This document shows, in pieces, positions 1 to 64,000 of a stretch of DNA of 64,000 bases. The notes beneath the pieces are model-generated. The model did no database searches and had not been told where the DNA came from. It saw nothing but the letters and a program-made list of their open reading frames with translations. Both the position numbers and the translations under genes were made by a program. The stretch is from positions 1-64,000 of the IMG/VR virus record IMGVR_UViG_3300028840_004217; one strand, written 5' to 3'. This DNA comes from a virus. Every line of letters begins with the position of its first letter. The first letter of the stretch is position 1.

Positions 1-684
1 TGGAATCCGTGGAGGGGATGCCGCAAAGTCAGTACCGGGTGCGCGCAGTGTTACATGTTCCGCGACCAGAAGCGGTACGGAAAGGACCCGACCATGATCG
101 TCCGGAGCAAGGATGGTACGTTCTACCAGCCCCACAAGTACAAGGACCCCGCCCGCGTGTTCACCTGCTCCTGGTCCGACTTCTTCATACCGGAAGCGGA
201 CGGATGGCGACAGGAGGCGTGGAAAATCATATTCAATACGCCCCACCTGACCTACCAGATTCTCACGAAGCGGCCCCACCTGATCACATCCCGGTTGCCC
301 GCGTCGTGGTTCGATGAACCCTACCCCAATGTGTGGCTCGGCGTGAGCGTGGAGGACCAGCACAGCTTCGACAGCCGGTGGCCCGTTCTCGCCGGCATAC
401 CCGCCGCCGTCCGGTTCCTGTCGGCCGAACCCCTGCTGGCTCCGTTCAGCCTGAACAGCGACAACCACAGGCTGTACCACGAGGACCTTCCGATGCCCGA
501 TTGGGTGATCGTGGGCGGTGAGTCGGGCAGCAAGCACCGGGCCATGAAACCGGAGTGGGCGTTGAACCTGCGACGTGAGTGCGGGGCGTTCGACATACCG
601 TATTTCTTCAAACAGCATGCCGCCGTCAAGCCGGGCGAGGACGACGTGCTGTACGGCAAGCAGTACCACGAATTTCCGGAATAA
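1..684 (+). CDS. DUF5131 / phage Gp37Gp68 family protein (5' truncated by the window edge)
   Basis: Frame is open from base 1: WNPWRGCRKVSTGCAQCYM...FTCSWSDFF...QILTKRP...NVWLGVSVE...RFLSAEPLL...DWVIVGGESG, the typical family motifs. Confidence 0.9.
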   Translation, partial: WNPWRGCRKVSTGCAQCYMFRDQKRYGKDPTMIVRSKDGTFYQPHKYKDPARVFTCSWSDFFIPEADGWRQEAWKIIFNTPHLTYQILTKRPHLITSRLPASWFDEPYPNVWLGVSVEDQHSFDSRWPVLAGIPAAVRFLSAEPLLAPFSLNSDNHRLYHEDLPMPDWVIVGGESGSKHRAMKPEWALNLRRECGAFDIPYFFKQHAAVKPGEDDVLYGKQYHEFPE

Positions 685-689
685 TAATC

Positions 690-718
690 TTGACACGGAA
701 CCTCACAGGTTGTATTCT
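690..718 (+). promoter_or_regulatory. sigma70-type promoter
   Basis: TTGACA(690-695)-17 bp-TATTCT(713-718) in the intergenic gap before the ORF at 772. Confidence 0.55.
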
Positions 719-771
719 TGGTGAACAGTCTGCCCCACACACTCACCACGATGCAACCTGGAGGTGTCTCA

Positions 772-1209
772 ATGAAGCGGTTCGCGTGCATGCTCGTCCT
801 GCTCGTATTCATGTTGTTCGTCATGTGGCTTTCAGCGCGGCCCGCACCGGCGCAGGAGTGGAATGCCCAGGCGTGGACCATCACCGAAGGCGACAGCATC
901 TATGTCATCGTGCGGGTGAAGGAAAAGGAACCGGTGGACCGGGTGGTGACGCTCAAGCTGCCCGTCCTGACCGCGTTCGAGTTGCACCAGCGGCTGGACT
1001 ACATATTCGACCCGGCAGATGCGGACAGTACCGCGCCACCCACCCTGCCGACGCCGGGCGGCAACTTCGACATCACGGCCCACATGCAGCCCGAACTGAA
1101 CAGAACCTACACGCTCGGCCTGAAAGGATTCAGCACGTCATTCCTGTCCTTCTCATTCAGCGATGACTATATCATACGGTTCACGATCATGCCACCGGAC
1201 TCTCTGTGA
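772..1209 (+). CDS. exported hypothetical protein
   Basis: GGAGG RBS, then MKRFACMLVLLVFMLFVMWLSARPAPA, a signal-peptide-like N terminus. Confidence 0.6.
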   Translation: MKRFACMLVLLVFMLFVMWLSARPAPAQEWNAQAWTITEGDSIYVIVRVKEKEPVDRVVTLKLPVLTAFELHQRLDYIFDPADADSTAPPTLPTPGGNFDITAHMQPELNRTYTLGLKGFSTSFLSFSFSDDYIIRFTIMPPDSL

Positions 1210-1790
1210 ATGAAACGGAACGCCTGGCCCACATAGCGCGCATCGCCGATTTCGTGCGGAAGCATACCCGCACGATGAACGACCCGTGGCAGATGGTCTT
1301 TTTCCTGGCCAGCGGCGCATGTGACAGGATGGGTATAGATGACCAACAGCTTGACGACTATCTGGCACGCCTGATCAAGAACAAAGACAAGGACGTGCGT
1401 GAGAAAATCGCCAGGATCAACCGGGAGCTGACAGATGAGTATGGTGGAGGTAAAAAGAGAACGCCGCCGCAACGCTCTCAACGCAGTGCACGTGAGCGGC
1501 TTCATAACGTGCCTGTGTCCGGGAAAAAAGACGATCATCATGCTCACCCACGTGGGCGCAGACCCCGGCGTGGACCTGACGTGCAATGAGTGCGGCATGA
1601 CCTTTTCCTGGGGCTCCCTGCCGTGGATGCCGCCGAACGGAGGACGCATCGATGCGTGAGCGACGATATTACTGCAAATATTGCGGAGCCCGTCTGCGGC
1701 GCGACGCCGTGGGCCTGTACTGCCCCACGAGAAACTGTGACTGGCAGCACGGTTTGCCCGAGGACGAGGACGTACCGACAGGAGGCTGCT

Positions 1791-2414
1791 ATGCCCAAAC
1801 TGAGTGACGCATTTTTCGAGGACGACCACATGGGCACCCACACCAATGCCAAACCGGACGACACACCGCCGCCGTCGCTGGCCGACGTGATGAAAGCCGT
1901 CGCGGAGTTTGAGAGCGACGTGGAAACACCCGTGGCCTACCACCTGAACCCGTCCACCGTAAAGCAACTGCTGGAGAACGTCGAGCCGAAGCAAGTGAAT
2001 CCGCAAGCCCGCTTTCCCAACATAGAGATGTTCGGCGTGGCCGTGTATGAGAACAAGCACCTGCCGCCGCACCTGTACATAGAGGTGCTGTCCTGGTTTC
2101 CGCGCCGGATGCGGCTGCGCTCGTTTCTGGACAAGGGCATGGTGATCGACATGCCCGACCTGTGGGACAGCCTCAACAAGCCCATCGAAATGAAGGAGCC
2201 GATCATGAACAGATACGAGTTCAAGGTGCAGCGTCCCGACGGCTCGATCTACATTCAGCTCGTCGAGGCGCGGGATGCGGCCAAAGCTGAAACTGACCTG
2301 CGGGCCGCGCTCGACATGGTGGCCAAGGAGAACGTCATCCTGGGTCAGCTCGACAGGTCGCGTGAGAAGGAGGTGAAAGCCGCCAAGGACCCGCGTGAAG
2401 GAGGTACCCGATGA
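1791..2414 (+). CDS. hypothetical protein
   Basis: AGGAGG RBS before the ATG of MPKLSDAFF; overlaps the next ORF by ATGA. Confidence 0.55.
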   Translation: MPKLSDAFFEDDHMGTHTNAKPDDTPPPSLADVMKAVAEFESDVETPVAYHLNPSTVKQLLENVEPKQVNPQARFPNIEMFGVAVYENKHLPPHLYIEVLSWFPRRMRLRSFLDKGMVIDMPDLWDSLNKPIEMKEPIMNRYEFKVQRPDGSIYIQLVEARDAAKAETDLRAALDMVAKENVILGQLDRSREKEVKAAKDPREGGTR

Positions 2415-2616
2415 AGGAGTGGCTGACGGATATATGGGAGATGCCGCAGGCCGAGTTCAACCAGGCCATCCTCGACATGCTCTACAACTTCGCCATCGTC
2501 GCCGGCATCCTGGTCGTGGTCTGCGCGGTCATCATCGCCATCGTCGAATACCGGCGGTCCAGGATGCGCAAGGATTTCCTGAACAAGCGTGGCAAGTGGT
2601 ACGGAAAGGAGTGGAC

Positions 2617-3519
2617 ATGATCATAGCGTTCTGTACCGAGCGACTTGGAACGTGGCAGAACCCGCCGATATGGGGCGATGAACGCCTCATCATCGGCGTC
2701 AAGAAATACCTCGAACAGCTCCCCGGCGTCACCCGCGTCGATCTCTACGACAAGAACACGGCTCTGGCCGGTGACGTGGACGTGAGCGTTCACATTCAGC
2801 CGGGCCGCAGTCACAAGCAACGCGCCAGGAAAACCGTCCTCTGGTACCAGAGCGATCACCCCTACTCGATGATCGACCTTCAGGAGCAGTACGACGGCCT
2901 TCTCCTGGCGTCTAACCACCACGCCGGTCTTGCCGCTGTAGAGTTACCGGACGGGTACCCGTGGCAGAGAGAACCCGTCGTATATACCGATCCTGATGAT
3001 TTCAGTGTGCGGCCCCGCACGGCCAACTACCCCGTGGTCTACCTCGGCAACAACATCAAGGGCAAGGACACGATGAACAGGTACATCATGCCCGCGCTGC
3101 CCCACGGCCTCCAGCTGTTCGGTTGGGGGTGGGACCACACGCCCCTGGCCGGTGTAAGCCACGGCCCCCTCAAAGGCTTTATGTCGACCACGCAGCTCTA
3201 CATGAACAGTGCGATCGTCCTGGCGTGCCACCTCCCGAAACACCGTGAGTGGGACATGCCCGTGGTGCGGGCGACGGAGGCGATGATGTGCCGCGCCCTG
3301 GTGATCAGCGATGACGTGGGCCGCGACATTTGGGGCGACAGGATCCTATACACCGAGGGCCGCAGCCACCTGGATGAGTTGCTGACCTACTGGCTGGCCC
3401 ACCAGGATGAACGCCACGAGTACATCGCGGGCAACCGGGCCTACGCGCTCCAGCACCTGTCGTTCGAGAAGCAGGCACGGCGCATGGTCCCGTTTTTCGA
3501 GAGGGTGATGAACGCATGA
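2617..3519 (+). CDS. glycosyltransferase (GT-B, CgeB-like)
   Basis: AAGGAG RBS; VVYLGN...LFGWGW...LYMNSAIVLACH...RATEAMMCRALVISD...HLSFEKQARRM matches the CgeB-type C-terminal domain. Confidence 0.75.
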   Translation: MIIAFCTERLGTWQNPPIWGDERLIIGVKKYLEQLPGVTRVDLYDKNTALAGDVDVSVHIQPGRSHKQRARKTVLWYQSDHPYSMIDLQEQYDGLLLASNHHAGLAAVELPDGYPWQREPVVYTDPDDFSVRPRTANYPVVYLGNNIKGKDTMNRYIMPALPHGLQLFGWGWDHTPLAGVSHGPLKGFMSTTQLYMNSAIVLACHLPKHREWDMPVVRATEAMMCRALVISDDVGRDIWGDRILYTEGRSHLDELLTYWLAHQDERHEYIAGNRAYALQHLSFEKQARRMVPFFERVMNA

Positions 3520-4289
3520 ATTTCGCGGACAAAGCACGCGACACGCTCCTGCACGGACCGGACACGATGTTCCGGCAGATTATAGACCCGTCCGTTCCGC
3601 CCGGCACGATATACTTCATGCCGCCCCTGGAAACGATCCTGGCGGCGATGGCGGCGGAGCGACTGACGTTCGAGGCGTATGTCGAGAAGTACAAAGAGAA
3701 GTTTGCGGTGATCACCAACGTGGGAGAATCTGATGCTGCGGATGCTGATGCGGTGGCTGATGAAGGGACGCGTGGGACGCCCCAAACCGAAACGGCGGGC
3801 GAACCGGGCGACAGCCTTCACCCTGAAACGCCCCGCGACGACCCGGACTGGCCGTACAACGAAGCGGACAGTAGAAAGTGACAACCCGCTGATGCAGGCC
3901 ACGACCTATGTGACCAACGCGTTCTGCATGTGCGGTACGGAGATAGATGAACGGGAACACCACAGCTGCAACATCTGCGGCATGCGTTTCTGTTCGTCGG
4001 CCTGTTCACTCAAGCACTTTCGGACCTATCATAATGACTGACATGACCGTCAACGTGCACCACGCCATCAGCGCGGACGATCTGAAAAACGCGGTGGCCC
4101 TATTGGTCAGCGTGCAAAATCCGAATACCCTGACTGACCTGTCCCGGCTGCGGGACGAGCTGATCAGCCGCGGCATGGCCGACGACGCTTTCCTGATCAT
4201 CTGCGTCGAAGGCGTGACCATAGAGACCATCAGCGAGGAGATGATGAACCGCGCCGGGTGGCACCGGCACAACGAGGAGGAACACACAG

Positions 4290-4928
4290 ATGGCCAAGAG
4301 CATACCCCCAGTGATGCCTGAGCCCACGCTGGAACAGATGTACTACACCGACCTGGTGGAAGTGGGCACGTGGCCCACCGACATACAGATCGACTTTCGC
4401 CTGCGGACGCGGTTGCTGATCCGCATCGCCCTGTCCTACGAGGACGCGACCTACCTGGCGGCGCAGATACAGCACGGCCTCGATGACTATGCGGAGATCC
4501 GCGGTTATCCGGTGATGACCTGGGAGGAGATGGTGGAGCGCGGCATGGTGCGGCGCACGCAGCTTTTCGAGAACGACCAGCGGCCACCGGAAGCGGGTGA
4601 ACCCGCGTTGAAGGTGACGACCGTGGACGGGCCCGACATACCGCCACCGGTCTACGCCTCCACCGTGGGCGTCACCTTTCGCCCTGCCGACATGCAAATC
4701 AACTTCTACCGCCACCGCCAGATACTGGCCTCCGTGTTCATGGCCTATGAGGTCGGCGGGTCGCTGCTGTACGACCTGGACCTGGCCTTCGAGCGTTACG
4801 CCAAGGTGCGGGGCCACGTGATCGACACCTATGCGGACCTGTACAGCCGCTTCAAAGAGGTCATCGACGCGGAGCAAGCGGCTCGTGACGGTGGGGAGGA
4901 CAAGACCGATGAAACTGAACCGGCGTGA
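4290..4928 (+). CDS. hypothetical protein with two tandem DUF3467-like modules
   Basis: Internal repeat YTDLVEV...IQIDF...IALSY...DYAEIRG / YASTVGV...MQINF...VFMAY...RYAKVRG. Confidence 0.5.
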   Translation: MAKSIPPVMPEPTLEQMYYTDLVEVGTWPTDIQIDFRLRTRLLIRIALSYEDATYLAAQIQHGLDDYAEIRGYPVMTWEEMVERGMVRRTQLFENDQRPPEAGEPALKVTTVDGPDIPPPVYASTVGVTFRPADMQINFYRHRQILASVFMAYEVGGSLLYDLDLAFERYAKVRGHVIDTYADLYSRFKEVIDAEQAARDGGEDKTDETEPA

Positions 4929-5225
4929 TCGGTTCATCAACTGGGTCGCGGACCGCTCCGGTCTGCCCGAGGGCTATATATCGCCCCTCTGGTTCAGGCT
5001 GCTGGCGTGGTCGCTGCGGCCCCTGTTCTATGCCCGCCTGCGCTATCTGAACATACTCGATGTTCGGACGGGCGGGTATAAACTGGACGGCCTGATCCTG
5101 TCGCGCCGTTTTCTGTGCGCCCTGCGTGAACCGGGCAGATACTGGTTTCGCGTGGTGGAGGTATATGACGACGGCACGATCGTGTTCGACTACAGGACGG
5201 ACGTCCCGACAGACGGAGGTACGAC

Positions 5226-5585
5226 ATGAGGCGCATTATCAAGAACAGAGGGCAAGTGAAGAACACGCGGATCGTCCGCCAGGGAGACGTGCTGATCGAA
5301 AGGATAGACGAAATTCCCGAGGAGGCACAGTTGACCCGTGACGAATCGCGGATCATCATAGCCTACGGAGAGACGACAGGCCACTCACACGTGGTGGAGT
5401 CTCCCGGCGCGAAGCTGTTCGCCATAGACCGCGACACGGAGATCGAGGAGCACTATCTGGCCCTGGAGCAACAGGCCGACCTGGTGCACGACGAACACGA
5501 TACGGTCACGCTGCCGCCCGGCAAGTATCGTGTGCACCGTCAGTTCGAGCATGAACCGGCGGGCGCCAGGAGGGTCATAGATTGA
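5226..5585 (+). CDS. RQGDV-motif small His-rich protein (usual partner of DUF6745)
   Basis: RQGDVLI...GETTGHSH...LVHDEHDTVTLPPGKYRVHRQFE. Confidence 0.75.
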   Translation: MRRIIKNRGQVKNTRIVRQGDVLIERIDEIPEEAQLTRDESRIIIAYGETTGHSHVVESPGAKLFAIDRDTEIEEHYLALEQQADLVHDEHDTVTLPPGKYRVHRQFEHEPAGARRVID

Positions 5586-6823
5586 ATTCGATGCTCGCCG
5601 CTTGCGGTCACTGCCGCGACCTGCTTCAGAGCATACAGTGGAATGAGCTGGTGTCGCTGGACAGGGAGCGCGTCGAGTTTCAGGTGGCGCGCCACTTCGA
5701 GCTGTTGGGCGTGAAAGCACCCGACCTGGAGTGGTGCGCCGATCCGGATGAGGTATCCGACAAATATCATTCGGAGGGCGATACGTGGGTGGTGTGGCAG
5801 GACGTGAACGAATACCTGACCCGCCTCCACGACGCCGCCCAGGATCGGACGTCCCTGCGCCGCCTGGCACCGTGGGACGCGCTCACTACGATACAGCGGC
5901 ACTGCATCTTCGCCTCACAAGGTATGGCGGGCCTCCAGGCGGCTGGTGCAACGGGGATGGCATTCGTGCCCTCCGTCGGCGGCAGCGTTATGGCCTTCGG
6001 CGGGTGGGACCCGTTCACGCAACTCAGCCCCGGTGAAGGGTTCCGCAGACCGAACAAGCGGGAGCCGCAGACCTACTGGAACGTATACCGCCACAGCCGG
6101 TCCGTCGCCCTGGACAATCTCGACATGGGCGGCTTCATACGTCAGGATCAGTTTCAGGATGCTATAAATGCTGGCGTGGCTCTGACAGAGGCGATGTACC
6201 ACGGCCTCGGCATGACCTACGTGATCGGTTCCCGCGTGGTGATGACGCCCCGACCGATCATCTACACGGACGACAGGGGGCGGCTGCACCGCGAGAACGG
6301 ACCCGCCGTTCACTGGCACATTCACGACCCCGCCCGCATCAAACCCTTCTTTCAGCCCAACGAAGTGGTGGCCGCGCCACCGCCCCTCAAATACGCCAAA
6401 TGCCTGTGGTATTTCGACGGGGTGGAGCTGGAGCCGTCCTTCATCATCAAGCCGGACACGATCACCATACAACGCCTGGAGGGCGAACGCAACGCGGAGC
6501 GGCGGCGCGTCCTGATGAAGCTGTTCGGATACGATCGGTACCTCCAGGAGGGCGACGCCAAGAAGATACACAGCGACGACTTCGGCACCCTCTGGCGCAG
6601 GTCCGTGGAGGACGACGAGGACCTGGTGCTGGTGGAGGTGGTGAACAGCACGCCCGAACCGGACGGTACGTTCAAAAATTACTGGCTCCGCGTCGACCCC
6701 GATCTGTACGACGGCGACGCGGGCAGGATCGCTCAGGCGGCGGTGGCCTCGACCTGGCGCACGTCGGACGGCGATCTCACTTTCGAGGACTGGCGTGACT
6801 ATGCGCCGTTGACAGAGACATAG
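5582..6823 (+). CDS. DUF6745 domain protein
   Basis: DDRGRLHRENGPAV...ERNAERRRV...FGTLWR...LVEVVNSTPEPDGTFKNYWLRV...AQAAVASTW...ET C terminus. Confidence 0.8.
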   Translation: MNSMLAACGHCRDLLQSIQWNELVSLDRERVEFQVARHFELLGVKAPDLEWCADPDEVSDKYHSEGDTWVVWQDVNEYLTRLHDAAQDRTSLRRLAPWDALTTIQRHCIFASQGMAGLQAAGATGMAFVPSVGGSVMAFGGWDPFTQLSPGEGFRRPNKREPQTYWNVYRHSRSVALDNLDMGGFIRQDQFQDAINAGVALTEAMYHGLGMTYVIGSRVVMTPRPIIYTDDRGRLHRENGPAVHWHIHDPARIKPFFQPNEVVAAPPPLKYAKCLWYFDGVELEPSFIIKPDTITIQRLEGERNAERRRVLMKLFGYDRYLQEGDAKKIHSDDFGTLWRRSVEDDEDLVLVEVVNSTPEPDGTFKNYWLRVDPDLYDGDAGRIAQAAVASTWRTSDGDLTFEDWRDYAPLTET

Positions 6824-6831
6824 GAGGACAG

Positions 6832-8220
6832 ATGCGCATCGCCTTGCTCAATCCCCCCTGGTATGTGTACGACGATTCACGCGGTCATCTCCACGGTGTC
6901 CGCGCCGGTTGCCGGTGGCCGTCGCTCGGTCCCGGTGGCGGCCCCCACCTGAACATGATGCGGAACAACATATACATGCCCTACCCGTTCGTGATGGGCT
7001 ACACCGCGTCCCTCCTGGAGCAGTACGGCCACGACGTGATGTTCTACGACGCGATCTGCGAGTGCGACGACATGCAGACGTTCTATCTGAAGGTGATGAA
7101 CTTCAAGCCCGACGTCGCCATCGTGGAGACCAGCTCCGCGTCGATCACGCACGACCTGGGGATATGTGACATGCTCGCCGAGTACGGCATACGGGTCGCC
7201 CTGGTGGGACCCCACGCCACCGCATACGCGGCGGACATGATCAAGCACCCGTCCGTCACCTGGGTGCTGACGCAGGAGTATGACGATCAGGCTGTAGAAC
7301 TCGCGAACGGCCTCCTGGCGGAACAGACGGTCTGTTCGGGCCCTTTGCCCGATGATCTCGATGCCCGCCCGTTCCCGGTGCTGGAGCTGCCGCAGGCGCA
7401 TTTCTATCAGGACCACTACGGGTTCGACTGGTTTGAGCGTCCGCAGGTGCAAATCTGGACGACGCGGGGCTGTCCCTATTCATGTTCGTTCTGCCTGTGG
7501 CGGCACACGATGTACGACGACGACGGCAAAGGCTCCTACCGCCAGCGTTCTGCGGGCAACGTGCTGTCCGAAGTGGACCACCGCTATGAGGTGTTGAATT
7601 TTCGACACTTCCTATTCGACGACGACACGTTCAGCGTCGTGGGCCGTGAAGGAACCGGCAGCAGAGGTTACGACAGGGTGGTGGGTATAGCCGAGGGCAT
7701 GAAGGAACGTGGCTACGAGTGGTCCTACATGACCCGGCTCGACTGTCATTCACTCAACCTGTTCGAGTATATGCGGGACTGCGGGGCCGTGGCGTTGAAG
7801 GTGGGCGCGGAGACGTTCAGCGACAAGACGCTCCACGGCATCGAGAAGCGGATGACGGGTGAAGCACAGCTCGACCGCATCAAGGCCCTGGTCGAACTCG
7901 GCTACGGCGTGTACCTGGCGACCACCTCTTATATACCCGGCGAGACAGAGGACGACCGGAAGCGGAACACGGACATCCTCGAGGAGCTGGCACAGATCGG
8001 GGTGAAGTGGCAGCGGCCCCACATGACGCCGTTGCCGGGCACGCCCCTGTTCCGGCAGTTTCAGGCGGCGGGGTACTTCGCTGATCCGGACTGGTCGCTG
8101 TTCGACGGCGGAGCCGGGTTGCTGCACGACGTGATCGAGGACTACAACCGCAATGCGGGCGCCGGCGACTTCGACGCGGACAGCGCGGAGGCGGCGCATT
8201 GGGAAGGAGCGAATCGATGA
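6832..8220 (+). CDS. B12-binding-domain radical SAM protein
   Basis: N-terminal LLNPP...VALVGPHAT cobalamin-binding-type fold; TTRGCPYSCSFC motif; FDDDTF; TPLPGTPLF. Confidence 0.9.
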   Translation: MRIALLNPPWYVYDDSRGHLHGVRAGCRWPSLGPGGGPHLNMMRNNIYMPYPFVMGYTASLLEQYGHDVMFYDAICECDDMQTFYLKVMNFKPDVAIVETSSASITHDLGICDMLAEYGIRVALVGPHATAYAADMIKHPSVTWVLTQEYDDQAVELANGLLAEQTVCSGPLPDDLDARPFPVLELPQAHFYQDHYGFDWFERPQVQIWTTRGCPYSCSFCLWRHTMYDDDGKGSYRQRSAGNVLSEVDHRYEVLNFRHFLFDDDTFSVVGREGTGSRGYDRVVGIAEGMKERGYEWSYMTRLDCHSLNLFEYMRDCGAVALKVGAETFSDKTLHGIEKRMTGEAQLDRIKALVELGYGVYLATTSYIPGETEDDRKRNTDILEELAQIGVKWQRPHMTPLPGTPLFRQFQAAGYFADPDWSLFDGGAGLLHDVIEDYNRNAGAGDFDADSAEAAHWEGANR

Positions 8221-9372
8221 ACGACGCGCTGGTGGAATTTCGAGCGTGGCTGACGCAGAAGATACGGTATCACGAGGGCGGCGAGATGCAGAGTCTGAGT
8301 GAGTCCGTAGAAGGAGCATCCTGCACGCGTGAGGTGCTGGAGAAGTTCGACGAGCTGTTTCCAGACGTGAGGGCAGACGAATGATCGGTGATGCGTATGA
8401 AATATACAAGACCTATGACGGGTCGCCTTCACCTTCGCCCTGCAACGTATGGCCTGGCTATGAGCAGCACATGAAAAAACCGTCGTGGGGTGTCATCATC
8501 GCCACGGACGACGAGCAGGGCCGTCCGGTGACACACCAGGTGTACACGGCAACCGACTACCGCGACGCCTGCCTGTTCGAGGCCGAACTGCGGGTACGGA
8601 TCGCGATCAGAGAGAAGGAGCGACGAGATGGCCTGGTGGAATCGAAGTCGGGTGGAGCTGGCGCGGCTGCAAGCACAGGATAAAGTGCAGGAACGTGAGT
8701 TGCGCAGACGGAAGGTGGCGGCGCTGGAGGAGATCGCCACGTCGTTGAAGGTGATCAGCAATCGCCTCCAGATATTGGACACGGGCGTGTTCACCGAACT
8801 CGTAAAGGGTATCAAAGGTACGAACGATGCGGTGCGCAATACCGTGGCCGTGGGTGGCGACATCAAGCAGCAGGTCAGCGACACGCGCCAGTACCTCCAG
8901 GAGATAGGAGACGCCCTCAAATGAAGGACCAGCGTGACCTGCCCAGGCGGGAGAACATACCGGCTGACGACCCGTATCATACGCAGGAGGGTTTGTTGAA
9001 GGGCATCACCTCCACCGATTACGGTCCCCACAAGACGGGTGATCAGCCCAAGACGATAGAGGTGGAGGTGTATACCAAAGTGCCGGGCCACCGTGAGGTG
9101 CTGCACAGCCGGACCCACATCCCGGCTGACGCCCTGCCCTTCAGCACGACGGACATAGAGGCGATGGTGATGCGCGCCTTCGAGAACGCCATGACTGGCA
9201 TCTACGACGGTGTGATCAAAGAGAACGTGCGGCTGCATGAGAACATCCGCGAGATGATGGTCGTCCTGATCAACGACAAGCGGCTGCCGCCCGACGTGAC
9301 CATCGACATACACGGCAAGATGATGGACATCGCCTTGGGCGACTTCAAGGCCAAAAAGAAAGGACGGAGCGG

Positions 9373-10170
9373 ATGAAGGAGATCGCGGTACTCGCCATGC
9401 GGCGGAGCGGCCACCACGCCGTCATCAACTGGCTGTCCAAGCACGTGCCCGGCGCGGTACTCATGACGGAGGAGCGCGGCCAGGACTTGACGCGTCCGGT
9501 GTGGCGCGACGTGGAGCTGGACGCCGACAAGGCGACGGCCGACGTGCGTGTGGGCGACTTCGAGGAGATACCCGTCGAGCAGATGCGGCGCGAGTACCAC
9601 GAGCCTATACCCTTCGGAGAGGCGGTGGCCCTGGAGATCGTGGTGGTGCGCGACCCGTTCAACCTGTTCGCCTCCCGCGTCCGGATGCTCGGAGAACGAC
9701 GCGCCTTCATCGACGGTGCGGTGGACATCTGGAAGGACCATGCGCGGCGGCTCTTTGACGACGGGCCGGTGGTGGCCGTCAACTTCAACAAGTGGTTCGC
9801 CTACCCGCAGTACAGGCACATGCTCCTCCACGGGCCGCTGCAGGACCACGTTCAGGAGATCGACCCGGCTGTGGAGCGTGCGGCGCGACAGCAGGTGCTT
9901 GACTACGGGCGGGGCAGCAGTTTCGATGAACTGGAGTATGACGGGCGGGCCACGCAGATGCGTGTCCTGCACCGCTTTCAGGACGAGCCGAACTTCGACC
10001 CTGACGTGCACTTCGACCAGGAGACCTTCGACCTGTGCAGCGTCCACTGGTCCGAATGTCTGCTCCCGTTCGTGATGGGCAAGGCCACGCAGCGTATGAA
10101 CGCATTCGCGGATGCCCTCCGTCACATCGATGAAAAGACGATCCCGCCCTATGAGCCGGAATCATCATGA
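9373..10170 (+). CDS. sulfotransferase-like P-loop protein
   Basis: AMRRSGHHAVINWL (5'-PSB-like) and VVVRDPFNLFASR (3'-PB-like) motifs. Confidence 0.65.
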   Translation: MKEIAVLAMRRSGHHAVINWLSKHVPGAVLMTEERGQDLTRPVWRDVELDADKATADVRVGDFEEIPVEQMRREYHEPIPFGEAVALEIVVVRDPFNLFASRVRMLGERRAFIDGAVDIWKDHARRLFDDGPVVAVNFNKWFAYPQYRHMLLHGPLQDHVQEIDPAVERAARQQVLDYGRGSSFDELEYDGRATQMRVLHRFQDEPNFDPDVHFDQETFDLCSVHWSECLLPFVMGKATQRMNAFADALRHIDEKTIPPYEPESS

Positions 10171-10248
10171 ACGCCCCAAAGCTGTCGTCTAACGACATCG
10201 AGGGTTCCAGCTATATAAACACACGTCTGACGGTGTGAACGTCAGTCT

Positions 10249-10674
10249 ATGCCAGAGGAAAGAGAGGTTTTTATGAACAATCCGATCATCTGCGTCGATT
10301 TCGACGGCGTGATTCACTCGTATACGTCCGGTTGGGAAGGGGCCGACGTAATATCCGACCCGCCGGTGGAAGGTGCGATAGACTGGCTTATGGGCCTCCT
10401 CCCGCCCTTCGGGGATCCGCTGATAGAACAATACGACGGGCCGCTGGCCGTCATCTATTCATCGCGGTCCCGGCAGGAGGGTGGTATCGAGGCGATGAAA
10501 GCGTGGCTGGTCCGGTGGGGGTTGCCCAAAGAGTATATCGAGCAGGACGTGCTACAGTTCCCCACGCAGAAGCCCGCCGCGTTCCTGACCGTCGATGACC
10601 GGGCCATCTGCTTCAACGGCACGTTTCCGACCACGGAGGAGATGATGTCCTTCAAACCCTGGAACAAGCGATAG
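10249..10674 (+). CDS. HAD-superfamily phosphatase-like protein
   Basis: ICVDFDGVIHSY motif I, IYSSR motif II, KP...VDDRA motif III/IV. Confidence 0.8.
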   Translation: MPEEREVFMNNPIICVDFDGVIHSYTSGWEGADVISDPPVEGAIDWLMGLLPPFGDPLIEQYDGPLAVIYSSRSRQEGGIEAMKAWLVRWGLPKEYIEQDVLQFPTQKPAAFLTVDDRAICFNGTFPTTEEMMSFKPWNKR

Positions 10675-10783
10675 GAGGGTATCATGTTTTGGTGGGGTGT
10701 ATTGACCGGTGCTGTCGGTCTGATCGTGGTGGTCATCATTATATGCCTACTGCTCGGATGGGGGCTGGCAGGATCGGAGCATC

Positions 10784-19064: not shown

Positions 19065-20906
19065 ATGAAGGCCGTCCTTGTCGTTCCGATCTCCACCGCC
19101 CTGCACGACCCGTTCGCCTATCCACCGATGGGCCCTATGATGATCGCGGCTGTACTGCGCGAGGACGGGCACGACCCCCACATACTTTTCGCTCACCACG
19201 TTCCGGATGAAGGCGTGACCTACGGCACCTCTCGGAACGTGTCGGCCTACACATCGGCTCCTTCCCTGTTCAACAGCGCCGACATCATCGGCGTGAATAT
19301 CTTTTCCGAAGCCACCTTCGACGCGGCCCGCGCCGTTCTGGAGGACGCCCTCTACACCGATGCCTGGCTCATAGCGGGCGGCGCGTTCGCGACGAGTGCA
19401 CCCGAGGAAACCCTGGACGCCGGGTTCGACATCGCCGTTCGGGATGAAGGAGAGGAGACCATCATGCAAGTGATCGACGTGCTCAAACAGGAGCCGTCCT
19501 ATTTGGGTATGACCAGTGAAGTGGCCGACAGGCTGAAGGTGGTGCAGGGCATCTCCTTTCAGGACGAGAACGGGCGGCGCACGATCACGCATCCGCGCAG
19601 CAACCCGCGCGACCTGGACCTGCTGCCCCGGCCCGCCTGGGACCTGATCGACCCGAGCATCGCGGCCCAAGAAACGCACACCCACCTGGCCCCCGGCAGG
19701 ATCAGCACCACCGTGTTCGCCACGCGGGGCTGTCCCTTCGACTGCACCTTCTGCCTGACGCCCGACGCCCGCGTGTACACCACGCACCACGGGTATCGGG
19801 GCATCACCGCCCTGCGGCGGCTCACGGGCGTGATGACGCACAAGGGCGACAGCGGACGCTACGACCAGCGTTTCGAGCGTCAGTATGAAGGGACCGTATA
19901 CGAACTGCAATACCCGACGGGCAAGGTGACGGCCACACCCGAACATCCGGTGGCCGTGGTCGACATGCAGTGGCACGCCCTGAAGGGCAAACAGGCGTTG
20001 CCCGTAAAGTGGACCCGCGCCGATCAGCTCACGGAAGGGCAGTACGTCTGGTGCTTCGATGACGAGCAGAAGATGTTCATACCCTACCCTATCCGTTCTA
20101 TCAGCCAGAAGCAGTATGCCGGGCCGGTGTACAACATAGAGGTGTTGGGCGACAACAGCTTCATAGCCAACGGCCTGGTCGTCCACAACTGCAACAGGGA
20201 GATCGGCGGCCGTTTTTTTAGATCACACTCGGTTGATTATATCCTCGACCACCTGCGTCACCTGCGTGATCGCTACGGCGTGACGCACGTCCGCTTTCCC
20301 GACGACCTGTTCACCACCAACCACAGGTGGGTGCGTGAGATCAGCGCGGCCCTCGGCGACGACAACTTCACCTGGGTCGCCCTGTCCCGCACCGACACGC
20401 TCAGCGACGACCTGGCGGCAGACATGCACGCCGGGGGATGCCGCGGCCTGTTCTTCGGCATCGAGTCCGGCTCGCAGCGCATCCTCGACCTGATGCGCAA
20501 GGGCACCACGCCCGCAGACAACGGGCGGGCCATCGAGATATGCCGCGAGGCCGGCATCACGTCGTCCGCCTATTTCATCTTCGGATTCCCCGGCGAGAAC
20601 CGCGAGTCCGTGGAGGACACGGTGTCGTGGCTCGACACGTACCGGCCCGACCGGGCGCATTACTCGACGTTCCTTCCCATACACGGCACGGACCCGCACC
20701 GTCATCCCGACCAGTTCGGCATACGCATCAAGCCGGGGTACAGGAACTGGTATTACTACGACGATCCTGAATTCCCGGTGGAGTACCTACCCCCCAACCC
20801 GTCGAACGCAGAGCTGGCCGTTCTGCGCGACTACCTGCACCGGGCGTTCGACGAGTGGGGGTATCTGTCGTTTGCCGAGCGTGCCAGCGTGAAAGAGGCC
20901 GGATGA
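19065..20906 (+). CDS. B12-binding radical SAM protein containing a mini-intein
   Basis: PPMG, IAGGAFAT, DEGEET, ATRGCPFDCTF[intein]CNR, FPDDLFT, FGIESGSQRIL, FIFGFPGE. Confidence 0.9.
   Translation: MKAVLVVPISTALHDPFAYPPMGPMMIAAVLREDGHDPHILFAHHVPDEGVTYGTSRNVSAYTSAPSLFNSADIIGVNIFSEATFDAARAVLEDALYTDAWLIAGGAFATSAPEETLDAGFDIAVRDEGEETIMQVIDVLKQEPSYLGMTSEVADRLKVVQGISFQDENGRRTITHPRSNPRDLDLLPRPAWDLIDPSIAAQETHTHLAPGRISTTVFATRGCPFDCTFCLTPDARVYTTHHGYRGITALRRLTGVMTHKGDSGRYDQRFERQYEGTVYELQYPTGKVTATPEHPVAVVDMQWHALKGKQALPVKWTRADQLTEGQYVWCFDDEQKMFIPYPIRSISQKQYAGPVYNIEVLGDNSFIANGLVVHNCNREIGGRFFRSHSVDYILDHLRHLRDRYGVTHVRFPDDLFTTNHRWVREISAALGDDNFTWVALSRTDTLSDDLAADMHAGGCRGLFFGIESGSQRILDLMRKGTTPADNGRAIEICREAGITSSAYFIFGFPGENRESVEDTVSWLDTYRPDRAHYSTFLPIHGTDPHRHPDQFGIRIKPGYRNWYYYDDPEFPVEYLPPNPSNAELAVLRDYLHRAFDEWGYLSFAERASVKEAG
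19752..20189 (+). mobile_element. mini-intein (146 aa, no homing endonuclease)
   Basis: Starts CLTPDARV (block A), ATPEHPV (block B), VYNIEV...SFIANGLVVHN (blocks F/G), followed by C+1. Confidence 0.9.
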
Positions 20907-21334
20907 GTTTCTTCATGTTCTGCCTGTATTTCAAAGCCCTGTCGGTGGCCTGCATACCCCTGGCGCCGATCCTGCGGAGAACCCGTGGCTGATAGAGAGT
21001 GGCGTGCATACTGGAACAATCTGTTGGCCAGTGAAATCTGGCCGGAGGATGTGATGGCCCCTGAACCCGGCAAGAAAACCGACCAGACGGGCGAACCGGA
21101 CGAGTCGCCCAATGAGACCACGTACCACGTTCTGCGCACCCTGATCAAGCAGAGCGATGCCACAGACGATCAACAACAGCAGATGCTCGCTTTACTTCTT
21201 GAGTTGTATGTTCGGATGAATCGTGACTGAAGCGGCTGGCGGGACACCTCTGCGGTACCTCCGGTGGCGGGCCGGTGTAGCGGCCACAGCCCGTCATTTC
21301 CTCCCGCCAGCCGCCGACCTGAAAGGAGGGCACG

Positions 21335-22381
21335 TTGCCCCTGACCCCCTACGATCCCCTGCGCATCCTGCGGTACGTCGATGAGGTCCCCGCGATGCGC
21401 GATGCACGCATAGATTTGGTACGCCCCAGGATGCTCCTGCTCTACCCCTCTATGACCTGCAACCAGAACTGCGGATATTGCTACTACACCGAGATGCACC
21501 GGCCCAAGGAGTTCATGCCCTCCGAGAAGATCGCGGACATATTCGATGATGTGATTCAGATGGGCGTGGAGGGTGTGGAGCTGTGCGGCGGCGGCGAACC
21601 TATGCTGCATCCGGAGATGCACATCTGGCTGGAGTACGGCCTGAAGTTGGGGCTGAAGTTCGGCATCCTGACGCACGGGGCCGTGACCAGGAATGACGTG
21701 TTCGACATGATGGGCCGCGAATTCTCATACGTCCGGTTCTCGCTCGACTATGCCAACCCGCACCGGTATGCTGAAACGCGGGGCGTCGATTTCCGCGACT
21801 ATGAACGGGTGCTCCAGAACGTGCAGCGCACCATCAAGGCGCGGGACAAGGCGAACAGCAACTGCCGCGTGTCGATCAAGGCGACCATTCACGAACAGAC
21901 GGCGGCCGATTGCATCGCCCTCTATGAAACGGGCAAGGGGTTGGGCGTGGACAGCGTTCAGTTCAAGCGGGCCGACGAAGTGGGCGGCGGCCTCGACGAC
22001 GACCCCGACCGGCGCGGCGAGATAGAGAACATCCTGATGATGATGCGCCAGGGCATCCAGGATGACCAACCCGACGTGGTATTCAACTTCGGACGCATGA
22101 AGTTGCAGCACCGTTGCTGGCTGCATCCGGTCCACGCCTTCATAGAAACGGACGGTGACGTGCACCTCTGTTGCTACTACACGGGCAGACAGGACACCCA
22201 CAAGATCGGCAACGTGCATGAGAAACCCCTGTCCGAGATATGGGGGTCGCCCGAACACGTGGAGGCGATGAAGGCGACGGACATAGGCGAGTGCAACAAA
22301 TACGCCTGCCGGTTCATAGGGTACATGGACACCCTGACCCGCGCCGTCGACAACGACGAGGCCCAGCTACAGTTCATGTAA
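21335..22381 (+). CDS. radical SAM / SPASM-type protein
   Basis: CNQNCGYC, GGGEPMLHP, C-terminal CWLH...DGDVHLCC...IGNVHEKPLSEIW...C..C. Confidence 0.9.
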   Translation: MPLTPYDPLRILRYVDEVPAMRDARIDLVRPRMLLLYPSMTCNQNCGYCYYTEMHRPKEFMPSEKIADIFDDVIQMGVEGVELCGGGEPMLHPEMHIWLEYGLKLGLKFGILTHGAVTRNDVFDMMGREFSYVRFSLDYANPHRYAETRGVDFRDYERVLQNVQRTIKARDKANSNCRVSIKATIHEQTAADCIALYETGKGLGVDSVQFKRADEVGGGLDDDPDRRGEIENILMMMRQGIQDDQPDVVFNFGRMKLQHRCWLHPVHAFIETDGDVHLCCYYTGRQDTHKIGNVHEKPLSEIWGSPEHVEAMKATDIGECNKYACRFIGYMDTLTRAVDNDEAQLQFM

Positions 22382-22452
22382 AAAACCCCGACCGGTGGGC
22401 CGGGGTCTCCAGGGCGCGTTCCCGTTGCGCGAAGCGCTGACCACGCGCCCGT

Positions 22453-22761
22453 TCATTCCTCAAATTCTATCCTGCGGACGGCCTTCACCATCTGGAGGGC
22501 ACGGGCGTGACCGGCTTCGGCCTCTGCCCGCGTTTCATACCGCTCCTGGTACTGGTCGTGCTCCCCGCCGAATATCATGGTCTCCCACAGCCTCGGCGGA
22601 TCCTCGACGCTCAAGCCGAGGAACACGGTGCTGACCGTCACGGTGCCGACCATCTCCTGCATGGTGACCCGCCCGTGTTCTCTGTACCACGCCTCCCACG
22701 CCGCCGCATCCGGCTCGGGTACGACGTGACCTTCATCATCGATCCTGTAGAATAGGTTCAT
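22453..22761 (-). CDS. conserved phage hypothetical protein
   Basis: VSTVFLGL...LWETMIFGG...QERYETRAEAEAGH. Confidence 0.65.
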   Translation of the reverse strand: MNLFYRIDDEGHVVPEPDAAAWEAWYREHGRVTMQEMVGTVTVSTVFLGLSVEDPPRLWETMIFGGEHDQYQERYETRAEAEAGHARALQMVKAVRRIEFEE

Positions 22762-23087
22762 GATACCTCCTGCGGTTCCAGGTTGCGCCACACGAAGAAA
22801 ATCTGGTCCTCCACATACTGGTCATTCACACGCTGTTTGATCTCTGCGGCCTTGTTCATGTGCTTGCACGACTTGGCCGGTACTTCAAACCGGGCGGCGG
22901 TGGCCTCTTTGAATTTGCGATCGGGGCAGGTGCACGACGCGGGCGTGACGTGATACAGGCCACCGTCCTCCGCTTTCATCGTGAACTCGAAATCCTCCAG
23001 CGGACTCCCCTTGGGCGGTATGCGCCGCACGTTGTACGTCTTGCCTTTGATCTGAATCTTGAACGGCAGGTTGATGATCGAGCGCAT
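22758..23087 (-). CDS. SWIM zinc-finger protein
   Basis: YHVTPASCTCPD...CKH motif. Confidence 0.7.
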   Translation of the reverse strand: MRSIINLPFKIQIKGKTYNVRRIPPKGSPLEDFEFTMKAEDGGLYHVTPASCTCPDRKFKEATAARFEVPAKSCKHMNKAAEIKQRVNDQYVEDQIFFVWRNLEPQEVS

Positions 23088-23130
23088 CGTCCTCCTCCTT
23101 GTGTTCGTTCACGTTCACCATGTCTTTTAC

Positions 23131-23159
23131 AATATAATATCATTATATCATTATGTCAA
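23131..23159 (-). promoter_or_regulatory. repeated early sigma70 promoter, copy 3
   Basis: TTGACA-17-TATATT. Confidence 0.8.
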
Positions 23160-23243
23160 GTCAAAAAACACTACCGCAGACCCTCCTGGCGACGCATATT
23201 CAACGTGACCACACAGCCACCCACTTCGGCGAAAGGAACCGTC

Positions 23244-24185
23244 ATGAGCAAGCCACGCGTGACCATCAGCTATCGTTTCACCCGCAACGACACCACGGGC
23301 GTCCACTGCCAGTCGGCTTTGAACGACGTCCTGGGTGAGGACCACGTGCAATTCATCGACCCCGACCAGTTCGCCCTGCATTGGGACGAGCCGGAAGCGG
23401 ACCTTCACATAGCCATCGACGATGACGCCTGCTGGACCTATCCGGAGGACTGGGCGACGCCCAAGGTGGTCTGGTTCATAGACACCCACACGAACCTGGA
23501 CATGAGGTACGACCGGATCGACTCGTTCGATCTGATCTACTGCGCCCAACTGCGGGGTGTCGTCGAACTGCGGGAACGGTCCGACCGGGTGCCGGCCAAC
23601 TTCCGGTGGTTGCCCCTGGCCGCGAATCCGAACATGCACTACCACATCGACAGCCGCAAAGAACTGGATTGGGCGTTCGTGGGCCACGCACCCCGCGACC
23701 GGTGGCTGCCCACGGACCGGGCCGACCTGCTGGACATACTCAAAGAGCGATTCCCCGAACGGTACTTCGCGGGCACCGCGTTTTTCGATGACATGATGGT
23801 GATATTCAACGCGGCCCGCGTCCTGTTCAACAGGTCGATAATAGATGACATCAACATGCGGGTGTTTGAAACGATGATCACGGGCACGCCTCTGCTGACC
23901 AACCACCTGCCCGAGCAGTTCGTCCTGTTTCGGCCCAACGTGGACTATGTGGGCTACAGCGACGCGGACGAGATGGTCGAGAAGATGAAGTGGCTTTTGG
24001 ACAACCCGCGCATCGCAAAACGCATAGGCCACGAAGGGCGGTCCTGCATCCTGGCCAACCACCTGTACCGCCACCGGATGTATCGGATCCTCGAGGACAC
24101 CCTGGACTTCAAGCCCGATCGCCACTACGTGATGCCACCGGACTATGAGGAGGTATATCGTGAGTTTCAACAGTCTGCTGAATAA
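23244..24185 (+). CDS. glycosyltransferase (CgeB-like)
   Basis: VWFIDTH...WLPLAANP...WAFVG...FNRSIIDDINMRVFE...LLTN...HLYRHR. Confidence 0.85.
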   Translation: MSKPRVTISYRFTRNDTTGVHCQSALNDVLGEDHVQFIDPDQFALHWDEPEADLHIAIDDDACWTYPEDWATPKVVWFIDTHTNLDMRYDRIDSFDLIYCAQLRGVVELRERSDRVPANFRWLPLAANPNMHYHIDSRKELDWAFVGHAPRDRWLPTDRADLLDILKERFPERYFAGTAFFDDMMVIFNAARVLFNRSIIDDINMRVFETMITGTPLLTNHLPEQFVLFRPNVDYVGYSDADEMVEKMKWLLDNPRIAKRIGHEGRSCILANHLYRHRMYRILEDTLDFKPDRHYVMPPDYEEVYREFQQSAE

Positions 24186-24777
24186 ACAGTTCAAGTGTGA
24201 ACGGCCCACCAATGAACTCCTGGCGGAGACGACCATAGCGGCCTCTATGTCGCTCACCAGGGCGGCGGGTTCGACGTGCTGTATGCAGGTCAGCATCTCT
24301 GGCGCCGACACGGACGGGACCGTGGACCTGATCGGTGACGTCGCCGGGACCAGCACCACGGAAACGCTCACCTTCAGCGGCGCGGGCACGCGCCAGAGCA
24401 AGCAGGAGTTCGATGACGGAGAGCTGACGGCGGTAGAGCCGTCGGGCCTGACGGGCAACATACGGGTGGACGCGGTGGCCAGGGACGGCCAGCCGGTCAT
24501 GCAGTTGATCGAGCGGATCAGCTCATTCAGGGGCAGGGTCGATGATGCTACGGCGCGAACGCGGGAGGGGTTGCAGCAGGAGGTCGCGGGCCAGGACGTG
24601 CGCACCAGCCACTTTCTGTTTATGAACGTGAACAGCACCACGCTCCAGGGCGACGACAGGATCACCAACACGTCGGACGCCACCGAGAAGTACAGGGTGA
24701 GCGGCAGCGTCCTGAAACGGTTCAGGCACGCCGCCACTCCGCACCACTGGGAAGTGCCGTTGCTCATCGTGGACTGA
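24160..24777 (+). CDS. putative head-closure / head-tail joining protein with an inserted domain
   Basis: GAGGAGG RBS; MSFNSLLN N terminus and DRI...YRV...HHWEVPL C terminus typical of head-closure proteins. Confidence 0.5.
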   Translation: MSFNSLLNKQFKCERPTNELLAETTIAASMSLTRAAGSTCCMQVSISGADTDGTVDLIGDVAGTSTTETLTFSGAGTRQSKQEFDDGELTAVEPSGLTGNIRVDAVARDGQPVMQLIERISSFRGRVDDATARTREGLQQEVAGQDVRTSHFLFMNVNSTTLQGDDRITNTSDATEKYRVSGSVLKRFRHAATPHHWEVPLLIVD

Positions 24778-25492
24778 TCAGGGCGAGTAGGACATCGCCT
24801 CCAGGCTGTCGTTCTGCCTGAACTCATGCTGCAACACGTCGACCATGTTCCTCATGCGGCACAGCTCGTCGAGTTCGTCCAGCGTGAGGGGCACGTCACC
24901 GCCGCGCTCATGACGGTCCTGATAATCGTCGTATAAGGCATCCAGGGCTGTAGCCAGTACGTCAACCTCTGTCCGGTTGATGCTCTGCACGTTCACGTTC
25001 TCTCACCTCCTTCAATGACAGTCTGTGGTATGCCGGGTCCGTGGGGTTGTAGTTGATCTTGTTCAACAGGGGCGGCACGTCGGGCCAGTGCCGCCGATCC
25101 TCAAACTGCAATTCCGTCCGGTATATCGGGATGCCCCGATGATGGTCGCCCGTTGCCAGCAGGTACAACACCTCCAGCAACTTGCCCTCGCGTACGTGCT
25201 TTCGCATGTGCGACGTTTTGGCCAGCCCGTTGGCTGATACGGTATGTTGACACCAGGGGCACATGAACCTCGTATAGTTCCTCATAGAATCATCTCCTCA
25301 TCTTGCGTGTCGGAACCTGGCGGCTCGTCCAGCTCGGGCACGTGCTGTCCCAATCTGTGATGCTCGTCATCATGAATCCGCCGCCACAGTCCGTCGCGTT
25401 CGAGCATCGACCCGGCTGGATATACGCCGTGTATCGCTCGGCGGCGTCGGGCTGGAACCTCTGCCAGTATCGGCAGTTCTGACATTCTCTCG

Positions 25493-25672
25493 TCATGCGG
25501 CCTCCTCATCTTCGTGTTGGTCGAAAAAGGCGTCCACAGCGGCCAGGCTGTCAGGGTCGGCCACCGACGCCGGGTCGGGTTCTTCGTGGCTGTACAGGTC
25601 GGCGAGGTATTCGGCGTATTCGTCCCAATCCTCTTCGACCGACGGGAACATCGGAAACTTGCGGGTTGCCAT
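25493..25672 (-). CDS. 59-aa highly acidic protein (not in the ORF track)
   Basis: ACAAGGAG RBS; MATRKFPMFPSVEEDWDEYAEYLADLYSHEEPDPASVADPDSLAAVDAFFDQHEDEEAA. Confidence 0.7.
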   Translation of the reverse strand: MATRKFPMFPSVEEDWDEYAEYLADLYSHEEPDPASVADPDSLAAVDAFFDQHEDEEAA

Positions 25673-25701
25673 GATTGATCTCCTTGTGTTTCAACGTCTG
25701 C

Positions 25702-25995
25702 CTACTGTTTGAACACGTCACCTTTCATCAGCGCATCGAACCAACCGTAATCAAGAGCGAACTGCTTGGCCTCCGCGAATCCGCCGGTCCAGGCGGTGTG
25801 AAGTAACCGGCCCTTGAATGTACTGACGGTCCAGGTAGGTCGTTCGCGATATCCGGTGGACCCCGCGCTTATGAACCCCACCTGTACGTCGTTGAGGAAC
25901 ACACCGTACTGACCGTACTTGCGTCTGACGGATGCTCTGTCACCGAATTCGACGTCCGCTTTGCGGACCTTCTTGATCGTCGTCGTGACTCTCAT
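25702..25995 (-). CDS. hypothetical protein
   Basis: ATGA-coupled to the HNH gene. Confidence 0.55.
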   Translation of the reverse strand: MRVTTTIKKVRKADVEFGDRASVRRKYGQYGVFLNDVQVGFISAGSTGYRERPTWTVSTFKGRLLHTAWTGGFAEAKQFALDYGWFDALMKGDVFKQ

Positions 25996-26447
25996 TTCGC
26001 CACCGCCTTCGCTGCTGAGCCGCGCCGGGCGATCAACTCTTTTGCTTCGTCCTTCGGGAGCGGCCTGTTGGTGAATTCCTCGATGTCGTTCAGGATCATC
26101 TCGGCTGTCACGCCGTGGTTGATGTAACCGGCCACCGCTTCCGCGAATTCTTCGACTGTGCGGTGCTTGCGGCTGCTGTTGCACTTGCTGCAACACGTGA
26201 CCAGGTTATGCTGGTGGTTCGAGCCGCCCGCCGAGTGGCAGATGATGTGATCGAGACTGAGCTGTGCTCCGTCCTCGACACCGGAACCGCAATAGACGCA
26301 ACTGAGGCCGTCGCGAAGATAGATGCTCAACCGCTTCTCCTGTCGTATCCAGTTCATACCCTGGTATACGCCTCTGGAGCGGCTGTCGCGTTTTTTGGTG
26401 ACCATCGTGGTCTGTCGGTTCGTGAAGTTGTAGGTCGTCGTTGTCAT
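25992..26447 (-). CDS. HNH endonuclease
   Basis: RDGLSCVYCG...LDHII...GGSN...NLVTCCSKCNSSRK. Confidence 0.9.
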   Translation of the reverse strand: MTTTTYNFTNRQTTMVTKKRDSRSRGVYQGMNWIRQEKRLSIYLRDGLSCVYCGSGVEDGAQLSLDHIICHSAGGSNHQHNLVTCCSKCNSSRKHRTVEEFAEAVAGYINHGVTAEMILNDIEEFTNRPLPKDEAKELIARRGSAAKAVAK

Positions 26448-26472
26448 CTCGTTTCTCTCCTTGTCTATATAC

Positions 26473-26501
26473 AATATAATACATATTGATTACTTTGTCA
26501 A
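26473..26501 (-). promoter_or_regulatory. repeated early sigma70 promoter, copy 4
   Basis: TTGACA-17-TATATT. Confidence 0.85.
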
Positions 26502-26594
26502 GAGGGCGAAGGGAAAAAAATGAAAAAAAATAGGGACAATACTCATTTTTTTTTGTTTCTTACCTATCGACCACCAACCACCACGGAGAACCCT

Positions 26595-27227
26595 ATGCAG
26601 AACTCTCGCACCTTTGCGTGCTTCAACCAAGACCCCTTCAACGCCCTGTACCCCAACCTTCAACTCATCGAATCGACCGTCGCCAGAGAGGAGTGCCGCG
26701 CCCTGTACCACGTCGCCCGTAATCTGGACGTGCCCGGCGTCATCGTCGAGATAGGTTCCTACATGGGCCGTTCCACCTGTGCCCTCGGGTACGGCGGCGC
26801 GAACACCAAGCGGAAGGTGTACGCCGTCGATCACCACCAGGGCGACGTCATGAGCGGCCACGTGAACAACCAGCTGTCCGGATTCTACTACAACCTCGGC
26901 GTGAACAACATGCGGGGTACCGTGTTCCCCGTGGTGATGGACAGCCTCGCCGCCGCCCACGGGTGGCCACCGGATCGGCGGGTGGCCCTCCTGTTCATCG
27001 ACGGCCTTCACACGGAGGAGCAGTGCATGGCCGATTTCAGGGCGTGGCAACCCCACCTGGCCGAGCGTGCGTGGGTGCTGTTTCACGACTACGCGGATTA
27101 CAATGAGTACGGCGTATGTGAGGTCGTGGATGCCCTGGTGATCGACGGAACGCTGGAGCAACCCGGTGTCGTGAGGACGCTGGCCGTGACCCGCCTGCGA
27201 AAAAAGGACTTGCACCAGAAGGCGTGA
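26595..27227 (+). CDS. class I SAM methyltransferase (Methyltransf_24-like)
   Basis: IVEIGSYMGRST...VYAVD...LLFIDGLH...WVLFHDY. Confidence 0.85.
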   Translation: MQNSRTFACFNQDPFNALYPNLQLIESTVAREECRALYHVARNLDVPGVIVEIGSYMGRSTCALGYGGANTKRKVYAVDHHQGDVMSGHVNNQLSGFYYNLGVNNMRGTVFPVVMDSLAAAHGWPPDRRVALLFIDGLHTEEQCMADFRAWQPHLAERAWVLFHDYADYNEYGVCEVVDALVIDGTLEQPGVVRTLAVTRLRKKDLHQKA

Positions 27228-27284
27228 ACATATATTTGTAAGGAAACCTGACAATCATTCGTGCCGAGCGTACAGGAGGATGAG

Positions 27285-30059
27285 ATGACTGAAATTCAAG
27301 AGCAGGCCCCACCGATGTTTTCGGTGATCATACCGTGTTACAATCAGCTTGAGTACACGATGGGCGCAGTGAACTCGCTGATGACGCACACGGACGACTT
27401 CGAGCTGATCCTGGTGGACGACGCCTCCACGGACGAGACACCCGAATACCTCGCCGGCCTCCAGCGTCGTGCCCCGGCAGAGTTCCCCAACTGCCGCCGC
27501 ATCGATGTCATACGCAACGAGACCAGCCTGGGGTTCACCCTGTCGTGTTCGACAGCCGCGAAACAGGCCACCGGCTCCCACCTGATTTTCTTCAACAACG
27601 ACGCGGTGGCCACGCCCTTCTGGGCCGCGCGGATGGCGGCGTGCCTGGCCGAGATGAATGAGCAACTGCCCATAGGCGAGTTCGCCCTGTGCGGACCGGC
27701 CACCAATTTCGCGGCGGGCCTCCAGATGATTCAGGACATACCTCGCCCCTTCGACATGAACATCCTCGACGCCTATGCCGAGCAGTGGTACCAGAACAAC
27801 CAGCAGAACTGGCGGTACTGTGGGTTCCTGTCCGGTTTCTGCCTGATGATCACGCGGAAGTGTTGGGATGACCTGGGCGGGTTCGACGATCAGTTCTCGC
27901 CGGGCGGGTTCGAGGACAACGACATCTGCCTGCGTGCCTGGCGTGCCGGATACCGTTCCGTCATCGCGGGCGACACGTTCGTGTGGCACCACGGCTCCCG
28001 CACGATGCGCCGTCCCGATCGCAACTACATGAAGGGCGGCCTCCACAACCGGGGCAAATACTACATCAAATACTGGAACGAGTCGGGCGAGGAACGCGTG
28101 CCCGTCGTCGCCGGGTACCGCGTCAAGAATGGCGCGAAGTGGCTCCGCATGAGCCTCAAGAAAACGCTCCAGGTGGTCGATCACGTCTGCATCCTCGACG
28201 ACGGCAGCACCGACAGCACACCCCGCATCATCAACAGCCTGAAAAAGAAACACCCCGGCATGATCACCAACGTCCGGTACAACAGGCCGTTCCAGGAACT
28301 GCGCGACAGGAACGAGCTGTGGGACATGATGCACGCCGTGGGCAAAGAGCTGCGGCCCGACCTGCCGGGGTGGGGCATCATCCTGGATGCCGACGAAGTG
28401 TTCGAGGACAAGGTGACGGCCGACTATCTCCAGATGCTGGCGCGGCCCGTGCATCCCGACGTGCACGGGTATGTGTTCAAGGTGGACACCTTCTGGCGGG
28501 GCCGTGAGAAAATCAGGATCGACGGAACCTTCGGCAACCTGAAGGGCGTCCGCATGGTTCGCTTCGGCGCCGAGCAACGCCTGTGGACGCCGCACCCGCA
28601 GGGTCTGCACTGCGGCAACACGCCGATGGTGCCGCCCGACTGGCTGGCCCTCACCAACGTGCACCTCAAACACTACGGCTACGAGTCCTACGACCTGGCC
28701 AAGAAAAAATTCGAGTTCTATCATGTGACCGACTCGGTGAAGGACCCGGTGAACGTCGGCGGCGACGGCTCCTACCGCCACCTGATCGACGAGACACAGC
28801 TGTCGATGGTGGACTGGCATGAGGAGAACACGCTGGGCCTCGGCATGATGGGCAGGAACGAAGCCGAGTTCCTGCCGCAGTTTTTCGAGCGCAACTTCTG
28901 GTGGACCGTGTTCGACCAGATGGTATTCGTGGACTGCGGATCGGAGGACGACACCAAAAACCTGGCCCTGGCCTACGGATGCCAGGTGTACGACATGCCC
29001 AAGAGCATCATCTTTCAGGAGGGTCCGCATGAAGGGAAGCTGAAGCACTTCGGCCAGGCCCGCAACTTCGTCAAGAGCAAGCTGGGCACGCGGTGGATCC
29101 TCATGATGGACGCCGACGAGTGGATAGAACGGGCGGACCACCTGGAGCTGTTGCGCCTCCTGGAGCATGACATCGTGGCCTACCGCATCAACGTGGCGAA
29201 CCACCAGCCCAACGGAAGCATCTCCCACTCCGAGTCATTCAGGCTGTACCGCAACATAGAGGACGTGTACTGGACGCAGCACGTGCATGAGTCGCTGGAA
29301 ACGGCGTTGCAGCGCATGGGCCCTGCCGGGCTGACGGGCATCGCCCCGTTCATCGTTCATCATCTCGGCTACATGCGCGGCCCCGATTATGTGCAGGGCA
29401 AGCTGGAGCACTACGCCGACCTGAACAGGCTCGACGTGCGGGCCGACCCTGCGGACGCGCGGCCCTACTTCAACCTGGCCCTCCACGAACTCAACGAGGG
29501 CAACAACGAGGAGGGGGCGGAGCTGCTGTCCAAGGCGTGCGACCTGAACCCCAACTTCATGCAGGCGTATAAAGAACTCGGCATGGTCTATTTCCGTCGT
29601 TCTCTGCCCCTGTTTGAACACGCCCTCAACGTGGTGTCGCCCGAGCATCCTGCCGCGCCGGGTCTCAAAGAGATCGTGGACTTCGCACGGAAGGCGGCGA
29701 TAGAGCCGTTGAAGGTGGGCAACCCGAACAAGCCGTCGCCAGAGGACGCCGAAGAAACGCAGGAGACTGAAGAAGCGGCGGCGGACGTGGTACCAGAAGG
29801 GGAGGACGAGAAAACAGGGATAGACGCGCTGCGAGAGGCCCCTGTCGATCCGGTGGCGGAGCAGTTGGGCGAAGCACTCACGGCGGCGGATGAGATCATC
29901 GCGGAACACACCGAGGAAGTCGTGAAGGAAATCGGTGAACAAGAGGACCGCGCCATAACAGGAGAACAGGATGTCATTCATAGCGGCGACGATGATACGG
30001 GTGAAGATGGACCCTCTGGACCCCGGAAATCCGACACCGATGATGAAGCGGCTGGATGA
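27285..30059 (+). CDS. multidomain glycosyltransferase (three GT2-type domains plus TPR)
   Basis: SVIIPCYN...LVDDAST...FNND; ILDDGSTD...LDADE; FVDCGSED...MDADE; TPR-like PYFNLA...YKELG; acidic tail. Confidence 0.85.
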   Translation: MTEIQEQAPPMFSVIIPCYNQLEYTMGAVNSLMTHTDDFELILVDDASTDETPEYLAGLQRRAPAEFPNCRRIDVIRNETSLGFTLSCSTAAKQATGSHLIFFNNDAVATPFWAARMAACLAEMNEQLPIGEFALCGPATNFAAGLQMIQDIPRPFDMNILDAYAEQWYQNNQQNWRYCGFLSGFCLMITRKCWDDLGGFDDQFSPGGFEDNDICLRAWRAGYRSVIAGDTFVWHHGSRTMRRPDRNYMKGGLHNRGKYYIKYWNESGEERVPVVAGYRVKNGAKWLRMSLKKTLQVVDHVCILDDGSTDSTPRIINSLKKKHPGMITNVRYNRPFQELRDRNELWDMMHAVGKELRPDLPGWGIILDADEVFEDKVTADYLQMLARPVHPDVHGYVFKVDTFWRGREKIRIDGTFGNLKGVRMVRFGAEQRLWTPHPQGLHCGNTPMVPPDWLALTNVHLKHYGYESYDLAKKKFEFYHVTDSVKDPVNVGGDGSYRHLIDETQLSMVDWHEENTLGLGMMGRNEAEFLPQFFERNFWWTVFDQMVFVDCGSEDDTKNLALAYGCQVYDMPKSIIFQEGPHEGKLKHFGQARNFVKSKLGTRWILMMDADEWIERADHLELLRLLEHDIVAYRINVANHQPNGSISHSESFRLYRNIEDVYWTQHVHESLETALQRMGPAGLTGIAPFIVHHLGYMRGPDYVQGKLEHYADLNRLDVRADPADARPYFNLALHELNEGNNEEGAELLSKACDLNPNFMQAYKELGMVYFRRSLPLFEHALNVVSPEHPAAPGLKEIVDFARKAAIEPLKVGNPNKPSPEDAEETQETEEAAADVVPEGEDEKTGIDALREAPVDPVAEQLGEALTAADEIIAEHTEEVVKEIGEQEDRAITGEQDVIHSGDDDTGEDGPSGPRKSDTDDEAAG

Positions 30060-30501
30060 AGTCGAGTCGCACAAAGATTGGGCCCTGACGCACCAGCTCA
30101 ACTGGGGCCTCATTCTGACGGACCACGACGCCCTCTACACCGGTCCTATCGTCAAGTTCAAGTATGAGGGTGCGATGCTGCCCCTGTGGGCGCATCCCGA
30201 CCAGCGCCTCGCCTGTCCCGGCAACTACGGCAAAGGGTACCGGTGGGTGTCGCTCAAGAAACTGGAACCCGGCTCGATCATCTGGTTCGTGGCGGCGGAC
30301 ACCCGGCATCCGGAGCCGCTCAAGACCGTGCGCATCACGGACTACGACGTGGTGCACGTCAACCACGAGCCTATGATGACCGTGACCGTGATGGAGGAGC
30401 TGTCCTTCATAGCGCACGACGTGATCTGTCACCGCAACCCTGAAGGGTTCAAAGCGGACCGGTCCTTGAGTCCGGCTGCGGCTTTCGGCAACGGGAGGTA
30501 A
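29971..30501 (+). CDS. stand-alone Hint/intein-like protein
   Basis: GGAG RBS; M-SFIAATMIRV (block A-like), WAHPDQRL (B-like), WVSLKKLEPG, MMTVTV...SFIAHDVICHRN (F/G-like). Confidence 0.6.
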   Translation: MSFIAATMIRVKMDPLDPGNPTPMMKRLDEVESHKDWALTHQLNWGLILTDHDALYTGPIVKFKYEGAMLPLWAHPDQRLACPGNYGKGYRWVSLKKLEPGSIIWFVAADTRHPEPLKTVRITDYDVVHVNHEPMMTVTVMEELSFIAHDVICHRNPEGFKADRSLSPAAAFGNGR

Positions 30502-30503
30502 TC

Positions 30504-30929
30504 GTGGACAAGGTACGTCAGCTCATACGGTTGTCTATCGTGAACGAAACGGGCGCGTCGGCGATCACGAACGTGGTGGCCGACCGGGTGTACCCGTCGC
30601 AGGTGGCGGCGCAGCCCAACCCGGTCTACCCGTGCCTGTGCTTTCAGATACAGGCGGGCGTGGGTGAGGCGGTGACGAACGTGTGGCAGGGCACGATGCG
30701 GACGTGGTGCTGGTCCGACCAGAATGAAGTGGGCACGTATGACGACGCGGTGGCTCTGCACCAGGCATTGGAGACCTACTGGCACCGCCAGTCGTTCAAT
30801 GACGCGACCCTGTTGCGGGCGGTGGCCTTGTCGATCCTGGGTGTGCCGACGCAATTTTTCGATCCTGACGTGCGGGCCTACGCCGCCGTCGCTGACTGGA
30901 ACCTGTTCGCCTCGGAGCTGACTTCATGA
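30504..30929 (+). CDS. tail terminator / tail completion protein
   Basis: ITNVVADRVYP...YPCLCF motif; lies upstream of the tail tube gene. Confidence 0.65.
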   Translation: MDKVRQLIRLSIVNETGASAITNVVADRVYPSQVAAQPNPVYPCLCFQIQAGVGEAVTNVWQGTMRTWCWSDQNEVGTYDDAVALHQALETYWHRQSFNDATLLRAVALSILGVPTQFFDPDVRAYAAVADWNLFASELTS

Positions 30930-31240
30930 CGGAGCCACAGCGACCCCACCACGAGGTCATCCTGGAGGCCACGCATGCCAAACTGCGCAACCGGTTCGGA
31001 TCACGCGTGTGGGGATGCAAGCAGTGTGATGCCGTCCTGGGTGTGTTCAACGAGGACTTCACCGCGCTGGAGATCGCTTCACAGCGCGTCAACATGACCA
31101 TCGCCGGAGGGCAGATACAGCGCACCTGCTACCGGTGTGATACGGTCAACCAGCTGGCGACACGGGGACACGACACCGTGGCCAGCTATTTGAAAGAGAA
31201 CGATATTCGCCCCGTGTATGAGTCAAACGACGACTCATGA
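30926..31240 (+). CDS. zinc-ribbon hypothetical protein
   Basis: CKQC...CYRC pairs. Confidence 0.5.
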   Translation: MTEPQRPHHEVILEATHAKLRNRFGSRVWGCKQCDAVLGVFNEDFTALEIASQRVNMTIAGGQIQRTCYRCDTVNQLATRGHDTVASYLKENDIRPVYESNDDS

Positions 31241-31293
31241 CACGCTCGTACTGACGTACTGGCCTCTGCTCATATCAGTGAAAGGTGAGAGCG

Positions 31294-31875
31294 ATGGCAC
31301 AGAACGTAAACACCAATGATGTATACCAGCTCGGATTCGGGCCGTGGACGCTCAACATAGGGGCCTACAACCCGACGGCGGCGGGCGGCACGCCCGCCAC
31401 CAGCGTGGGCGCAGTGTCGGGTCCCGCGACGTTGACGCCGAACCGGACGGTGGTGCCCGTCATGCAGGGTGCGCCGGCGAAGGAGATCGACGCCTTCGTG
31501 TCCGAGGAATCGCTGGAGGTCGCCTTCACGGGCATCCAGTGGAACCTGCCGCTGATACAGCAGGCCCTCGGCGGCGGACCGACACCGACGGTCAGCGGTG
31601 ACGCCACCACGTTCGACATGGGCAACGACGTCCTGATGACGCAGCTTTCGTTGCAGGCGACGCACGTGATGCCCAACGGCGGAACCGTGGTGCTCAACGT
31701 CTGGAAGGCGCGCGGAAACGGAACGGTGCCCATCACGATACCGCCCGACAACGTGCACCAGGCGTCCTACACGTTCATGGCCGTGGAAGGGCTGTCCGAC
31801 TGGACCAATGCGGCGTTGGCAGCCAAGAGCAAGCTGTTCCAGATCGTGTACACCAAGCCACCCGCAGCACCATAA
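31294..31875 (+). CDS. major tail (tube) protein
   Basis: LGFGP...VGAVSG...LNVWKA pattern, size, and position before the chaperone and tape measure genes. Confidence 0.7.
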   Translation: MAQNVNTNDVYQLGFGPWTLNIGAYNPTAAGGTPATSVGAVSGPATLTPNRTVVPVMQGAPAKEIDAFVSEESLEVAFTGIQWNLPLIQQALGGGPTPTVSGDATTFDMGNDVLMTQLSLQATHVMPNGGTVVLNVWKARGNGTVPITIPPDNVHQASYTFMAVEGLSDWTNAALAAKSKLFQIVYTKPPAAP

Positions 31876-31890
31876 GGAAGGTGAAACAGA

Positions 31891-32343
31891 ATGACTCGTA
31901 CACCAAAGGACAAGGCCGTGGACGACGCGTTCGCCCGGTCGTCCTCGTACATCACCACTCTCGACGGCGAACAGGTCGAAGTGATCGGCTCGGCACGACA
32001 GACGATACGGTTCACGCAGACGCTGGGCACGCAGATCGACGTGATCAAGAAGGCCCTCCCTCTGCCCAAGGACATCACCGGGGTCAAGGCGAAAGACCTG
32101 CTGGAGATGTTGCCCGCCATCGCGCAGACGCTGCCTGAAACGATCCTGGCCCTGGCCGCCGCCGTACTCGACAGGGACGGGGAGGAAGTCGCGGACACGT
32201 TCAGCATGAACGAACTGTTCGACATGCTCGTCCCTTTTTTTCAGTCACAGCAGAAGATGATCATGACGATCGTGCAGGCCGTCAACCAGGCACAGGGACG
32301 GCAGGCGCGGACGCCACCGGCGACGCCAGAAGCAGAAGCATAG
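31891..32343 (+). CDS. tail assembly chaperone (G)
   Basis: Position; slippery C-CCT-TTT-TTT at 32232-32241. Confidence 0.7.
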   Translation: MTRTPKDKAVDDAFARSSSYITTLDGEQVEVIGSARQTIRFTQTLGTQIDVIKKALPLPKDITGVKAKDLLEMLPAIAQTLPETILALAAAVLDRDGEEVADTFSMNELFDMLVPFFQSQQKMIMTIVQAVNQAQGRQARTPPATPEAEA

Positions 32344-32561
32344 ATTCAACGGCCGATCTGGTCGAGTTCTTCGCGGAGGTCTACGGTTGGACCGCCACGG
32401 AGACCCTGGACCAGCACACGATGCGCGAACTCCGCGCCATCCTCGACGCTCGTCACCGACGCGCCAACCCCCAGGCGGCGCAACCGCAGCATGAGTTGAC
32501 CGAGGAGGACGTGTACGGCCTGATGTCGGCGGGTCTGCCGGTGGAGATCATAGAGGAATGA
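32232..32561 (+). other. -1 programmed frameshift extension (chaperone GT)
   Basis: The -1 frame is open from the slippery site to TGA 32559-32561 and encodes ...DLVEFFAEVYGWTATETLDQHTMRELRAIL... Confidence 0.7.
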
Positions 32562-32564
32562 TCG

Positions 32565-33017
32565 ATGCCGCTCCGCGGACAAGAAAAAGTACTGGCGAAC
32601 TTCGACAGAGAACGCCAACGCCTCATCACCTCCGTAGAGAAGAACGCCCGCGAGATGGCGGAATTTCTTCTCAAGAAGATACGCGAGAACGCTTCCCTCA
32701 CAGACCACACCCTGGATGACCTGCGGCAGCTGGGCCACCCCTATGCGAAGCGCAACCCGCGCCCGCCGCACACCCCCTGGTGGCTCATACACAGACAGTC
32801 GGGTACACTCGTGGACGCCCTGGAGATGGACAACCCCGCGCCCGGTCACTACCGCGTCGGGTTCGATGAAAACAGAGCGCCGCACGTACCCTATGTACTG
32901 CTCGGCACCCGCACGATGATAGGCCGTGACATACTCAATGAGACGGTCCGCGCGGAGGCCGAGAATCTGCGCAAGATATTCGCGAAGGACATACGGGCAT
33001 TCAGGAGGGTATCATGA
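32565..33017 (+). CDS. HK97 gp10-like neck/tail component
   Basis: LRGQEKVLANF...QSGTLVDAL...VGF...APHVPYVLLGTRTMIGRD. Confidence 0.65.
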   Translation: MPLRGQEKVLANFDRERQRLITSVEKNAREMAEFLLKKIRENASLTDHTLDDLRQLGHPYAKRNPRPPHTPWWLIHRQSGTLVDALEMDNPAPGHYRVGFDENRAPHVPYVLLGTRTMIGRDILNETVRAEAENLRKIFAKDIRAFRRVS

Positions 33018-36000
33018 GCCTCGGCCAGTGGTTGATCGACATCGACGTGGGCCTGTCGTCCTTGGGCAGCAAACTCGGGCAGGCGCGGACGCAGATCGTC
33101 AAGTTCGGAAACGACGCGTCAGCGGCGATCCTGAAAAACGAACAGGCGTTCCAGTCGGCGGGCATCGCCATAGCGGGGTTCGGCGCGGCCATCACGGGCG
33201 CCCTCGCCGTGGCCGTCAAGTTCGGTTCCGACTTCGACCAGAGCATGGCCAAGGTCAGAGCCGTGACGCAGGCCACGGGCAAGGACTTCACGGACCTGCG
33301 TGAGATGGCGATACAGCTCGGTATCGACACGGAGTTCAGCGCGAAGCAGGCGGCGGACGGCATCGCCATCCTGGGCCGCGCCGGTTTCGAGACCACCGAG
33401 ATCATGGACGCCCTGCCGGGCGTCCTCGACCTGGCTGCGGCGGGTGAGCTGGCTCTGGCTGACGCCGCCGACATCGCGGCGTCCTCGCTCGGCGGCTTCA
33501 ACGAAGAATCCTCGGAGGCCGCACGGCTGGCCGACATCCTGGCGGCAGCGGCGTCCAGCGCGAACACCACCGTGGCAAACATGGGCCAGGCATTCGTGTT
33601 CGCCGCTCCCATCGCTGGCACCCTCGGCATAGAGATGGAGGAGGTCGCCGCGGCCATCGGTCTGTTGGGCGACGCGGGTATACAGGCGACGATGGCCGGT
33701 ACGGGTCTGCGCCGTATGCTCACCTCCCTGCTGAACCCCTCGAAAGAGAACAAAGAGCTGATGCAGGAGTTGGGGCTGTCGGCCACCAACCTGGACGGCT
33801 CCTACAAGTCGCTCACCGAGATCGTGTCCGACCTGGAGGACGCGAACATATCTGCGGGCGACGCGTTCAAGATATTCGGGGAACGGGGCGGCAACATAGC
33901 GACCATCCTCAAGAACACGGGATCGCCCGCCCTCCAGCAGTTCACGCGTGACCTGGAGAACAGCGAGGGCGAGGCGCGGCGCATGGCCGAAACCTTGCTC
34001 GACTCGCTGGCGGGTTCCTTCCGGCTGTTGGGATCCTCGATAGAGACCTTCATGATCGCCCTGTCGGGTACGGGCCAGACCGGGCTGCAGGGCGGACTCC
34101 GCAGGGTCGTCGATACGGTGATCGAAGTGATCAACGCTATGACGCAGTGGATGACGCAGAATCCGGAGCTGACGCGCATCATCGTCGTGACCGTGGGCGT
34201 GATCGGCACGATGGCGACGGCGTTGGGCGCGGTCCTCCTCATCATTCCCAAATTAGCGGCGGCGTGGGTCGCCTTCGCCACCCTGCTCGGCACGTCTACA
34301 GCATTGACGGGGCCTATCGGGATCGCTCTGGCCGCGATCACCGCCATAGGTGTGGCTATAGGGTTGTGGCTCACGCGGACAGACGAGATGATCGACGCCT
34401 CCGCGCAGGGGGCCATAGCGATGGACAGGCAGGCCAAGGAGCTGTCCAACCTGTTGCTGCGCTATGACGAGCTGAACGAAAAGACGGCCCTGACCAAAGA
34501 GGAGCAGAAGGAGCTGGCCAGCATCACCAAGACCCTCTCGCGTGAGGTGGGCGTGGAGGCCACCACGTTCAACGACGCGGGCGAGGCCGTCGCCGTCAAC
34601 ACGAAGGCGGTGAAGGCGCTCATTCTTGAGAAGCAGGAGCTGCGCGACGCGATGCTGGCCGAACTGAACCGCCAGGAGGCGGAGACGGAGGAGCGGCTCG
34701 TCGAGGTGCGGGAACAGCGTGCCCAGGTGACGGCGGACCTCACGAAGGCGGAGGCCGACCTGGTGACGGCGCAGGCGGCGGTGAACAAAGGGTTGGGCGG
34801 CGGGTTCGATGCGGTGAAACTCTACGAAGGCAAAGTCAAGACCCTCAAGAACGAGCACACCGGCCTCACCAATGAGATGCTGGAGCTGAACAAAACGCTG
34901 GACGACACGCGGGCCGAGATCGATGTGGTGACGGAGAAGGGCGACGAGTTCAGCCGGGTGTTGCAGCAACTCCAGGAGAACGCGGAGGACCTGGCGGACA
35001 CGGCGGACATGGGCGTGGCCCCCACCCTGCGCGAGCTGGCCGTCAAGACGCTGCCCAACACCACGGACATGGTGGGCCAGTTGGACCGCAAGATCGAAGA
35101 ACTCGGTGAGGACGCGCCCCGCAAGTTGAAGCTGGTGGGTAGTGCCGCCGAGGACATGAGGGACGAAGTTGTGGAGGCGGCGGAGGCCATACAGCGGTCT
35201 ATGTCGGCCAAGTTCGTGGACGGGTTCCTGGATGCCTACGTGGAGATCGTGTCCAAGTGGGGTGACACCACACAACAGCTTGAGGACCTGGGTGCGGGTA
35301 CGGCCAGGGCGTTGGGCGACTTCTTCAAGGAGGGTTTCATCTCCGTCCTCAAACTCGACCTGGACGGCCTCCTGGATGCGTTCAAGAATTTCTTTGGCCG
35401 CGTGTTCGACATGTTCATCAACATGGTGGCCGAGATGCTGGCGGCGCGGGCGTTCACTGCTCTGCTCAATGCGATGTCGAGCATCTTCGGCGGCGGTGGT
35501 GGCGGTGGCGGCGGCGCAGGCAGCGTCGCGCAGACCGTGGTGGAAGCGGGCGCGAGTGCCGGGACCACGGCGGCGATAGGCGCACTGACCGGTGGTGGTG
35601 CGGCGGCTGCGGCTGGCGCGGGCGGTGGTGCGGCGGCGGCAGGAGCGACGACGGCTGCGGCTGGCGGTGGTGCGACGGCTGCTGGTGGAGGTGGTGCGGC
35701 GGCGGCGGGTGCAGGCGCACTCGGCGGATTGGCGGCGGGCGCGGGTGGCCTTGTGTTCGGCGCACTCCTCGACGCATTTCTGCCGTCGGGCATCTCCCTC
35801 GAAGAACGCATCGCGGCGGGCAAGCTGCGCAACCAGGACTTCATGAAACAGCGGACCATACAGGCCGAGGGCGTCGTCAGCGGTACGCTCAACGTGCTGC
35901 GCAAGATGTTCGAGGGCGGACAGCTCACGATGGCCCTTGCCAACGACCAGATCAACAACATGACGTCGCAGTTCGAACAGCTTCCGTTCAGCGTCGCCGG

Positions 36001-36388
36001 GTTCACCCTGTGGAAGCCGTTTGGCACGTTCGCGGAGTGGGTGACAGACCTGCGGAGTAAGATCGCCATGTCGCTGGCCGAAGGAGAGCTGATGTTCCGG
36101 CGCGGCGGTGTGGTAACGAGTCCGTTCCGCGGCATGGTGTCTATGGCCGAGGACGAACCCGAGATCGTGGCCCCCCTGTCGCGCCTGGGTGAAGTGGTGG
36201 ACCAGCTCGCGTCTGCGGGCGGCGGCGCGGGCACGACGGTCAACCTGACCATACAGACGCTCGACATAGACCGGAACGCACCCGACATCATCCGGTTCGT
36301 CAGAGAGGATCTTATGCCGATCATTCGCGATGAGACGCACGACGGCACGCCCCTCGCTTTCGAGCAGGGCATCGAGGAGGACCTGTAA
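33014..36388 (+). CDS. tape measure protein (TP901-type core)
   Basis: FDQSMAKVRAVT...FSAKQAADG...LPGVLDLAAA...AGTGLRRML; helical, Ala-rich, 1124 aa. Confidence 0.92.
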   Translation: MSLGQWLIDIDVGLSSLGSKLGQARTQIVKFGNDASAAILKNEQAFQSAGIAIAGFGAAITGALAVAVKFGSDFDQSMAKVRAVTQATGKDFTDLREMAIQLGIDTEFSAKQAADGIAILGRAGFETTEIMDALPGVLDLAAAGELALADAADIAASSLGGFNEESSEAARLADILAAAASSANTTVANMGQAFVFAAPIAGTLGIEMEEVAAAIGLLGDAGIQATMAGTGLRRMLTSLLNPSKENKELMQELGLSATNLDGSYKSLTEIVSDLEDANISAGDAFKIFGERGGNIATILKNTGSPALQQFTRDLENSEGEARRMAETLLDSLAGSFRLLGSSIETFMIALSGTGQTGLQGGLRRVVDTVIEVINAMTQWMTQNPELTRIIVVTVGVIGTMATALGAVLLIIPKLAAAWVAFATLLGTSTALTGPIGIALAAITAIGVAIGLWLTRTDEMIDASAQGAIAMDRQAKELSNLLLRYDELNEKTALTKEEQKELASITKTLSREVGVEATTFNDAGEAVAVNTKAVKALILEKQELRDAMLAELNRQEAETEERLVEVREQRAQVTADLTKAEADLVTAQAAVNKGLGGGFDAVKLYEGKVKTLKNEHTGLTNEMLELNKTLDDTRAEIDVVTEKGDEFSRVLQQLQENAEDLADTADMGVAPTLRELAVKTLPNTTDMVGQLDRKIEELGEDAPRKLKLVGSAAEDMRDEVVEAAEAIQRSMSAKFVDGFLDAYVEIVSKWGDTTQQLEDLGAGTARALGDFFKEGFISVLKLDLDGLLDAFKNFFGRVFDMFINMVAEMLAARAFTALLNAMSSIFGGGGGGGGGAGSVAQTVVEAGASAGTTAAIGALTGGGAAAAAGAGGGAAAAGATTAAAGGGATAAGGGGAAAAGAGALGGLAAGAGGLVFGALLDAFLPSGISLEERIAAGKLRNQDFMKQRTIQAEGVVSGTLNVLRKMFEGGQLTMALANDQINNMTSQFEQLPFSVAGFTLWKPFGTFAEWVTDLRSKIAMSLAEGELMFRRGGVVTSPFRGMVSMAEDEPEIVAPLSRLGEVVDQLASAGGGAGTTVNLTIQTLDIDRNAPDIIRFVREDLMPIIRDETHDGTPLAFEQGIEEDL

Positions 36389-37182
36389 TGCCTGCGACCC
36401 TGACGGGTATCAAGCCCCGTTTCCTCTATGACACGTCGGTGTTCGACGGAGCCACGGTGACGACCAACAGCGACACCACGGACCTGCCGGCGACCAACCT
36501 TCAAAACGCCATCGTGCGGCGACCCTGGCGCACCGCAGGCACGACGCAGATGGCGTGGGCCGTCTACGACCTCGGCACGGCCACCGCCGTCGACATGATC
36601 GCCGTGTTCGGCCACAACCTGACCAGCGTGGCCCTCCTGACGATACAGGGGAACGCATCTGACAGCTGGGGGTCGCCCTCGCTCAACGTGGGCCTCACCA
36701 TACCGGCCAACGCGGACAGCGTGCTGTTCGAGAAGGCCGTGTCCTTCGCCACCGGCACGTACCGGTACTGGCGGCTGGCTGTCCAGGGTGCGAATGACGG
36801 TACCTATTGGGAGGTGGGCCGCCTGATGGCAGGCCAGTACTTCGAGCCTACCGTACCGCAAGACCTGCGGGCACAGCGCAGCATAGAGGACCCGTCGATC
36901 ACGGACCGCGCCGACGGGATGCAGACCTACAGCCGAGAGGTGGACCAGTTCTACGTGTACCGCATCAACCAGACCAACCTGTCCCAGGGGGACCGCGACT
37001 CGTGGCTGGCCATGTTTCAGAACAGGGGGACACGCCTCCCCATGGCGATCGCGTTCGACCCGACCAATGACCATAGATTCAACAGGGACACGATATACGG
37101 TAAGATAGCAAGCCCGTTGAAGGAAAGCCTCATACAACTCGAATACGGCACCCTACGAATGAATTTCGCGGAGCAATGGTAA
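36388..37182 (+). CDS. putative distal tail / tail-associated protein
   Basis: Follows the tape measure gene; YDLG...GHNL...YRYWRL...EVGRL discoidin-like motif. Confidence 0.6.
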   Translation: MPATLTGIKPRFLYDTSVFDGATVTTNSDTTDLPATNLQNAIVRRPWRTAGTTQMAWAVYDLGTATAVDMIAVFGHNLTSVALLTIQGNASDSWGSPSLNVGLTIPANADSVLFEKAVSFATGTYRYWRLAVQGANDGTYWEVGRLMAGQYFEPTVPQDLRAQRSIEDPSITDRADGMQTYSREVDQFYVYRINQTNLSQGDRDSWLAMFQNRGTRLPMAIAFDPTNDHRFNRDTIYGKIASPLKESLIQLEYGTLRMNFAEQW

Positions 37183-39380
37183 TGGCCCTCGACACCACAG
37201 CTGTCAGTCTCAAGACGCACGTCCTCGTCACGATCAAACTGACGGGCAAGACCTTGCGCATCGCAGAACGGCACGTCACGCTGGACGACGGCTTCCCGTA
37301 TGACGGGCGGCTCGACATCAAATCGACCGCCGACCTCCAGCAGTTTCAATCGACCTACCAGCCCATCCCGCGTGTGAGTTCGTTCACCCTCAAACTCGAC
37401 AACCGGGACCAGGGGCTGAGCGACGACCTGGACAACTACATCTGGGGCAACAGGGACGTCGAGATACGGGCGGGTGAAGGCACGACGGTGGACGATTACT
37501 CCTTGATATTCACCGGCTTCATCGAGTTCCCCACCGGCATCAGCCGGTCCGAGGACTACGTGTGGGTCCGCGTCGTCAACGCGATGTCGCGCGACAACAC
37601 CAAGTTTCCCACGGGGCAGTACACAGAGGATGACTTCCCCGACATCGACCCGTTCCACGCGGGCCGTGTGGTGCCCATCCTGTACGGCGACTTCACGGAC
37701 AGCCCGACGAACACCACGCCCTGCACCTGCATAGACACGACCACCAACCTGTTCGAGTGCTCCGGATCGAGCATCGTGTCCGTGGGCCAGGTGTTTCACA
37801 ACGGCGTGGCCGTGGCCCACAGCCTGGTGTCCACGGCTCCGCAGGGGCGGTTCACCATCACGACCTATACGGCGTCGTCCGACATCGTGACGGCACGCAT
37901 CGCGGGCAAGACCGGATCGGGCGTCGATCTGCCCGGCTCCTTCTCGGACGCGATGACGCATCCCGTCGATCAGCTCTATGACATGATGAACGTGGAGGCC
38001 GCCATACCCGCGGCCCGCATCGACCTTCAGAGTTTCATAGACACCAAGAACGTGGACACCACGCTCAAAGGACGCCGGTTCCTGGACGAGTCGAAAAACA
38101 TCATGGCGTGGGCCGCAGAGGTCGCCAACGAGTTCAGCTACGACCTGTACGTGACGGGCGGGTGCTATACGCTGGCCTTCCGCGAACCCGCCGCACCGTC
38201 GGGCACGCTCCTGCGGCAGGAGGACATGGTGGGCGGCTTCACTCAGCACGACGACCCCAACCGCCAGTTCGCCAACCGCATCAAAGCCCGGTACAACTAC
38301 GACCCGGCCCACCTGTCGTTCAACGGGTCCTTCACCGTGGACGGGACGACCAGCCAGACAGACTACGATGTGATCACGGGCCGCACCGTCCGGTATTACT
38401 GGCAGTATGACACGTCGAAAGCCGAGAACCAGGCGCGGCGTGAACTGCTCATCAACAAGCGGGTCACGTCGCTGGTGACCGCCGAGTTCAAACACCGGGC
38501 CATGCTCCTGGAGTTGACGGACAGCGTGGTGTTCGACAGGGCCCACTTCTCGGAGGTGCCGATGCTGGTGCGCGGGGTGGACCGCGACTGGAACCGGCTG
38601 CGGTCACGCCTGACCCTGTGGAACGTGCCTTCCTTCGCGGACACGGCGCGGTGGAGCGCGGACAGTGAGTTCTCATACTTCGCCAACACGATACCCAAGC
38701 AGCAGGAGTTGGGCTTTTGGGCGGACGAGATCGGAACCGTCGGCCTGACGCACACGATCCTCGACACGTTCACAGGTTCACCAGGTACGGCCATCGATGG
38801 TCGCCTGATGGACAGGGGCGGCACCTGGAAACAGATTTCGGCGCAGGGTGCGGCCACGCCCGACTTCCAGATCGTGGGCAACAACATTTGTTCCGGCATC
38901 ATACCGTTCAGCGCGAACACGACGGCGGGCGCCATCGTTCTGTCGTCCGTCCTCGTGGGTGAAGTGGTCTGCACATTCCCGGTGCTGAACGACTCGGGCG
39001 TGCCCGCCTCCGGACTGCTCATACGGTGGGTCAGTCCGAGCCAACACTGGCGCGTCCAGATAGAGGACGCCTCCTCCAGTTTCTACATGATCAAGTTCGC
39101 CAACGGCCTTCAGGTCTCTGTGGGCGTGACCAACACGATGAACGTGAACGCGGGCGACTCGATCCTGGTGACGTGCCTCATGACGGCCACGGGCGTCAGT
39201 GCCAAGGCGCACAACCTGAACGACGGCTCCAGCGCGGAGGTGGCGGAGCAGGCGGACACGACGGACAGCAAGTGGCACGGCATCTATCATCAGGCCCGAT
39301 CCGGCTCGGGCGACATAGGATTCAATGACTTCAAGGTTATACCGGGCGCGAGTGGCCTAGGACAATCATACTGGTATTGA
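37182..39380 (+). CDS. putative tail tip / baseplate hub protein
   Basis: LDNRDQ...PILYGD...NRIKARY...LLELTDSV; position in the tail module. Confidence 0.6.
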   Translation: MALDTTAVSLKTHVLVTIKLTGKTLRIAERHVTLDDGFPYDGRLDIKSTADLQQFQSTYQPIPRVSSFTLKLDNRDQGLSDDLDNYIWGNRDVEIRAGEGTTVDDYSLIFTGFIEFPTGISRSEDYVWVRVVNAMSRDNTKFPTGQYTEDDFPDIDPFHAGRVVPILYGDFTDSPTNTTPCTCIDTTTNLFECSGSSIVSVGQVFHNGVAVAHSLVSTAPQGRFTITTYTASSDIVTARIAGKTGSGVDLPGSFSDAMTHPVDQLYDMMNVEAAIPAARIDLQSFIDTKNVDTTLKGRRFLDESKNIMAWAAEVANEFSYDLYVTGGCYTLAFREPAAPSGTLLRQEDMVGGFTQHDDPNRQFANRIKARYNYDPAHLSFNGSFTVDGTTSQTDYDVITGRTVRYYWQYDTSKAENQARRELLINKRVTSLVTAEFKHRAMLLELTDSVVFDRAHFSEVPMLVRGVDRDWNRLRSRLTLWNVPSFADTARWSADSEFSYFANTIPKQQELGFWADEIGTVGLTHTILDTFTGSPGTAIDGRLMDRGGTWKQISAQGAATPDFQIVGNNICSGIIPFSANTTAGAIVLSSVLVGEVVCTFPVLNDSGVPASGLLIRWVSPSQHWRVQIEDASSSFYMIKFANGLQVSVGVTNTMNVNAGDSILVTCLMTATGVSAKAHNLNDGSSAEVAEQADTTDSKWHGIYHQARSGSGDIGFNDFKVIPGASGLGQSYWY

Positions 39381-39392
39381 GGAGGATTTCGT

Positions 39393-39635
39393 ATGGCATG
39401 GGCAGAAGTGACGGTGGGCGACGCGATCAAAGCGTCGGACCTCAACAACCTGATCACGGCACTCGAAAACATGTTGTTGAGTACGGGGTATCTGGACACG
39501 TCGAACAAACCAGCGGCCACCGGGTCATCAGGCACGGCGGGTCACATCACGTATGGCGATGATGCCGGTACGTCCTATATCTATGTCTGTACGGCAACCG
39601 ACACCTGGAAGCGGGTGGCACTGGCCACGTGGTGA
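39393..39635 (+). CDS. small tail-fibre-associated protein
   Basis: GTAGHITY...YIYVCTATDTWKRVALATW motif common at phage fibre ends. Confidence 0.55.
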   Translation: MAWAEVTVGDAIKASDLNNLITALENMLLSTGYLDTSNKPAATGSSGTAGHITYGDDAGTSYIYVCTATDTWKRVALATW

Positions 39636-39870
39636 TGCGTCATGAAACGGACACGAATACTCGTCTCCCCAAACATGAGTCCCCGGTACCCGGCCAACAC
39701 GAAGGTCCAGGCTCCGCAGCCGAGAGAAACCGTTGTCGCGGAGCTGGTGTTCGACGCGGAACCCGTCGCGCCCCGCAGGTGGTATCGGCGGTGGTGGTGG
39801 TGGGCGATCACGGGTGGCGGTGGTGGCCTGGGGTATCTACTGTACAACCTGATATTTTGAGAGGCGGACC

Positions 39871-40800
39871 ATGAACCGACGAGGACCGAGAGTTTTATAC
39901 AACACCGAGTATGCCGGCATGATACGCCCCGCCTTTGGCACGTACCCGGTCACGCAGTTGCGCAACCCTGGTCAAGCTTCACCCTTCGATCCGCGTGACT
40001 TCGGAACGACGGAGGACAACCTGATCCTCTTCTTGAAGTGCGGTGACAACAACCAGTGGAGCGACGAAGAACGGACGAACCCGGCGACGGACGACGGCAA
40101 CTGGGTATACACTATCGAGAACCTGAATCAGGTGTCGCCCGACCCGCTTGTTTACGGTGAGGCCATCAGTGATGCGACACGCGCCCGGTATTACATCGAT
40201 GCCTACAGCAGCGGCTATCCGGCGTGGTACTTCGACGGGGTGGGCGACATTATACGGTGGCTGAACGTCAGCCTGGCCTTCGAGGACATGAACGACAACG
40301 GGGCCACCGTCATCTTCGTGTTCAACAGCGTCACGCAGTACAGCACCTACGGCGTGGGCGGGCTGTCCTCGATACCGAACAAAGATCAGTACGGCGCGGG
40401 CGTGTGGCACGATCCCGACGGCAACCTTCAACTCAACAGTCTCGACTCGGAGAGCGAACCGGGCCTGGCGAACGTGTCTCGGTGGAACCCCGAAGTCGGC
40501 GAGTACGATTACATCGACACGGACGGCCCGCATTACGCCGCAGTCACGCTCGACAACAAAACAAACAAGTGGCACCACACGTACAGCTACAACGACAAGC
40601 AGCTCGTGGGTACGCAGGCCGCCAACAACATGGCGATCGCGGAGAACTGGTCGACGTTCACCATCGGCGCGGTATCGTGGCAGGAGGGCACGAACTATGG
40701 TGAAGGCTATGTGCACGCCGTATTGGTGTATGACGAAGCCCTGGCCGCAGCGACCATCGTGAATCTTATTAACACGATGAAACGAGAATGGTACCCGTAA
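39871..40800 (+). CDS. LamG/concanavalin-like virion protein
   Basis: WYFDGVGD...FTIGA...GYVHAVLVYDEAL. Confidence 0.55.
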   Translation: MNRRGPRVLYNTEYAGMIRPAFGTYPVTQLRNPGQASPFDPRDFGTTEDNLILFLKCGDNNQWSDEERTNPATDDGNWVYTIENLNQVSPDPLVYGEAISDATRARYYIDAYSSGYPAWYFDGVGDIIRWLNVSLAFEDMNDNGATVIFVFNSVTQYSTYGVGGLSSIPNKDQYGAGVWHDPDGNLQLNSLDSESEPGLANVSRWNPEVGEYDYIDTDGPHYAAVTLDNKTNKWHHTYSYNDKQLVGTQAANNMAIAENWSTFTIGAVSWQEGTNYGEGYVHAVLVYDEALAAATIVNLINTMKREWYP

Positions 40801-41363
40801 AAGGAGTATATTATGCCGCCGCCAGTTGACAACGTATTCTATTTCATCATCGTGCCCGTGGCCCACCGATACACCATCATCGAGCAGGGTCCGTTCATCG
40901 CCGTGTTCGGTCCCAAGAAATCAGAGGAGTGGTACGATGAGTATATGCAGTGTGAACTGGTGGGTGCTGCTGATGCGGTGGACGCGGCGGCGACCCACGT
41001 ATGTGACGCCGGTGGAACGACGCGGGGCAAGTTCAACGCCCTGAACGGCGTGGTGGGCGCGTTCCCAGGCACGGTCTTTTTCGAGTATGACCCTGACACG
41101 CCGGGCGCGATACAGTCCCTACTGACGGCGCAGGGTCTGAAGAAGCGCATCGTTCAACCCCCACCGTGAGGTGAATCATGGCCCCGATCAAAAGCACGAT
41201 CATATCACCGGGCCGCGCCGGAATGGTGCAGCCCGCCTTGAACACGATCCGGACGCCGGGTGAAGGCAGCGTGTCCGCGGGCGCACCGGAACCAGAGGAA
41301 CAGACCTATTACTTCACGCCTGTATTACTCGCGTTGATGGTGGCCGACTAAACATAGAGGTGC

Positions 41364-42422
41364 ATGATGGCCGTAGCAAAGCAGGTACAATTCACGGACG
41401 GCTCTACACTGTGGGTGCAGTTCGCCAGCGGTACGGGCGACGCTGAGGGCGACCCCCTGATACTGGTGACGGACCGCGCCTCGGAAACGACCCTGGCCTT
41501 GATCGACGCCGCCGTGGGTGACGTCGATGATGCGGCGATAACCTCCGACTCGGACGGGACGCTCACCGGGTTCCTGCGCGGCCTGGTCAAGTGGGCCTAT
41601 GAGCGCATGCCCGCCTCGCTCGGACAGAAAACCAAAGCCGCCTCCTTCCCCGTCACCCTGGCCAGCAATGAAGATACCGTCACGGTGTCCGGTACGGTGA
41701 CGGCCAACGCCGGGTCGGGCAACTTTGCGACGACGGTGGCGAACGGGGCGAACGTCCCGTTGGGTTCCACCGCAGATGCGGCGGTAATCACGGACACCAC
41801 CGGAACCGTGTCGGGCAAACTACGCGGTCTGGTCAAGTGGGCGTTCGAGCGTATGCCCGCCAGCCTGGGACAAAAAACGAAGTCGGCGTCGCTGCCCGTC
41901 ACGCTCGCCTCCGATGAAGATACCGTCAACACGGCGGCGACGGCCACGGAGGTGCACGGCCAGAACGTGGGCGGTGAAGCGATCGTCAAAGAGGTCACGC
42001 TGACCCTCGACACGTCGGCCTACGCGGATGGGGATGTGCTGGCGGACACGCAGGAGGTCGCCAACGCGATCCGCGTCAACAACGGGACCGGGATGCTGCA
42101 CAGCATCGTCCTGCTCGACAAGGACGATCAGGGCGAGGCCCTCGACATCGTGATCCTGAAAACCAACGTGTCGATAGGTACGGAGAACTCGGCGGTGTCG
42201 ATCACGGATGCCAACGCGGACGAGATACAGGGCATCATAGAGATACAGACCGGCGACTATGTGGACCTGGTGGGTTCGCAGCTCGTCACCAAGCAGGGGC
42301 TGGCCATCTGCGTGCAGGCCGACACGTCGGCCACCAGCCTGTGGGTCGCCGCGATCAGCCGGGGCACGGGTACCTACACCGCCTCGGGCATCACCCTCAA
42401 ACTCGGATTCCTCCAGAACTGA
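41364..42422 (+). CDS. virion protein with an internal 51-aa duplication
   Basis: DAA.T.D..GT..G.LRGLVKWA.ERMPASLGQKTK.AS.PVTLAS.EDTV occurs twice. Confidence 0.6.
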   Translation: MMAVAKQVQFTDGSTLWVQFASGTGDAEGDPLILVTDRASETTLALIDAAVGDVDDAAITSDSDGTLTGFLRGLVKWAYERMPASLGQKTKAASFPVTLASNEDTVTVSGTVTANAGSGNFATTVANGANVPLGSTADAAVITDTTGTVSGKLRGLVKWAFERMPASLGQKTKSASLPVTLASDEDTVNTAATATEVHGQNVGGEAIVKEVTLTLDTSAYADGDVLADTQEVANAIRVNNGTGMLHSIVLLDKDDQGEALDIVILKTNVSIGTENSAVSITDANADEIQGIIEIQTGDYVDLVGSQLVTKQGLAICVQADTSATSLWVAAISRGTGTYTASGITLKLGFLQN

Positions 42423-42431
42423 GAAACGGCC

Positions 42432-43121
42432 ATGTCACTCATACTCCCGACAGTCTTCGGACGGGCGGTGCAGACGGCTCCGCGATGGCGCACCATTCTG
42501 TTCGATGATTTCACAGTCACTTCGGATATAGCTATCACATCGCGGTTGCCGAACAAGAGCGTGTTCGGTACGAATTGGACGGAGTTATGGCGCGATGCTC
42601 AAATCTTGGCTACCAATGACTATGCAGAGGTTGACCCTTCATCGGCCATTGGAGAAGCGCAATACAATGCCCTCGACGTCGGCGAGGAAAATATGTTGCG
42701 CGTGACGGCGCGCGTGGGGTTGTTTGATGCGAGTGACGATCAGGGATGTTCTGTGGCTGTATCGTTGCGAGAAAACGGTAGTTACGAAGGCTGGTCATTG
42801 TGGTTGGCCTCTGATGCTTACCCTGACATCGGTGGTTATATGATCTTGTATCAGATGACCGACCTGGGGGCCACATTCACGCCGAGGGCATCGGTTGAGA
42901 TACCGGGTGTCGTGGGAAACAACGAGTGGCATAATATCCGGTTGATCGCAGTGAACGATACACTGATCGGGGTTCATTTTCAAACCGGTTCCGTCATCAG
43001 TTACACGTCGAATTTTCATAGGGGGGAAACGCAGGTCGGTATACTTGGCGTCGATCTCGACGGCGCGGCGTGGACACCGATCCCCCGGTGGGATAATTTC
43101 AGGGTGGAGGTGTTGCGCTGA
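42432..43121 (+). CDS. beta-rich putative receptor-binding / lectin-like protein
   Basis: LFDDFT...WHNIRL...VGILG...WDNFRV; noticeably more AT-rich than its neighbours. Confidence 0.45.
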   Translation: MSLILPTVFGRAVQTAPRWRTILFDDFTVTSDIAITSRLPNKSVFGTNWTELWRDAQILATNDYAEVDPSSAIGEAQYNALDVGEENMLRVTARVGLFDASDDQGCSVAVSLRENGSYEGWSLWLASDAYPDIGGYMILYQMTDLGATFTPRASVEIPGVVGNNEWHNIRLIAVNDTLIGVHFQTGSVISYTSNFHRGETQVGILGVDLDGAAWTPIPRWDNFRVEVLR

Positions 43122-43382
43122 TGCCCAAGAAACCAAAGAAATATGAACGCATGCCCCTGCTCATTGAAACGAAGTGGGACCGCGACAAGCTGCCCCACGG
43201 GTTCTGTCAGATACCGCGCATCATGAAGAAATACCAGGTCCGCCGTTATGAAGACAAGAGCAAAGTGGACATCGTACCTGGCGTCACGGTGTCCGATGTT
43301 CTGGTGGAATTCATCGACAAGAAAAATGAAGATGACGCCAAAAACGACCCTGATTTCAAGGTCAAATGAGAAGGTGATGGTA

Positions 43383-43865
43383 ATGAACCGCGAATGTTCA
43401 GACAACTATGTGGACATGCTGTTCATCGAAGACTCCCCGGTATTGGGCAAGATGCTGACCATGCGGTTTGAGATCATGACGGAGGGCGTGGTACAGTGTC
43501 ATTCACGCGGCACGCTCGAAGACGCGTTCCTGTTTCTACTCGACCATGAAGCGGCGGCGATCGTTCTCGACCTGAATCTGGAAACCTCGAAGGGTGCGGA
43601 CACGCTCAAAGAGGTCGAAGGTTTTCTGGCACGCCAGAACATGACGGATGTACCGGTGATCATCTTCACGGGCAGCACCAATGAAACCGTGTTGCGCCAG
43701 GTGCGGCAGCGACGGCCCGTGTTCATCAAGGGCGACGACGCGGAGCTGAACGGGCTGACGGAGGCTGTATACCAGGCGTTGGGTACGCATCTCAAAAAGG
43801 CCACGAAGGGTTTGACGAATGACGACATCACGCTGGCCGAACTCAACGTCAGATTGGGAGCCTAA
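43383..43865 (+). CDS. single-domain response regulator (REC)
   Basis: LFIEDS acidic pocket, IVLDLNL phospho-Asp, PVIIFTG, FIKG conserved Lys. Confidence 0.8.
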   Translation: MNRECSDNYVDMLFIEDSPVLGKMLTMRFEIMTEGVVQCHSRGTLEDAFLFLLDHEAAAIVLDLNLETSKGADTLKEVEGFLARQNMTDVPVIIFTGSTNETVLRQVRQRRPVFIKGDDAELNGLTEAVYQALGTHLKKATKGLTNDDITLAELNVRLGA

Positions 43866-44440
43866 TGACCGAGGACAAACACCTCACGATCACCGGAGCC
43901 GAAAGCAACGGAGACCGCATCTCGCTGGAGGATACGGTTCGCATACAGGCGTTGCTCACCAAGCTGATCGGCGACACGGAGAAGAACTGCCAGGCGGTGA
44001 TCGCGCTCGACAGGCTCATCAACGGGCGCAAGGACGACATGGAAACCGCGTCGCCGCCTCTGAAGGCTCTGGTCAACAATCATCAGCGCGTGTGTGAGGA
44101 GCTGAATGACCACCACATTCTATCCCGCGTGGACACGATGTGGGCACGCCACGAGAAGGAACAGAACGGCAAGGGCGTGTCCCACAAGTTCCTCTGGACG
44201 ACGCTCGGCGGTACGGTGGGCATCCTGGTCGTCGTGTTCGGGTTGCTGTATAACGGCCTGTCGAGCAAGGTGGACGGCGTGGACAAAGAGGTGGAACGCC
44301 GGGCCTTCATCATCGAGAGCAACACCACGATGAACGCGGAGCAGAAAGAGGACATCAAGAAATTGCAGGGTGATCTCGAAACTACGCGGCAGCACTTCCG
44401 GGACCACGAGACAGACAACAGCCACAACAGATCGAGGTGA
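43865..44440 (+). CDS. single-TM coiled-coil membrane protein (lysis-region)
   Basis: TM segment FLWTTLGGTVGILVVVFGLLY flanked by coiled coils. Confidence 0.55.
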   Translation: MTEDKHLTITGAESNGDRISLEDTVRIQALLTKLIGDTEKNCQAVIALDRLINGRKDDMETASPPLKALVNNHQRVCEELNDHHILSRVDTMWARHEKEQNGKGVSHKFLWTTLGGTVGILVVVFGLLYNGLSSKVDGVDKEVERRAFIIESNTTMNAEQKEDIKKLQGDLETTRQHFRDHETDNSHNRSR

Positions 44441-44443
44441 CAC

Positions 44444-44902
44444 ATGGGCTTTCCGAATCCGCTGAAACTGATCGCAAAGGTAGGGTCCCTCATTCCCGGC
44501 CCTATCGGTGCGGTGGTCAATACGTTCCTCAATAAAGAAGGGGTCGCCCTCGATCCCGAACAGCGTGCCGCACTTGAAATGAAGATCAAAGAGCAGGTGA
44601 TGGCAACGATGGACGAGGCGGGCCAGGCCGACGCGGACTGGCGTGACTTCATGCTCGCTTATGAAGGGGCGGCAGACGATCAGCACGTCGCCATAAAACT
44701 GCTGCGGGGATCGGTCCGTCCTATCATAACCTACGCGGTCATCATCGAGCTGTTCATTCTGCTGAACGGGTGGACGTCGATCACGATTGACAATGTGCCG
44801 GCGCAATTCTGGACCGTCGTACAGATGGTCCTCGGTTTTTGGTTCGGCGGCCGTATGCTCGAAGGGGTGATACAGTCCGTCAAGCAGGGGAGGAAAACCT
44901 GA
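44444..44902 (+). CDS. holin (GTA 3TM-type)
   Basis: LRGSVRPIITY...FWTVVQMVLGFWFGGRMLE signature. Confidence 0.75.
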   Translation: MGFPNPLKLIAKVGSLIPGPIGAVVNTFLNKEGVALDPEQRAALEMKIKEQVMATMDEAGQADADWRDFMLAYEGAADDQHVAIKLLRGSVRPIITYAVIIELFILLNGWTSITIDNVPAQFWTVVQMVLGFWFGGRMLEGVIQSVKQGRKT

Positions 44903-45443
44903 TGCCGTACAGTGAACGAACCAGGCGGATCATGCACGTCGTGATACCGGGGGCCATCATCATCATCGCGGGCCTGGCCTTCGCCTTCATGATCCTCGGG
45001 ATAGGCGGTGAGTGACGTGGCCTATGAGATGCAGGTGCTGTTCGTGATCATCGCCCTCGTCGTGCTGTGGTGCGGCCTGGGTGACGGGTGGCTGGCCCGC
45101 ATGCCGGGCGGCTATTGGTGGACGGAGCACGCCCACCTGGTGGTCCTCTGTCTGCTGCCCCTGTCGTGGGGCTGGTGGGTCGTGCCCTTTTGGGCGTTCG
45201 GCGTGTACGCCTATGCCGACGATTTCTACCAGCACCGGAGGCGCATCCGGCCCGGTGAGGAAAACTACCGTTCGCCCCTCCACCTGTGGGCGTGGTATAC
45301 GCTGCGGCTGGACAAGGTGTACGAGTGGCTGGGCATAGACCGATAGGGGGCCGTCGATGAACCGGATGGTGTCGCGCGGCCTCATCAGCGATCGCAACAA
45401 AGCAACGATACTGAAATTTGAACGCATACGGAGGATGGGCCTG

Positions 45444-46187
45444 ATGTCATTCAGTGATTTCGACCTGGCGCGTGGCGCCGATGAAAATGTGGGCCTGGAC
45501 GGTAAGTTCGGGTATTTCGGAGCCGTCACCACGGGGGGCGACGACATCTGGACGCTCGGCGGCGCATACTCCGGACATATCACGGCGGGCGCGTCGATAG
45601 AGGCCATCAGCGACGACGGCAACGACGACGACGGCGGATCCGGCTGTCAGATCATCACGGTGCAGGGACTCGCGCCCGTCACCCTGGCCGAGATCAGCGC
45701 GGACATCAACATGAACGGCACGGACCCCACGGCCTACGCGAACAAGCAGTTTTTCCGCGTCAACCGGTTCTTCCCGAAGGACGGCGGCGTGGGCACCTAC
45801 CACGGCAACAATGCGGGCAACATCTGGGTGCGGACGGCTGCTGGCATCACCCTCTCCTACATGGAGGCCGGCTTGGGCCAGACGGAGCAGTCGCATTTCT
45901 GCGTGCCTGCGGGCAAGCGGGCCTACCTGGACAACCTGGAAGCGTATGTGGAAACGACCAAGGCGGCGGAGCTGCGCCTATGGCAGTCCCGGAATGCCGA
46001 CGACGTGACCACGCCGTTCAGCCCGAAGCGGCTGGTGCGCCGGTTCACGGGTCTCACCGACTACACGCCCCACGACCTGCACCAGTTGGAGATCGAGGAA
46101 AAGACGGACGTGTGGTTGGAGGGCATATCATCAGCGGGTACGGCGGCGGTGGCGACGGTGCTCGATTATAAGTTGAGCAACATTTAA
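45444..46187 (+). CDS. conserved phage virion-associated protein
   Basis: KFGYFGAV...DIW...DDGGSGCQIITVQGL...FFRVNR...GQTEQSHFCVPAGK...IEEKTDV. Confidence 0.55.
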   Translation: MSFSDFDLARGADENVGLDGKFGYFGAVTTGGDDIWTLGGAYSGHITAGASIEAISDDGNDDDGGSGCQIITVQGLAPVTLAEISADINMNGTDPTAYANKQFFRVNRFFPKDGGVGTYHGNNAGNIWVRTAAGITLSYMEAGLGQTEQSHFCVPAGKRAYLDNLEAYVETTKAAELRLWQSRNADDVTTPFSPKRLVRRFTGLTDYTPHDLHQLEIEEKTDVWLEGISSAGTAAVATVLDYKLSNI

Positions 46188-46562
46188 ATGAAGGAGGCGT
46201 TCGTGGACATCGTGATCATCATTCTATACTTCTATTTCTGGAGCGTGGTGGGTCTGCTGATACACCTGTTTAAGTCGATCAGCGTACGGCGCGGCTACAT
46301 CAAGGACTACGGCCTGCGGCGGTATCTGGCGGACCACGCCTATGCGCTGGCGGCCACGCTCCTGTTCCTGCTGGTGGCGGCGCAGCAACACGCTACGGGC
46401 GTGCCCGACATATTGGGCAAGGTACTCGTCATCAACGACACCACCAAGGAGTTCCAGTACGCGGTGATCGGCTTTTTCTCTATGACCATCTTGAAGTGGA
46501 TAACAGAGGTGGGCAAGACGCGGCTGGAGCGTTTCATCAAGAGTGTTCCCCAAAAATCCTGA
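46188..46562 (+). CDS. membrane protein
   Basis: Three hydrophobic segments. Confidence 0.5.
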   Translation: MKEAFVDIVIIILYFYFWSVVGLLIHLFKSISVRRGYIKDYGLRRYLADHAYALAATLLFLLVAAQQHATGVPDILGKVLVINDTTKEFQYAVIGFFSMTILKWITEVGKTRLERFIKSVPQKS

Positions 46563-46564
46563 TT

Positions 46565-46625
46565 TAATCGAGAAGGGGCCATAAATGCGTTCTAACGGCA
46601 TTTGGCCCCTCAGGTATATAATCAC
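46565..46625 (-). repeat. 61-bp element, inverted copy of 12890-12950
   Basis: 49/61 identity; internally palindromic (aggggcc..aaatgc / gcattt.ggcccct). Confidence 0.8.
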
Positions 46626-47945
46626 ATAGCCACGCGTCCGTTTCTGCTGTAGCGATAGGAAAGCGTGGCCGCAATCCTACCTTCCGTCCTCCCCCTCCTC
46701 GAACTTGCGCGACTTCACGATCTCAGCGATGGCCCGTTCATCCGCCTTGGACCGCCACGCCAGATAGGTCTGCTCGTCCGACAGGTGTTCCCGCAGTTGC
46801 TTGATGGCGCTGGCCTGGCCCTCCCGTATGTTGCGCGCCTCCTTGCTCTCGGCAGACCGCACCATCCGCTTGTATTGCTCCTCCAGCTCGGACAGATACC
46901 GCATGAAATGATTCCAGCTCGCGTAATAGTGCATCAGTGTTTTCCTCCCGTCAGCCGGTCCCACTGTCTGTGGAACGCGGGTTCCCAACGCTTCTTGGTC
47001 ATGACCGTGAATACGAGCAGCACCGCCAGGGCCGACAGCTTCAGCGGATGCGTCTGGTAGGCGGGGAAGCCGTAGTAGGCCGACGCCCCGCACATGGCCC
47101 CTATGATTATACACTTGATGAAGTACAACATCAAAGCCTCCGTATGTGGGACATGGCGTTCTCGACCGTCAGGATGGTGAAATCCTGGAGGCCGCTGTGC
47201 TTGCACATGTCTATGATCTGATCGTCCGGTACACCGGCGGTCATCATCTCCTCGACGGCCTCCAGCAGACCGGGCATGTTGTTCTGCAAGGTCTCATAGC
47301 TGATCCGCTCGACCTGCTCGGTCAGCGTGGGGTTCAGGATGGGCTCCGTCATGACGCCTCCTCTTTGAGGGGTACCAGGTGCGGGTAGTGCGTGATCAGG
47401 TGGCGCAGCAAGCCCTCGGCCTCCTCGCGGCTCAGCCGGTTGATCTTGAGGGCCACGTCGGTCGCCGTCCGCTTCTCGAACATGAACGTATTGGCCAGGT
47501 TGTACGCGCCCTCTATGTCCTCCAGCCAGGCCATGTAGTCCTGGTGCTCGGCGTGCTGTTGCTCGAAGGCCCGCTCGGACGCCTTCTCATTCTCCCAATG
47601 TTCGAGGATGACGTCCGCGAATCGGTCGGCCGTCTGCGCCAGCGACTCCTTCTTGCGTTCCCGGTACTGCTTGCGACTGCCGTAGTTGCCTATGGTCAGG
47701 TGGGCCGTGTTCTCATATTGGGTGCGCCAGCCCGTGCCCCGGTTGATCGGCTTGAACTCGGTCCACACCAACGTGCCGTCGATGCGGTCGACGCGGAGGG
47801 GGCTGCGCTCCACCTCATGGCCGTGTGCCTGGAGGACGTGAACCACCATGTCGACCACGCCCTTGACATAGGACCGTGCGGCGGCGTTGTTCGCGTCGCG
47901 TTCCTTCTGATCATAGATTGTCATGATGCTCTCCTCGTGCTTGGT

Positions 47946-48024
47946 TGTGCTATGCCGACGGTTCTTTCGAGCCGCCCCCGTTGTTTCGGGCGGGCCGCTG
48001 ATCGCGGCCCCGCACACTCACACA
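47946..48024 (-). ncRNA. repeated four-way-junction RNA motif, copy 4
   Basis: UGUGU-GAG-UGUGC-G-[GGGCCGC/GCGGCCC]-G-[CCCG/CGGG]-[GGCGGCUC gaaa GAACCGUC]-G-GCAUA-GCACA. Confidence 0.75.
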
Positions 48025-48025
48025 G

Positions 48026-48505
48026 CTACGGATGCTCGTCGCCGGTTTCGGGTTCCGGTTCCTCTATCTCACCGACTTTGACTTCCACCGGCAGTTCGGG
48101 CGGGTTTTCGACGTCGTACTTGGCCTCAAGAAACCGGGCCAACTCGATGGCGGTGTTCACGAGGGCCATATACTTCTCGGCCTCATCGATGCTGCGTGAG
48201 CCTTGCGCCGACCAGTTGACGGCGGCGGTCCGCATCGGCTGGCCGTAGCGAATTTCACCGGGCCGGTTGACGGTGACGCGGTTAGTCCGATCATCTGTGT
48301 TCTCGATGTCGATGTGGCTGTCATACACCCGCATCGTCACGTTGTTGTCGGCGTCCTCTACGAGATGCTTGGCGAACTCATCGATGCGGTTCACCTGATT
48401 AAGATATTCAAACACCGTGGACAGTGAATCGGAGGTGTTGAAGTATTCCTCTGGTCCGACCTCTTCGTCGGTGCGGTAGGTGCTGCGGATTCTGAAACGT
48501 AACAT
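48026..48505 (-). CDS. hypothetical protein
   Basis: ACAAGGAG RBS; AAVNWSAQGS...EAEKY motif. Confidence 0.6.
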   Translation of the reverse strand: MLRFRIRSTYRTDEEVGPEEYFNTSDSLSTVFEYLNQVNRIDEFAKHLVEDADNNVTMRVYDSHIDIENTDDRTNRVTVNRPGEIRYGQPMRTAAVNWSAQGSRSIDEAEKYMALVNTAIELARFLEAKYDVENPPELPVEVKVGEIEEPEPETGDEHP

Positions 48506-48809
48506 GATTTGGTTCTCCTTGTGTCTGCTGCGTTGATTAAAGGGCTCTGAGCGTGTCGATGAAAACTTTGTGAAACAGCGGATAATTCTGGCCGGGCCGC
48601 AGTTCGTCAGCGTTGAACTCTTTCCACTTGGCTATGGCCACCTGCTTGTCGTCTGTGAAATAATAGTCGTTCCAGGCTTTGTTGTACACCGCGTACTCGG
48701 TGGTTTCTGTTTCCCGGTTGTGTGACTCGGGGCTGTAGTGAATCGTGAGTTCCTGGCGTGTCATCTGTCTGCTCCTTGTGTCGTGTGGTTTCCTCTTTGT
48801 TCTATATAC

Positions 48810-48838
48810 AATATAACATATATTGATTACTTTGTCAA
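48810..48838 (-). promoter_or_regulatory. repeated early sigma70 promoter, copy 5
   Basis: TTGACA-17-TATATT with an A-tract UP element. Confidence 0.85.
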
Positions 48839-49893
48839 GAGGGCAAGGGCATTTTTTTTCATTTTTTTACGATTTTTTTTCAGGCAGGAAAGTGCTTTCG
48901 CACCAGGTGGGAAAATGCGTTCGCAGTCGGCGGGGGCAGTGCGAAGGCACATCAGAGGCGCGTGCGAAGGCGCTAAAACAGGCTGGTCTGCTCGGCGTCC
49001 TTGTCCTCCGGTATGTCCTCGCTCTCGAAGGTCAGCAGGGCGCGGTGATCCTCGCCCTCGATGATGATGTAGTCGTCCGACCACAGACACCGCCACTTGC
49101 CGTCTTTGAAATGATAGTGGCCGAGCCAGGAAAAGTCATTTTTCTGATATTTCTTCTTGGGCGGCGCGTCGGCGTCGATGCAGGTGATGTGTATGTGGGG
49201 CGGGCTTTCGGGCGGCTCCACATAGTACCACTCGAAGGAGCCGTCCGGCAACTCACGCCGTCGGTGCGCGTTGATGATGTCATGGTATCGCGGGCAGGTA
49301 CAGTCGGCCTTGATCTCACGTACCTTGTAAGGCCCGGTGTCATAGGACGTTCGTATGATACTGCCCACCTTCAGTTCGGGCATCAGTCATTCTCCAGGTG
49401 ATCGCGGGGCAACAGACTGTTCTTCTTGATGACCTCGCTCAACTTGACCATGCGCCACTTCGGTGGCACGTCGTACTCATCGGGACACACCTCTTTGCAC
49501 TTGGCCACCGGCTGTCCGTTCGGAAAACCGAATGAACGGCAGTTCGGGCAGTCGTATATCTCACCCCAGTGATTCGTGCCGGTCTCGAATTCGTGGCCGC
49601 AGTTCTGACACTCATAGGGCTTGATGCTGTACTTTCCGGTCGTGGGTTTGCTCACGGTTACACCTCCCAATGACAGGCATACTTCGCCAGGAAAACGGCA
49701 TAGGGCCGGTATAGGGTGGTCGCCAGTGTCCGCAGGGTACCCTTGGGTCCTGGCGCCACGCGGAACACGTTCCAGTTTCTGACGACCTGCGGAGAGCCTT
49801 TGGCCTGCTGCGCCACGTACGTGATGCGCCGTCCAGGGTACTGAAACTCGACGTATTTGCCCCCGGCGTTCTCGCCGGTTCGTTTGATCAGCT

Positions 49894-50667
49894 TCACCTT
49901 TGCCACAGGTTGCTCCTCTCGATTTCGTCCTCACACGGATGGCCGGGGAACAGGTTCAATCCGGTCAGACGCTCCACCGTGTTAATGGTCACGCGGTACG
50001 CCGACAGATCATCGAACACATTGCCGGGCGGCTTCTGCGGTATCACATAGGCCAGGCGTTCCAGCGTCTCAGGGTCGAAGACCACCTTGAAAAAGGCCAC
50101 CGGAACCCGCACCCTGTTCTTACCTATCCGAATGACAGAACTGCCGCCGATATGCACCGGACCGGTCACGACGTGTATCGTGTCGCGGTTCACCGCCGCC
50201 TGACGCACCCGCCCCTCCAGGACGCGCCAGATGCCCCGGTTGAACTTGGGCAGTTGCGGGCTGGCGTTGGACATCAGATACCCCTGCTTCATCACGACCT
50301 CGGACCACCGCAGGTCGGCGGCGGGCACCAGGTGGCCCCTGTCGAATCCCGTGTTGCGGTAGTCGTCCGGATGTGCGGAGCCGGTCCAGATGCGCGGGTC
50401 GAACCGGAACCGCCCCTTGCGTTCCTCTGTGCCGGCGACCTCCTCGGCCGTCAGCTCGTAGACCACCCAGGCCGCTTGCTCGTTGCCCTCGTCATAGGCC
50501 AGGACGAAACCCTCATAGGTCACGACCTGGAACGTGCCGCCGTCGGGCTGGTACGCGCCGTCCTGCGGATGGGCCGGATAGGTCCAGAGAAACAGTATCG
50601 TGCCGACCAGTATGATCGCGTATATGATGAACAGGCCGGTCAGCCTGCGCCTACTCTGTGGGTGCAT
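49894..50667 (-). CDS. DNA/RNA non-specific endonuclease (NucA/Serratia type), exported
   Basis: AAWVVYEL...FDRGHLVPAAD...SNASPQ...FNRGIW..LE; N-terminal TM/signal segment. Confidence 0.92.
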   Translation of the reverse strand: MHPQSRRRLTGLFIIYAIILVGTILFLWTYPAHPQDGAYQPDGGTFQVVTYEGFVLAYDEGNEQAAWVVYELTAEEVAGTEERKGRFRFDPRIWTGSAHPDDYRNTGFDRGHLVPAADLRWSEVVMKQGYLMSNASPQLPKFNRGIWRVLEGRVRQAAVNRDTIHVVTGPVHIGGSSVIRIGKNRVRVPVAFFKVVFDPETLERLAYVIPQKPPGNVFDDLSAYRVTINTVERLTGLNLFPGHPCEDEIERSNLWQR

Positions 50668-52023
50668 CAGCTTCCTCCTTGGGGTGAAAGGCGGCGTATT
50701 TCTCGTCGTACATCTCGTCGCCTATGATGTACACGCCCCACGGGTTCCACAGTACGTACTGCGGCAACTCCTTCTCCGTGGGTGCGTGGGACGCCGTGGC
50801 ATACCTGTCGAACTGCTGGAACATGTCGGTGTCGTCCTCCAGCCGCCACTCGCCCCGCGTGTATTTCGTGCCGGGCGTCCACAGCCTGTGGGCTTTGGGC
50901 GTACCCGTCACCTGAAGGTCCACCTGAACGATCCGGTCACCGGCGCGACGGTAGAACTCTACGGTCGACTTGTGGCCGTAGTCCAGGCGGTAGATGAACG
51001 GCTCGATCTGCTGAACGAACTTCTCGCGCCAGTGCTTTTTCTTCATGCCCGTGATCGGCACGAAGGAGAGGAACGTGCCCCGCACCCTGACCATCGGGAT
51101 CGGGTCGCTTTCGTGGACGATCGCCTTGGCCTCCTCGGGATCGTGCACCTGGAATTGTACGGTGGCGTCAGCGTGGCTGGTGTGCATGAACCCCGACGGG
51201 ATGTTGGCGTCCGCGAGGTCGGGCATCGCCGCTTTCAGTTCCTCGATCAACGCCAGGGCCGCGACGAACTTCTCACGGTCCCTGGCCTGCCGTCTGTCGA
51301 ACTCCTCGATTGTCGTGATGGTCATGTGGCCTCCTCAGGAAAGCATCAGCTTCGTGCCGTGGGCGTACCGGGCGATGTCGATGATGCCCGGCGCGAACTG
51401 TACGAGGTCACCGTCGTCGGTCGTCCAGATGACCCCCTTGTAATCCTCTGTGAACGTCGGAAACAGCGTGCCCTTCTCTATGCGTTGAAGGGCGTCACCC
51501 AGGTTGTTGATCGTGACGGTCGCCATGTCGTACTCTCCTTGTGTTTAGTACACCGTGATTTTGACGGTCGGGGCTTTGACTTTCGCCAGCCTGCTCGTCG
51601 TGACTGCCGGTACGGGTGACGTGCCGAACACGTAGGCGCAGCCACCGTCGATGAACACGTTGTTGATGACGCCCGCGTCACCCTCGAAGATCCGCTTGGC
51701 CACGTCGTACATCGCGTGGGCTATGCGGCGTGCCCGGCGCAGGTCGCGGAACGTCAGCTTCATCGTGACCCGGTGCTGGTGCTCTGCCGTGGGCGGTGTG
51801 TGACGCAGGTGCTCTACGCGGTCCTTCTCGAAATCCTGAACCGTGACCACCGCTGTGGGATCCTCGGACCAGATTTCGTCGGCGAACTCGCGGACGGCTT
51901 TCATGCTGTTGTGAAGCTGGCCTGCTTCGATCTGGCGTGTGCCTGATGTGTAAGTCGTTGTCGTTTCGTACCGGGCCATGATGCTCTCCTTGTGAGTGGT
52001 CGCTTTCCTCTCTGTCTATATAC

Positions 52024-52052
52024 AATATAACATATCTATGTTACTTTGTCAA
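52024..52052 (-). promoter_or_regulatory. repeated early sigma70 promoter, copy 6
   Basis: TTGACA-17-TATATT. Confidence 0.85.
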
Positions 52053-52131
52053 GAGGGCGACAGAAGTTTTTTGCATTTTTTTCAAACTTTTCTCACAAAG
52101 GGAAGCGGGGGCCGGGAGTGGCCCCCGCAGG

Positions 52132-52569
52132 TCACGCTGTCTCGGCGAATCCGACCTGGATGCTGGTGTGCACCCTGTGGCGTCCTCTGCGGACGATTTC
52201 GGATGTGACCAGGCCGTGACGTATCAGAACGCGGAGCGTCTTGTAGGGGCGTGACCCTTCCACCACGTCGGGCTGCACGCCTTCTTGTATGCGGTTCATC
52301 ATCTCATGTTGCGTGATCGAGAGCTGGACGCCCCGCCGCTGTCGCGGCTTGGTTTTCCACGGCTGACTCTTGCGGTTCCAGTCGCTGCGGAACAGGGGGT
52401 TGCCCTTAACCGGCATCTTGAAATTGCGCACGTCCTCCTCGTTGAAATAATAGTCGTGCCTGTCGCCGCCGACCTGCGGTTTGAGCCACCCCTTCTTCAC
52501 GTACCGGGCGATGGTCGCGGGCGTCCTATGTAGTATCTGGCACGCCTGTCGTGTCGTTATCAGCTTCAT
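52132..52569 (-). CDS. excisionase-like / MerR-type HTH DNA-binding protein
   Basis: LITTRQACQILHRTPATIARYVKKGWLKP...YYFNEEDV. Confidence 0.75.
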   Translation of the reverse strand: MKLITTRQACQILHRTPATIARYVKKGWLKPQVGGDRHDYYFNEEDVRNFKMPVKGNPLFRSDWNRKSQPWKTKPRQRRGVQLSITQHEMMNRIQEGVQPDVVEGSRPYKTLRVLIRHGLVTSEIVRRGRHRVHTSIQVGFAETA

Positions 52570-53057
52570 GTTGATGTCCTCTCATCTTGATGGCGCTCTG
52601 GCACGCCTGCAATGCTTCGATCAGGTGGGCCAGCATATCCGTCGGAACGGCTCCTGCCATGTTGAGCGGCCACAGCGTCACCGACGCCGACGGAGCCGTG
52701 GTGATGTCCGTCTGTGCCGGCTGCATGATGTGTACCGTGACGGATGCCGGTGATGTGCCGTGGGCGTCCACGCGGATCGTGGTGTCCCGCCCGTCCTGTA
52801 GCGCCTTGGTCACTGTGATGACGTTTTTCATATCTGCGGACCTCCGTAAAATGATAAATCTGTCTTACTTTGTCAAGCGGTTCTTGGCGGCTCGTCCTCT
52901 GTGATCTCCTCGAATTGGGCGTGGCTGATGTGCTCGAAAGCATCATAGAGGTTCAGCAACGCCTGTTCCTCGTCCTCCCCCTCGACGATCGTGCGGCACC
53001 AGTGTATCACGCCGAGCGCACCGCGTGACCGCCCGTAGAAACCGGCCCTGTATCGTT

Positions 53058-53375
53058 TCATATATCACCGTCCCAACCGTTGTCGATGGCCTCCCGCCTG
53101 TACTGGTTGAACAGGGGCATGCAGCACCCTGCGCCTATGTCAAGTTGGCCCGCGTCGACGAGGCCGTCATCGACCAGGCCGCAACTGTAGAACCCCGGCC
53201 TGTCACCCCGCAGGAATGAACACGGGCCACCGCCGACAGGAGCCGGTTCACCGTGACGCATACCGACCACGCAGACGGCCGTCTTGCAGCAGAGGCCGGA
53301 GCGCACACACGGGCGCCAGCGCGGTTCGTCGTCCGGGTTCAGTCGCTCCAGCTCCTCTATCATTCGGTCCTCCAC
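53058..53375 (-). CDS. YkgJ-like cysteine-cluster protein
   Basis: CVRSGLCCK...C...CSFL...C. Confidence 0.55.
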   Translation of the reverse strand: MEDRMIEELERLNPDDEPRWRPCVRSGLCCKTAVCVVGMRHGEPAPVGGGPCSFLRGDRPGFYSCGLVDDGLVDAGQLDIGAGCCMPLFNQYRREAIDNGWDGDI

Positions 53376-54020
53376 CTCTGTAACACGGCGTATGTGTACT
53401 CGTCAAAATCACCGTCGCCGTGGGTGACGCGGTACGTGATCATCGGGGGCACGATCTCGAACCCGTGCTTGCCCAAGTCCTTCACCTCCGTCATGTCCAC
53501 GAACTCGCGCCACCTCTCTTTGTCATCGACCACATTGCCCTCATTCGACACCCAGGTCAGTTTGCCGAAGATGTCGATGCGGACCATGGCCGTCTCGCGG
53601 CGGATGCGACCTTCCGATGTGAACTGCACTTCATGATGCTGCATCAGCTGACCTCCGTGATGCGCGGGATCGCGGCCCAAAGCTGCTGGCATATACGGTC
53701 GAACTGCGCGTGGCTTTTGATCTCGTACATACCCGCATTAAATGCGGTCTGATAGGTCTGGACGCCGGTTTCACCCGTCATGATGTTCAGCAGGTGGCGC
53801 AACAGATACGCCTCCTCGTCGTTCATGTGCAGCGTGACCTCTCCGCGTGCCATGTCATTCCTCCTTGTGTGAAAATACGAATCGCTTGATCTGATGCGGA
53901 TATATACCGTACTCCTTGCAGTATTCGTACAGCGCGGCTTCCACGCTGGACGTGTCCGGATCGGTACCCACCGGCACGTCATGCTCGTCGCCGTCTTTGA
54001 GCGTCAGACGGTAGATGAAC

Positions 54021-54236
54021 TCAGGCATCTGTCACCACCTCGAACTGATCGGGCGGGCAGACCAGCGGCAGGCTGTACGGTCCGTCCCAATCGACCCACA
54101 CCTGGTTGAACTTGTCGTCACGGGCCAGCTCGACCGGCGTCACCTCCGTCACCGTACCCAACGTGCCGGGCGGCACCGGCGTCGGGTCATCGACCATCGT
54201 GATCAGCTTGATACGCGTTCCTCTTTTCAACTTCAT
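54021..54236 (-). CDS. DUF4314-like protein
   Basis: GTRIKLITMVDDPTPVPPGTLGTV...VWVDWD...L.L..PPD. Confidence 0.75.
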   Translation of the reverse strand: MKLKRGTRIKLITMVDDPTPVPPGTLGTVTEVTPVELARDDKFNQVWVDWDGPYSLPLVCPPDQFEVVTDA

Positions 54237-54654
54237 TTCGATACCCCCTCCTCTTTGGCTCGATTCCGCTGTATCCAGCTCACGCAGTTGCCGTGTGCCC
54301 TGCGGGAATTCGACCAGTACTTCTCCAGACCGGTGGCCGTTTCTATGACGGCCCACCCGTCACGGCGTCCGCGTATTTCATAGCGGCGACGCGGACCCCC
54401 TCCTGTGCGCTCGATCTTCGGAACCGGGTACCGTCGCTCGAAATGCGGCCTGCCGCAGAACGACTCCCACTGACCACTCTTGGTCACGTTGGGGTGTACC
54501 GACAGCCCGCTCCGGACGGGAACGTGAGCCCCGCAGATCCTGCACCGCACCGCGATCTTGTTCGGGAAACAGGGCGGTGCGCCGATGTACTTGACGTCCT
54601 CACTCATGGTCATTCGCTCCTTGTGTCTGGTTGCGACGTCATCTATCTTGTAAC

Positions 54655-54683
54655 AATATAATATCTATTGTTTATTTTGTCAA
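54655..54683 (-). promoter_or_regulatory. repeated early sigma70 promoter, copy 7
   Basis: TTGACA-17-TATATT. Confidence 0.8.
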
Positions 54684-55494
54684 GAGGTTTTTAGTGAGGA
54701 CAGCGGCCCGCCCGAGGACGAACGGGCCGCCCCACCGGAACGTGGTGTACGAGGCCGAGCGTACGAGTGTCCGGTGGTCATTCTTTGGGGTGCAGGAGCT
54801 GTCGGAATCTGTCGTAGGGAACCTTGATCGTGTACCGGCCCACCACGCCGTTCTCATAGTATTCGATCACGGTGTGGTCCGCGCTGTTCGACGCCTTGTG
54901 ACCGCGTATCAACAACAGGTCATACCGGCGCGGTGCGTAGTGCTCCACGTTGTCCACGATCAGACCGAGTGTACGGGCCCACAGAATCCGGTGGCCGGTG
55001 CTGTCGGCGTACACGGCGACGGTGAGGGCATCATTGAGCTGTTCGTAGATCAGGACGGCCTCCTCCACCGACAGGTACAGCATCGAGTTGTCGGCACGCT
55101 GAACCGTGATCTTGTCTGCCCGTTCGACGGCCTGGAGGCGGGCGATCTCCGAGAAGAAAACCCACTGTATGCCGATGATGAAGATCACCACGCCGATGAA
55201 CAGCAGCTTCAATTTATTCTTGCGCGTCATCGTTTTCCTTCTCTACCGCCGCCATCGCCTCCGAGTAATCCCCGCCGTTCGGGAGGGCACTCAGGTCGAG
55301 GCGGCGTTTGATCTGGTCGAGGTAGTTGCCCACCAGACGCATCGCGCCGAAGTGTTCGGGGATGAAGTCGGACGCGTTGATGTTCTCGTGGTTCATCACG
55401 CACATGGCCATCTGGAGTCCGTTGTAGAACCCGTGGGACCAGTCGGGGTTTTTGAATTGCTTTTTGAGTACCGCTTCAAATTGCTCTGCATCAG

Positions 55495-56109
55495 TCAAAA
55501 CGAAGCCTCCGTGAAAAGCGTATACGTGAACGTGGTCCCGTGGCCGTGCTCGACCTGTCGCTGCGCCAGGCTGATGATCAGGTCGAACACGTCGGGGTCG
55601 GGAATCACCTGGCAGGCCGCAGACCACTTGCCGATCCTGACGGACCGCCGCAGTTCGGATGCCCGGTGTATATTGGCACCGATCACCGCCTTGTCCCACT
55701 CATGCATGTCGATATAGGAAACCTCCCCGGCATCAAGTCTCTGCCAGAAGTCGGGCTGCACACGCCAGAACTCTATCGGCGCGGCCTGCGTCAATGCCCG
55801 GTACTTGCCTCTGTGAAAACCGAGCTGGTACGCCGACCGATACTGGCCTGGCCGCATGATGGCCGTTCCACGCACGTTGAGGGGGTTCTGACGGTAGTAC
55901 ACGCCGGGGTCCGTAGTGCAGGGTGTCTGAATCATATTCCAGTCACCTGCGGCCTTCCAGACCACAAAAAACAGATCGTTGAACGTATCGGCCGTCAGGT
56001 CATTCGACCGGATGCCGCCGATGTTCAGATCGTAGTCGTCGCCCTCGAAAAAGGCATACATGGCGTTCTGGTATGCGGCCCGTATCTCGTCAAACGTCAC
56101 CAGGTGCAT
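55495..56109 (-). CDS. putative peptidoglycan-acting enzyme (YkuD/L,D-transpeptidase-like; endolysin candidate)
   Basis: LNIGGIR...FND...TTDPG...GANIHRA...WSAACQV, with His/Cys catalytic spacing. Confidence 0.65.
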   Translation of the reverse strand: MHLVTFDEIRAAYQNAMYAFFEGDDYDLNIGGIRSNDLTADTFNDLFFVVWKAAGDWNMIQTPCTTDPGVYYRQNPLNVRGTAIMRPGQYRSAYQLGFHRGKYRALTQAAPIEFWRVQPDFWQRLDAGEVSYIDMHEWDKAVIGANIHRASELRRSVRIGKWSAACQVIPDPDVFDLIISLAQRQVEHGHGTTFTYTLFTEASF

Positions 56110-56266
56110 CAGCCAGCTCCTTTCGTGGTGTCTGCCGGTGCGCTGGTCGTGTCGGGCGGCGCAGGTGCGGGTTTCGGCTTTTCAGCCCAAAACATGCCCT
56201 CGATCGTCTTGCAGCACCCCGGCTCGTTCTGCTTGTTGTAGCTGCCCCGCTTTATGATGATGAATT

Positions 56267-57223
56267 TCATAGGACGTTCCTTTCCACTCTGTCGGCCCGC
56301 GCCTCGTCGTCGGGATCGGGTTTCAGGCCGAGTTCTATGAACCAGTCGCAGGTGGACCCGCTGTGCTCCGTCAGGAACCGGGCCACCGCCTCCAGCTTGC
56401 GGGCCTCATGCTCGAACGTCACGCGTGCCCGTTCCAGGTGCTCCTCGTTGTGCTTGACGTCGGACGCGCAACCGGCCACCTTGTCCTTCTGCTGGTAGGC
56501 CGCCTCCTGCATGACCAGGATGACGTTCTCCTCCACCAGAGCCAGCCCCGTGATCTCGTCCTTCGGATCCTCCGCCTGTTGAGACACGACGGCCACCTCA
56601 CCCGTACCCGAACACACTGAGCAGTGTACGTCACCGCCGCCGATGATACCCGTCCCCCCGCACTCCGGACACTCCGTTGTTTTCATGATGGGCACTTCTC
56701 CTTTCCCTTGACATTGACAACACTCGTCGGCGCCCGTACCGTCACAGGCCGGGCATTTGATGAACTCCAGGATGCTGGCCACGCCCTTCGAGCTGGCCCA
56801 CGGTATCACGCCGCGCCCGCCGCACCAGGTACAGGCCGTCTGCCCGACCTTCCCGCCTTCATGCCCGCAGGCGGGACACGGGATGGTCTGTCCGCAGCCG
56901 TTGCAGACGTAACACCTTTCGTCCGGCTCCTCCTCATCGGTACTCCCCTTCAGTATGCCCTCACCCCGGCATTTGTAGCACGCCGTCGTCTTGCCGGGAT
57001 CGAGGACGACGGGTACGCACCCCAGGCCGCGACAGAACGGACACAGGGTATCCAGGGGCGTGGCTTTCGTCGTGCGGCCCATGCCCTCACACGGCGTACA
57101 GAAAACCAGCCCGCCCTTGCCCCCGCATTTGTAGCAGACCTGCGGCGCGCCGTCGTCATCGACCTGGCCCGTACCGTCACAGTTATTGCAGACCTCGGGT
57201 ATAGGCAACGTACTGCTGCACAT
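56267..57223 (-). CDS. protein with 12 DnaJ-type CxxCxGxG zinc-finger repeats
   Basis: CNNCDGTG, CYKCGGKG, CTPCEGMG, CPFCRGLG ... CSVCSGTG; no J domain (no HPD). Confidence 0.8.
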   Translation of the reverse strand: MCSSTLPIPEVCNNCDGTGQVDDDGAPQVCYKCGGKGGLVFCTPCEGMGRTTKATPLDTLCPFCRGLGCVPVVLDPGKTTACYKCRGEGILKGSTDEEEPDERCYVCNGCGQTIPCPACGHEGGKVGQTACTWCGGRGVIPWASSKGVASILEFIKCPACDGTGADECCQCQGKGEVPIMKTTECPECGGTGIIGGGDVHCSVCSGTGEVAVVSQQAEDPKDEITGLALVEENVILVMQEAAYQQKDKVAGCASDVKHNEEHLERARVTFEHEARKLEAVARFLTEHSGSTCDWFIELGLKPDPDDEARADRVERNVL

Positions 57224-57409
57224 AGGACCTCCTTTTCTGTGGGAACCCGTAAAACCCGCACACGATGATGAAGCTGATGCAGTCGAGGTTGGACGGAAAG
57301 CCGTACCAGGTGAACGGCATCAACGGCCTGATGAGAGGTTCGATACTGATGGTCACGCTGAATATGACTATCCCCAACCAGAGCAGCTTGAACAATCCGA
57401 ATACCTTAC

Positions 57410-58528
57410 TCACGAAACCCTCCCCATGCAGGCGTCATTGAAATACTTCAGGTCGTCATAGGCCAGTGGGTATTTCTCTCCGTAGTGCGCGTCCGTCATC
57501 GAGTTGATGATGAACTTGATGTCGCGCACCGACCCTATGAGGCGGCACATCGACCACGGGATGATCAGGCGGTCCGTCCGCGTGTCCTCGCCGTGCATGC
57601 CCTGTATGCCGAGCGTGGTGTGCTCGAACTGCAACGCGCTGTCGTGATCGAGGGGTACGTGCACCCACCGCACCCACTGGTCTTTGGGAGCCTCCAGGAT
57701 CGGAAGGGGGCTGGCCCGCTTGTTCCAGATCGGATCGACCATGAACACGGTATGCAGGCACCGGTTCATCTGCTGGAGCAGTTCGAGGTACAGCATCTTG
57801 TGCGGCTCGAACAGGAATGACTTCGCCGGACAGCCGGGGTTGACGCGCTTGGTCTCGAAGAACTCGACCCTGCCGTTCACGATGGCCACGCCGTCCACGT
57901 CGGCGGGCCACCCGCAGTACCACGGGTGGAGGACGTGATACACGAACAGCCTGTTGTGTATCAGGCTTTCACGCTCCGCGTCGTCCAGCTTGGTCAGCAC
58001 CGTTTCGAGGGCGGTAATACGCTGGTCCTCGGTGCGGTCCTTCTCCTCATGCTGTCGGGCGCCCTCCCACGGGCGCACCAGGGGCCGGTGATCTCTGGTC
58101 AGCCTGTAGGTCGTCAGAAGCTGGTCGATGGGCATTTTGTCCTCCCACCCTCCGTTCTGGTACAGGCGGCCTGTGAAGTCCTTCCGCTTCGCGTCGTACT
58201 GCGCGGCTACGACGACCTGGTTGTACTGTGACAGGGTGCGGGCCACGTGGGAATCGACCTGCATACGCCACGGCTCCGTCTTGGTGACGACGCGGAACCA
58301 GTACCGGGGCGGGCCGTCCTTCTCGTCGGGCATGTAATACCAGTTCGACGATACCAGGGACCCGTCGCCCACGGCGACGGCCAGGGACCGCAGGAACACG
58401 TCCTCGAATAGGAATGATTCGAGTCGCCGGCAGTTCTCATGCTGGAGCAGCTTGCGGGCGTCGTAGTGGCTGGCCGGGTCGAACTTGCCGTCCCTGAACT
58501 CCTGTATCACGTCACGCAGGGTATTCAT
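57410..58528 (-). CDS. putative PD-(D/E)XK nuclease-like protein
   Basis: WPADVDGVAIVNGRVEFFETKR fits the D...ExK core; GGAGG RBS. Confidence 0.5.
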   Translation of the reverse strand: MNTLRDVIQEFRDGKFDPASHYDARKLLQHENCRRLESFLFEDVFLRSLAVAVGDGSLVSSNWYYMPDEKDGPPRYWFRVVTKTEPWRMQVDSHVARTLSQYNQVVVAAQYDAKRKDFTGRLYQNGGWEDKMPIDQLLTTYRLTRDHRPLVRPWEGARQHEEKDRTEDQRITALETVLTKLDDAERESLIHNRLFVYHVLHPWYCGWPADVDGVAIVNGRVEFFETKRVNPGCPAKSFLFEPHKMLYLELLQQMNRCLHTVFMVDPIWNKRASPLPILEAPKDQWVRWVHVPLDHDSALQFEHTTLGIQGMHGEDTRTDRLIIPWSMCRLIGSVRDIKFIINSMTDAHYGEKYPLAYDDLKYFNDACMGRVS

Positions 58529-58537
58529 CAGTCCTCC

Positions 58538-58708
58538 TGTGGTTTGGTTTGGCTCGCATCACTTTACTCCGCGGAACGCTGCGACGGTGCGCGTTGGTCT
58601 GCGTGGAATGTGCTTGGCATTGCGCCGCTCCGGTCCGCCGTGCTTCGGTAGACATGGCAGGGTAGGGCAGTGGTACGCGACGCGTGAGTTGACATTGGTT
58701 TGCTCCGA
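58538..58708 (-). repeat. 5-nt periodic array E (34 pentamers, one 1-nt slip)
   Basis: + strand tgtgg tttgg tttgg ctcgc...; NNYGS register. Confidence 0.8.
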
Positions 58709-58712
58709 ATGA

Positions 58713-59000
58713 TCATCTGGTGATCGCTTTTCTCAACATCGCCATCTCGACTTCGAGCAGAATGACCTTTTCTACGAGTTTCGTTATACCCGACACCCGC
58801 ATCGGTTCTCCCGGCTTCAACTCGTATTCATCTATGAAAGCATTGATCGCTCGGTAGGCGTCGGCCTCCGTGGGTTGCGTCGGACCGGACAGGACATCGA
58901 GGGCCTTGCCGGTACCGACTGTCACCGCGCCCGTGAGCAGGTTCTTCAGAAAGGCCCGGCGTTCGGTGATGTCTTCATCGGTGAACATGATCTTGCGCAT
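58713..59000 (-). CDS. hypothetical protein between arrays
   Basis: GAGG RBS, MRKIMFTDED...; the ORF-track extension to 59204 is array sequence. Confidence 0.6.
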   Translation of the reverse strand: MRKIMFTDEDITERRAFLKNLLTGAVTVGTGKALDVLSGPTQPTEADAYRAINAFIDEYELKPGEPMRVSGITKLVEKVILLEVEMAMLRKAITR

Positions 59001-59010
59001 TGTAGATACC

Positions 59011-59136
59011 TCTGCTGTGGTTCGGTCAGCCCTGGAAAGGTCATGGTTGGCCTTGGTTTGGCACGCTATACAACGGGATGGTGCGCGAAACAGTGAAACG
59101 CTCCGGTTGGCTTCGGGTAGGTATGGCGTGCCGTGA
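59011..59136 (-). repeat. 5-nt periodic array D2 (25 pentamers)
   Basis: tctgc tgtgg ttcgg tcagc cctgg aaagg t catgg ttggc cttgg... Confidence 0.8.
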
Positions 59137-59167
59137 ACGCTGTATGTTGTCCTCCGTTCCTCCGATG

Positions 59168-59337
59168 TCCGCTTCGCTTGGGATTGCTCCGCTTTGGCGT
59201 GCAAAGCGCCGCAGCACTGCGCGAGGCCGAGGCTTGGTTATCTGCGCGTTGCCGGGGGCAGCTCTGATGTGCTCAGGTGCGCGTGGTTTCACTTTGGCGT
59301 GGACAGCTCCGCAAGGCAAAGGGGAGCGGAGGTACGT
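59168..59337 (-). repeat. 5-nt periodic array D1 (34 pentamers)
   Basis: tccgc ttcgc ttggg attgc tccgc tttgg cgtgc... in unbroken register, starting right after the stop codon of the Cas7-like gene. Confidence 0.8.
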
Positions 59338-59339
59338 TG

Positions 59340-59897
59340 TCATTTGCCCGGCTTCAGTATCACCGGCTCCCACCCCACGACGAGGAAACGACCGAAGGAG
59401 CCTTTCTTGGCGGGCCGGTATGCGCCGACACCCACCAGGCGGCCTGAGTCGTCGACCACCTTCTTCAACTGCTGCTCAGTGATCAGCTCGTCGTCGTACT
59501 CTACCTGGAATTTCAAACGCCACTCGTCGAAGCGCGGCCTGTAGCACCAGACCCTGCCGCCGCCTATGAACTTGTTGACGACGGTGCGCTCGTCGATGGC
59601 ATACTCGGTGACGCCCAGGAACAGCTTCTCGGGCGTGATGAAGATGCAGGCCGCGGCGATCTTGGCGAGGGTGGCGCGGCCCTTGCCCTTGCTGTAGGCC
59701 CCGCCGTCGATCACGCACCGCTTCACGTTCTCTGCGGGCACGTACAGCTCCTGCGTGTCCTCGTCGCGGTAGGCGGCGTGTTCGGCCTGTTCGTCTTTGG
59801 GCAGTTTGTCGAAGTTCTCGATGGGCTGTGAGGGAAAAGCGTGCATCAGCAACCCTGGCGGCAATCCTCTGATTTCAACATCGACTTTCGCTATCAT
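59340..59897 (-). CDS. solo Cas7/RAMP-like RNA-binding protein
   Basis: N-terminal strand VEIRGLPPGLLMH, LYVPAENVKRC (cf. RAMP YIPxxxxKG), RPRFDEW, C-terminal Gly-rich loop GRLVGVGAYRPAKKGSFGRF. Confidence 0.75.
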   Translation of the reverse strand: MIAKVDVEIRGLPPGLLMHAFPSQPIENFDKLPKDEQAEHAAYRDEDTQELYVPAENVKRCVIDGGAYSKGKGRATLAKIAAACIFITPEKLFLGVTEYAIDERTVVNKFIGGGRVWCYRPRFDEWRLKFQVEYDDELITEQQLKKVVDDSGRLVGVGAYRPAKKGSFGRFLVVGWEPVILKPGK

Positions 59898-59910
59898 GGT
59901 GCGGTACCTC

Positions 59911-60040
59911 CTGGCGGTGGTTCGGTTTGGTGTGATCTGCGTTGCGCAGGATCACAGGGGTTGGCAGAACAAAGGTACGTCTGGCTTTGCTGTACATTGG
60001 TTTGCGTTGCCGTTGATCGCGACGGCAGGCCGCGCTGTGA
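59911..60040 (-). repeat. 5-nt periodic array C (26 pentamers)
   Basis: ctggc ggtgg ttcgg tttgg tgtga tctgc gttgc...; ends at the RBS of the Cas7-like gene. Confidence 0.8.
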
Positions 60041-60081
60041 TCGTATGATTTATGTCATGTGGTCGCTCCCCCCTCTCGGAC

Positions 60082-60402
60082 TGTGCTTTGGCAGGCGTCG
60101 GTCGGGCCAGCGTAGGCTTGCAGCGACATGGCCTGGAACGCTTTGACGTGCTCGGCAATACTCTGCTTGGATACGCAATGATTGAGTTGGCAATGAAAGG
60201 CTTCGCTCGGCTTCGCTGATCGTGGCCTTGCCGTGGCACGCCACGCAATGCGATGCGTCTGCCGTGGCACGCGACGCTTTGGTTCTCTATGCACTGGTAT
60301 GGCGTACTCCGCTGTGGCTGTCGTTGGGACGCTTTGCTTTGCAGGTCTATGAATAGGTTGGCACTGCTGCGTTTCGGGGTGCAGCGCATTGTTACGCTAC
60401 GC
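60082..60402 (-). repeat. 5-nt periodic array B (35+29 pentamers, 1-nt slip at 60257)
   Basis: G at pentamer position 4 in 32 of the first 35 units (manual count). Confidence 0.85.
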
Positions 60403-60858
60403 ATCGTAATCCTCATGATCTTCAAGGTCTCCGAGAACCCGGCGACGCTGTTCACGGAGAATCCAGCCCTTCAACGACAGACCCTCCGGTATGGCACCCG
60501 TCGCTTTCAGCGCGTCGTATTCCTGTATCGTTTCCTTCCGGTGTATATCGGCCCACGAATCGACCGTGTGGTCCTTCGGTATCTCGCCGGCACGCTGCGC
60601 CGCCAGAAAACTCACGAAGGTGCGGACCCGGTTCGACACCTGTTCTACGGACAGGCCGGGCGGCAGGCACGTCTGCGCGCACATGTAGCCGACTTCATCA
60701 TCCGCCTGAAACCGGGTCCAGCCGCTTTCCACGTTCGGGTCGCTCTGTTGCTCCCGCCCGCAGACGCCGCACCGCATCATCTCACCGGAGAACAGGCCGG
60801 TGGAGAAGGTGGGTTTCGATTTCCGTTTCTTCTTTTTCCTGCGTTTCGGCTTGATCAC
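60397..60858 (-). CDS. hypothetical protein (basic N terminus, CxxC) between arrays
   Basis: GGGAG RBS plus GTG; KPKRRKKKKRK...CGVCG...CAQTC. Confidence 0.6.
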   Translation of the reverse strand: MIKPKRRKKKKRKSKPTFSTGLFSGEMMRCGVCGREQQSDPNVESGWTRFQADDEVGYMCAQTCLPPGLSVEQVSNRVRTFVSFLAAQRAGEIPKDHTVDSWADIHRKETIQEYDALKATGAIPEGLSLKGWILREQRRRVLGDLEDHEDYDA

Positions 60859-60877
60859 TATGTACTCCCGTCTGAAC

Positions 60878-61012
60878 TGTGGTTTGCAGTACTCGGCTTT
60901 ACCTCGCATATCAAGACGTCGGATCGCCAAACACCGCCCTGCTATGGCCTGCTTTGCTCGGGTTCGCCATGCTGCTCTATGCTACGCAAAGCGTCACCGC
61001 GCTATGCCCCGC
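60878..61012 (-). repeat. 5-nt periodic array A (27 pentamers)
   Basis: Minus strand gcggg gcata gcgcg gtgac gcttt gcgta gcata ... gcaaa ccaca; exactly 135 nt in register. Confidence 0.85.
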
Positions 61013-61284
61013 AAAAGTTCACCTGGGCTGGCCTCGACCAGCATCACTGTAATCACAAGTCAATAACTTCATCCTGGGGTGTCAGGTCCTCCAGCACCAC
61101 GTCGGGCGGCTGGCTGTATACCCCCTCACCCGCCGTCAGCTTCCACAGGGTGTCCTCGAAGGTCACATAGACACTTCGATTGTTGTTCACCTGGAGGGCA
61201 TTGAACACCTTGCCGCATACCTGGTGAAAGTTCTTCTTGGCGGCTTCGAGCGCGTTCAGCATTTCAAAATACTCTTTGGCGAGT

Positions 61285-62736
61285 TCAGGAGTCAGCATCA
61301 GCCGTTGCCTCCGTGAACGGGTCGATCCTGCCGCCCGCGATCTCACGCCACCCTATGTTCTCCTTCACCGCCGCCTGTACCGTGTCATACAGCCACGACA
61401 GGATCGAATGACGATGTGCGCCCCAGAAGGCGGCCCTGTTCTTCTGGCCCTCCTCCAGACACGCCTGGCATACGCCCAACCTATGGTGGTCGGGCCGGTC
61501 GGGGTTGTCGTCCGGAAACGACAGCAAGCCCACGGACGGATCCCCGCAGCCGGTGCAGGGGCGCGTGATGATGAACTCGTACACCCTCGCCGTCAGGTCG
61601 CCTTCATAGGGTATGTCCTGAAAGGTGATGGCCTGCGCGGGTCGCGCCGGTTCCTGCTCGTCCTCACCGTCGGGTGACGTGACGTGGCTGAAGATGACGC
61701 CCGGTTCAATCTCCTCGGCCAGGGGCACGCCCTCCAGGGAGAACTGCGCGATGGCCCCGGCGACCTCCGTTCGGTATTCCTCCGGTATGCCGTGGTCCTT
61801 GTATTTCACCAGCGCATCCTTGGCCACTTCGAGGGACCGGATGAGGTGGTCCACCTGTGCGTCACGCCCACCCACCTTGTCGGCCTGCTTCGGGTCGGTG
61901 ATCGGGTCGGGTGCGCCGAGCAGCCTGTGGCGGTTCCGTACGGACGTCCAGGTGCGGGAGAACCCCGCCGCCTCCAGGTTGTCCAGGAGGCCCAGGGCGT
62001 CGTTCCACGTGCCGAAGTCGTTGGCGAAGTCCACGGCCTGATACAGACTCTGGCGGTGGAGCTGCGCGTCGGCGGCGAACTGGTTGACCACGTTGTCACC
62101 GTAGGCCCCCAGGCGTCCGCCGTCCTTCCGGTACTCCAGGAGGACGGAACCGACCATCCAGTATCCTTCGACCAGCATTTCCTGTCCGTTGCGTATGCGG
62201 CGCACACCGTCGCGACACCGTTTGCACATCTCGGCCCACGCTTCTGTTTCCGTCAGTTTGGGCAGCAGTTGATCAGGAGTCGTCACTTTTTCTTTCCTTT
62301 CTGAGCGCGGCCGTTCCAGTTCTATCGTTTCAATGATCTGCTCGGTCCCTCCGGTTTGACCGAGTTTACCTTCACAGAATTGATACTTCTTGGCTTTATA
62401 TCTACCGTCGATCTGCACGCTGCCTTGTCCCAGGCCGTACCGTTTACCGGTGACGCCGCAGCGTTTACACCGCATCTTGTCATAGCCGCCGGCCTCCGTG
62501 ACCAGCGACGTTTTTTCCCACTCATGCGGTGTCTCGTCAGCCCCGCTGTACAGAACGATCTTGAGGGGCTTGCGTCTGTTCTCCCCTGGCCGCAGGGTTT
62601 GGTTAAAATGACTGAACATCGTCATGGCGTCCGTCGTGGCGGATTCCTGACTCGTCACCTGCATCTCCTCCTCGACGGGTGTTCCTATCGGCTTGTTGTC
62701 GTCATCAAGTTTGGTGTACGTCACCACCGCTTTCAT
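61285..62736 (-). CDS. multidomain hypothetical protein with a DUF1016-N-like HTH region and zinc fingers
   Basis: YWMVG...YGDNVVNQFAAD...SLYQAVDFA; CKRCG; CTGCG...CQAC. Confidence 0.5.
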   Translation of the reverse strand: MKAVVTYTKLDDDNKPIGTPVEEEMQVTSQESATTDAMTMFSHFNQTLRPGENRRKPLKIVLYSGADETPHEWEKTSLVTEAGGYDKMRCKRCGVTGKRYGLGQGSVQIDGRYKAKKYQFCEGKLGQTGGTEQIIETIELERPRSERKEKVTTPDQLLPKLTETEAWAEMCKRCRDGVRRIRNGQEMLVEGYWMVGSVLLEYRKDGGRLGAYGDNVVNQFAADAQLHRQSLYQAVDFANDFGTWNDALGLLDNLEAAGFSRTWTSVRNRHRLLGAPDPITDPKQADKVGGRDAQVDHLIRSLEVAKDALVKYKDHGIPEEYRTEVAGAIAQFSLEGVPLAEEIEPGVIFSHVTSPDGEDEQEPARPAQAITFQDIPYEGDLTARVYEFIITRPCTGCGDPSVGLLSFPDDNPDRPDHHRLGVCQACLEEGQKNRAAFWGAHRHSILSWLYDTVQAAVKENIGWREIAGGRIDPFTEATADADS

Positions 62737-63208
62737 CAGTGACTCCTCTCGATTCTATCAGGCGTATTGTGTTCATGATGATCGCGGCCAGTTGGTCATC
62801 TATCTCAAATCGCTCGAAACACTTCTCTGCCGACTTGAGGATATTCCCGTTGCGGTTGCGCAGGGCGGCGGCGCACCAGTCGCAGACCATCTCGGTCACG
62901 TCGATCAACGTCATGTCCCACACGCCGTTTTCAAAGTGCTCCGGATGATGACGCGAGTGTGCGTTGTGATGATCGATGGCGGGCCGTATGCTGGCAAGCT
63001 GTGCCCGGTATTCGGGTGAGCCGTACTCCGTGCCCTTCATCAGAGGCGTCACCCTGGCGAACGCGGACATCTCGGGTTCGAGCAGCTTGGTCGCGTCATG
63101 CGTTTCACCGCGCACGATCAGGTGGGCGATGACGTGGTTCAGCCGCTTCTGCACTTCGCGGACGTGCTGCAGGGTCTCGAAATGCACGGCCTTCTGTTCT
63201 TCAGTCAT
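62705..63208 (-). CDS. DUF5662 (HD-like) protein
   Basis: HVREV...HDATKL...HHNAHSRHHPEHF...EMVCDW. Confidence 0.8.
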   Translation of the reverse strand: MTEEQKAVHFETLQHVREVQKRLNHVIAHLIVRGETHDATKLLEPEMSAFARVTPLMKGTEYGSPEYRAQLASIRPAIDHHNAHSRHHPEHFENGVWDMTLIDVTEMVCDWCAAALRNRNGNILKSAEKCFERFEIDDQLAAIIMNTIRLIESRGVTDESGGDVHQT

Positions 63209-64000
63209 GTGACACCTCTCAAAATTCAGGCCAGATCAAGTTGTCCTCCCAGGTAGGCAAGGCCACCACGACATCGCTGCCAAGCGGTTCAGCGTACAGG
63301 CACTGAATGTAAAACCAGTTGACAGGCTTGCCCCGTTTCCAGTAATCATACTGTGCGGTCATAGCGGGTCCTATGAACACTTCACCCTGCGTCATAGTGT
63401 TTTATACCTCCCCTGTTGCGTTCGTCCGTTAGACTGCGTGTTTGGGGCCCGGTGCGCGGAGCCTGTGTCAAGCAGAACCTGTTATCGCGCACCGGGCTGA
63501 CAATCCCCCGTTTGCTTCATAGGCAGCCTCCTCTCTGTCTCATAGTGCATCCGAATCAGTCGAGCAAATTCAAAGCCTGTGGCGGCACGCGGCGCAGGAA
63601 CGGACGGATGCCGCAGTGGGGACACGGGTCGGAGATGAGGTCCAGCCCGCCGAACTTGCGCTGGACGGTCAGGACCGTCCCTGCCGGTACCCGTATCTGG
63701 CCCGTCTGCAAATCGCGGGTCGCCACGACGCGCCGCCCTTTAAGCTGCGCCTCCGTCATCTTGCGGTACCAGTTCGTGTTGTTCAAACCCAGAATCCTCC
63801 CTGTCGTTGTTCGGCGCGCCGCTCGGACCGCAGGAACGACTGCATCCAGGAGCCCATCCAGCACTTCTCGTTCTCACGGTTGAGCGCGTACTTGTACCGT
63901 TGGTGCAGCCGGGCGATCTCCTTCAGGTTGTCCTCGCAGATGTCCGGCCAGATGTCGAAATAAATCGTATCGTATTTGATACTTCTGTCACGGTCCCACT

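What the first reader, a model, noticed from the sequence alone, without database searches (positions are those of the whole stretch)
57410..61012. Solo Cas7/RAMP-like gene embedded in six 5-nt-periodic arrays: candidate RNA-guided system with a non-contiguous guide code
Seen: every intergenic gap from 58538 to 61012 is filled with sequence in strict 5-nt register (blocks 60878-61012, 60082-60402, 59911-60040, 59168-59337, 59011-59136, 58538-58708; about 210 pentamers). Each unit is a semi-constant triplet plus two variable bases: (G/C)C(A/G)-NN on the gene strand, NN-YG(G/C) on +, where GG is usually followed by a pyrimidine. There are no CRISPR direct repeats and no cas1/2/5/6. The central 185-aa gene has RAMP/Cas7 features, including the C-terminal Gly-rich loop. 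Established: Cas7 polymerises along crRNA with a fixed per-subunit footprint. Inference: one subunit binds each pentamer, the constant bases act as the handle, and the variable dinucleotides jointly spell a gapped target. From memory (unverified), this resembles recently reported viral VIPR-type systems with GGY/NN RNAs, but here the constant triplet is different and more degenerate, and the arrays are interleaved with genes.
Basis: partly seen in the sequence, partly recalled or inferred. Interest (0 to 1): 0.96.

Follow-up and report, generated by a model that had tools for sequence, protein, structure and literature searches.

The report
Phage VIPR locus with degenerate arrays
A complete 92-kb marine phage carries a member of the VIPR family (published in 2026): a lone Cas7-like protein plus about 210 five-base guide-RNA repeats. 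Its one unusual feature is that the first fixed base of each repeat is lost, and the protein residue that reads that base is lost too.

Summary
All four intergenic gaps between 58529 and 61052 have a 5-nt period (z 6.7-11.2; 0 of 1000 shuffles reach it). 1044 of 1216 nt lie in nine in-register runs totalling 210 pentamers. The CDSs show only a 3-nt period.

The 185-aa gene is a Vipr protein. It matches the solved SUSP1 Vipr (PDB 36pp, E=1.3e-10), and its model matches Csm3/Cas7. The locus is therefore a VIPR system (bioRxiv 10.64898/2026.04.26.720920), not a new class. Alternative repeats such as YNNNG are already in print, and this scan has noted VIPR-like loci on other DNA many times.

What differs:
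- 36 related loci carry canonical GGY/NN arrays on the vipr strand. Here the vipr-strand unit is n-[G/C]-Y-N-N: G1 is random, G2 is 62% G, and Y3 is 96% pyrimidine.
- The G1-reading Asp (SUSP1 D177) is Ala here. It is Asp or Glu in all 119 homologs.
- The array load is the largest of 35 loci, and three unrelated genes sit inside it.

No targets and no RNA data were found. Strand, register and activity are inferred.

The parts
59340..59897 (-). vipr gene, 185 aa (lone RAMP protein). Its G-loop reads GVGAYRPAKKGSFGR, with Ala159 at the position of SUSP1 Asp177.
   Evidence: PDB 36pp_D 'SUSP1 Vipr protein' E=1.3e-10. phrog_4652 E=1e-20. AF2 model pLDDT 89; best Foldseek match Csm3 6ifl_F, E=1.6e-7. 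Residue mapping.
60878..61042 (-). Array, 33 pentamers, between the 81-aa and 153-aa genes. It ends ...GCAAA CCACA and is followed by an SD.
60258..60402 (-). Array, 29 pentamers. It starts at the stop codon of the 153-aa gene and is 1 nt out of register with the next run.
60082..60256 (-). Array, 35 pentamers, ending CCAAA GCACA.
60036..60081 (-). Non-periodic spacer: a G-rich SD-like run, a two-codon mini-ORF (ATG ACA TAA, 60058-60050), then 14 nt.
   Evidence: Sequence read. Function unknown.
59911..60035 (-). Array, 25 pentamers, ending CCAAA CCGAA CCACC GCCAG directly before the vipr SD and start codon.
59168..59332 (-). Array, 33 pentamers, starting 7 nt after the vipr stop codon.
59132..59167 (-). 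Non-periodic spacer with two GGAGG motifs and no ORF after them.
59011..59131 (-). Arrays of 17 and 6 pentamers (59047-59131 and 59011-59040) with a 1-nt register slip between them, ending CCGAA CCACA GCAGA before the 95-aa gene.
58538..58703 (-). Arrays of 18 and 14 pentamers (58614-58703 and 58538-58607) with a 1-nt register slip between them, ending CCAAA CCAAA CCACA-GGAGG before the 372-aa gene.
60397..60858 (-). Embedded gene, 153 aa (Lys-rich N-terminus, CxxC). No known family and no relative next to vipr elsewhere.
58713..59000 (-). Embedded gene, 95 aa, with a borderline twin-arginine signal (RRAFLK).
   Evidence: TIGR01409, 16.9 bits against a cut-off of 16.7. No relative in related loci.
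57410..58528 (-). Last gene of the block, 372 aa. Possible PD-(D/E)xK nuclease core; this is a lead only.
   Evidence: The Atlas model resembles PDDEXK_14/RecU clusters (TM 0.32 by the query, 0.67 by the row). A D...E-x-K motif is visible in the translation. No homologs. The AF2 single-sequence model failed, pLDDT 35.

Best explanation
This is a VIPR (Viral Interference Programmable Repeat) system in a complete 92-kb phage.

Proposed working. The 185-aa protein is a Vipr RAMP. The roughly 1.05 kb of pentamer tracts are vrRNA genes. They are most likely transcribed on the same (-) strand as vipr, as part of one operon running from about 61.05 to 57.4 kb. By homology with the solved SUSP1 complex, one Vipr protomer binds each pentamer. 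The protomers hold the fixed bases and expose two variable bases per unit, and these pair with double-stranded DNA of a competing mobile element while skipping every third target base, which silences it.

The variant. Read on the vipr strand, the unit is n-[G/C]-Y-N-N. The first guanine of the canonical GGY handle is no longer conserved, the second is kept in 62% of units (C in 30%), and the pyrimidine is kept in 96%. In parallel, the Asp that hydrogen-bonds G1 in SUSP1 (D177) is Ala159 here. The G2 contact (Arg120) and the Y3-pocket Arg161 are kept.

Shown here: the periodicity, protein homology and fold, conservation of arrays next to vipr in relatives, the motif statistics and the residue substitution.

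Inferred: the transcribed strand, the register, RNP formation, the 1-nt-skip rule and the silencing function.
For: Protein:
- Matches PDB 36pp SUSP1 Vipr at E=1.3e-10 and phrog_4652 at 1e-20.
- The model (pLDDT 89) matches Csm3/Cas7.
- It has 234 homologs.

Context:
- The genome is a complete virus with direct terminal repeats and has no cas1, cas2 or cas6.
- 36 of 37 related loci carry period-5 tracts abutting vipr, all GG-periodic on the vipr strand. The type II reference phage heid is the same.

Strand and register:
- Read on the - strand in register G1=n1, G2=S, Y3=Y, the window's N4/N5 composition fits 1,529 canonical units from 34 loci (chi-square p=0.38 and 0.03).
- The + strand reading gives p=1e-16 and 4e-19.
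- The - reading is 146 bits more likely overall.
- phiHSIC carries GC-type arrays on its vipr strand.
- Each array runs from a stop codon to the SD of the next - strand gene.

Covariation: position 159 is Asp in 113 and Glu in 6 of 119 homologs, and Ala only here. H19, K31, R120 and R161 are kept. The residue roles come from 10.64898/2026.04.26.720927.

Not neutral decay: the three handle positions are conserved very unequally (20%, 62% and 96%), and register holds for runs of up to 35 units.
Against: - There is no direct evidence of transcription, strand or processing.
- On the + strand the most conserved base is G (85%), and 45 of 57 GG units are followed by Y, which reproduces the canonical GGY.
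- D177A abolished silencing in SUSP1.
- The window's Vipr deviates at 8 of 64 near-invariant columns, the most of 120 proteins (median 1). Loss of function is therefore possible.
- No constant 3' tail or repeated leader separates the guides.
- The shared array end (CCACA-GGAGG) resembles the phage's general CACAAGGAG leader, which occurs at gene starts across the genome.
- No vap-like partner is conserved.
Confidence: 0.8

Rival explanations
1. A decaying VIPR locus. The Asp-to-Ala change has inactivated Vipr, and the arrays are eroding relics that no longer make working guides.
For: D177A abolished silencing in SUSP1. The window's protein is the most divergent of 120 at near-invariant columns, 8 against a median of 1. 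Only about 12% of units would still read GGY on the vipr strand. Eight register breaks occur within 210 units.
Against: Erosion is not uniform. Y3 stays 96% pyrimidine and G2 92% G/C, while G1 sits at a random level. Runs of up to 175 nt keep register. The ORF is intact and keeps every column that is invariant across the 31-sequence alignment. A complete phage genome holds 1.05 kb of these tracts, more units than any of 34 relatives.
Confidence: 0.12
2. The guides are transcribed from the + strand, antisense to vipr and its neighbours, with a handle G-[C/G]-y that is a loosened GGY.
For: On the + strand G is 85% conserved, with A as the main alternative. GG is followed by Y in 79% of cases. 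In relatives, GC is the joint commonest departure from GG (42 of 1,529 units, level with TG). The most canonical units (TGTGG TTTGG TTTGG) sit at the + strand start of each array.
Against: All 36 relatives and the type II reference have arrays on the vipr strand. The N4/N5 composition on + departs from the family profile at p=1e-16 and 4e-19. This reading would keep G1 best conserved even though its Asp contact is lost, and would free Y3 (64% Y) even though Arg161 of its pocket is kept. Each of four gaps would need its own promoter inside the 5' end of a - strand CDS. Within the four gaps the scan found one promoter-like site on the + strand, at the far (3') end of one gap.
Confidence: 0.07
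3. The tracts are not guide genes at all. They are translated low-complexity ORFs or a DNA-structural periodicity.
For: Long stop-free frames cross the arrays, for example 59952-60455 (-), 167 aa.
Against: There is no lag-3 signal in the gaps, and a 5-nt period cannot be held by codon selection. The same tracts accompany vipr in 36 unrelated contexts.
Confidence: 0.01

Closest known systems
VIPR systems, type II exemplar Escherichia phage SUSP1 (bioRxiv 10.64898/2026.04.26.720920; structures 10.64898/2026.04.26.720927; PDB 36pp)
   Same: Both have a lone Vipr RAMP of about 185-200 aa, homologous by sequence (E=1.3e-10). Both have 5-nt tandem arrays in the flanking intergenic DNA, a phage context, and no cas genes or CRISPR array. 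H17, K33, R138 and R179 equivalents are conserved.
   Different: SUSP1 has discrete vrRNAs of about 100 nt, with 9-16 GGY/NN units, their own promoters and a pseudoknot tail, plus a vap1 partner. Here there are 210 units in long runs without tails. The handle is n-S-Y, D177 is Ala, W178 is Tyr, no vap-like gene is recognisable, and three unrelated genes sit inside the arrays.
VIPR loci with alternative repeats (NNNGG, YNNNG, NNNNG), 'staggered' arrays with 1-nt offsets, and non-canonical 5-mers (10.64898/2026.04.26.720920 methods and fig. S18 legend; 10.64898/2026.10.21.760802)
   Same: The unit G-Y-N-N-N is the published YNNNG form. Long tail-less runs with 1-nt register shifts fit the description of staggered arrays.
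   Different: The G is only 62% (C 30%), with a purine before CC units. The papers' figures and tables could not be read, so it is unknown whether the Asp-to-Ala covariation or this exact consensus is already listed.
The window's own Vipr subfamily (36 loci in IMG/VR viruses and MAGs, 38-57% identity; L002-L037)
   Same: The protein family and G-loop KKGxFGR are shared. Arrays abut vipr on one or both sides, often running straight into its SD. No accessory gene is conserved.
   Different: The relatives have G1 94%, G2 95.5%, Y3 98% and 11-163 units (median 36). The window has 20%, 62%, 96% and 210 units.
Listonella phage phiHSIC ORF22 locus (AY772740; L276)
   Same: It is a cultured phage with a distant Vipr and three arrays on the vipr strand whose fixed bases start G-C, like the window's - strand units.
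   Different: phiHSIC has three fixed bases (G 100%, C 86%, A 90%) plus NN, in 7-11-unit guides with tails. Its Vipr keeps the Asp but lacks the His17 and Arg138 equivalents.
CRISPR type III Csm3/Cmr4 (Cas7) backbone subunits
   Same: The RRM/RAMP fold with thumb and G-loop is shared (Foldseek E=1.6e-7, TM 0.52-0.65).
   Different: Identity is 10-14%. There is no CRISPR array and no Cas10, Cas5, Cas6, Cas1 or Cas2. The footprint is 5 nt, not 6 nt.

Membership tests
VIPR system | Vipr protein: a RAMP (RRM core, thumb, Gly-rich loop) homologous to published Vipr proteins | tested here: met
   PDB 36pp_D SUSP1 Vipr E=1.3e-10. phrog_4652 1e-20. AF2 pLDDT 89 with Csm3-like fold.
VIPR system | Intergenic tandem 5-nt repeats beside vipr, with a fixed handle (GGY or a related consensus) alternating with variable bases | tested here: met
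   210 units, z 6.7-11.2. The consensus is n-S-Y-N-N, which is the published YNNNG kind.
VIPR system | No CRISPR array and no cas adaptation or processing genes | tested here: met
   No PF01867, PF09827 or PF01881 in the complete genome. TRF found no CRISPR-like repeat.
VIPR system | Viral or proviral context | tested here: met
   G000 is a 92,049-bp virus record with direct terminal repeats, 100% complete.
VIPR system | Residues that read the handle: H17 and D177 (G1), R138 and W178 (G2), R179 and neighbours (Y3) | tested here: not met
   H19, R120 and R161 are kept. D177 is Ala159 and W178 is Tyr160. This matches the loss of G1 in the arrays, so it is read as a variant rather than an exclusion.
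VIPR system | vap accessory gene next to vipr | tested here: inconclusive
   The neighbours have no family and no relatives in 37 loci. The subfamily has no conserved partner. The 372-aa protein is only a weak PD-(D/E)xK lead.
VIPR system | vrRNA with a conserved structured 3' tail | tested here: inconclusive
   No repeated tail or leader was found, and there is no Rfam hit or ribozyme. The shared ends CCRAA-CCACA overlap the phage's general SD leader.
VIPR system | vrRNAs are expressed and co-purify with Vipr | not testable with these tools
   No RNA run is listed for this DNA.
VIPR system | Targets follow the 1-nt-skip rule in competing mobile elements | tested here: inconclusive
   The held DNA gave nothing above chance under any skip or register. 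Exact IMG/VR scans found nothing that extends.
CRISPR-Cas class 1 (Cas7/Csm3) | RAMP backbone subunit encoded with other cas genes and a CRISPR array | tested here: not met
   There is fold similarity only. No cas genes or array are present.

The most novel reading that the evidence does not exclude
With the G1-reading Asp lost, the former G1 position has become a third programmable base. This Vipr would then hold only two bases (S-Y) per unit and present three. That would be a 2+3 code with a different target rule, for example contiguous triplets or NNN plus a skip, and more information per protomer than published VIPRs.
Probability: 0.12. Interest if true: 0.7.

Novelty: new member of a known kind. 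Interest (0 to 1): 0.35.

Why it matters
Taken as a further example, it adds little. VIPR was described in 2026, degenerate handles are in print, and this scan has met such loci many times.

Its value is as a natural specificity variant. Among 120 related proteins it is the only one lacking the acidic residue that reads G1, and it alone has arrays in which G1 is free while Y3 and most of G2 are kept. That gives a direct, cheap test of how Vipr reads its handle. Swapping Ala159 and Asp should show whether handle requirements shift. It would also show whether the handle can be shortened to free an extra programmable base, which is useful for engineering VIPR tools.

The locus also shows that large tail-less arrays can be threaded through an operon of unrelated genes.

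Tried and rejected
Loci were obtained with `search for related loci` instead.
- RNA evidence: no RNA holder is listed for this stretch, so `read laying` was not used.
- Targets in held DNA: sliding 10-unit windows from all arrays, two registers, skips 0-3, against the phage's own genome (arrays masked) plus 33 related loci. Best scores were 14-18 of 20 under every model, which is chance level with no skip preferred.
- Targets in IMG/VR: two exact 9-unit patterns (NN plus 1 skip) gave 0 hits. These scans were few, exact and truncated, so they say nothing about whether targets exist.
- A search for close relatives using the window's own peptides in IMG/VR found none. The nearest protein among 5.8 billion is 57% identical, so no sister locus is available to test selection.
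- The AF2 model of the 372-aa protein without an alignment failed (pLDDT 35). It has no homologs.
- Pfam, PHROGs, NCBIfam and PADLOC gave nothing solid for the neighbours.
- Rfam gave nothing at the gathering level and no hammerhead. ARAGORN found no tRNA.
- The promoter/terminator scan was uninformative: 2 promoter-like sites against 0.8 expected, and 1 terminator-like site against 3.2 expected.
- The idea that the conserved array ends are a vrRNA tail was weakened, because CACA(A)GGAG precedes many start codons across the genome.
- The simple rule 'loss of H17 or D177 goes with loss of G1' was not extended to phiHSIC. Its motif GCA/NN fits better with G1 kept (Asp kept) and G2 changed (Arg138 lost).


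Full report

Yes. In the four intergenic gaps 58529-58712, 59001-59339, 59898-60396 and 60859-61052, identity at lags 5, 10, 15 and 20 is 0.32-0.45 against a baseline of about 0.17-0.29. The four coding regions show only the codon period. Against 1000 shuffles per gap the period-5 score has z = 6.7, 8.8, 11.2 and 8.9, and no shuffle reaches it. Across the 64-kb window a score above 0.15 occurs only at 58.46-61.08 kb.

A simple HMM places 210 pentamers in nine in-register runs covering 1044 of the 1216 intergenic bases. Abutting runs differ by 1 nt of register. Two short non-periodic spacers (60036-60081 and 59132-59167) carry SD-like G-runs, and the first is followed by a two-codon mini-ORF. 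On the + strand the unit is N-N-N-G-S, with G 85%, then C 62% or G 30%. GG is followed by a pyrimidine in 45 of 57 cases, against 52 of 98 after GC (Fisher p=0.002).

**2. What is the gene?**

The 185-aa ORF at 59340-59897 (-) matches one solved structure by sequence: 36pp chain D, 'SUSP1 Vipr protein', E=1.3e-10. It also matches phrog_4652 at 1e-20. An AlphaFold model built from 31 homologs (pLDDT 89, pTM 0.83) resembles Csm3/Cas7 subunits of type III complexes (6ifl_F E=1.6e-7; TM 0.5-0.65; 10-14% identity).

The family, however, is Vipr, the effector of VIPR systems described in 2026: 10.64898/2026.04.26.720920, structures in 10.64898/2026.04.26.720927, and biology in 10.64898/2026.10.15.759431.

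The host record is a complete 92,049-bp virus with direct terminal repeats. It lacks cas1, cas2 and cas6.

**3. Relatives**

The protein has at least 234 homologs, and the nearest is 57% identical. I fetched 37 related loci from IMG/VR and MAGs. In 36 of them period-5 tracts abut vipr upstream, downstream or both. In every one the tracts are GG-periodic on the vipr strand, as in the type II reference phage heid.

Pooled over 34 loci (1,529 units):

| Position | Composition |
|---|---|
| G1 | 94% G |
| G2 | 95.5% G |
| Y3 | 98% pyrimidine (C 66%, T 32%) |
| N4 | A 37%, G 32%, C 15%, T 16% |
| N5 | A 37%, G 24.5%, T 23.5%, C 15% |

Relatives hold 11-163 units per locus, median 36. The window, with 210 units, holds the most. 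It is also the only locus where the conserved G lies on the strand opposite vipr.

No protein is conserved next to vipr in this subfamily. The only recurring 'ORFs' are frames through the arrays themselves. None of the window's neighbours has a relative in the 37 loci.

**4. Which strand and register?**

GC is its own reverse complement, so the commonest unit does not reveal the strand. Three lines of evidence favour the vipr (-) strand.

First, orientation: all relatives and phiHSIC have their arrays on the vipr strand.

Second, composition. I aligned the - strand to the canonical unit as follows:

| Canonical position | Window, - strand |
|---|---|
| G1 | A 42%, T 21%, G 20%, C 16% |
| G2 | G 62%, C 30% |
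| Y3 | C 85%, T 11% |
| N4 | A 40%, G 31% |
| N5 | A 38%, T 23% |

In this register N4 and N5 match the family profile (chi-square p=0.38 and 0.03 over all 210 units). The + strand reading departs at p=1e-16 and 4e-19. Overall, the - reading is 146 bits more likely under the family profile.

Third, protein and RNA agree. The structure paper assigns G1 to H17 and D177, G2 to R138 and W178, and Y3 to a pocket that includes R179. After mapping through an alignment with the SUSP1-like heid protein, whose residues match the published numbering except at position 175 (Val where the paper names Thr), the window keeps H19, R120 and R161. It has Ala159 for D177 and Tyr160 for W178. Among 119 homologs, position 159 is Asp in 113 and Glu in 6, and never anything else.

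So the one protein without the G1-reading carboxylate sits beside the one array set without G1, while the positions whose main contacts (Arg120, Arg161) are kept stay constrained. On the + strand reading the opposite would hold: G1 would be best conserved and Y3 free.

The strand assignment remains an inference, which I put at about 0.9 given that the locus is active. Under either strand, the same two base pairs per unit correspond to N4N5, so the predicted double-stranded target is the same.

**5. Is it working or decaying?**

D177A abolished silencing in SUSP1. The window's protein also departs from 8 of 64 near-invariant columns, the most in the set (Q59K, A66G, T112G, R118C, R145K, L158G, D159A, F160Y).

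Against decay:
- The three handle positions are kept very unequally (20%, 62% and 96% of the canonical base class). Neutral erosion would not produce that.
- Register holds for runs of up to 35 units.
- The ORF is intact.
- A complete phage genome carries more of this sequence than any relative.

I put a non-functional relic at about 0.12.

**6. Architecture**

Each array runs from the stop codon of one - strand gene to the SD of the next, which suggests one transcript from about 61.05 to 57.4 kb. The array ends share CCRAA-CCACA before GGAG. However, CACA(A)GGAG precedes at least 20 start codons elsewhere in this genome. This shared end may therefore be the phage's usual translation leader rather than a vrRNA tail.

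No repeated tail, leader, ribozyme or Rfam family was found. The 1-nt register shifts recall the 'staggered' arrays of the discovery paper, but I could not see that figure.

The embedded genes are:
- 153 aa, with no family.
- 95 aa, with a borderline twin-arginine signal.
- 372 aa, with a D...E-x-K motif and a weak structural likeness to PD-(D/E)xK nucleases. This is a lead only; my model failed.

**7. Targets**

None were found. The details are under Tried and rejected. The searches were too narrow to count as evidence either way.

**8. Comparison and novelty**

The locus meets the defining features of VIPR that could be tested: protein homology and fold, pentamer arrays with a published kind of consensus (YNNNG), viral context, and no cas genes. 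It fails one feature, the G1-reading Asp, in a way that matches its arrays.

Non-canonical handles are also reported in 10.64898/2026.10.21.760802. Earlier notes of this scan describe many VIPR loci, including some with C as the fixed base on the gene strand.

It is therefore a new member of a known kind. Its specific interest is the natural Asp-to-Ala change coupled to loss of G1. phiHSIC offers a second, different example: GCA/NN arrays, Asp kept, and the Arg138 and His17 equivalents lost. The boldest reading still open is that the freed position has become a third programmable base. Nothing here tests that.

Noticed in passing
L276:2486-3410 (Listonella phage phiHSIC, AY772740): ORF22 is a distant Vipr. 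Downstream on the same strand are three arrays of 7-11 units reading G-C-A-N-N, each followed by a non-repeat tail. The annotated ORF21 on the opposite strand lies over them and is probably spurious. The protein has Asn for His17 and Ala for Arg138 but keeps the Asp.
   Followed up: partly
L278:1658-1772 and 2997-3096 (Gordonia phage MakoManhole): Canonical GGY/NN arrays beside gp78 (Vipr) and gp77 ('DNA binding protein') are each preceded by a tRNA T-arm-like element (GGTTCGACTCC flanked by a stem). ARAGORN calls no tRNA there. It may be a processing signal.
   Followed up: partly
whole genome G000, e.g. 14177, 16338, 17774, 18227, 23103, 25688, 48523, 48780, 51543, 51994, 53869, 54625 (- strand): CACAAGGAG, an extended Shine-Dalgarno leader, sits 4-12 nt before about 20 start codons. 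The ends of the pentamer arrays resemble it.
   Followed up: partly
window 60050-60058 (-): A two-codon mini-ORF (ATG ACA TAA) follows a strong G-rich SD-like run between two arrays. A second spacer at 59132-59167 has two GGAGG motifs with no ORF after them.
   Followed up: no
window 58713-59000 (-): A 95-aa protein inside the array block has a borderline twin-arginine export signal (RRAFLK; TIGR01409, 16.9 bits against a cut-off of 16.7).
   Followed up: no
window 57410-58528 (-): A 372-aa orphan protein has a D...E-x-K motif (DVDG...EFFETK) and a weak Atlas structural likeness to PDDEXK_14/RecU. It is possibly a nuclease at the end of the VIPR operon.
   Followed up: partly
window 56267-57223 (-): A 318-aa protein is built of repeated DnaJ-type CxxCxGxG zinc-finger units (PF00684, E=2.5e-13).
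   Followed up: no
L026:5368-5494 and L027:6346-6471: A different 5-nt tandem repeat (CTAGA/CCAGA) lies about 0.9-1.8 kb downstream of vipr in two related viral loci. It is not of the GGY kind.
   Followed up: no
L034:4673-5537 (Chloroflexota MAG, 405-kb contig): Seven tandem vrRNA modules lie downstream of vipr. Each has a conserved leader (CCAAAGGGCTTTCGGGTCAG), 11-15 GGY/NN units and a conserved tail (GGATACCACTCCCTGACGGAGAG). This is a much more modular layout than the window's.
   Followed up: no

What the first reader, a model, noticed from the sequence alone, without database searches (positions are those of the whole stretch)
58528..60882. Array units share a conserved 3' tail (CCRAA-CCACA then GGAG), even where no gene follows
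Seen on the minus strand, the unit ends read: A gcaaa ccaca gttcagacgggag; B ccaaa gcaca gtccgagagggggag; C ccgaa ccacc gccaggagg; D2 ccgaa ccaca gcagagg; E ccaaa ccaaa ccaca ggagg; D1 gcgaa gcgga catcggaggaacggagga. After B only a 2-codon ORF follows (ATG ACA TAA, 60050-60058), and after D1 there is no start codon. Inference: the tail is part of the RNA unit (processing site, capping handle or ribosome-protected end). It gives the arrays polarity on the gene strand and defines roughly 125-175-nt individual guides. Protein coating next to an RBS could also autoregulate the downstream genes.
Basis: partly seen in the sequence, partly recalled or inferred. Interest (0 to 1): 0.75.

Follow-up and report, generated by a model that had tools for sequence, protein, structure and literature searches.

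The report
Constant ends of phage VIPR guides
The shared "tail" is real: it is the fixed last two repeats of the guide-RNA arrays of a VIPR system (a CRISPR-related phage silencing system described in 2026), and it runs straight into the ordinary ribosome-binding site of the next gene, so this is a new example of a known kind.

Summary
Observation confirmed for five of six units. RAASCACMG occurs 9 times in the window, and 5 of these sit at the 3' ends of arrays A, B, C, D2 and E. D1 fits only weakly.

The locus is a VIPR system (bioRxiv 10.64898/2026.04.26.720920). The 185-aa gene matches the SUSP1 Vipr protein (PDB 36pp, E=1e-10). The spacers are 5-nt-periodic NNN(G/C)C arrays on the gene strand, which is the published YNNNG repeat variant.

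Published vrRNAs have a repeat tract followed by an invariable 3' tail. Here the tail is two in-phase repeats with fixed "variable" bases. It parallels the AAGGC-AAGGC-ARGGA ends of 60 arrays in 29 homologous loci. It is unstructured, unlike the SUSP1 pseudoknot.

The GGAG is best read as the next gene's ribosome-binding site:
- In homologs an SD follows 21 of 24 unit ends before a gene, but 3 of 15 before another array.
- AA(C/G)CAC-RGGAGG leaders also precede at least 5 array-free genes of this phage.

The orphan SDs after B and D1 look like duplication or gene-loss relics. No RNA data exist, so the RNA ends are untested.

This scan has already noted VIPR loci in at least 144 other genomes. 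Verdict: new member of a known kind.

The parts
59340..59897 (-). vipr gene (185 aa), a lone RAMP/Cas7-like protein
   Evidence: phmmer against PDB 36pp_D 'SUSP1 Vipr protein' gives E=1.3e-10; the profile gives 7e-11. AF2 model pLDDT 87. Top Foldseek hits are Csm3/Cas7. 234 homologs found. The G-loop reads GVG-A159-Y160-R161-P, where SUSP1 has D177-W178-R179 and 28/29 homologs have D-F-R.
60871..61045 (-). array A: 35 pentamers in one phase, starting 7 nt after the stop of the 81-aa gene
   Evidence: Segmentation. GC periodicity score 9.7 against a genome 99.9th percentile of 8.7.
60877..60885 (-). tail A (AAACC ACAG). The SD GGGAG is at 60865-60869 and the GTG start of the 153-aa gene at 60856-60858
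60065..60390 (-). array B: 27 + 37 pentamers with one 1-nt slip, and an internal tail-like CAGCC ACAGC GGAGT at 60306-60320
60081..60089 (-). tail B (AAAGC ACAG). An orphan SD GGGGGGAG is at 60066-60073 and the 2-codon ORF ATG ACA TAA at 60050-60058
   Evidence: The tail is 9/10 identical to tail A.
59909..60058 (-). array C: 30 pentamers, in phase with B across the mini-ORF, with an internal AAACC AATGT at 59994-60003
59915..59923 (-). tail C (GAACC ACCG). The SD AGGAGG is at 59907-59912 and the vipr ATG at 59895-59897
59141..59335 (-). array D1: 39 pentamers in one phase
59150..59177 (-). D1 end: GCGAAGCGGA, a weak tail match, then the doubled SD-like GGAGGAACGGAGGA (59150-59163) with no start codon
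59014..59134 (-). array D2: 18 + 5 pentamers, mostly ending in CC, with weak GC periodicity
59015..59023 (-). tail D2 (GAACC ACAG). The SD AGAGG is at 59009-59013 and the ATG of the 95-aa gene at 58998-59000
58536..58706 (-). array E: 17 + 16 pentamers, with AAACC AATGT near its 5' end at 58692-58701
58537..58550 (-). tail E (AAACC AAACC ACAG). The SD AGGAGG is at 58533-58538 and the ATG of the 372-aa gene at 58526-58528

Best explanation
The stretch is a VIPR locus. A Vipr protein gene (59340-59897, minus strand) and four neighbouring genes are separated by guide-RNA (vrRNA) arrays. The arrays fill each intergenic space, from 4-7 nt after a stop codon to the next ribosome-binding site.

The arrays are pentamer repeats NNN(G/C)C on the gene strand. 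This is the YNNNG variant of the published YNNGG repeat.

They stay in phase, but their normally variable bases are fixed: RAA-SC, then ACM-GY. This is the local, minimal form of the constant 3' tail that closes published vrRNAs. Inferred: it is the constant, non-targeting end where the Vipr filament stops or is capped.

The GGAG that follows is not part of the guide. It is the Shine-Dalgarno site of the next gene, sitting in the CA-rich, unstructured kind of leader that this phage uses at many genes.

The SD-like runs after B (with a 2-codon ORF) and after D1 (no start codon) are most simply leftovers. They could come from duplication of a unit together with its RBS, or from gene loss.

The last repeat lies 4-12 nt from the SD, so Vipr bound to the leader could hinder ribosome binding. 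This is inferred and not shown.
For: Identity of the system:
- Vipr homology and RAMP fold.
- Published description of vrRNAs as a repeat tract plus an invariable 3' tail that caps the filament, and of the alternative NNNGG/YNNNG/NNNNG repeats.
- 5-nt GC periodicity occurs only at 58.5-61.05 kb of the 92-kb genome, apart from one marginal segment at 36582-36685 (score 6.2).
- Over 224 in-phase pentamers, position 4 is G/C in 90% and position 5 is C/T in 90%.

Polarity:
- 29 distinct homologous loci carry NNGGY arrays on the vipr coding strand.

Tail:
- Five RAASCACMG sites lie at array 3' ends, in phase with the arrays.
- In homologs the last two repeats have NN = AA or AG in 60-65% of cases, against 14% in the interior. 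They are often followed by ARGGA. This holds whether a gene or another array follows: 25/43 and 11/17.

SD belongs to the gene:
- In homologs an SD follows 21/24 unit ends before a gene and 3/15 before an array.
- 19 of 114 other genes of this phage have CACA next to the SD.
- Five array-free genes have AA[CG]CAC-RGGAGG.
- The tails fold no better than shuffles, with z from -0.06 to +2.2.

Duplication relics:
- Tails A and B are 9/10 identical and have similar downstream purine runs.
- L002 and L013 repeat the vipr-type tail plus SD at gene-less units.
Against: - There is no RNA evidence at all, so the RNA ends, the strand in vivo and processing are unknown.
- The motif overlaps the phage's generic CA-rich leader, so sequence alone cannot separate 'terminal repeat' from 'leader'.
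- D1 does not carry the second pentamer. Phase evidence is weak for D2 and ambiguous for B.
- RAACC pentamers also occur inside arrays: 5 of 11 are not at ends.
- The link to the AAGGC-AAGGC-ARGGA ends of homologs is an analogy between loci whose Vipr is only 44-57% identical. No close relative exists to test conservation.
- No target was found, so I could not show that the tail repeats are excluded from guide-target matching.
Confidence: 0.6

Rival explanations
1. The whole motif, RAASC-ACAG plus GGAG, is only this phage's usual translation-initiation leader: a CA-rich, unstructured stretch before a strong SD. It has no role in the guide RNA, and it looks array-specific only because four genes in a row are preceded by arrays.
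For: AA[CG]CAC(A)-RGGAGG precedes genes at 64711, 90065, 90304, 90886 and 91381, where no 5-nt periodicity exists. (A)ACACAAGGAG precedes more than 10 further genes. AASCACA is strongly concentrated just upstream of start codons: 9 of 36 genome-wide copies. The tails are unstructured, as open ribosome-binding regions are.
Against: The first pentamer is in phase with the array at A, C and E. Tail B has the motif although only a 2-codon ORF follows. Homologous loci have a unit-intrinsic constant end whatever follows. Tail-like AAACC AATGT occurs inside C and at the 5' end of E with no SD.
Confidence: 0.25
2. One reading: tail plus GGAG is one functional module of every RNA unit. It would be a processing site, or a ribosome- or 30S-bound end that protects or delimits the guide, present even where no gene follows.
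For: B and D1 carry strong SD-like runs with no real ORF. L002 (two units) and L013 (two units) also end gene-less units with ACAGGAGG or AAGGAGG. SD-like 5' stabilisers without an ORF are known in Bacillus (cryIIIA STAB-SD; from my own knowledge, not checked here).
Against: In homologs 12 of 15 gene-less unit ends lack any SD-like run. The L002 and L013 cases repeat the vipr leader almost letter for letter, as duplication would produce. D1 lacks the ACAG pentamer. Type II tails (Felixounavirus phage heid, L033) have no SD.
Confidence: 0.1
3. The shared ends are only recent paralogy. Units arose by copying one another, and the tail similarity is inherited with no function of its own.
For: There is weak collinear similarity between spacers, for example 59048-59080 with 60223-60255 (76%) and 59091-59115 with 60191-60215 (80%). 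Tails A and B are 9/10 identical.
Against: Away from the tails the units are almost unalignable, while the 9-nt core is kept in five units. An analogous constant end exists across distant homologs.
Confidence: 0.05

Closest known systems
vrRNA 3' tail of type II VIPR systems (Escherichia phage SUSP1 and Pseudomonas fulva prophage; bioRxiv 10.64898/2026.04.26.720920, 10.64898/2026.04.26.720927 and 10.64898/2026.10.15.759431)
   Same: A constant sequence lies directly 3' of the pentamer-repeat tract, on the vipr strand, and is shared by the units of one locus. The papers hold it to cap the filament and to be needed for Vipr complex formation.
   Different: The published tail is about 40 nt and folds into a hairpin/pseudoknot. 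I saw it in the SUSP1-like phage heid, where it lies ~70 nt from the vipr SD. Here the constant part is 9-10 nt, unstructured, in phase with the repeats, and 4-12 nt from the next gene's SD.
Terminal repeats of arrays in homologous Vipr loci (29 distinct IMG/VR contigs, L002-L032)
   Same: The arrays are on the vipr strand. The last 2-3 repeats carry fixed AA or AG dinucleotides. The array ends 13-53 nt before the vipr ATG in 16 loci.
   Different: The homologs use canonical NNGG(C/T), and their Vipr keeps Asp at the G1-reading position. This phage uses NNN(G/C)C with Ala159. Its fixed repeats read RAASC ACAGY instead of AAGGC ARGGA.
Repeat-derived handles of CRISPR crRNAs (class 1)
   Same: A constant part flanks a variable guide bound by a Cas7-type backbone. 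Vipr folds like Csm3/Cas7.
   Different: There is no repeat-spacer array, no Cas6 and no other cas genes. The guide is gapped, with a 5-nt period.
Shine-Dalgarno site with a CA-rich unstructured leader
   Same: GGAG/AGGAGG lies 5-8 nt before the start codons of the genes after A, C, D2 and E, preceded by ACA/CACA as at 19 other genes of this phage.
   Different: After B only 2 codons follow. After D1 there is no start codon.

Membership tests
VIPR system (Vipr + vrRNA) | Vipr protein: a small single-RRM RAMP with G-loop and thumb, homologous to SUSP1 Vipr | tested here: met
   phmmer E=1.3e-10 and profile E=7e-11 against PDB 36pp_D. AF2 pLDDT 87. Best folds are Csm3/Cas7. R120, Y160 and R161 align with SUSP1 R138, W178 and R179. 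D177 is replaced by A159.
VIPR system (Vipr + vrRNA) | Long intergenic tracts flanking vipr, made of at least 4 tandem pentamers YNNGG or a related consensus (NNNGG, YNNNG, NNNNG), on the vipr strand | tested here: met
   224 in-phase pentamers NNN(G/C)(C/T) in five spacers. The periodicity is unique in the 92-kb genome apart from one marginal segment at 36582-36685. The YNNNG variant is named in the paper's methods. Strand is inferred from homologs.
VIPR system (Vipr + vrRNA) | Invariable 3' tail after each repeat tract | tested here: inconclusive
   A 9-nt core is shared by 5 units. It is short, overlaps the generic leader of the phage, and its presence in the mature RNA is unknown.
VIPR system (Vipr + vrRNA) | vrRNAs of about 100 nt are expressed and co-purify with Vipr | not testable with these tools
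   No RNA run was listed for this DNA.
VIPR system (Vipr + vrRNA) | Guides match targets by the 2-of-3 (1-nt skip) code | tested here: inconclusive
   No match above shuffled guides in the phage's own genome or in held loci. Four exact-window scans of IMG/VR gave only chance hits. Imperfect targets could not be searched.
VIPR system (Vipr + vrRNA) | Accessory vap gene next to vipr | tested here: inconclusive
   The neighbours (81, 153, 95 and 372 aa) have no Pfam or PHROG function and no counterpart in the homologous loci.
VIPR system (Vipr + vrRNA) | Encoded by a virus or provirus | tested here: met
   92,049-bp virus record with 144-bp direct terminal repeats. Tail and lysis genes are in the window.
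Type II (SUSP1-clade) vrRNA tail | ~40-nt structured tail with hairpin/pseudoknot | tested here: not met
   66-nt windows around the six tails fold no better than shuffles: z = +1.1, +0.9, +0.8, -0.1, +2.2, +0.5. No Rfam or tRNA-like match.
Shine-Dalgarno translation start | Purine-rich GGAG-type run 4-12 nt before a start codon of a real ORF | tested here: met
   Met for A, C, D2 and E. For B only a 2-codon ORF follows. For D1 there is no start codon.

The most novel reading that the evidence does not exclude
In this VIPR clade the guide RNA has no structured cap. The Vipr filament ends on two fixed in-phase repeats that directly abut the ribosome-binding site of vipr and of each neighbouring gene. 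Filament assembly on the polycistronic RNA would then compete with ribosomes and set the expression of the whole locus (autoregulation). The orphan SDs after B and D1 would serve as ribosome-bound marks that delimit or stabilise the next unit.
Probability: 0.2. Interest if true: 0.6.

Novelty: new member of a known kind. Interest (0 to 1): 0.35.

Why it matters
How vrRNA ends are made, and what the tail does, are not settled in the VIPR preprints outside the SUSP1 clade. This locus shows a minimal, unstructured tail built from the repeats themselves and fused to ribosome-binding sites. That suggests a simple way to end a filament and a possible feedback on vipr expression.

The same locus also offers a natural test of the recognition code. 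The Asp that reads the first G of GGY in SUSP1 Vipr is Ala here, the only such case among 120 homologs. Matching this, the first G is no longer kept in the repeats.

Tried and rejected
- RNA evidence: no RNA holder listed.
The contexts of more than 200 metagenomic homologs could not be read.
- Close relatives of this Vipr: none in IMG/VR or JGI metagenomes with the single protein. blastn of the locus against the phage collection found no match.
- Structure in the tails or arrays: none beyond shuffles, except a modest z of -2.2 for array C. Rfam gave nothing at the gathering threshold, and only a chance-level snoRNA hit at E <= 1. ARAGORN found nothing. A tRNA-like or ribozyme tail is therefore rejected.
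- Promoter/terminator scan: two weak promoter-like sites and no useful terminator. A promoter reading of the tail was rejected because the conserved part has no -35/-10 partner and lies inside the leaders of known promoters elsewhere.
- Targets: gapped-code scans of the phage's own genome and all held loci, with skip 0-2, were no better than shuffled guides. Contiguous-trimer blast was not significant. Four IMG/VR pattern scans gave 38, 1, 0 and 0 hits, all at chance level on extension.
- Reading the variable trimers as codons: in-frame stops number 3 against 9.3 +/- 2.4 expected. This is only a weak hint, and TA avoidance may contribute.
- Neighbour genes as conserved vap: no tblastn hit in homologous loci.
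Full report
**What is there.**
The window is the first 64 kb of a 92,049-bp virus record with 144-bp terminal repeats. Between 58.5 and 61.05 kb, five minus-strand genes are separated by long spacers that are rich in A and C and poor in T:
- an 81-aa gene
- a 153-aa gene
- a 185-aa gene at 59340-59897
- a 95-aa gene
- a 372-aa gene

So is the 2-codon ORF at 60050-60058, and there is no start codon after D1.

**The spacers are 5-nt-periodic arrays.**
- Distances between GC dinucleotides pile up at 5, 10, 15 ... 40 nt.
- A genome-wide scan finds this periodicity only in these five spacers, apart from one marginal segment at 36582-36685 (score 6.2).
- Dynamic segmentation shows runs of 16-39 pentamers without a phase slip. 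They start 4-7 nt after the upstream stop codon and run to the next ribosome-binding site.
- Over 224 in-phase pentamers, position 4 is G (60%) or C (30%) and position 5 is C (79%) or T (11%). Positions 1-3 vary and are A-rich.

**The system is known.**
- A profile of the 185-aa protein and 29 homologs hits PDB 36pp 'SUSP1 Vipr protein' at E=7e-11. The single sequence gives E=1.3e-10.
- The AF2 model (pLDDT 87) resembles Csm3/Cas7 most closely.
- VIPR systems were described in 2026 preprints. A lone RAMP protein, Vipr, polymerises on vrRNAs made of YNNGG pentamers. GGY is held by the protein and NN reads the target with a 1-nt skip. The repeat tract is followed by an invariable 3' tail, which is a capping pseudoknot in the SUSP1 clade.
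- The discovery paper's methods name variant repeats NNNGG, YNNNG and NNNNG. NNNGC here is the YNNNG form.

**Homologous loci and polarity.**
- 29 distinct IMG/VR loci with 38-53% identical Vipr mostly carry canonical NNGG(C/T) arrays directly upstream and downstream of vipr, on its coding strand.
- The Asp that reads the first G in SUSP1 Vipr (D177) is Asp or Glu in every homolog whose G-loop could be matched. It is Ala159 here, the only such case among 120. This fits the loss of that G in the repeats.

**The tail.**
- Anchored on the last repeats, units A, B, C, D2 and E share RAASC-ACMG(Y). D1 shares only GAAGC.
- RAASCACMG occurs 9 times in the window against 4.8 expected. Five of these sit at the array 3' ends.
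- The first tail pentamer is in phase with the array. 27 of 44 upstream GC dinucleotides are in phase against 20% expected. The signal is strong for A, C, E and D1, and poor for D2.
- The tail is therefore two ordinary repeats whose variable positions are fixed.
- Homologs show the same principle. The last two repeats have NN = AA or AG in 60-65% of 60 arrays, against 14% in the interior, and are often followed by ARGGA. This holds whether a gene (25/43) or another array (11/17) follows.
- The tails are not structured: z from -0.06 to +2.2 against shuffles. They have no Rfam or tRNA-like match. This differs from the ~40-nt hairpin tail I read in the SUSP1-like phage heid.

**The GGAG.**
- For A, C, D2 and E it lies 5-8 nt before a start codon.
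- In this phage 19 of 114 other genes have CACA within 10 nt 5' of the SD, typically (A)ACACAAGGAG.
- Five genes far from any array have AA[CG]CAC-RGGAGG.
- In the homologous loci an SD-like run follows 21 of 24 unit ends when a gene follows, but only 3 of 15 when another array follows.
- The exceptions, L002 and L013, repeat the vipr leader almost letter for letter, as segmental duplication would produce.
- The SD therefore belongs to the gene. The orphan SDs after B (whose tail is 9/10 identical to A's) and after D1 are best read as relics. A role as ribosome-bound marks cannot be excluded.

**Mechanism, with shown and inferred steps.**
- Shown: the identity of the Vipr protein, the arrays and their phase, the fixed terminal repeats, and their position next to ribosome-binding sites.
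- Inferred from the published structures: Vipr protomers bind one repeat each, and the constant repeats mark the 3' end of the filament.
- Inferred only: Vipr bound up to 4-12 nt from the SD may lower translation of vipr and its neighbours. The same close spacing, 13-53 nt from the last GGY to the vipr ATG, holds in 16 homologous loci.

**Limits.**
- No RNA run holds this DNA.
- No close relative exists in the collections.
- No target was found in the phage's own genome, in held loci, or in four exact-window scans of IMG/VR. I could not test whether the tail repeats are excluded from targeting.

**Novelty.**
VIPR and the existence of a vrRNA tail are in print. This scan already holds notes on VIPR loci in at least 144 genomes, some with tRNA-like or hairpin tails. 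This locus is a new, divergent member: YNNNG repeats, Ala159, genes interleaved with arrays, and a minimal unstructured tail fused to ribosome-binding sites.

Noticed in passing
window 59419-59433 (codons 156-160 of vipr) and all arrays 58536-61045: The Vipr G-loop reads GVG-A159-Y160-R161-P. The Asp that H-bonds the first G of GGY in SUSP1 Vipr (D177) is Ala here. This is unique among 120 homologs, and the repeats have lost that G (A .38, C .22, T .23, G .17 at that position).
   Followed up: partly
arrays A, B, C, D2a and E (window 58536-61045, minus strand): When the three variable bases of successive pentamers are read as codons, seven of nine phase runs have no in-frame stop: 3 stops in 224 against 9.3 +/- 2.4 expected. 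This is a weak hint that the guides copy coding sequence and that the third variable base may be read too.
   Followed up: partly
window 60229-60241 and 60260-60272 (minus strand): A 13-nt direct repeat, GCGTGCCACGGCA, occurs twice in array B, 31 nt apart, around the single 1-nt phase slip. It may be an internal duplication or a unit boundary.
   Followed up: no
window 59994-60003 and 58692-58701 (minus strand): AAACC AATGT, close to tail A's AAACC ACAGT, occurs inside array C and 11 nt after the stop codon at the 5' end of array E, with no SD. It may mark further unit ends or a 5' element.
   Followed up: partly
window 59934-59953 (minus strand): A hairpin, GATCCTGCG-CAA-CGCAGATC, lies just upstream of tail C and the vipr RBS. 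Array C as a whole folds better than shuffles (z = -2.2).
   Followed up: no
window 16712-17254, 47349-47924; genome 71938-72246: The leader GGCATAGC(A/G)CAACCAA(A/G)CAC precedes the SD of three dispersed genes. It probably lies next to the four-way-junction RNAs noted earlier in this genome.
   Followed up: no
window 25992-26447, 48537-48764, 51545-51979; genome 90875-91183: TGTATATAGA(C/A)A(G/A)AGAGGAAA recurs upstream of first genes of minus-strand cassettes. It is an extended -10 plus a shared leader, and the leader ends in ACACAAGGAG.
   Followed up: no
L002 4696-4969 and L013 4902-5851: In two homologous loci, gene-less vrRNA units end with near-exact copies of the vipr leader including the SD. 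L013 has an identical ~30-nt stretch ending in AAGGAGGC, followed by an ATG. This is evidence that arrays grow by duplicating a unit together with its leader.
   Followed up: partly
window 56267-57223 and 62705-63208 (minus strand): The flanking genes are a 318-aa protein with a DnaJ-type CXXCXGXG zinc-finger domain (PF00684, 2.5e-13) and a DUF5662 protein (1e-31). Any link to the VIPR locus is unknown.
   Followed up: no
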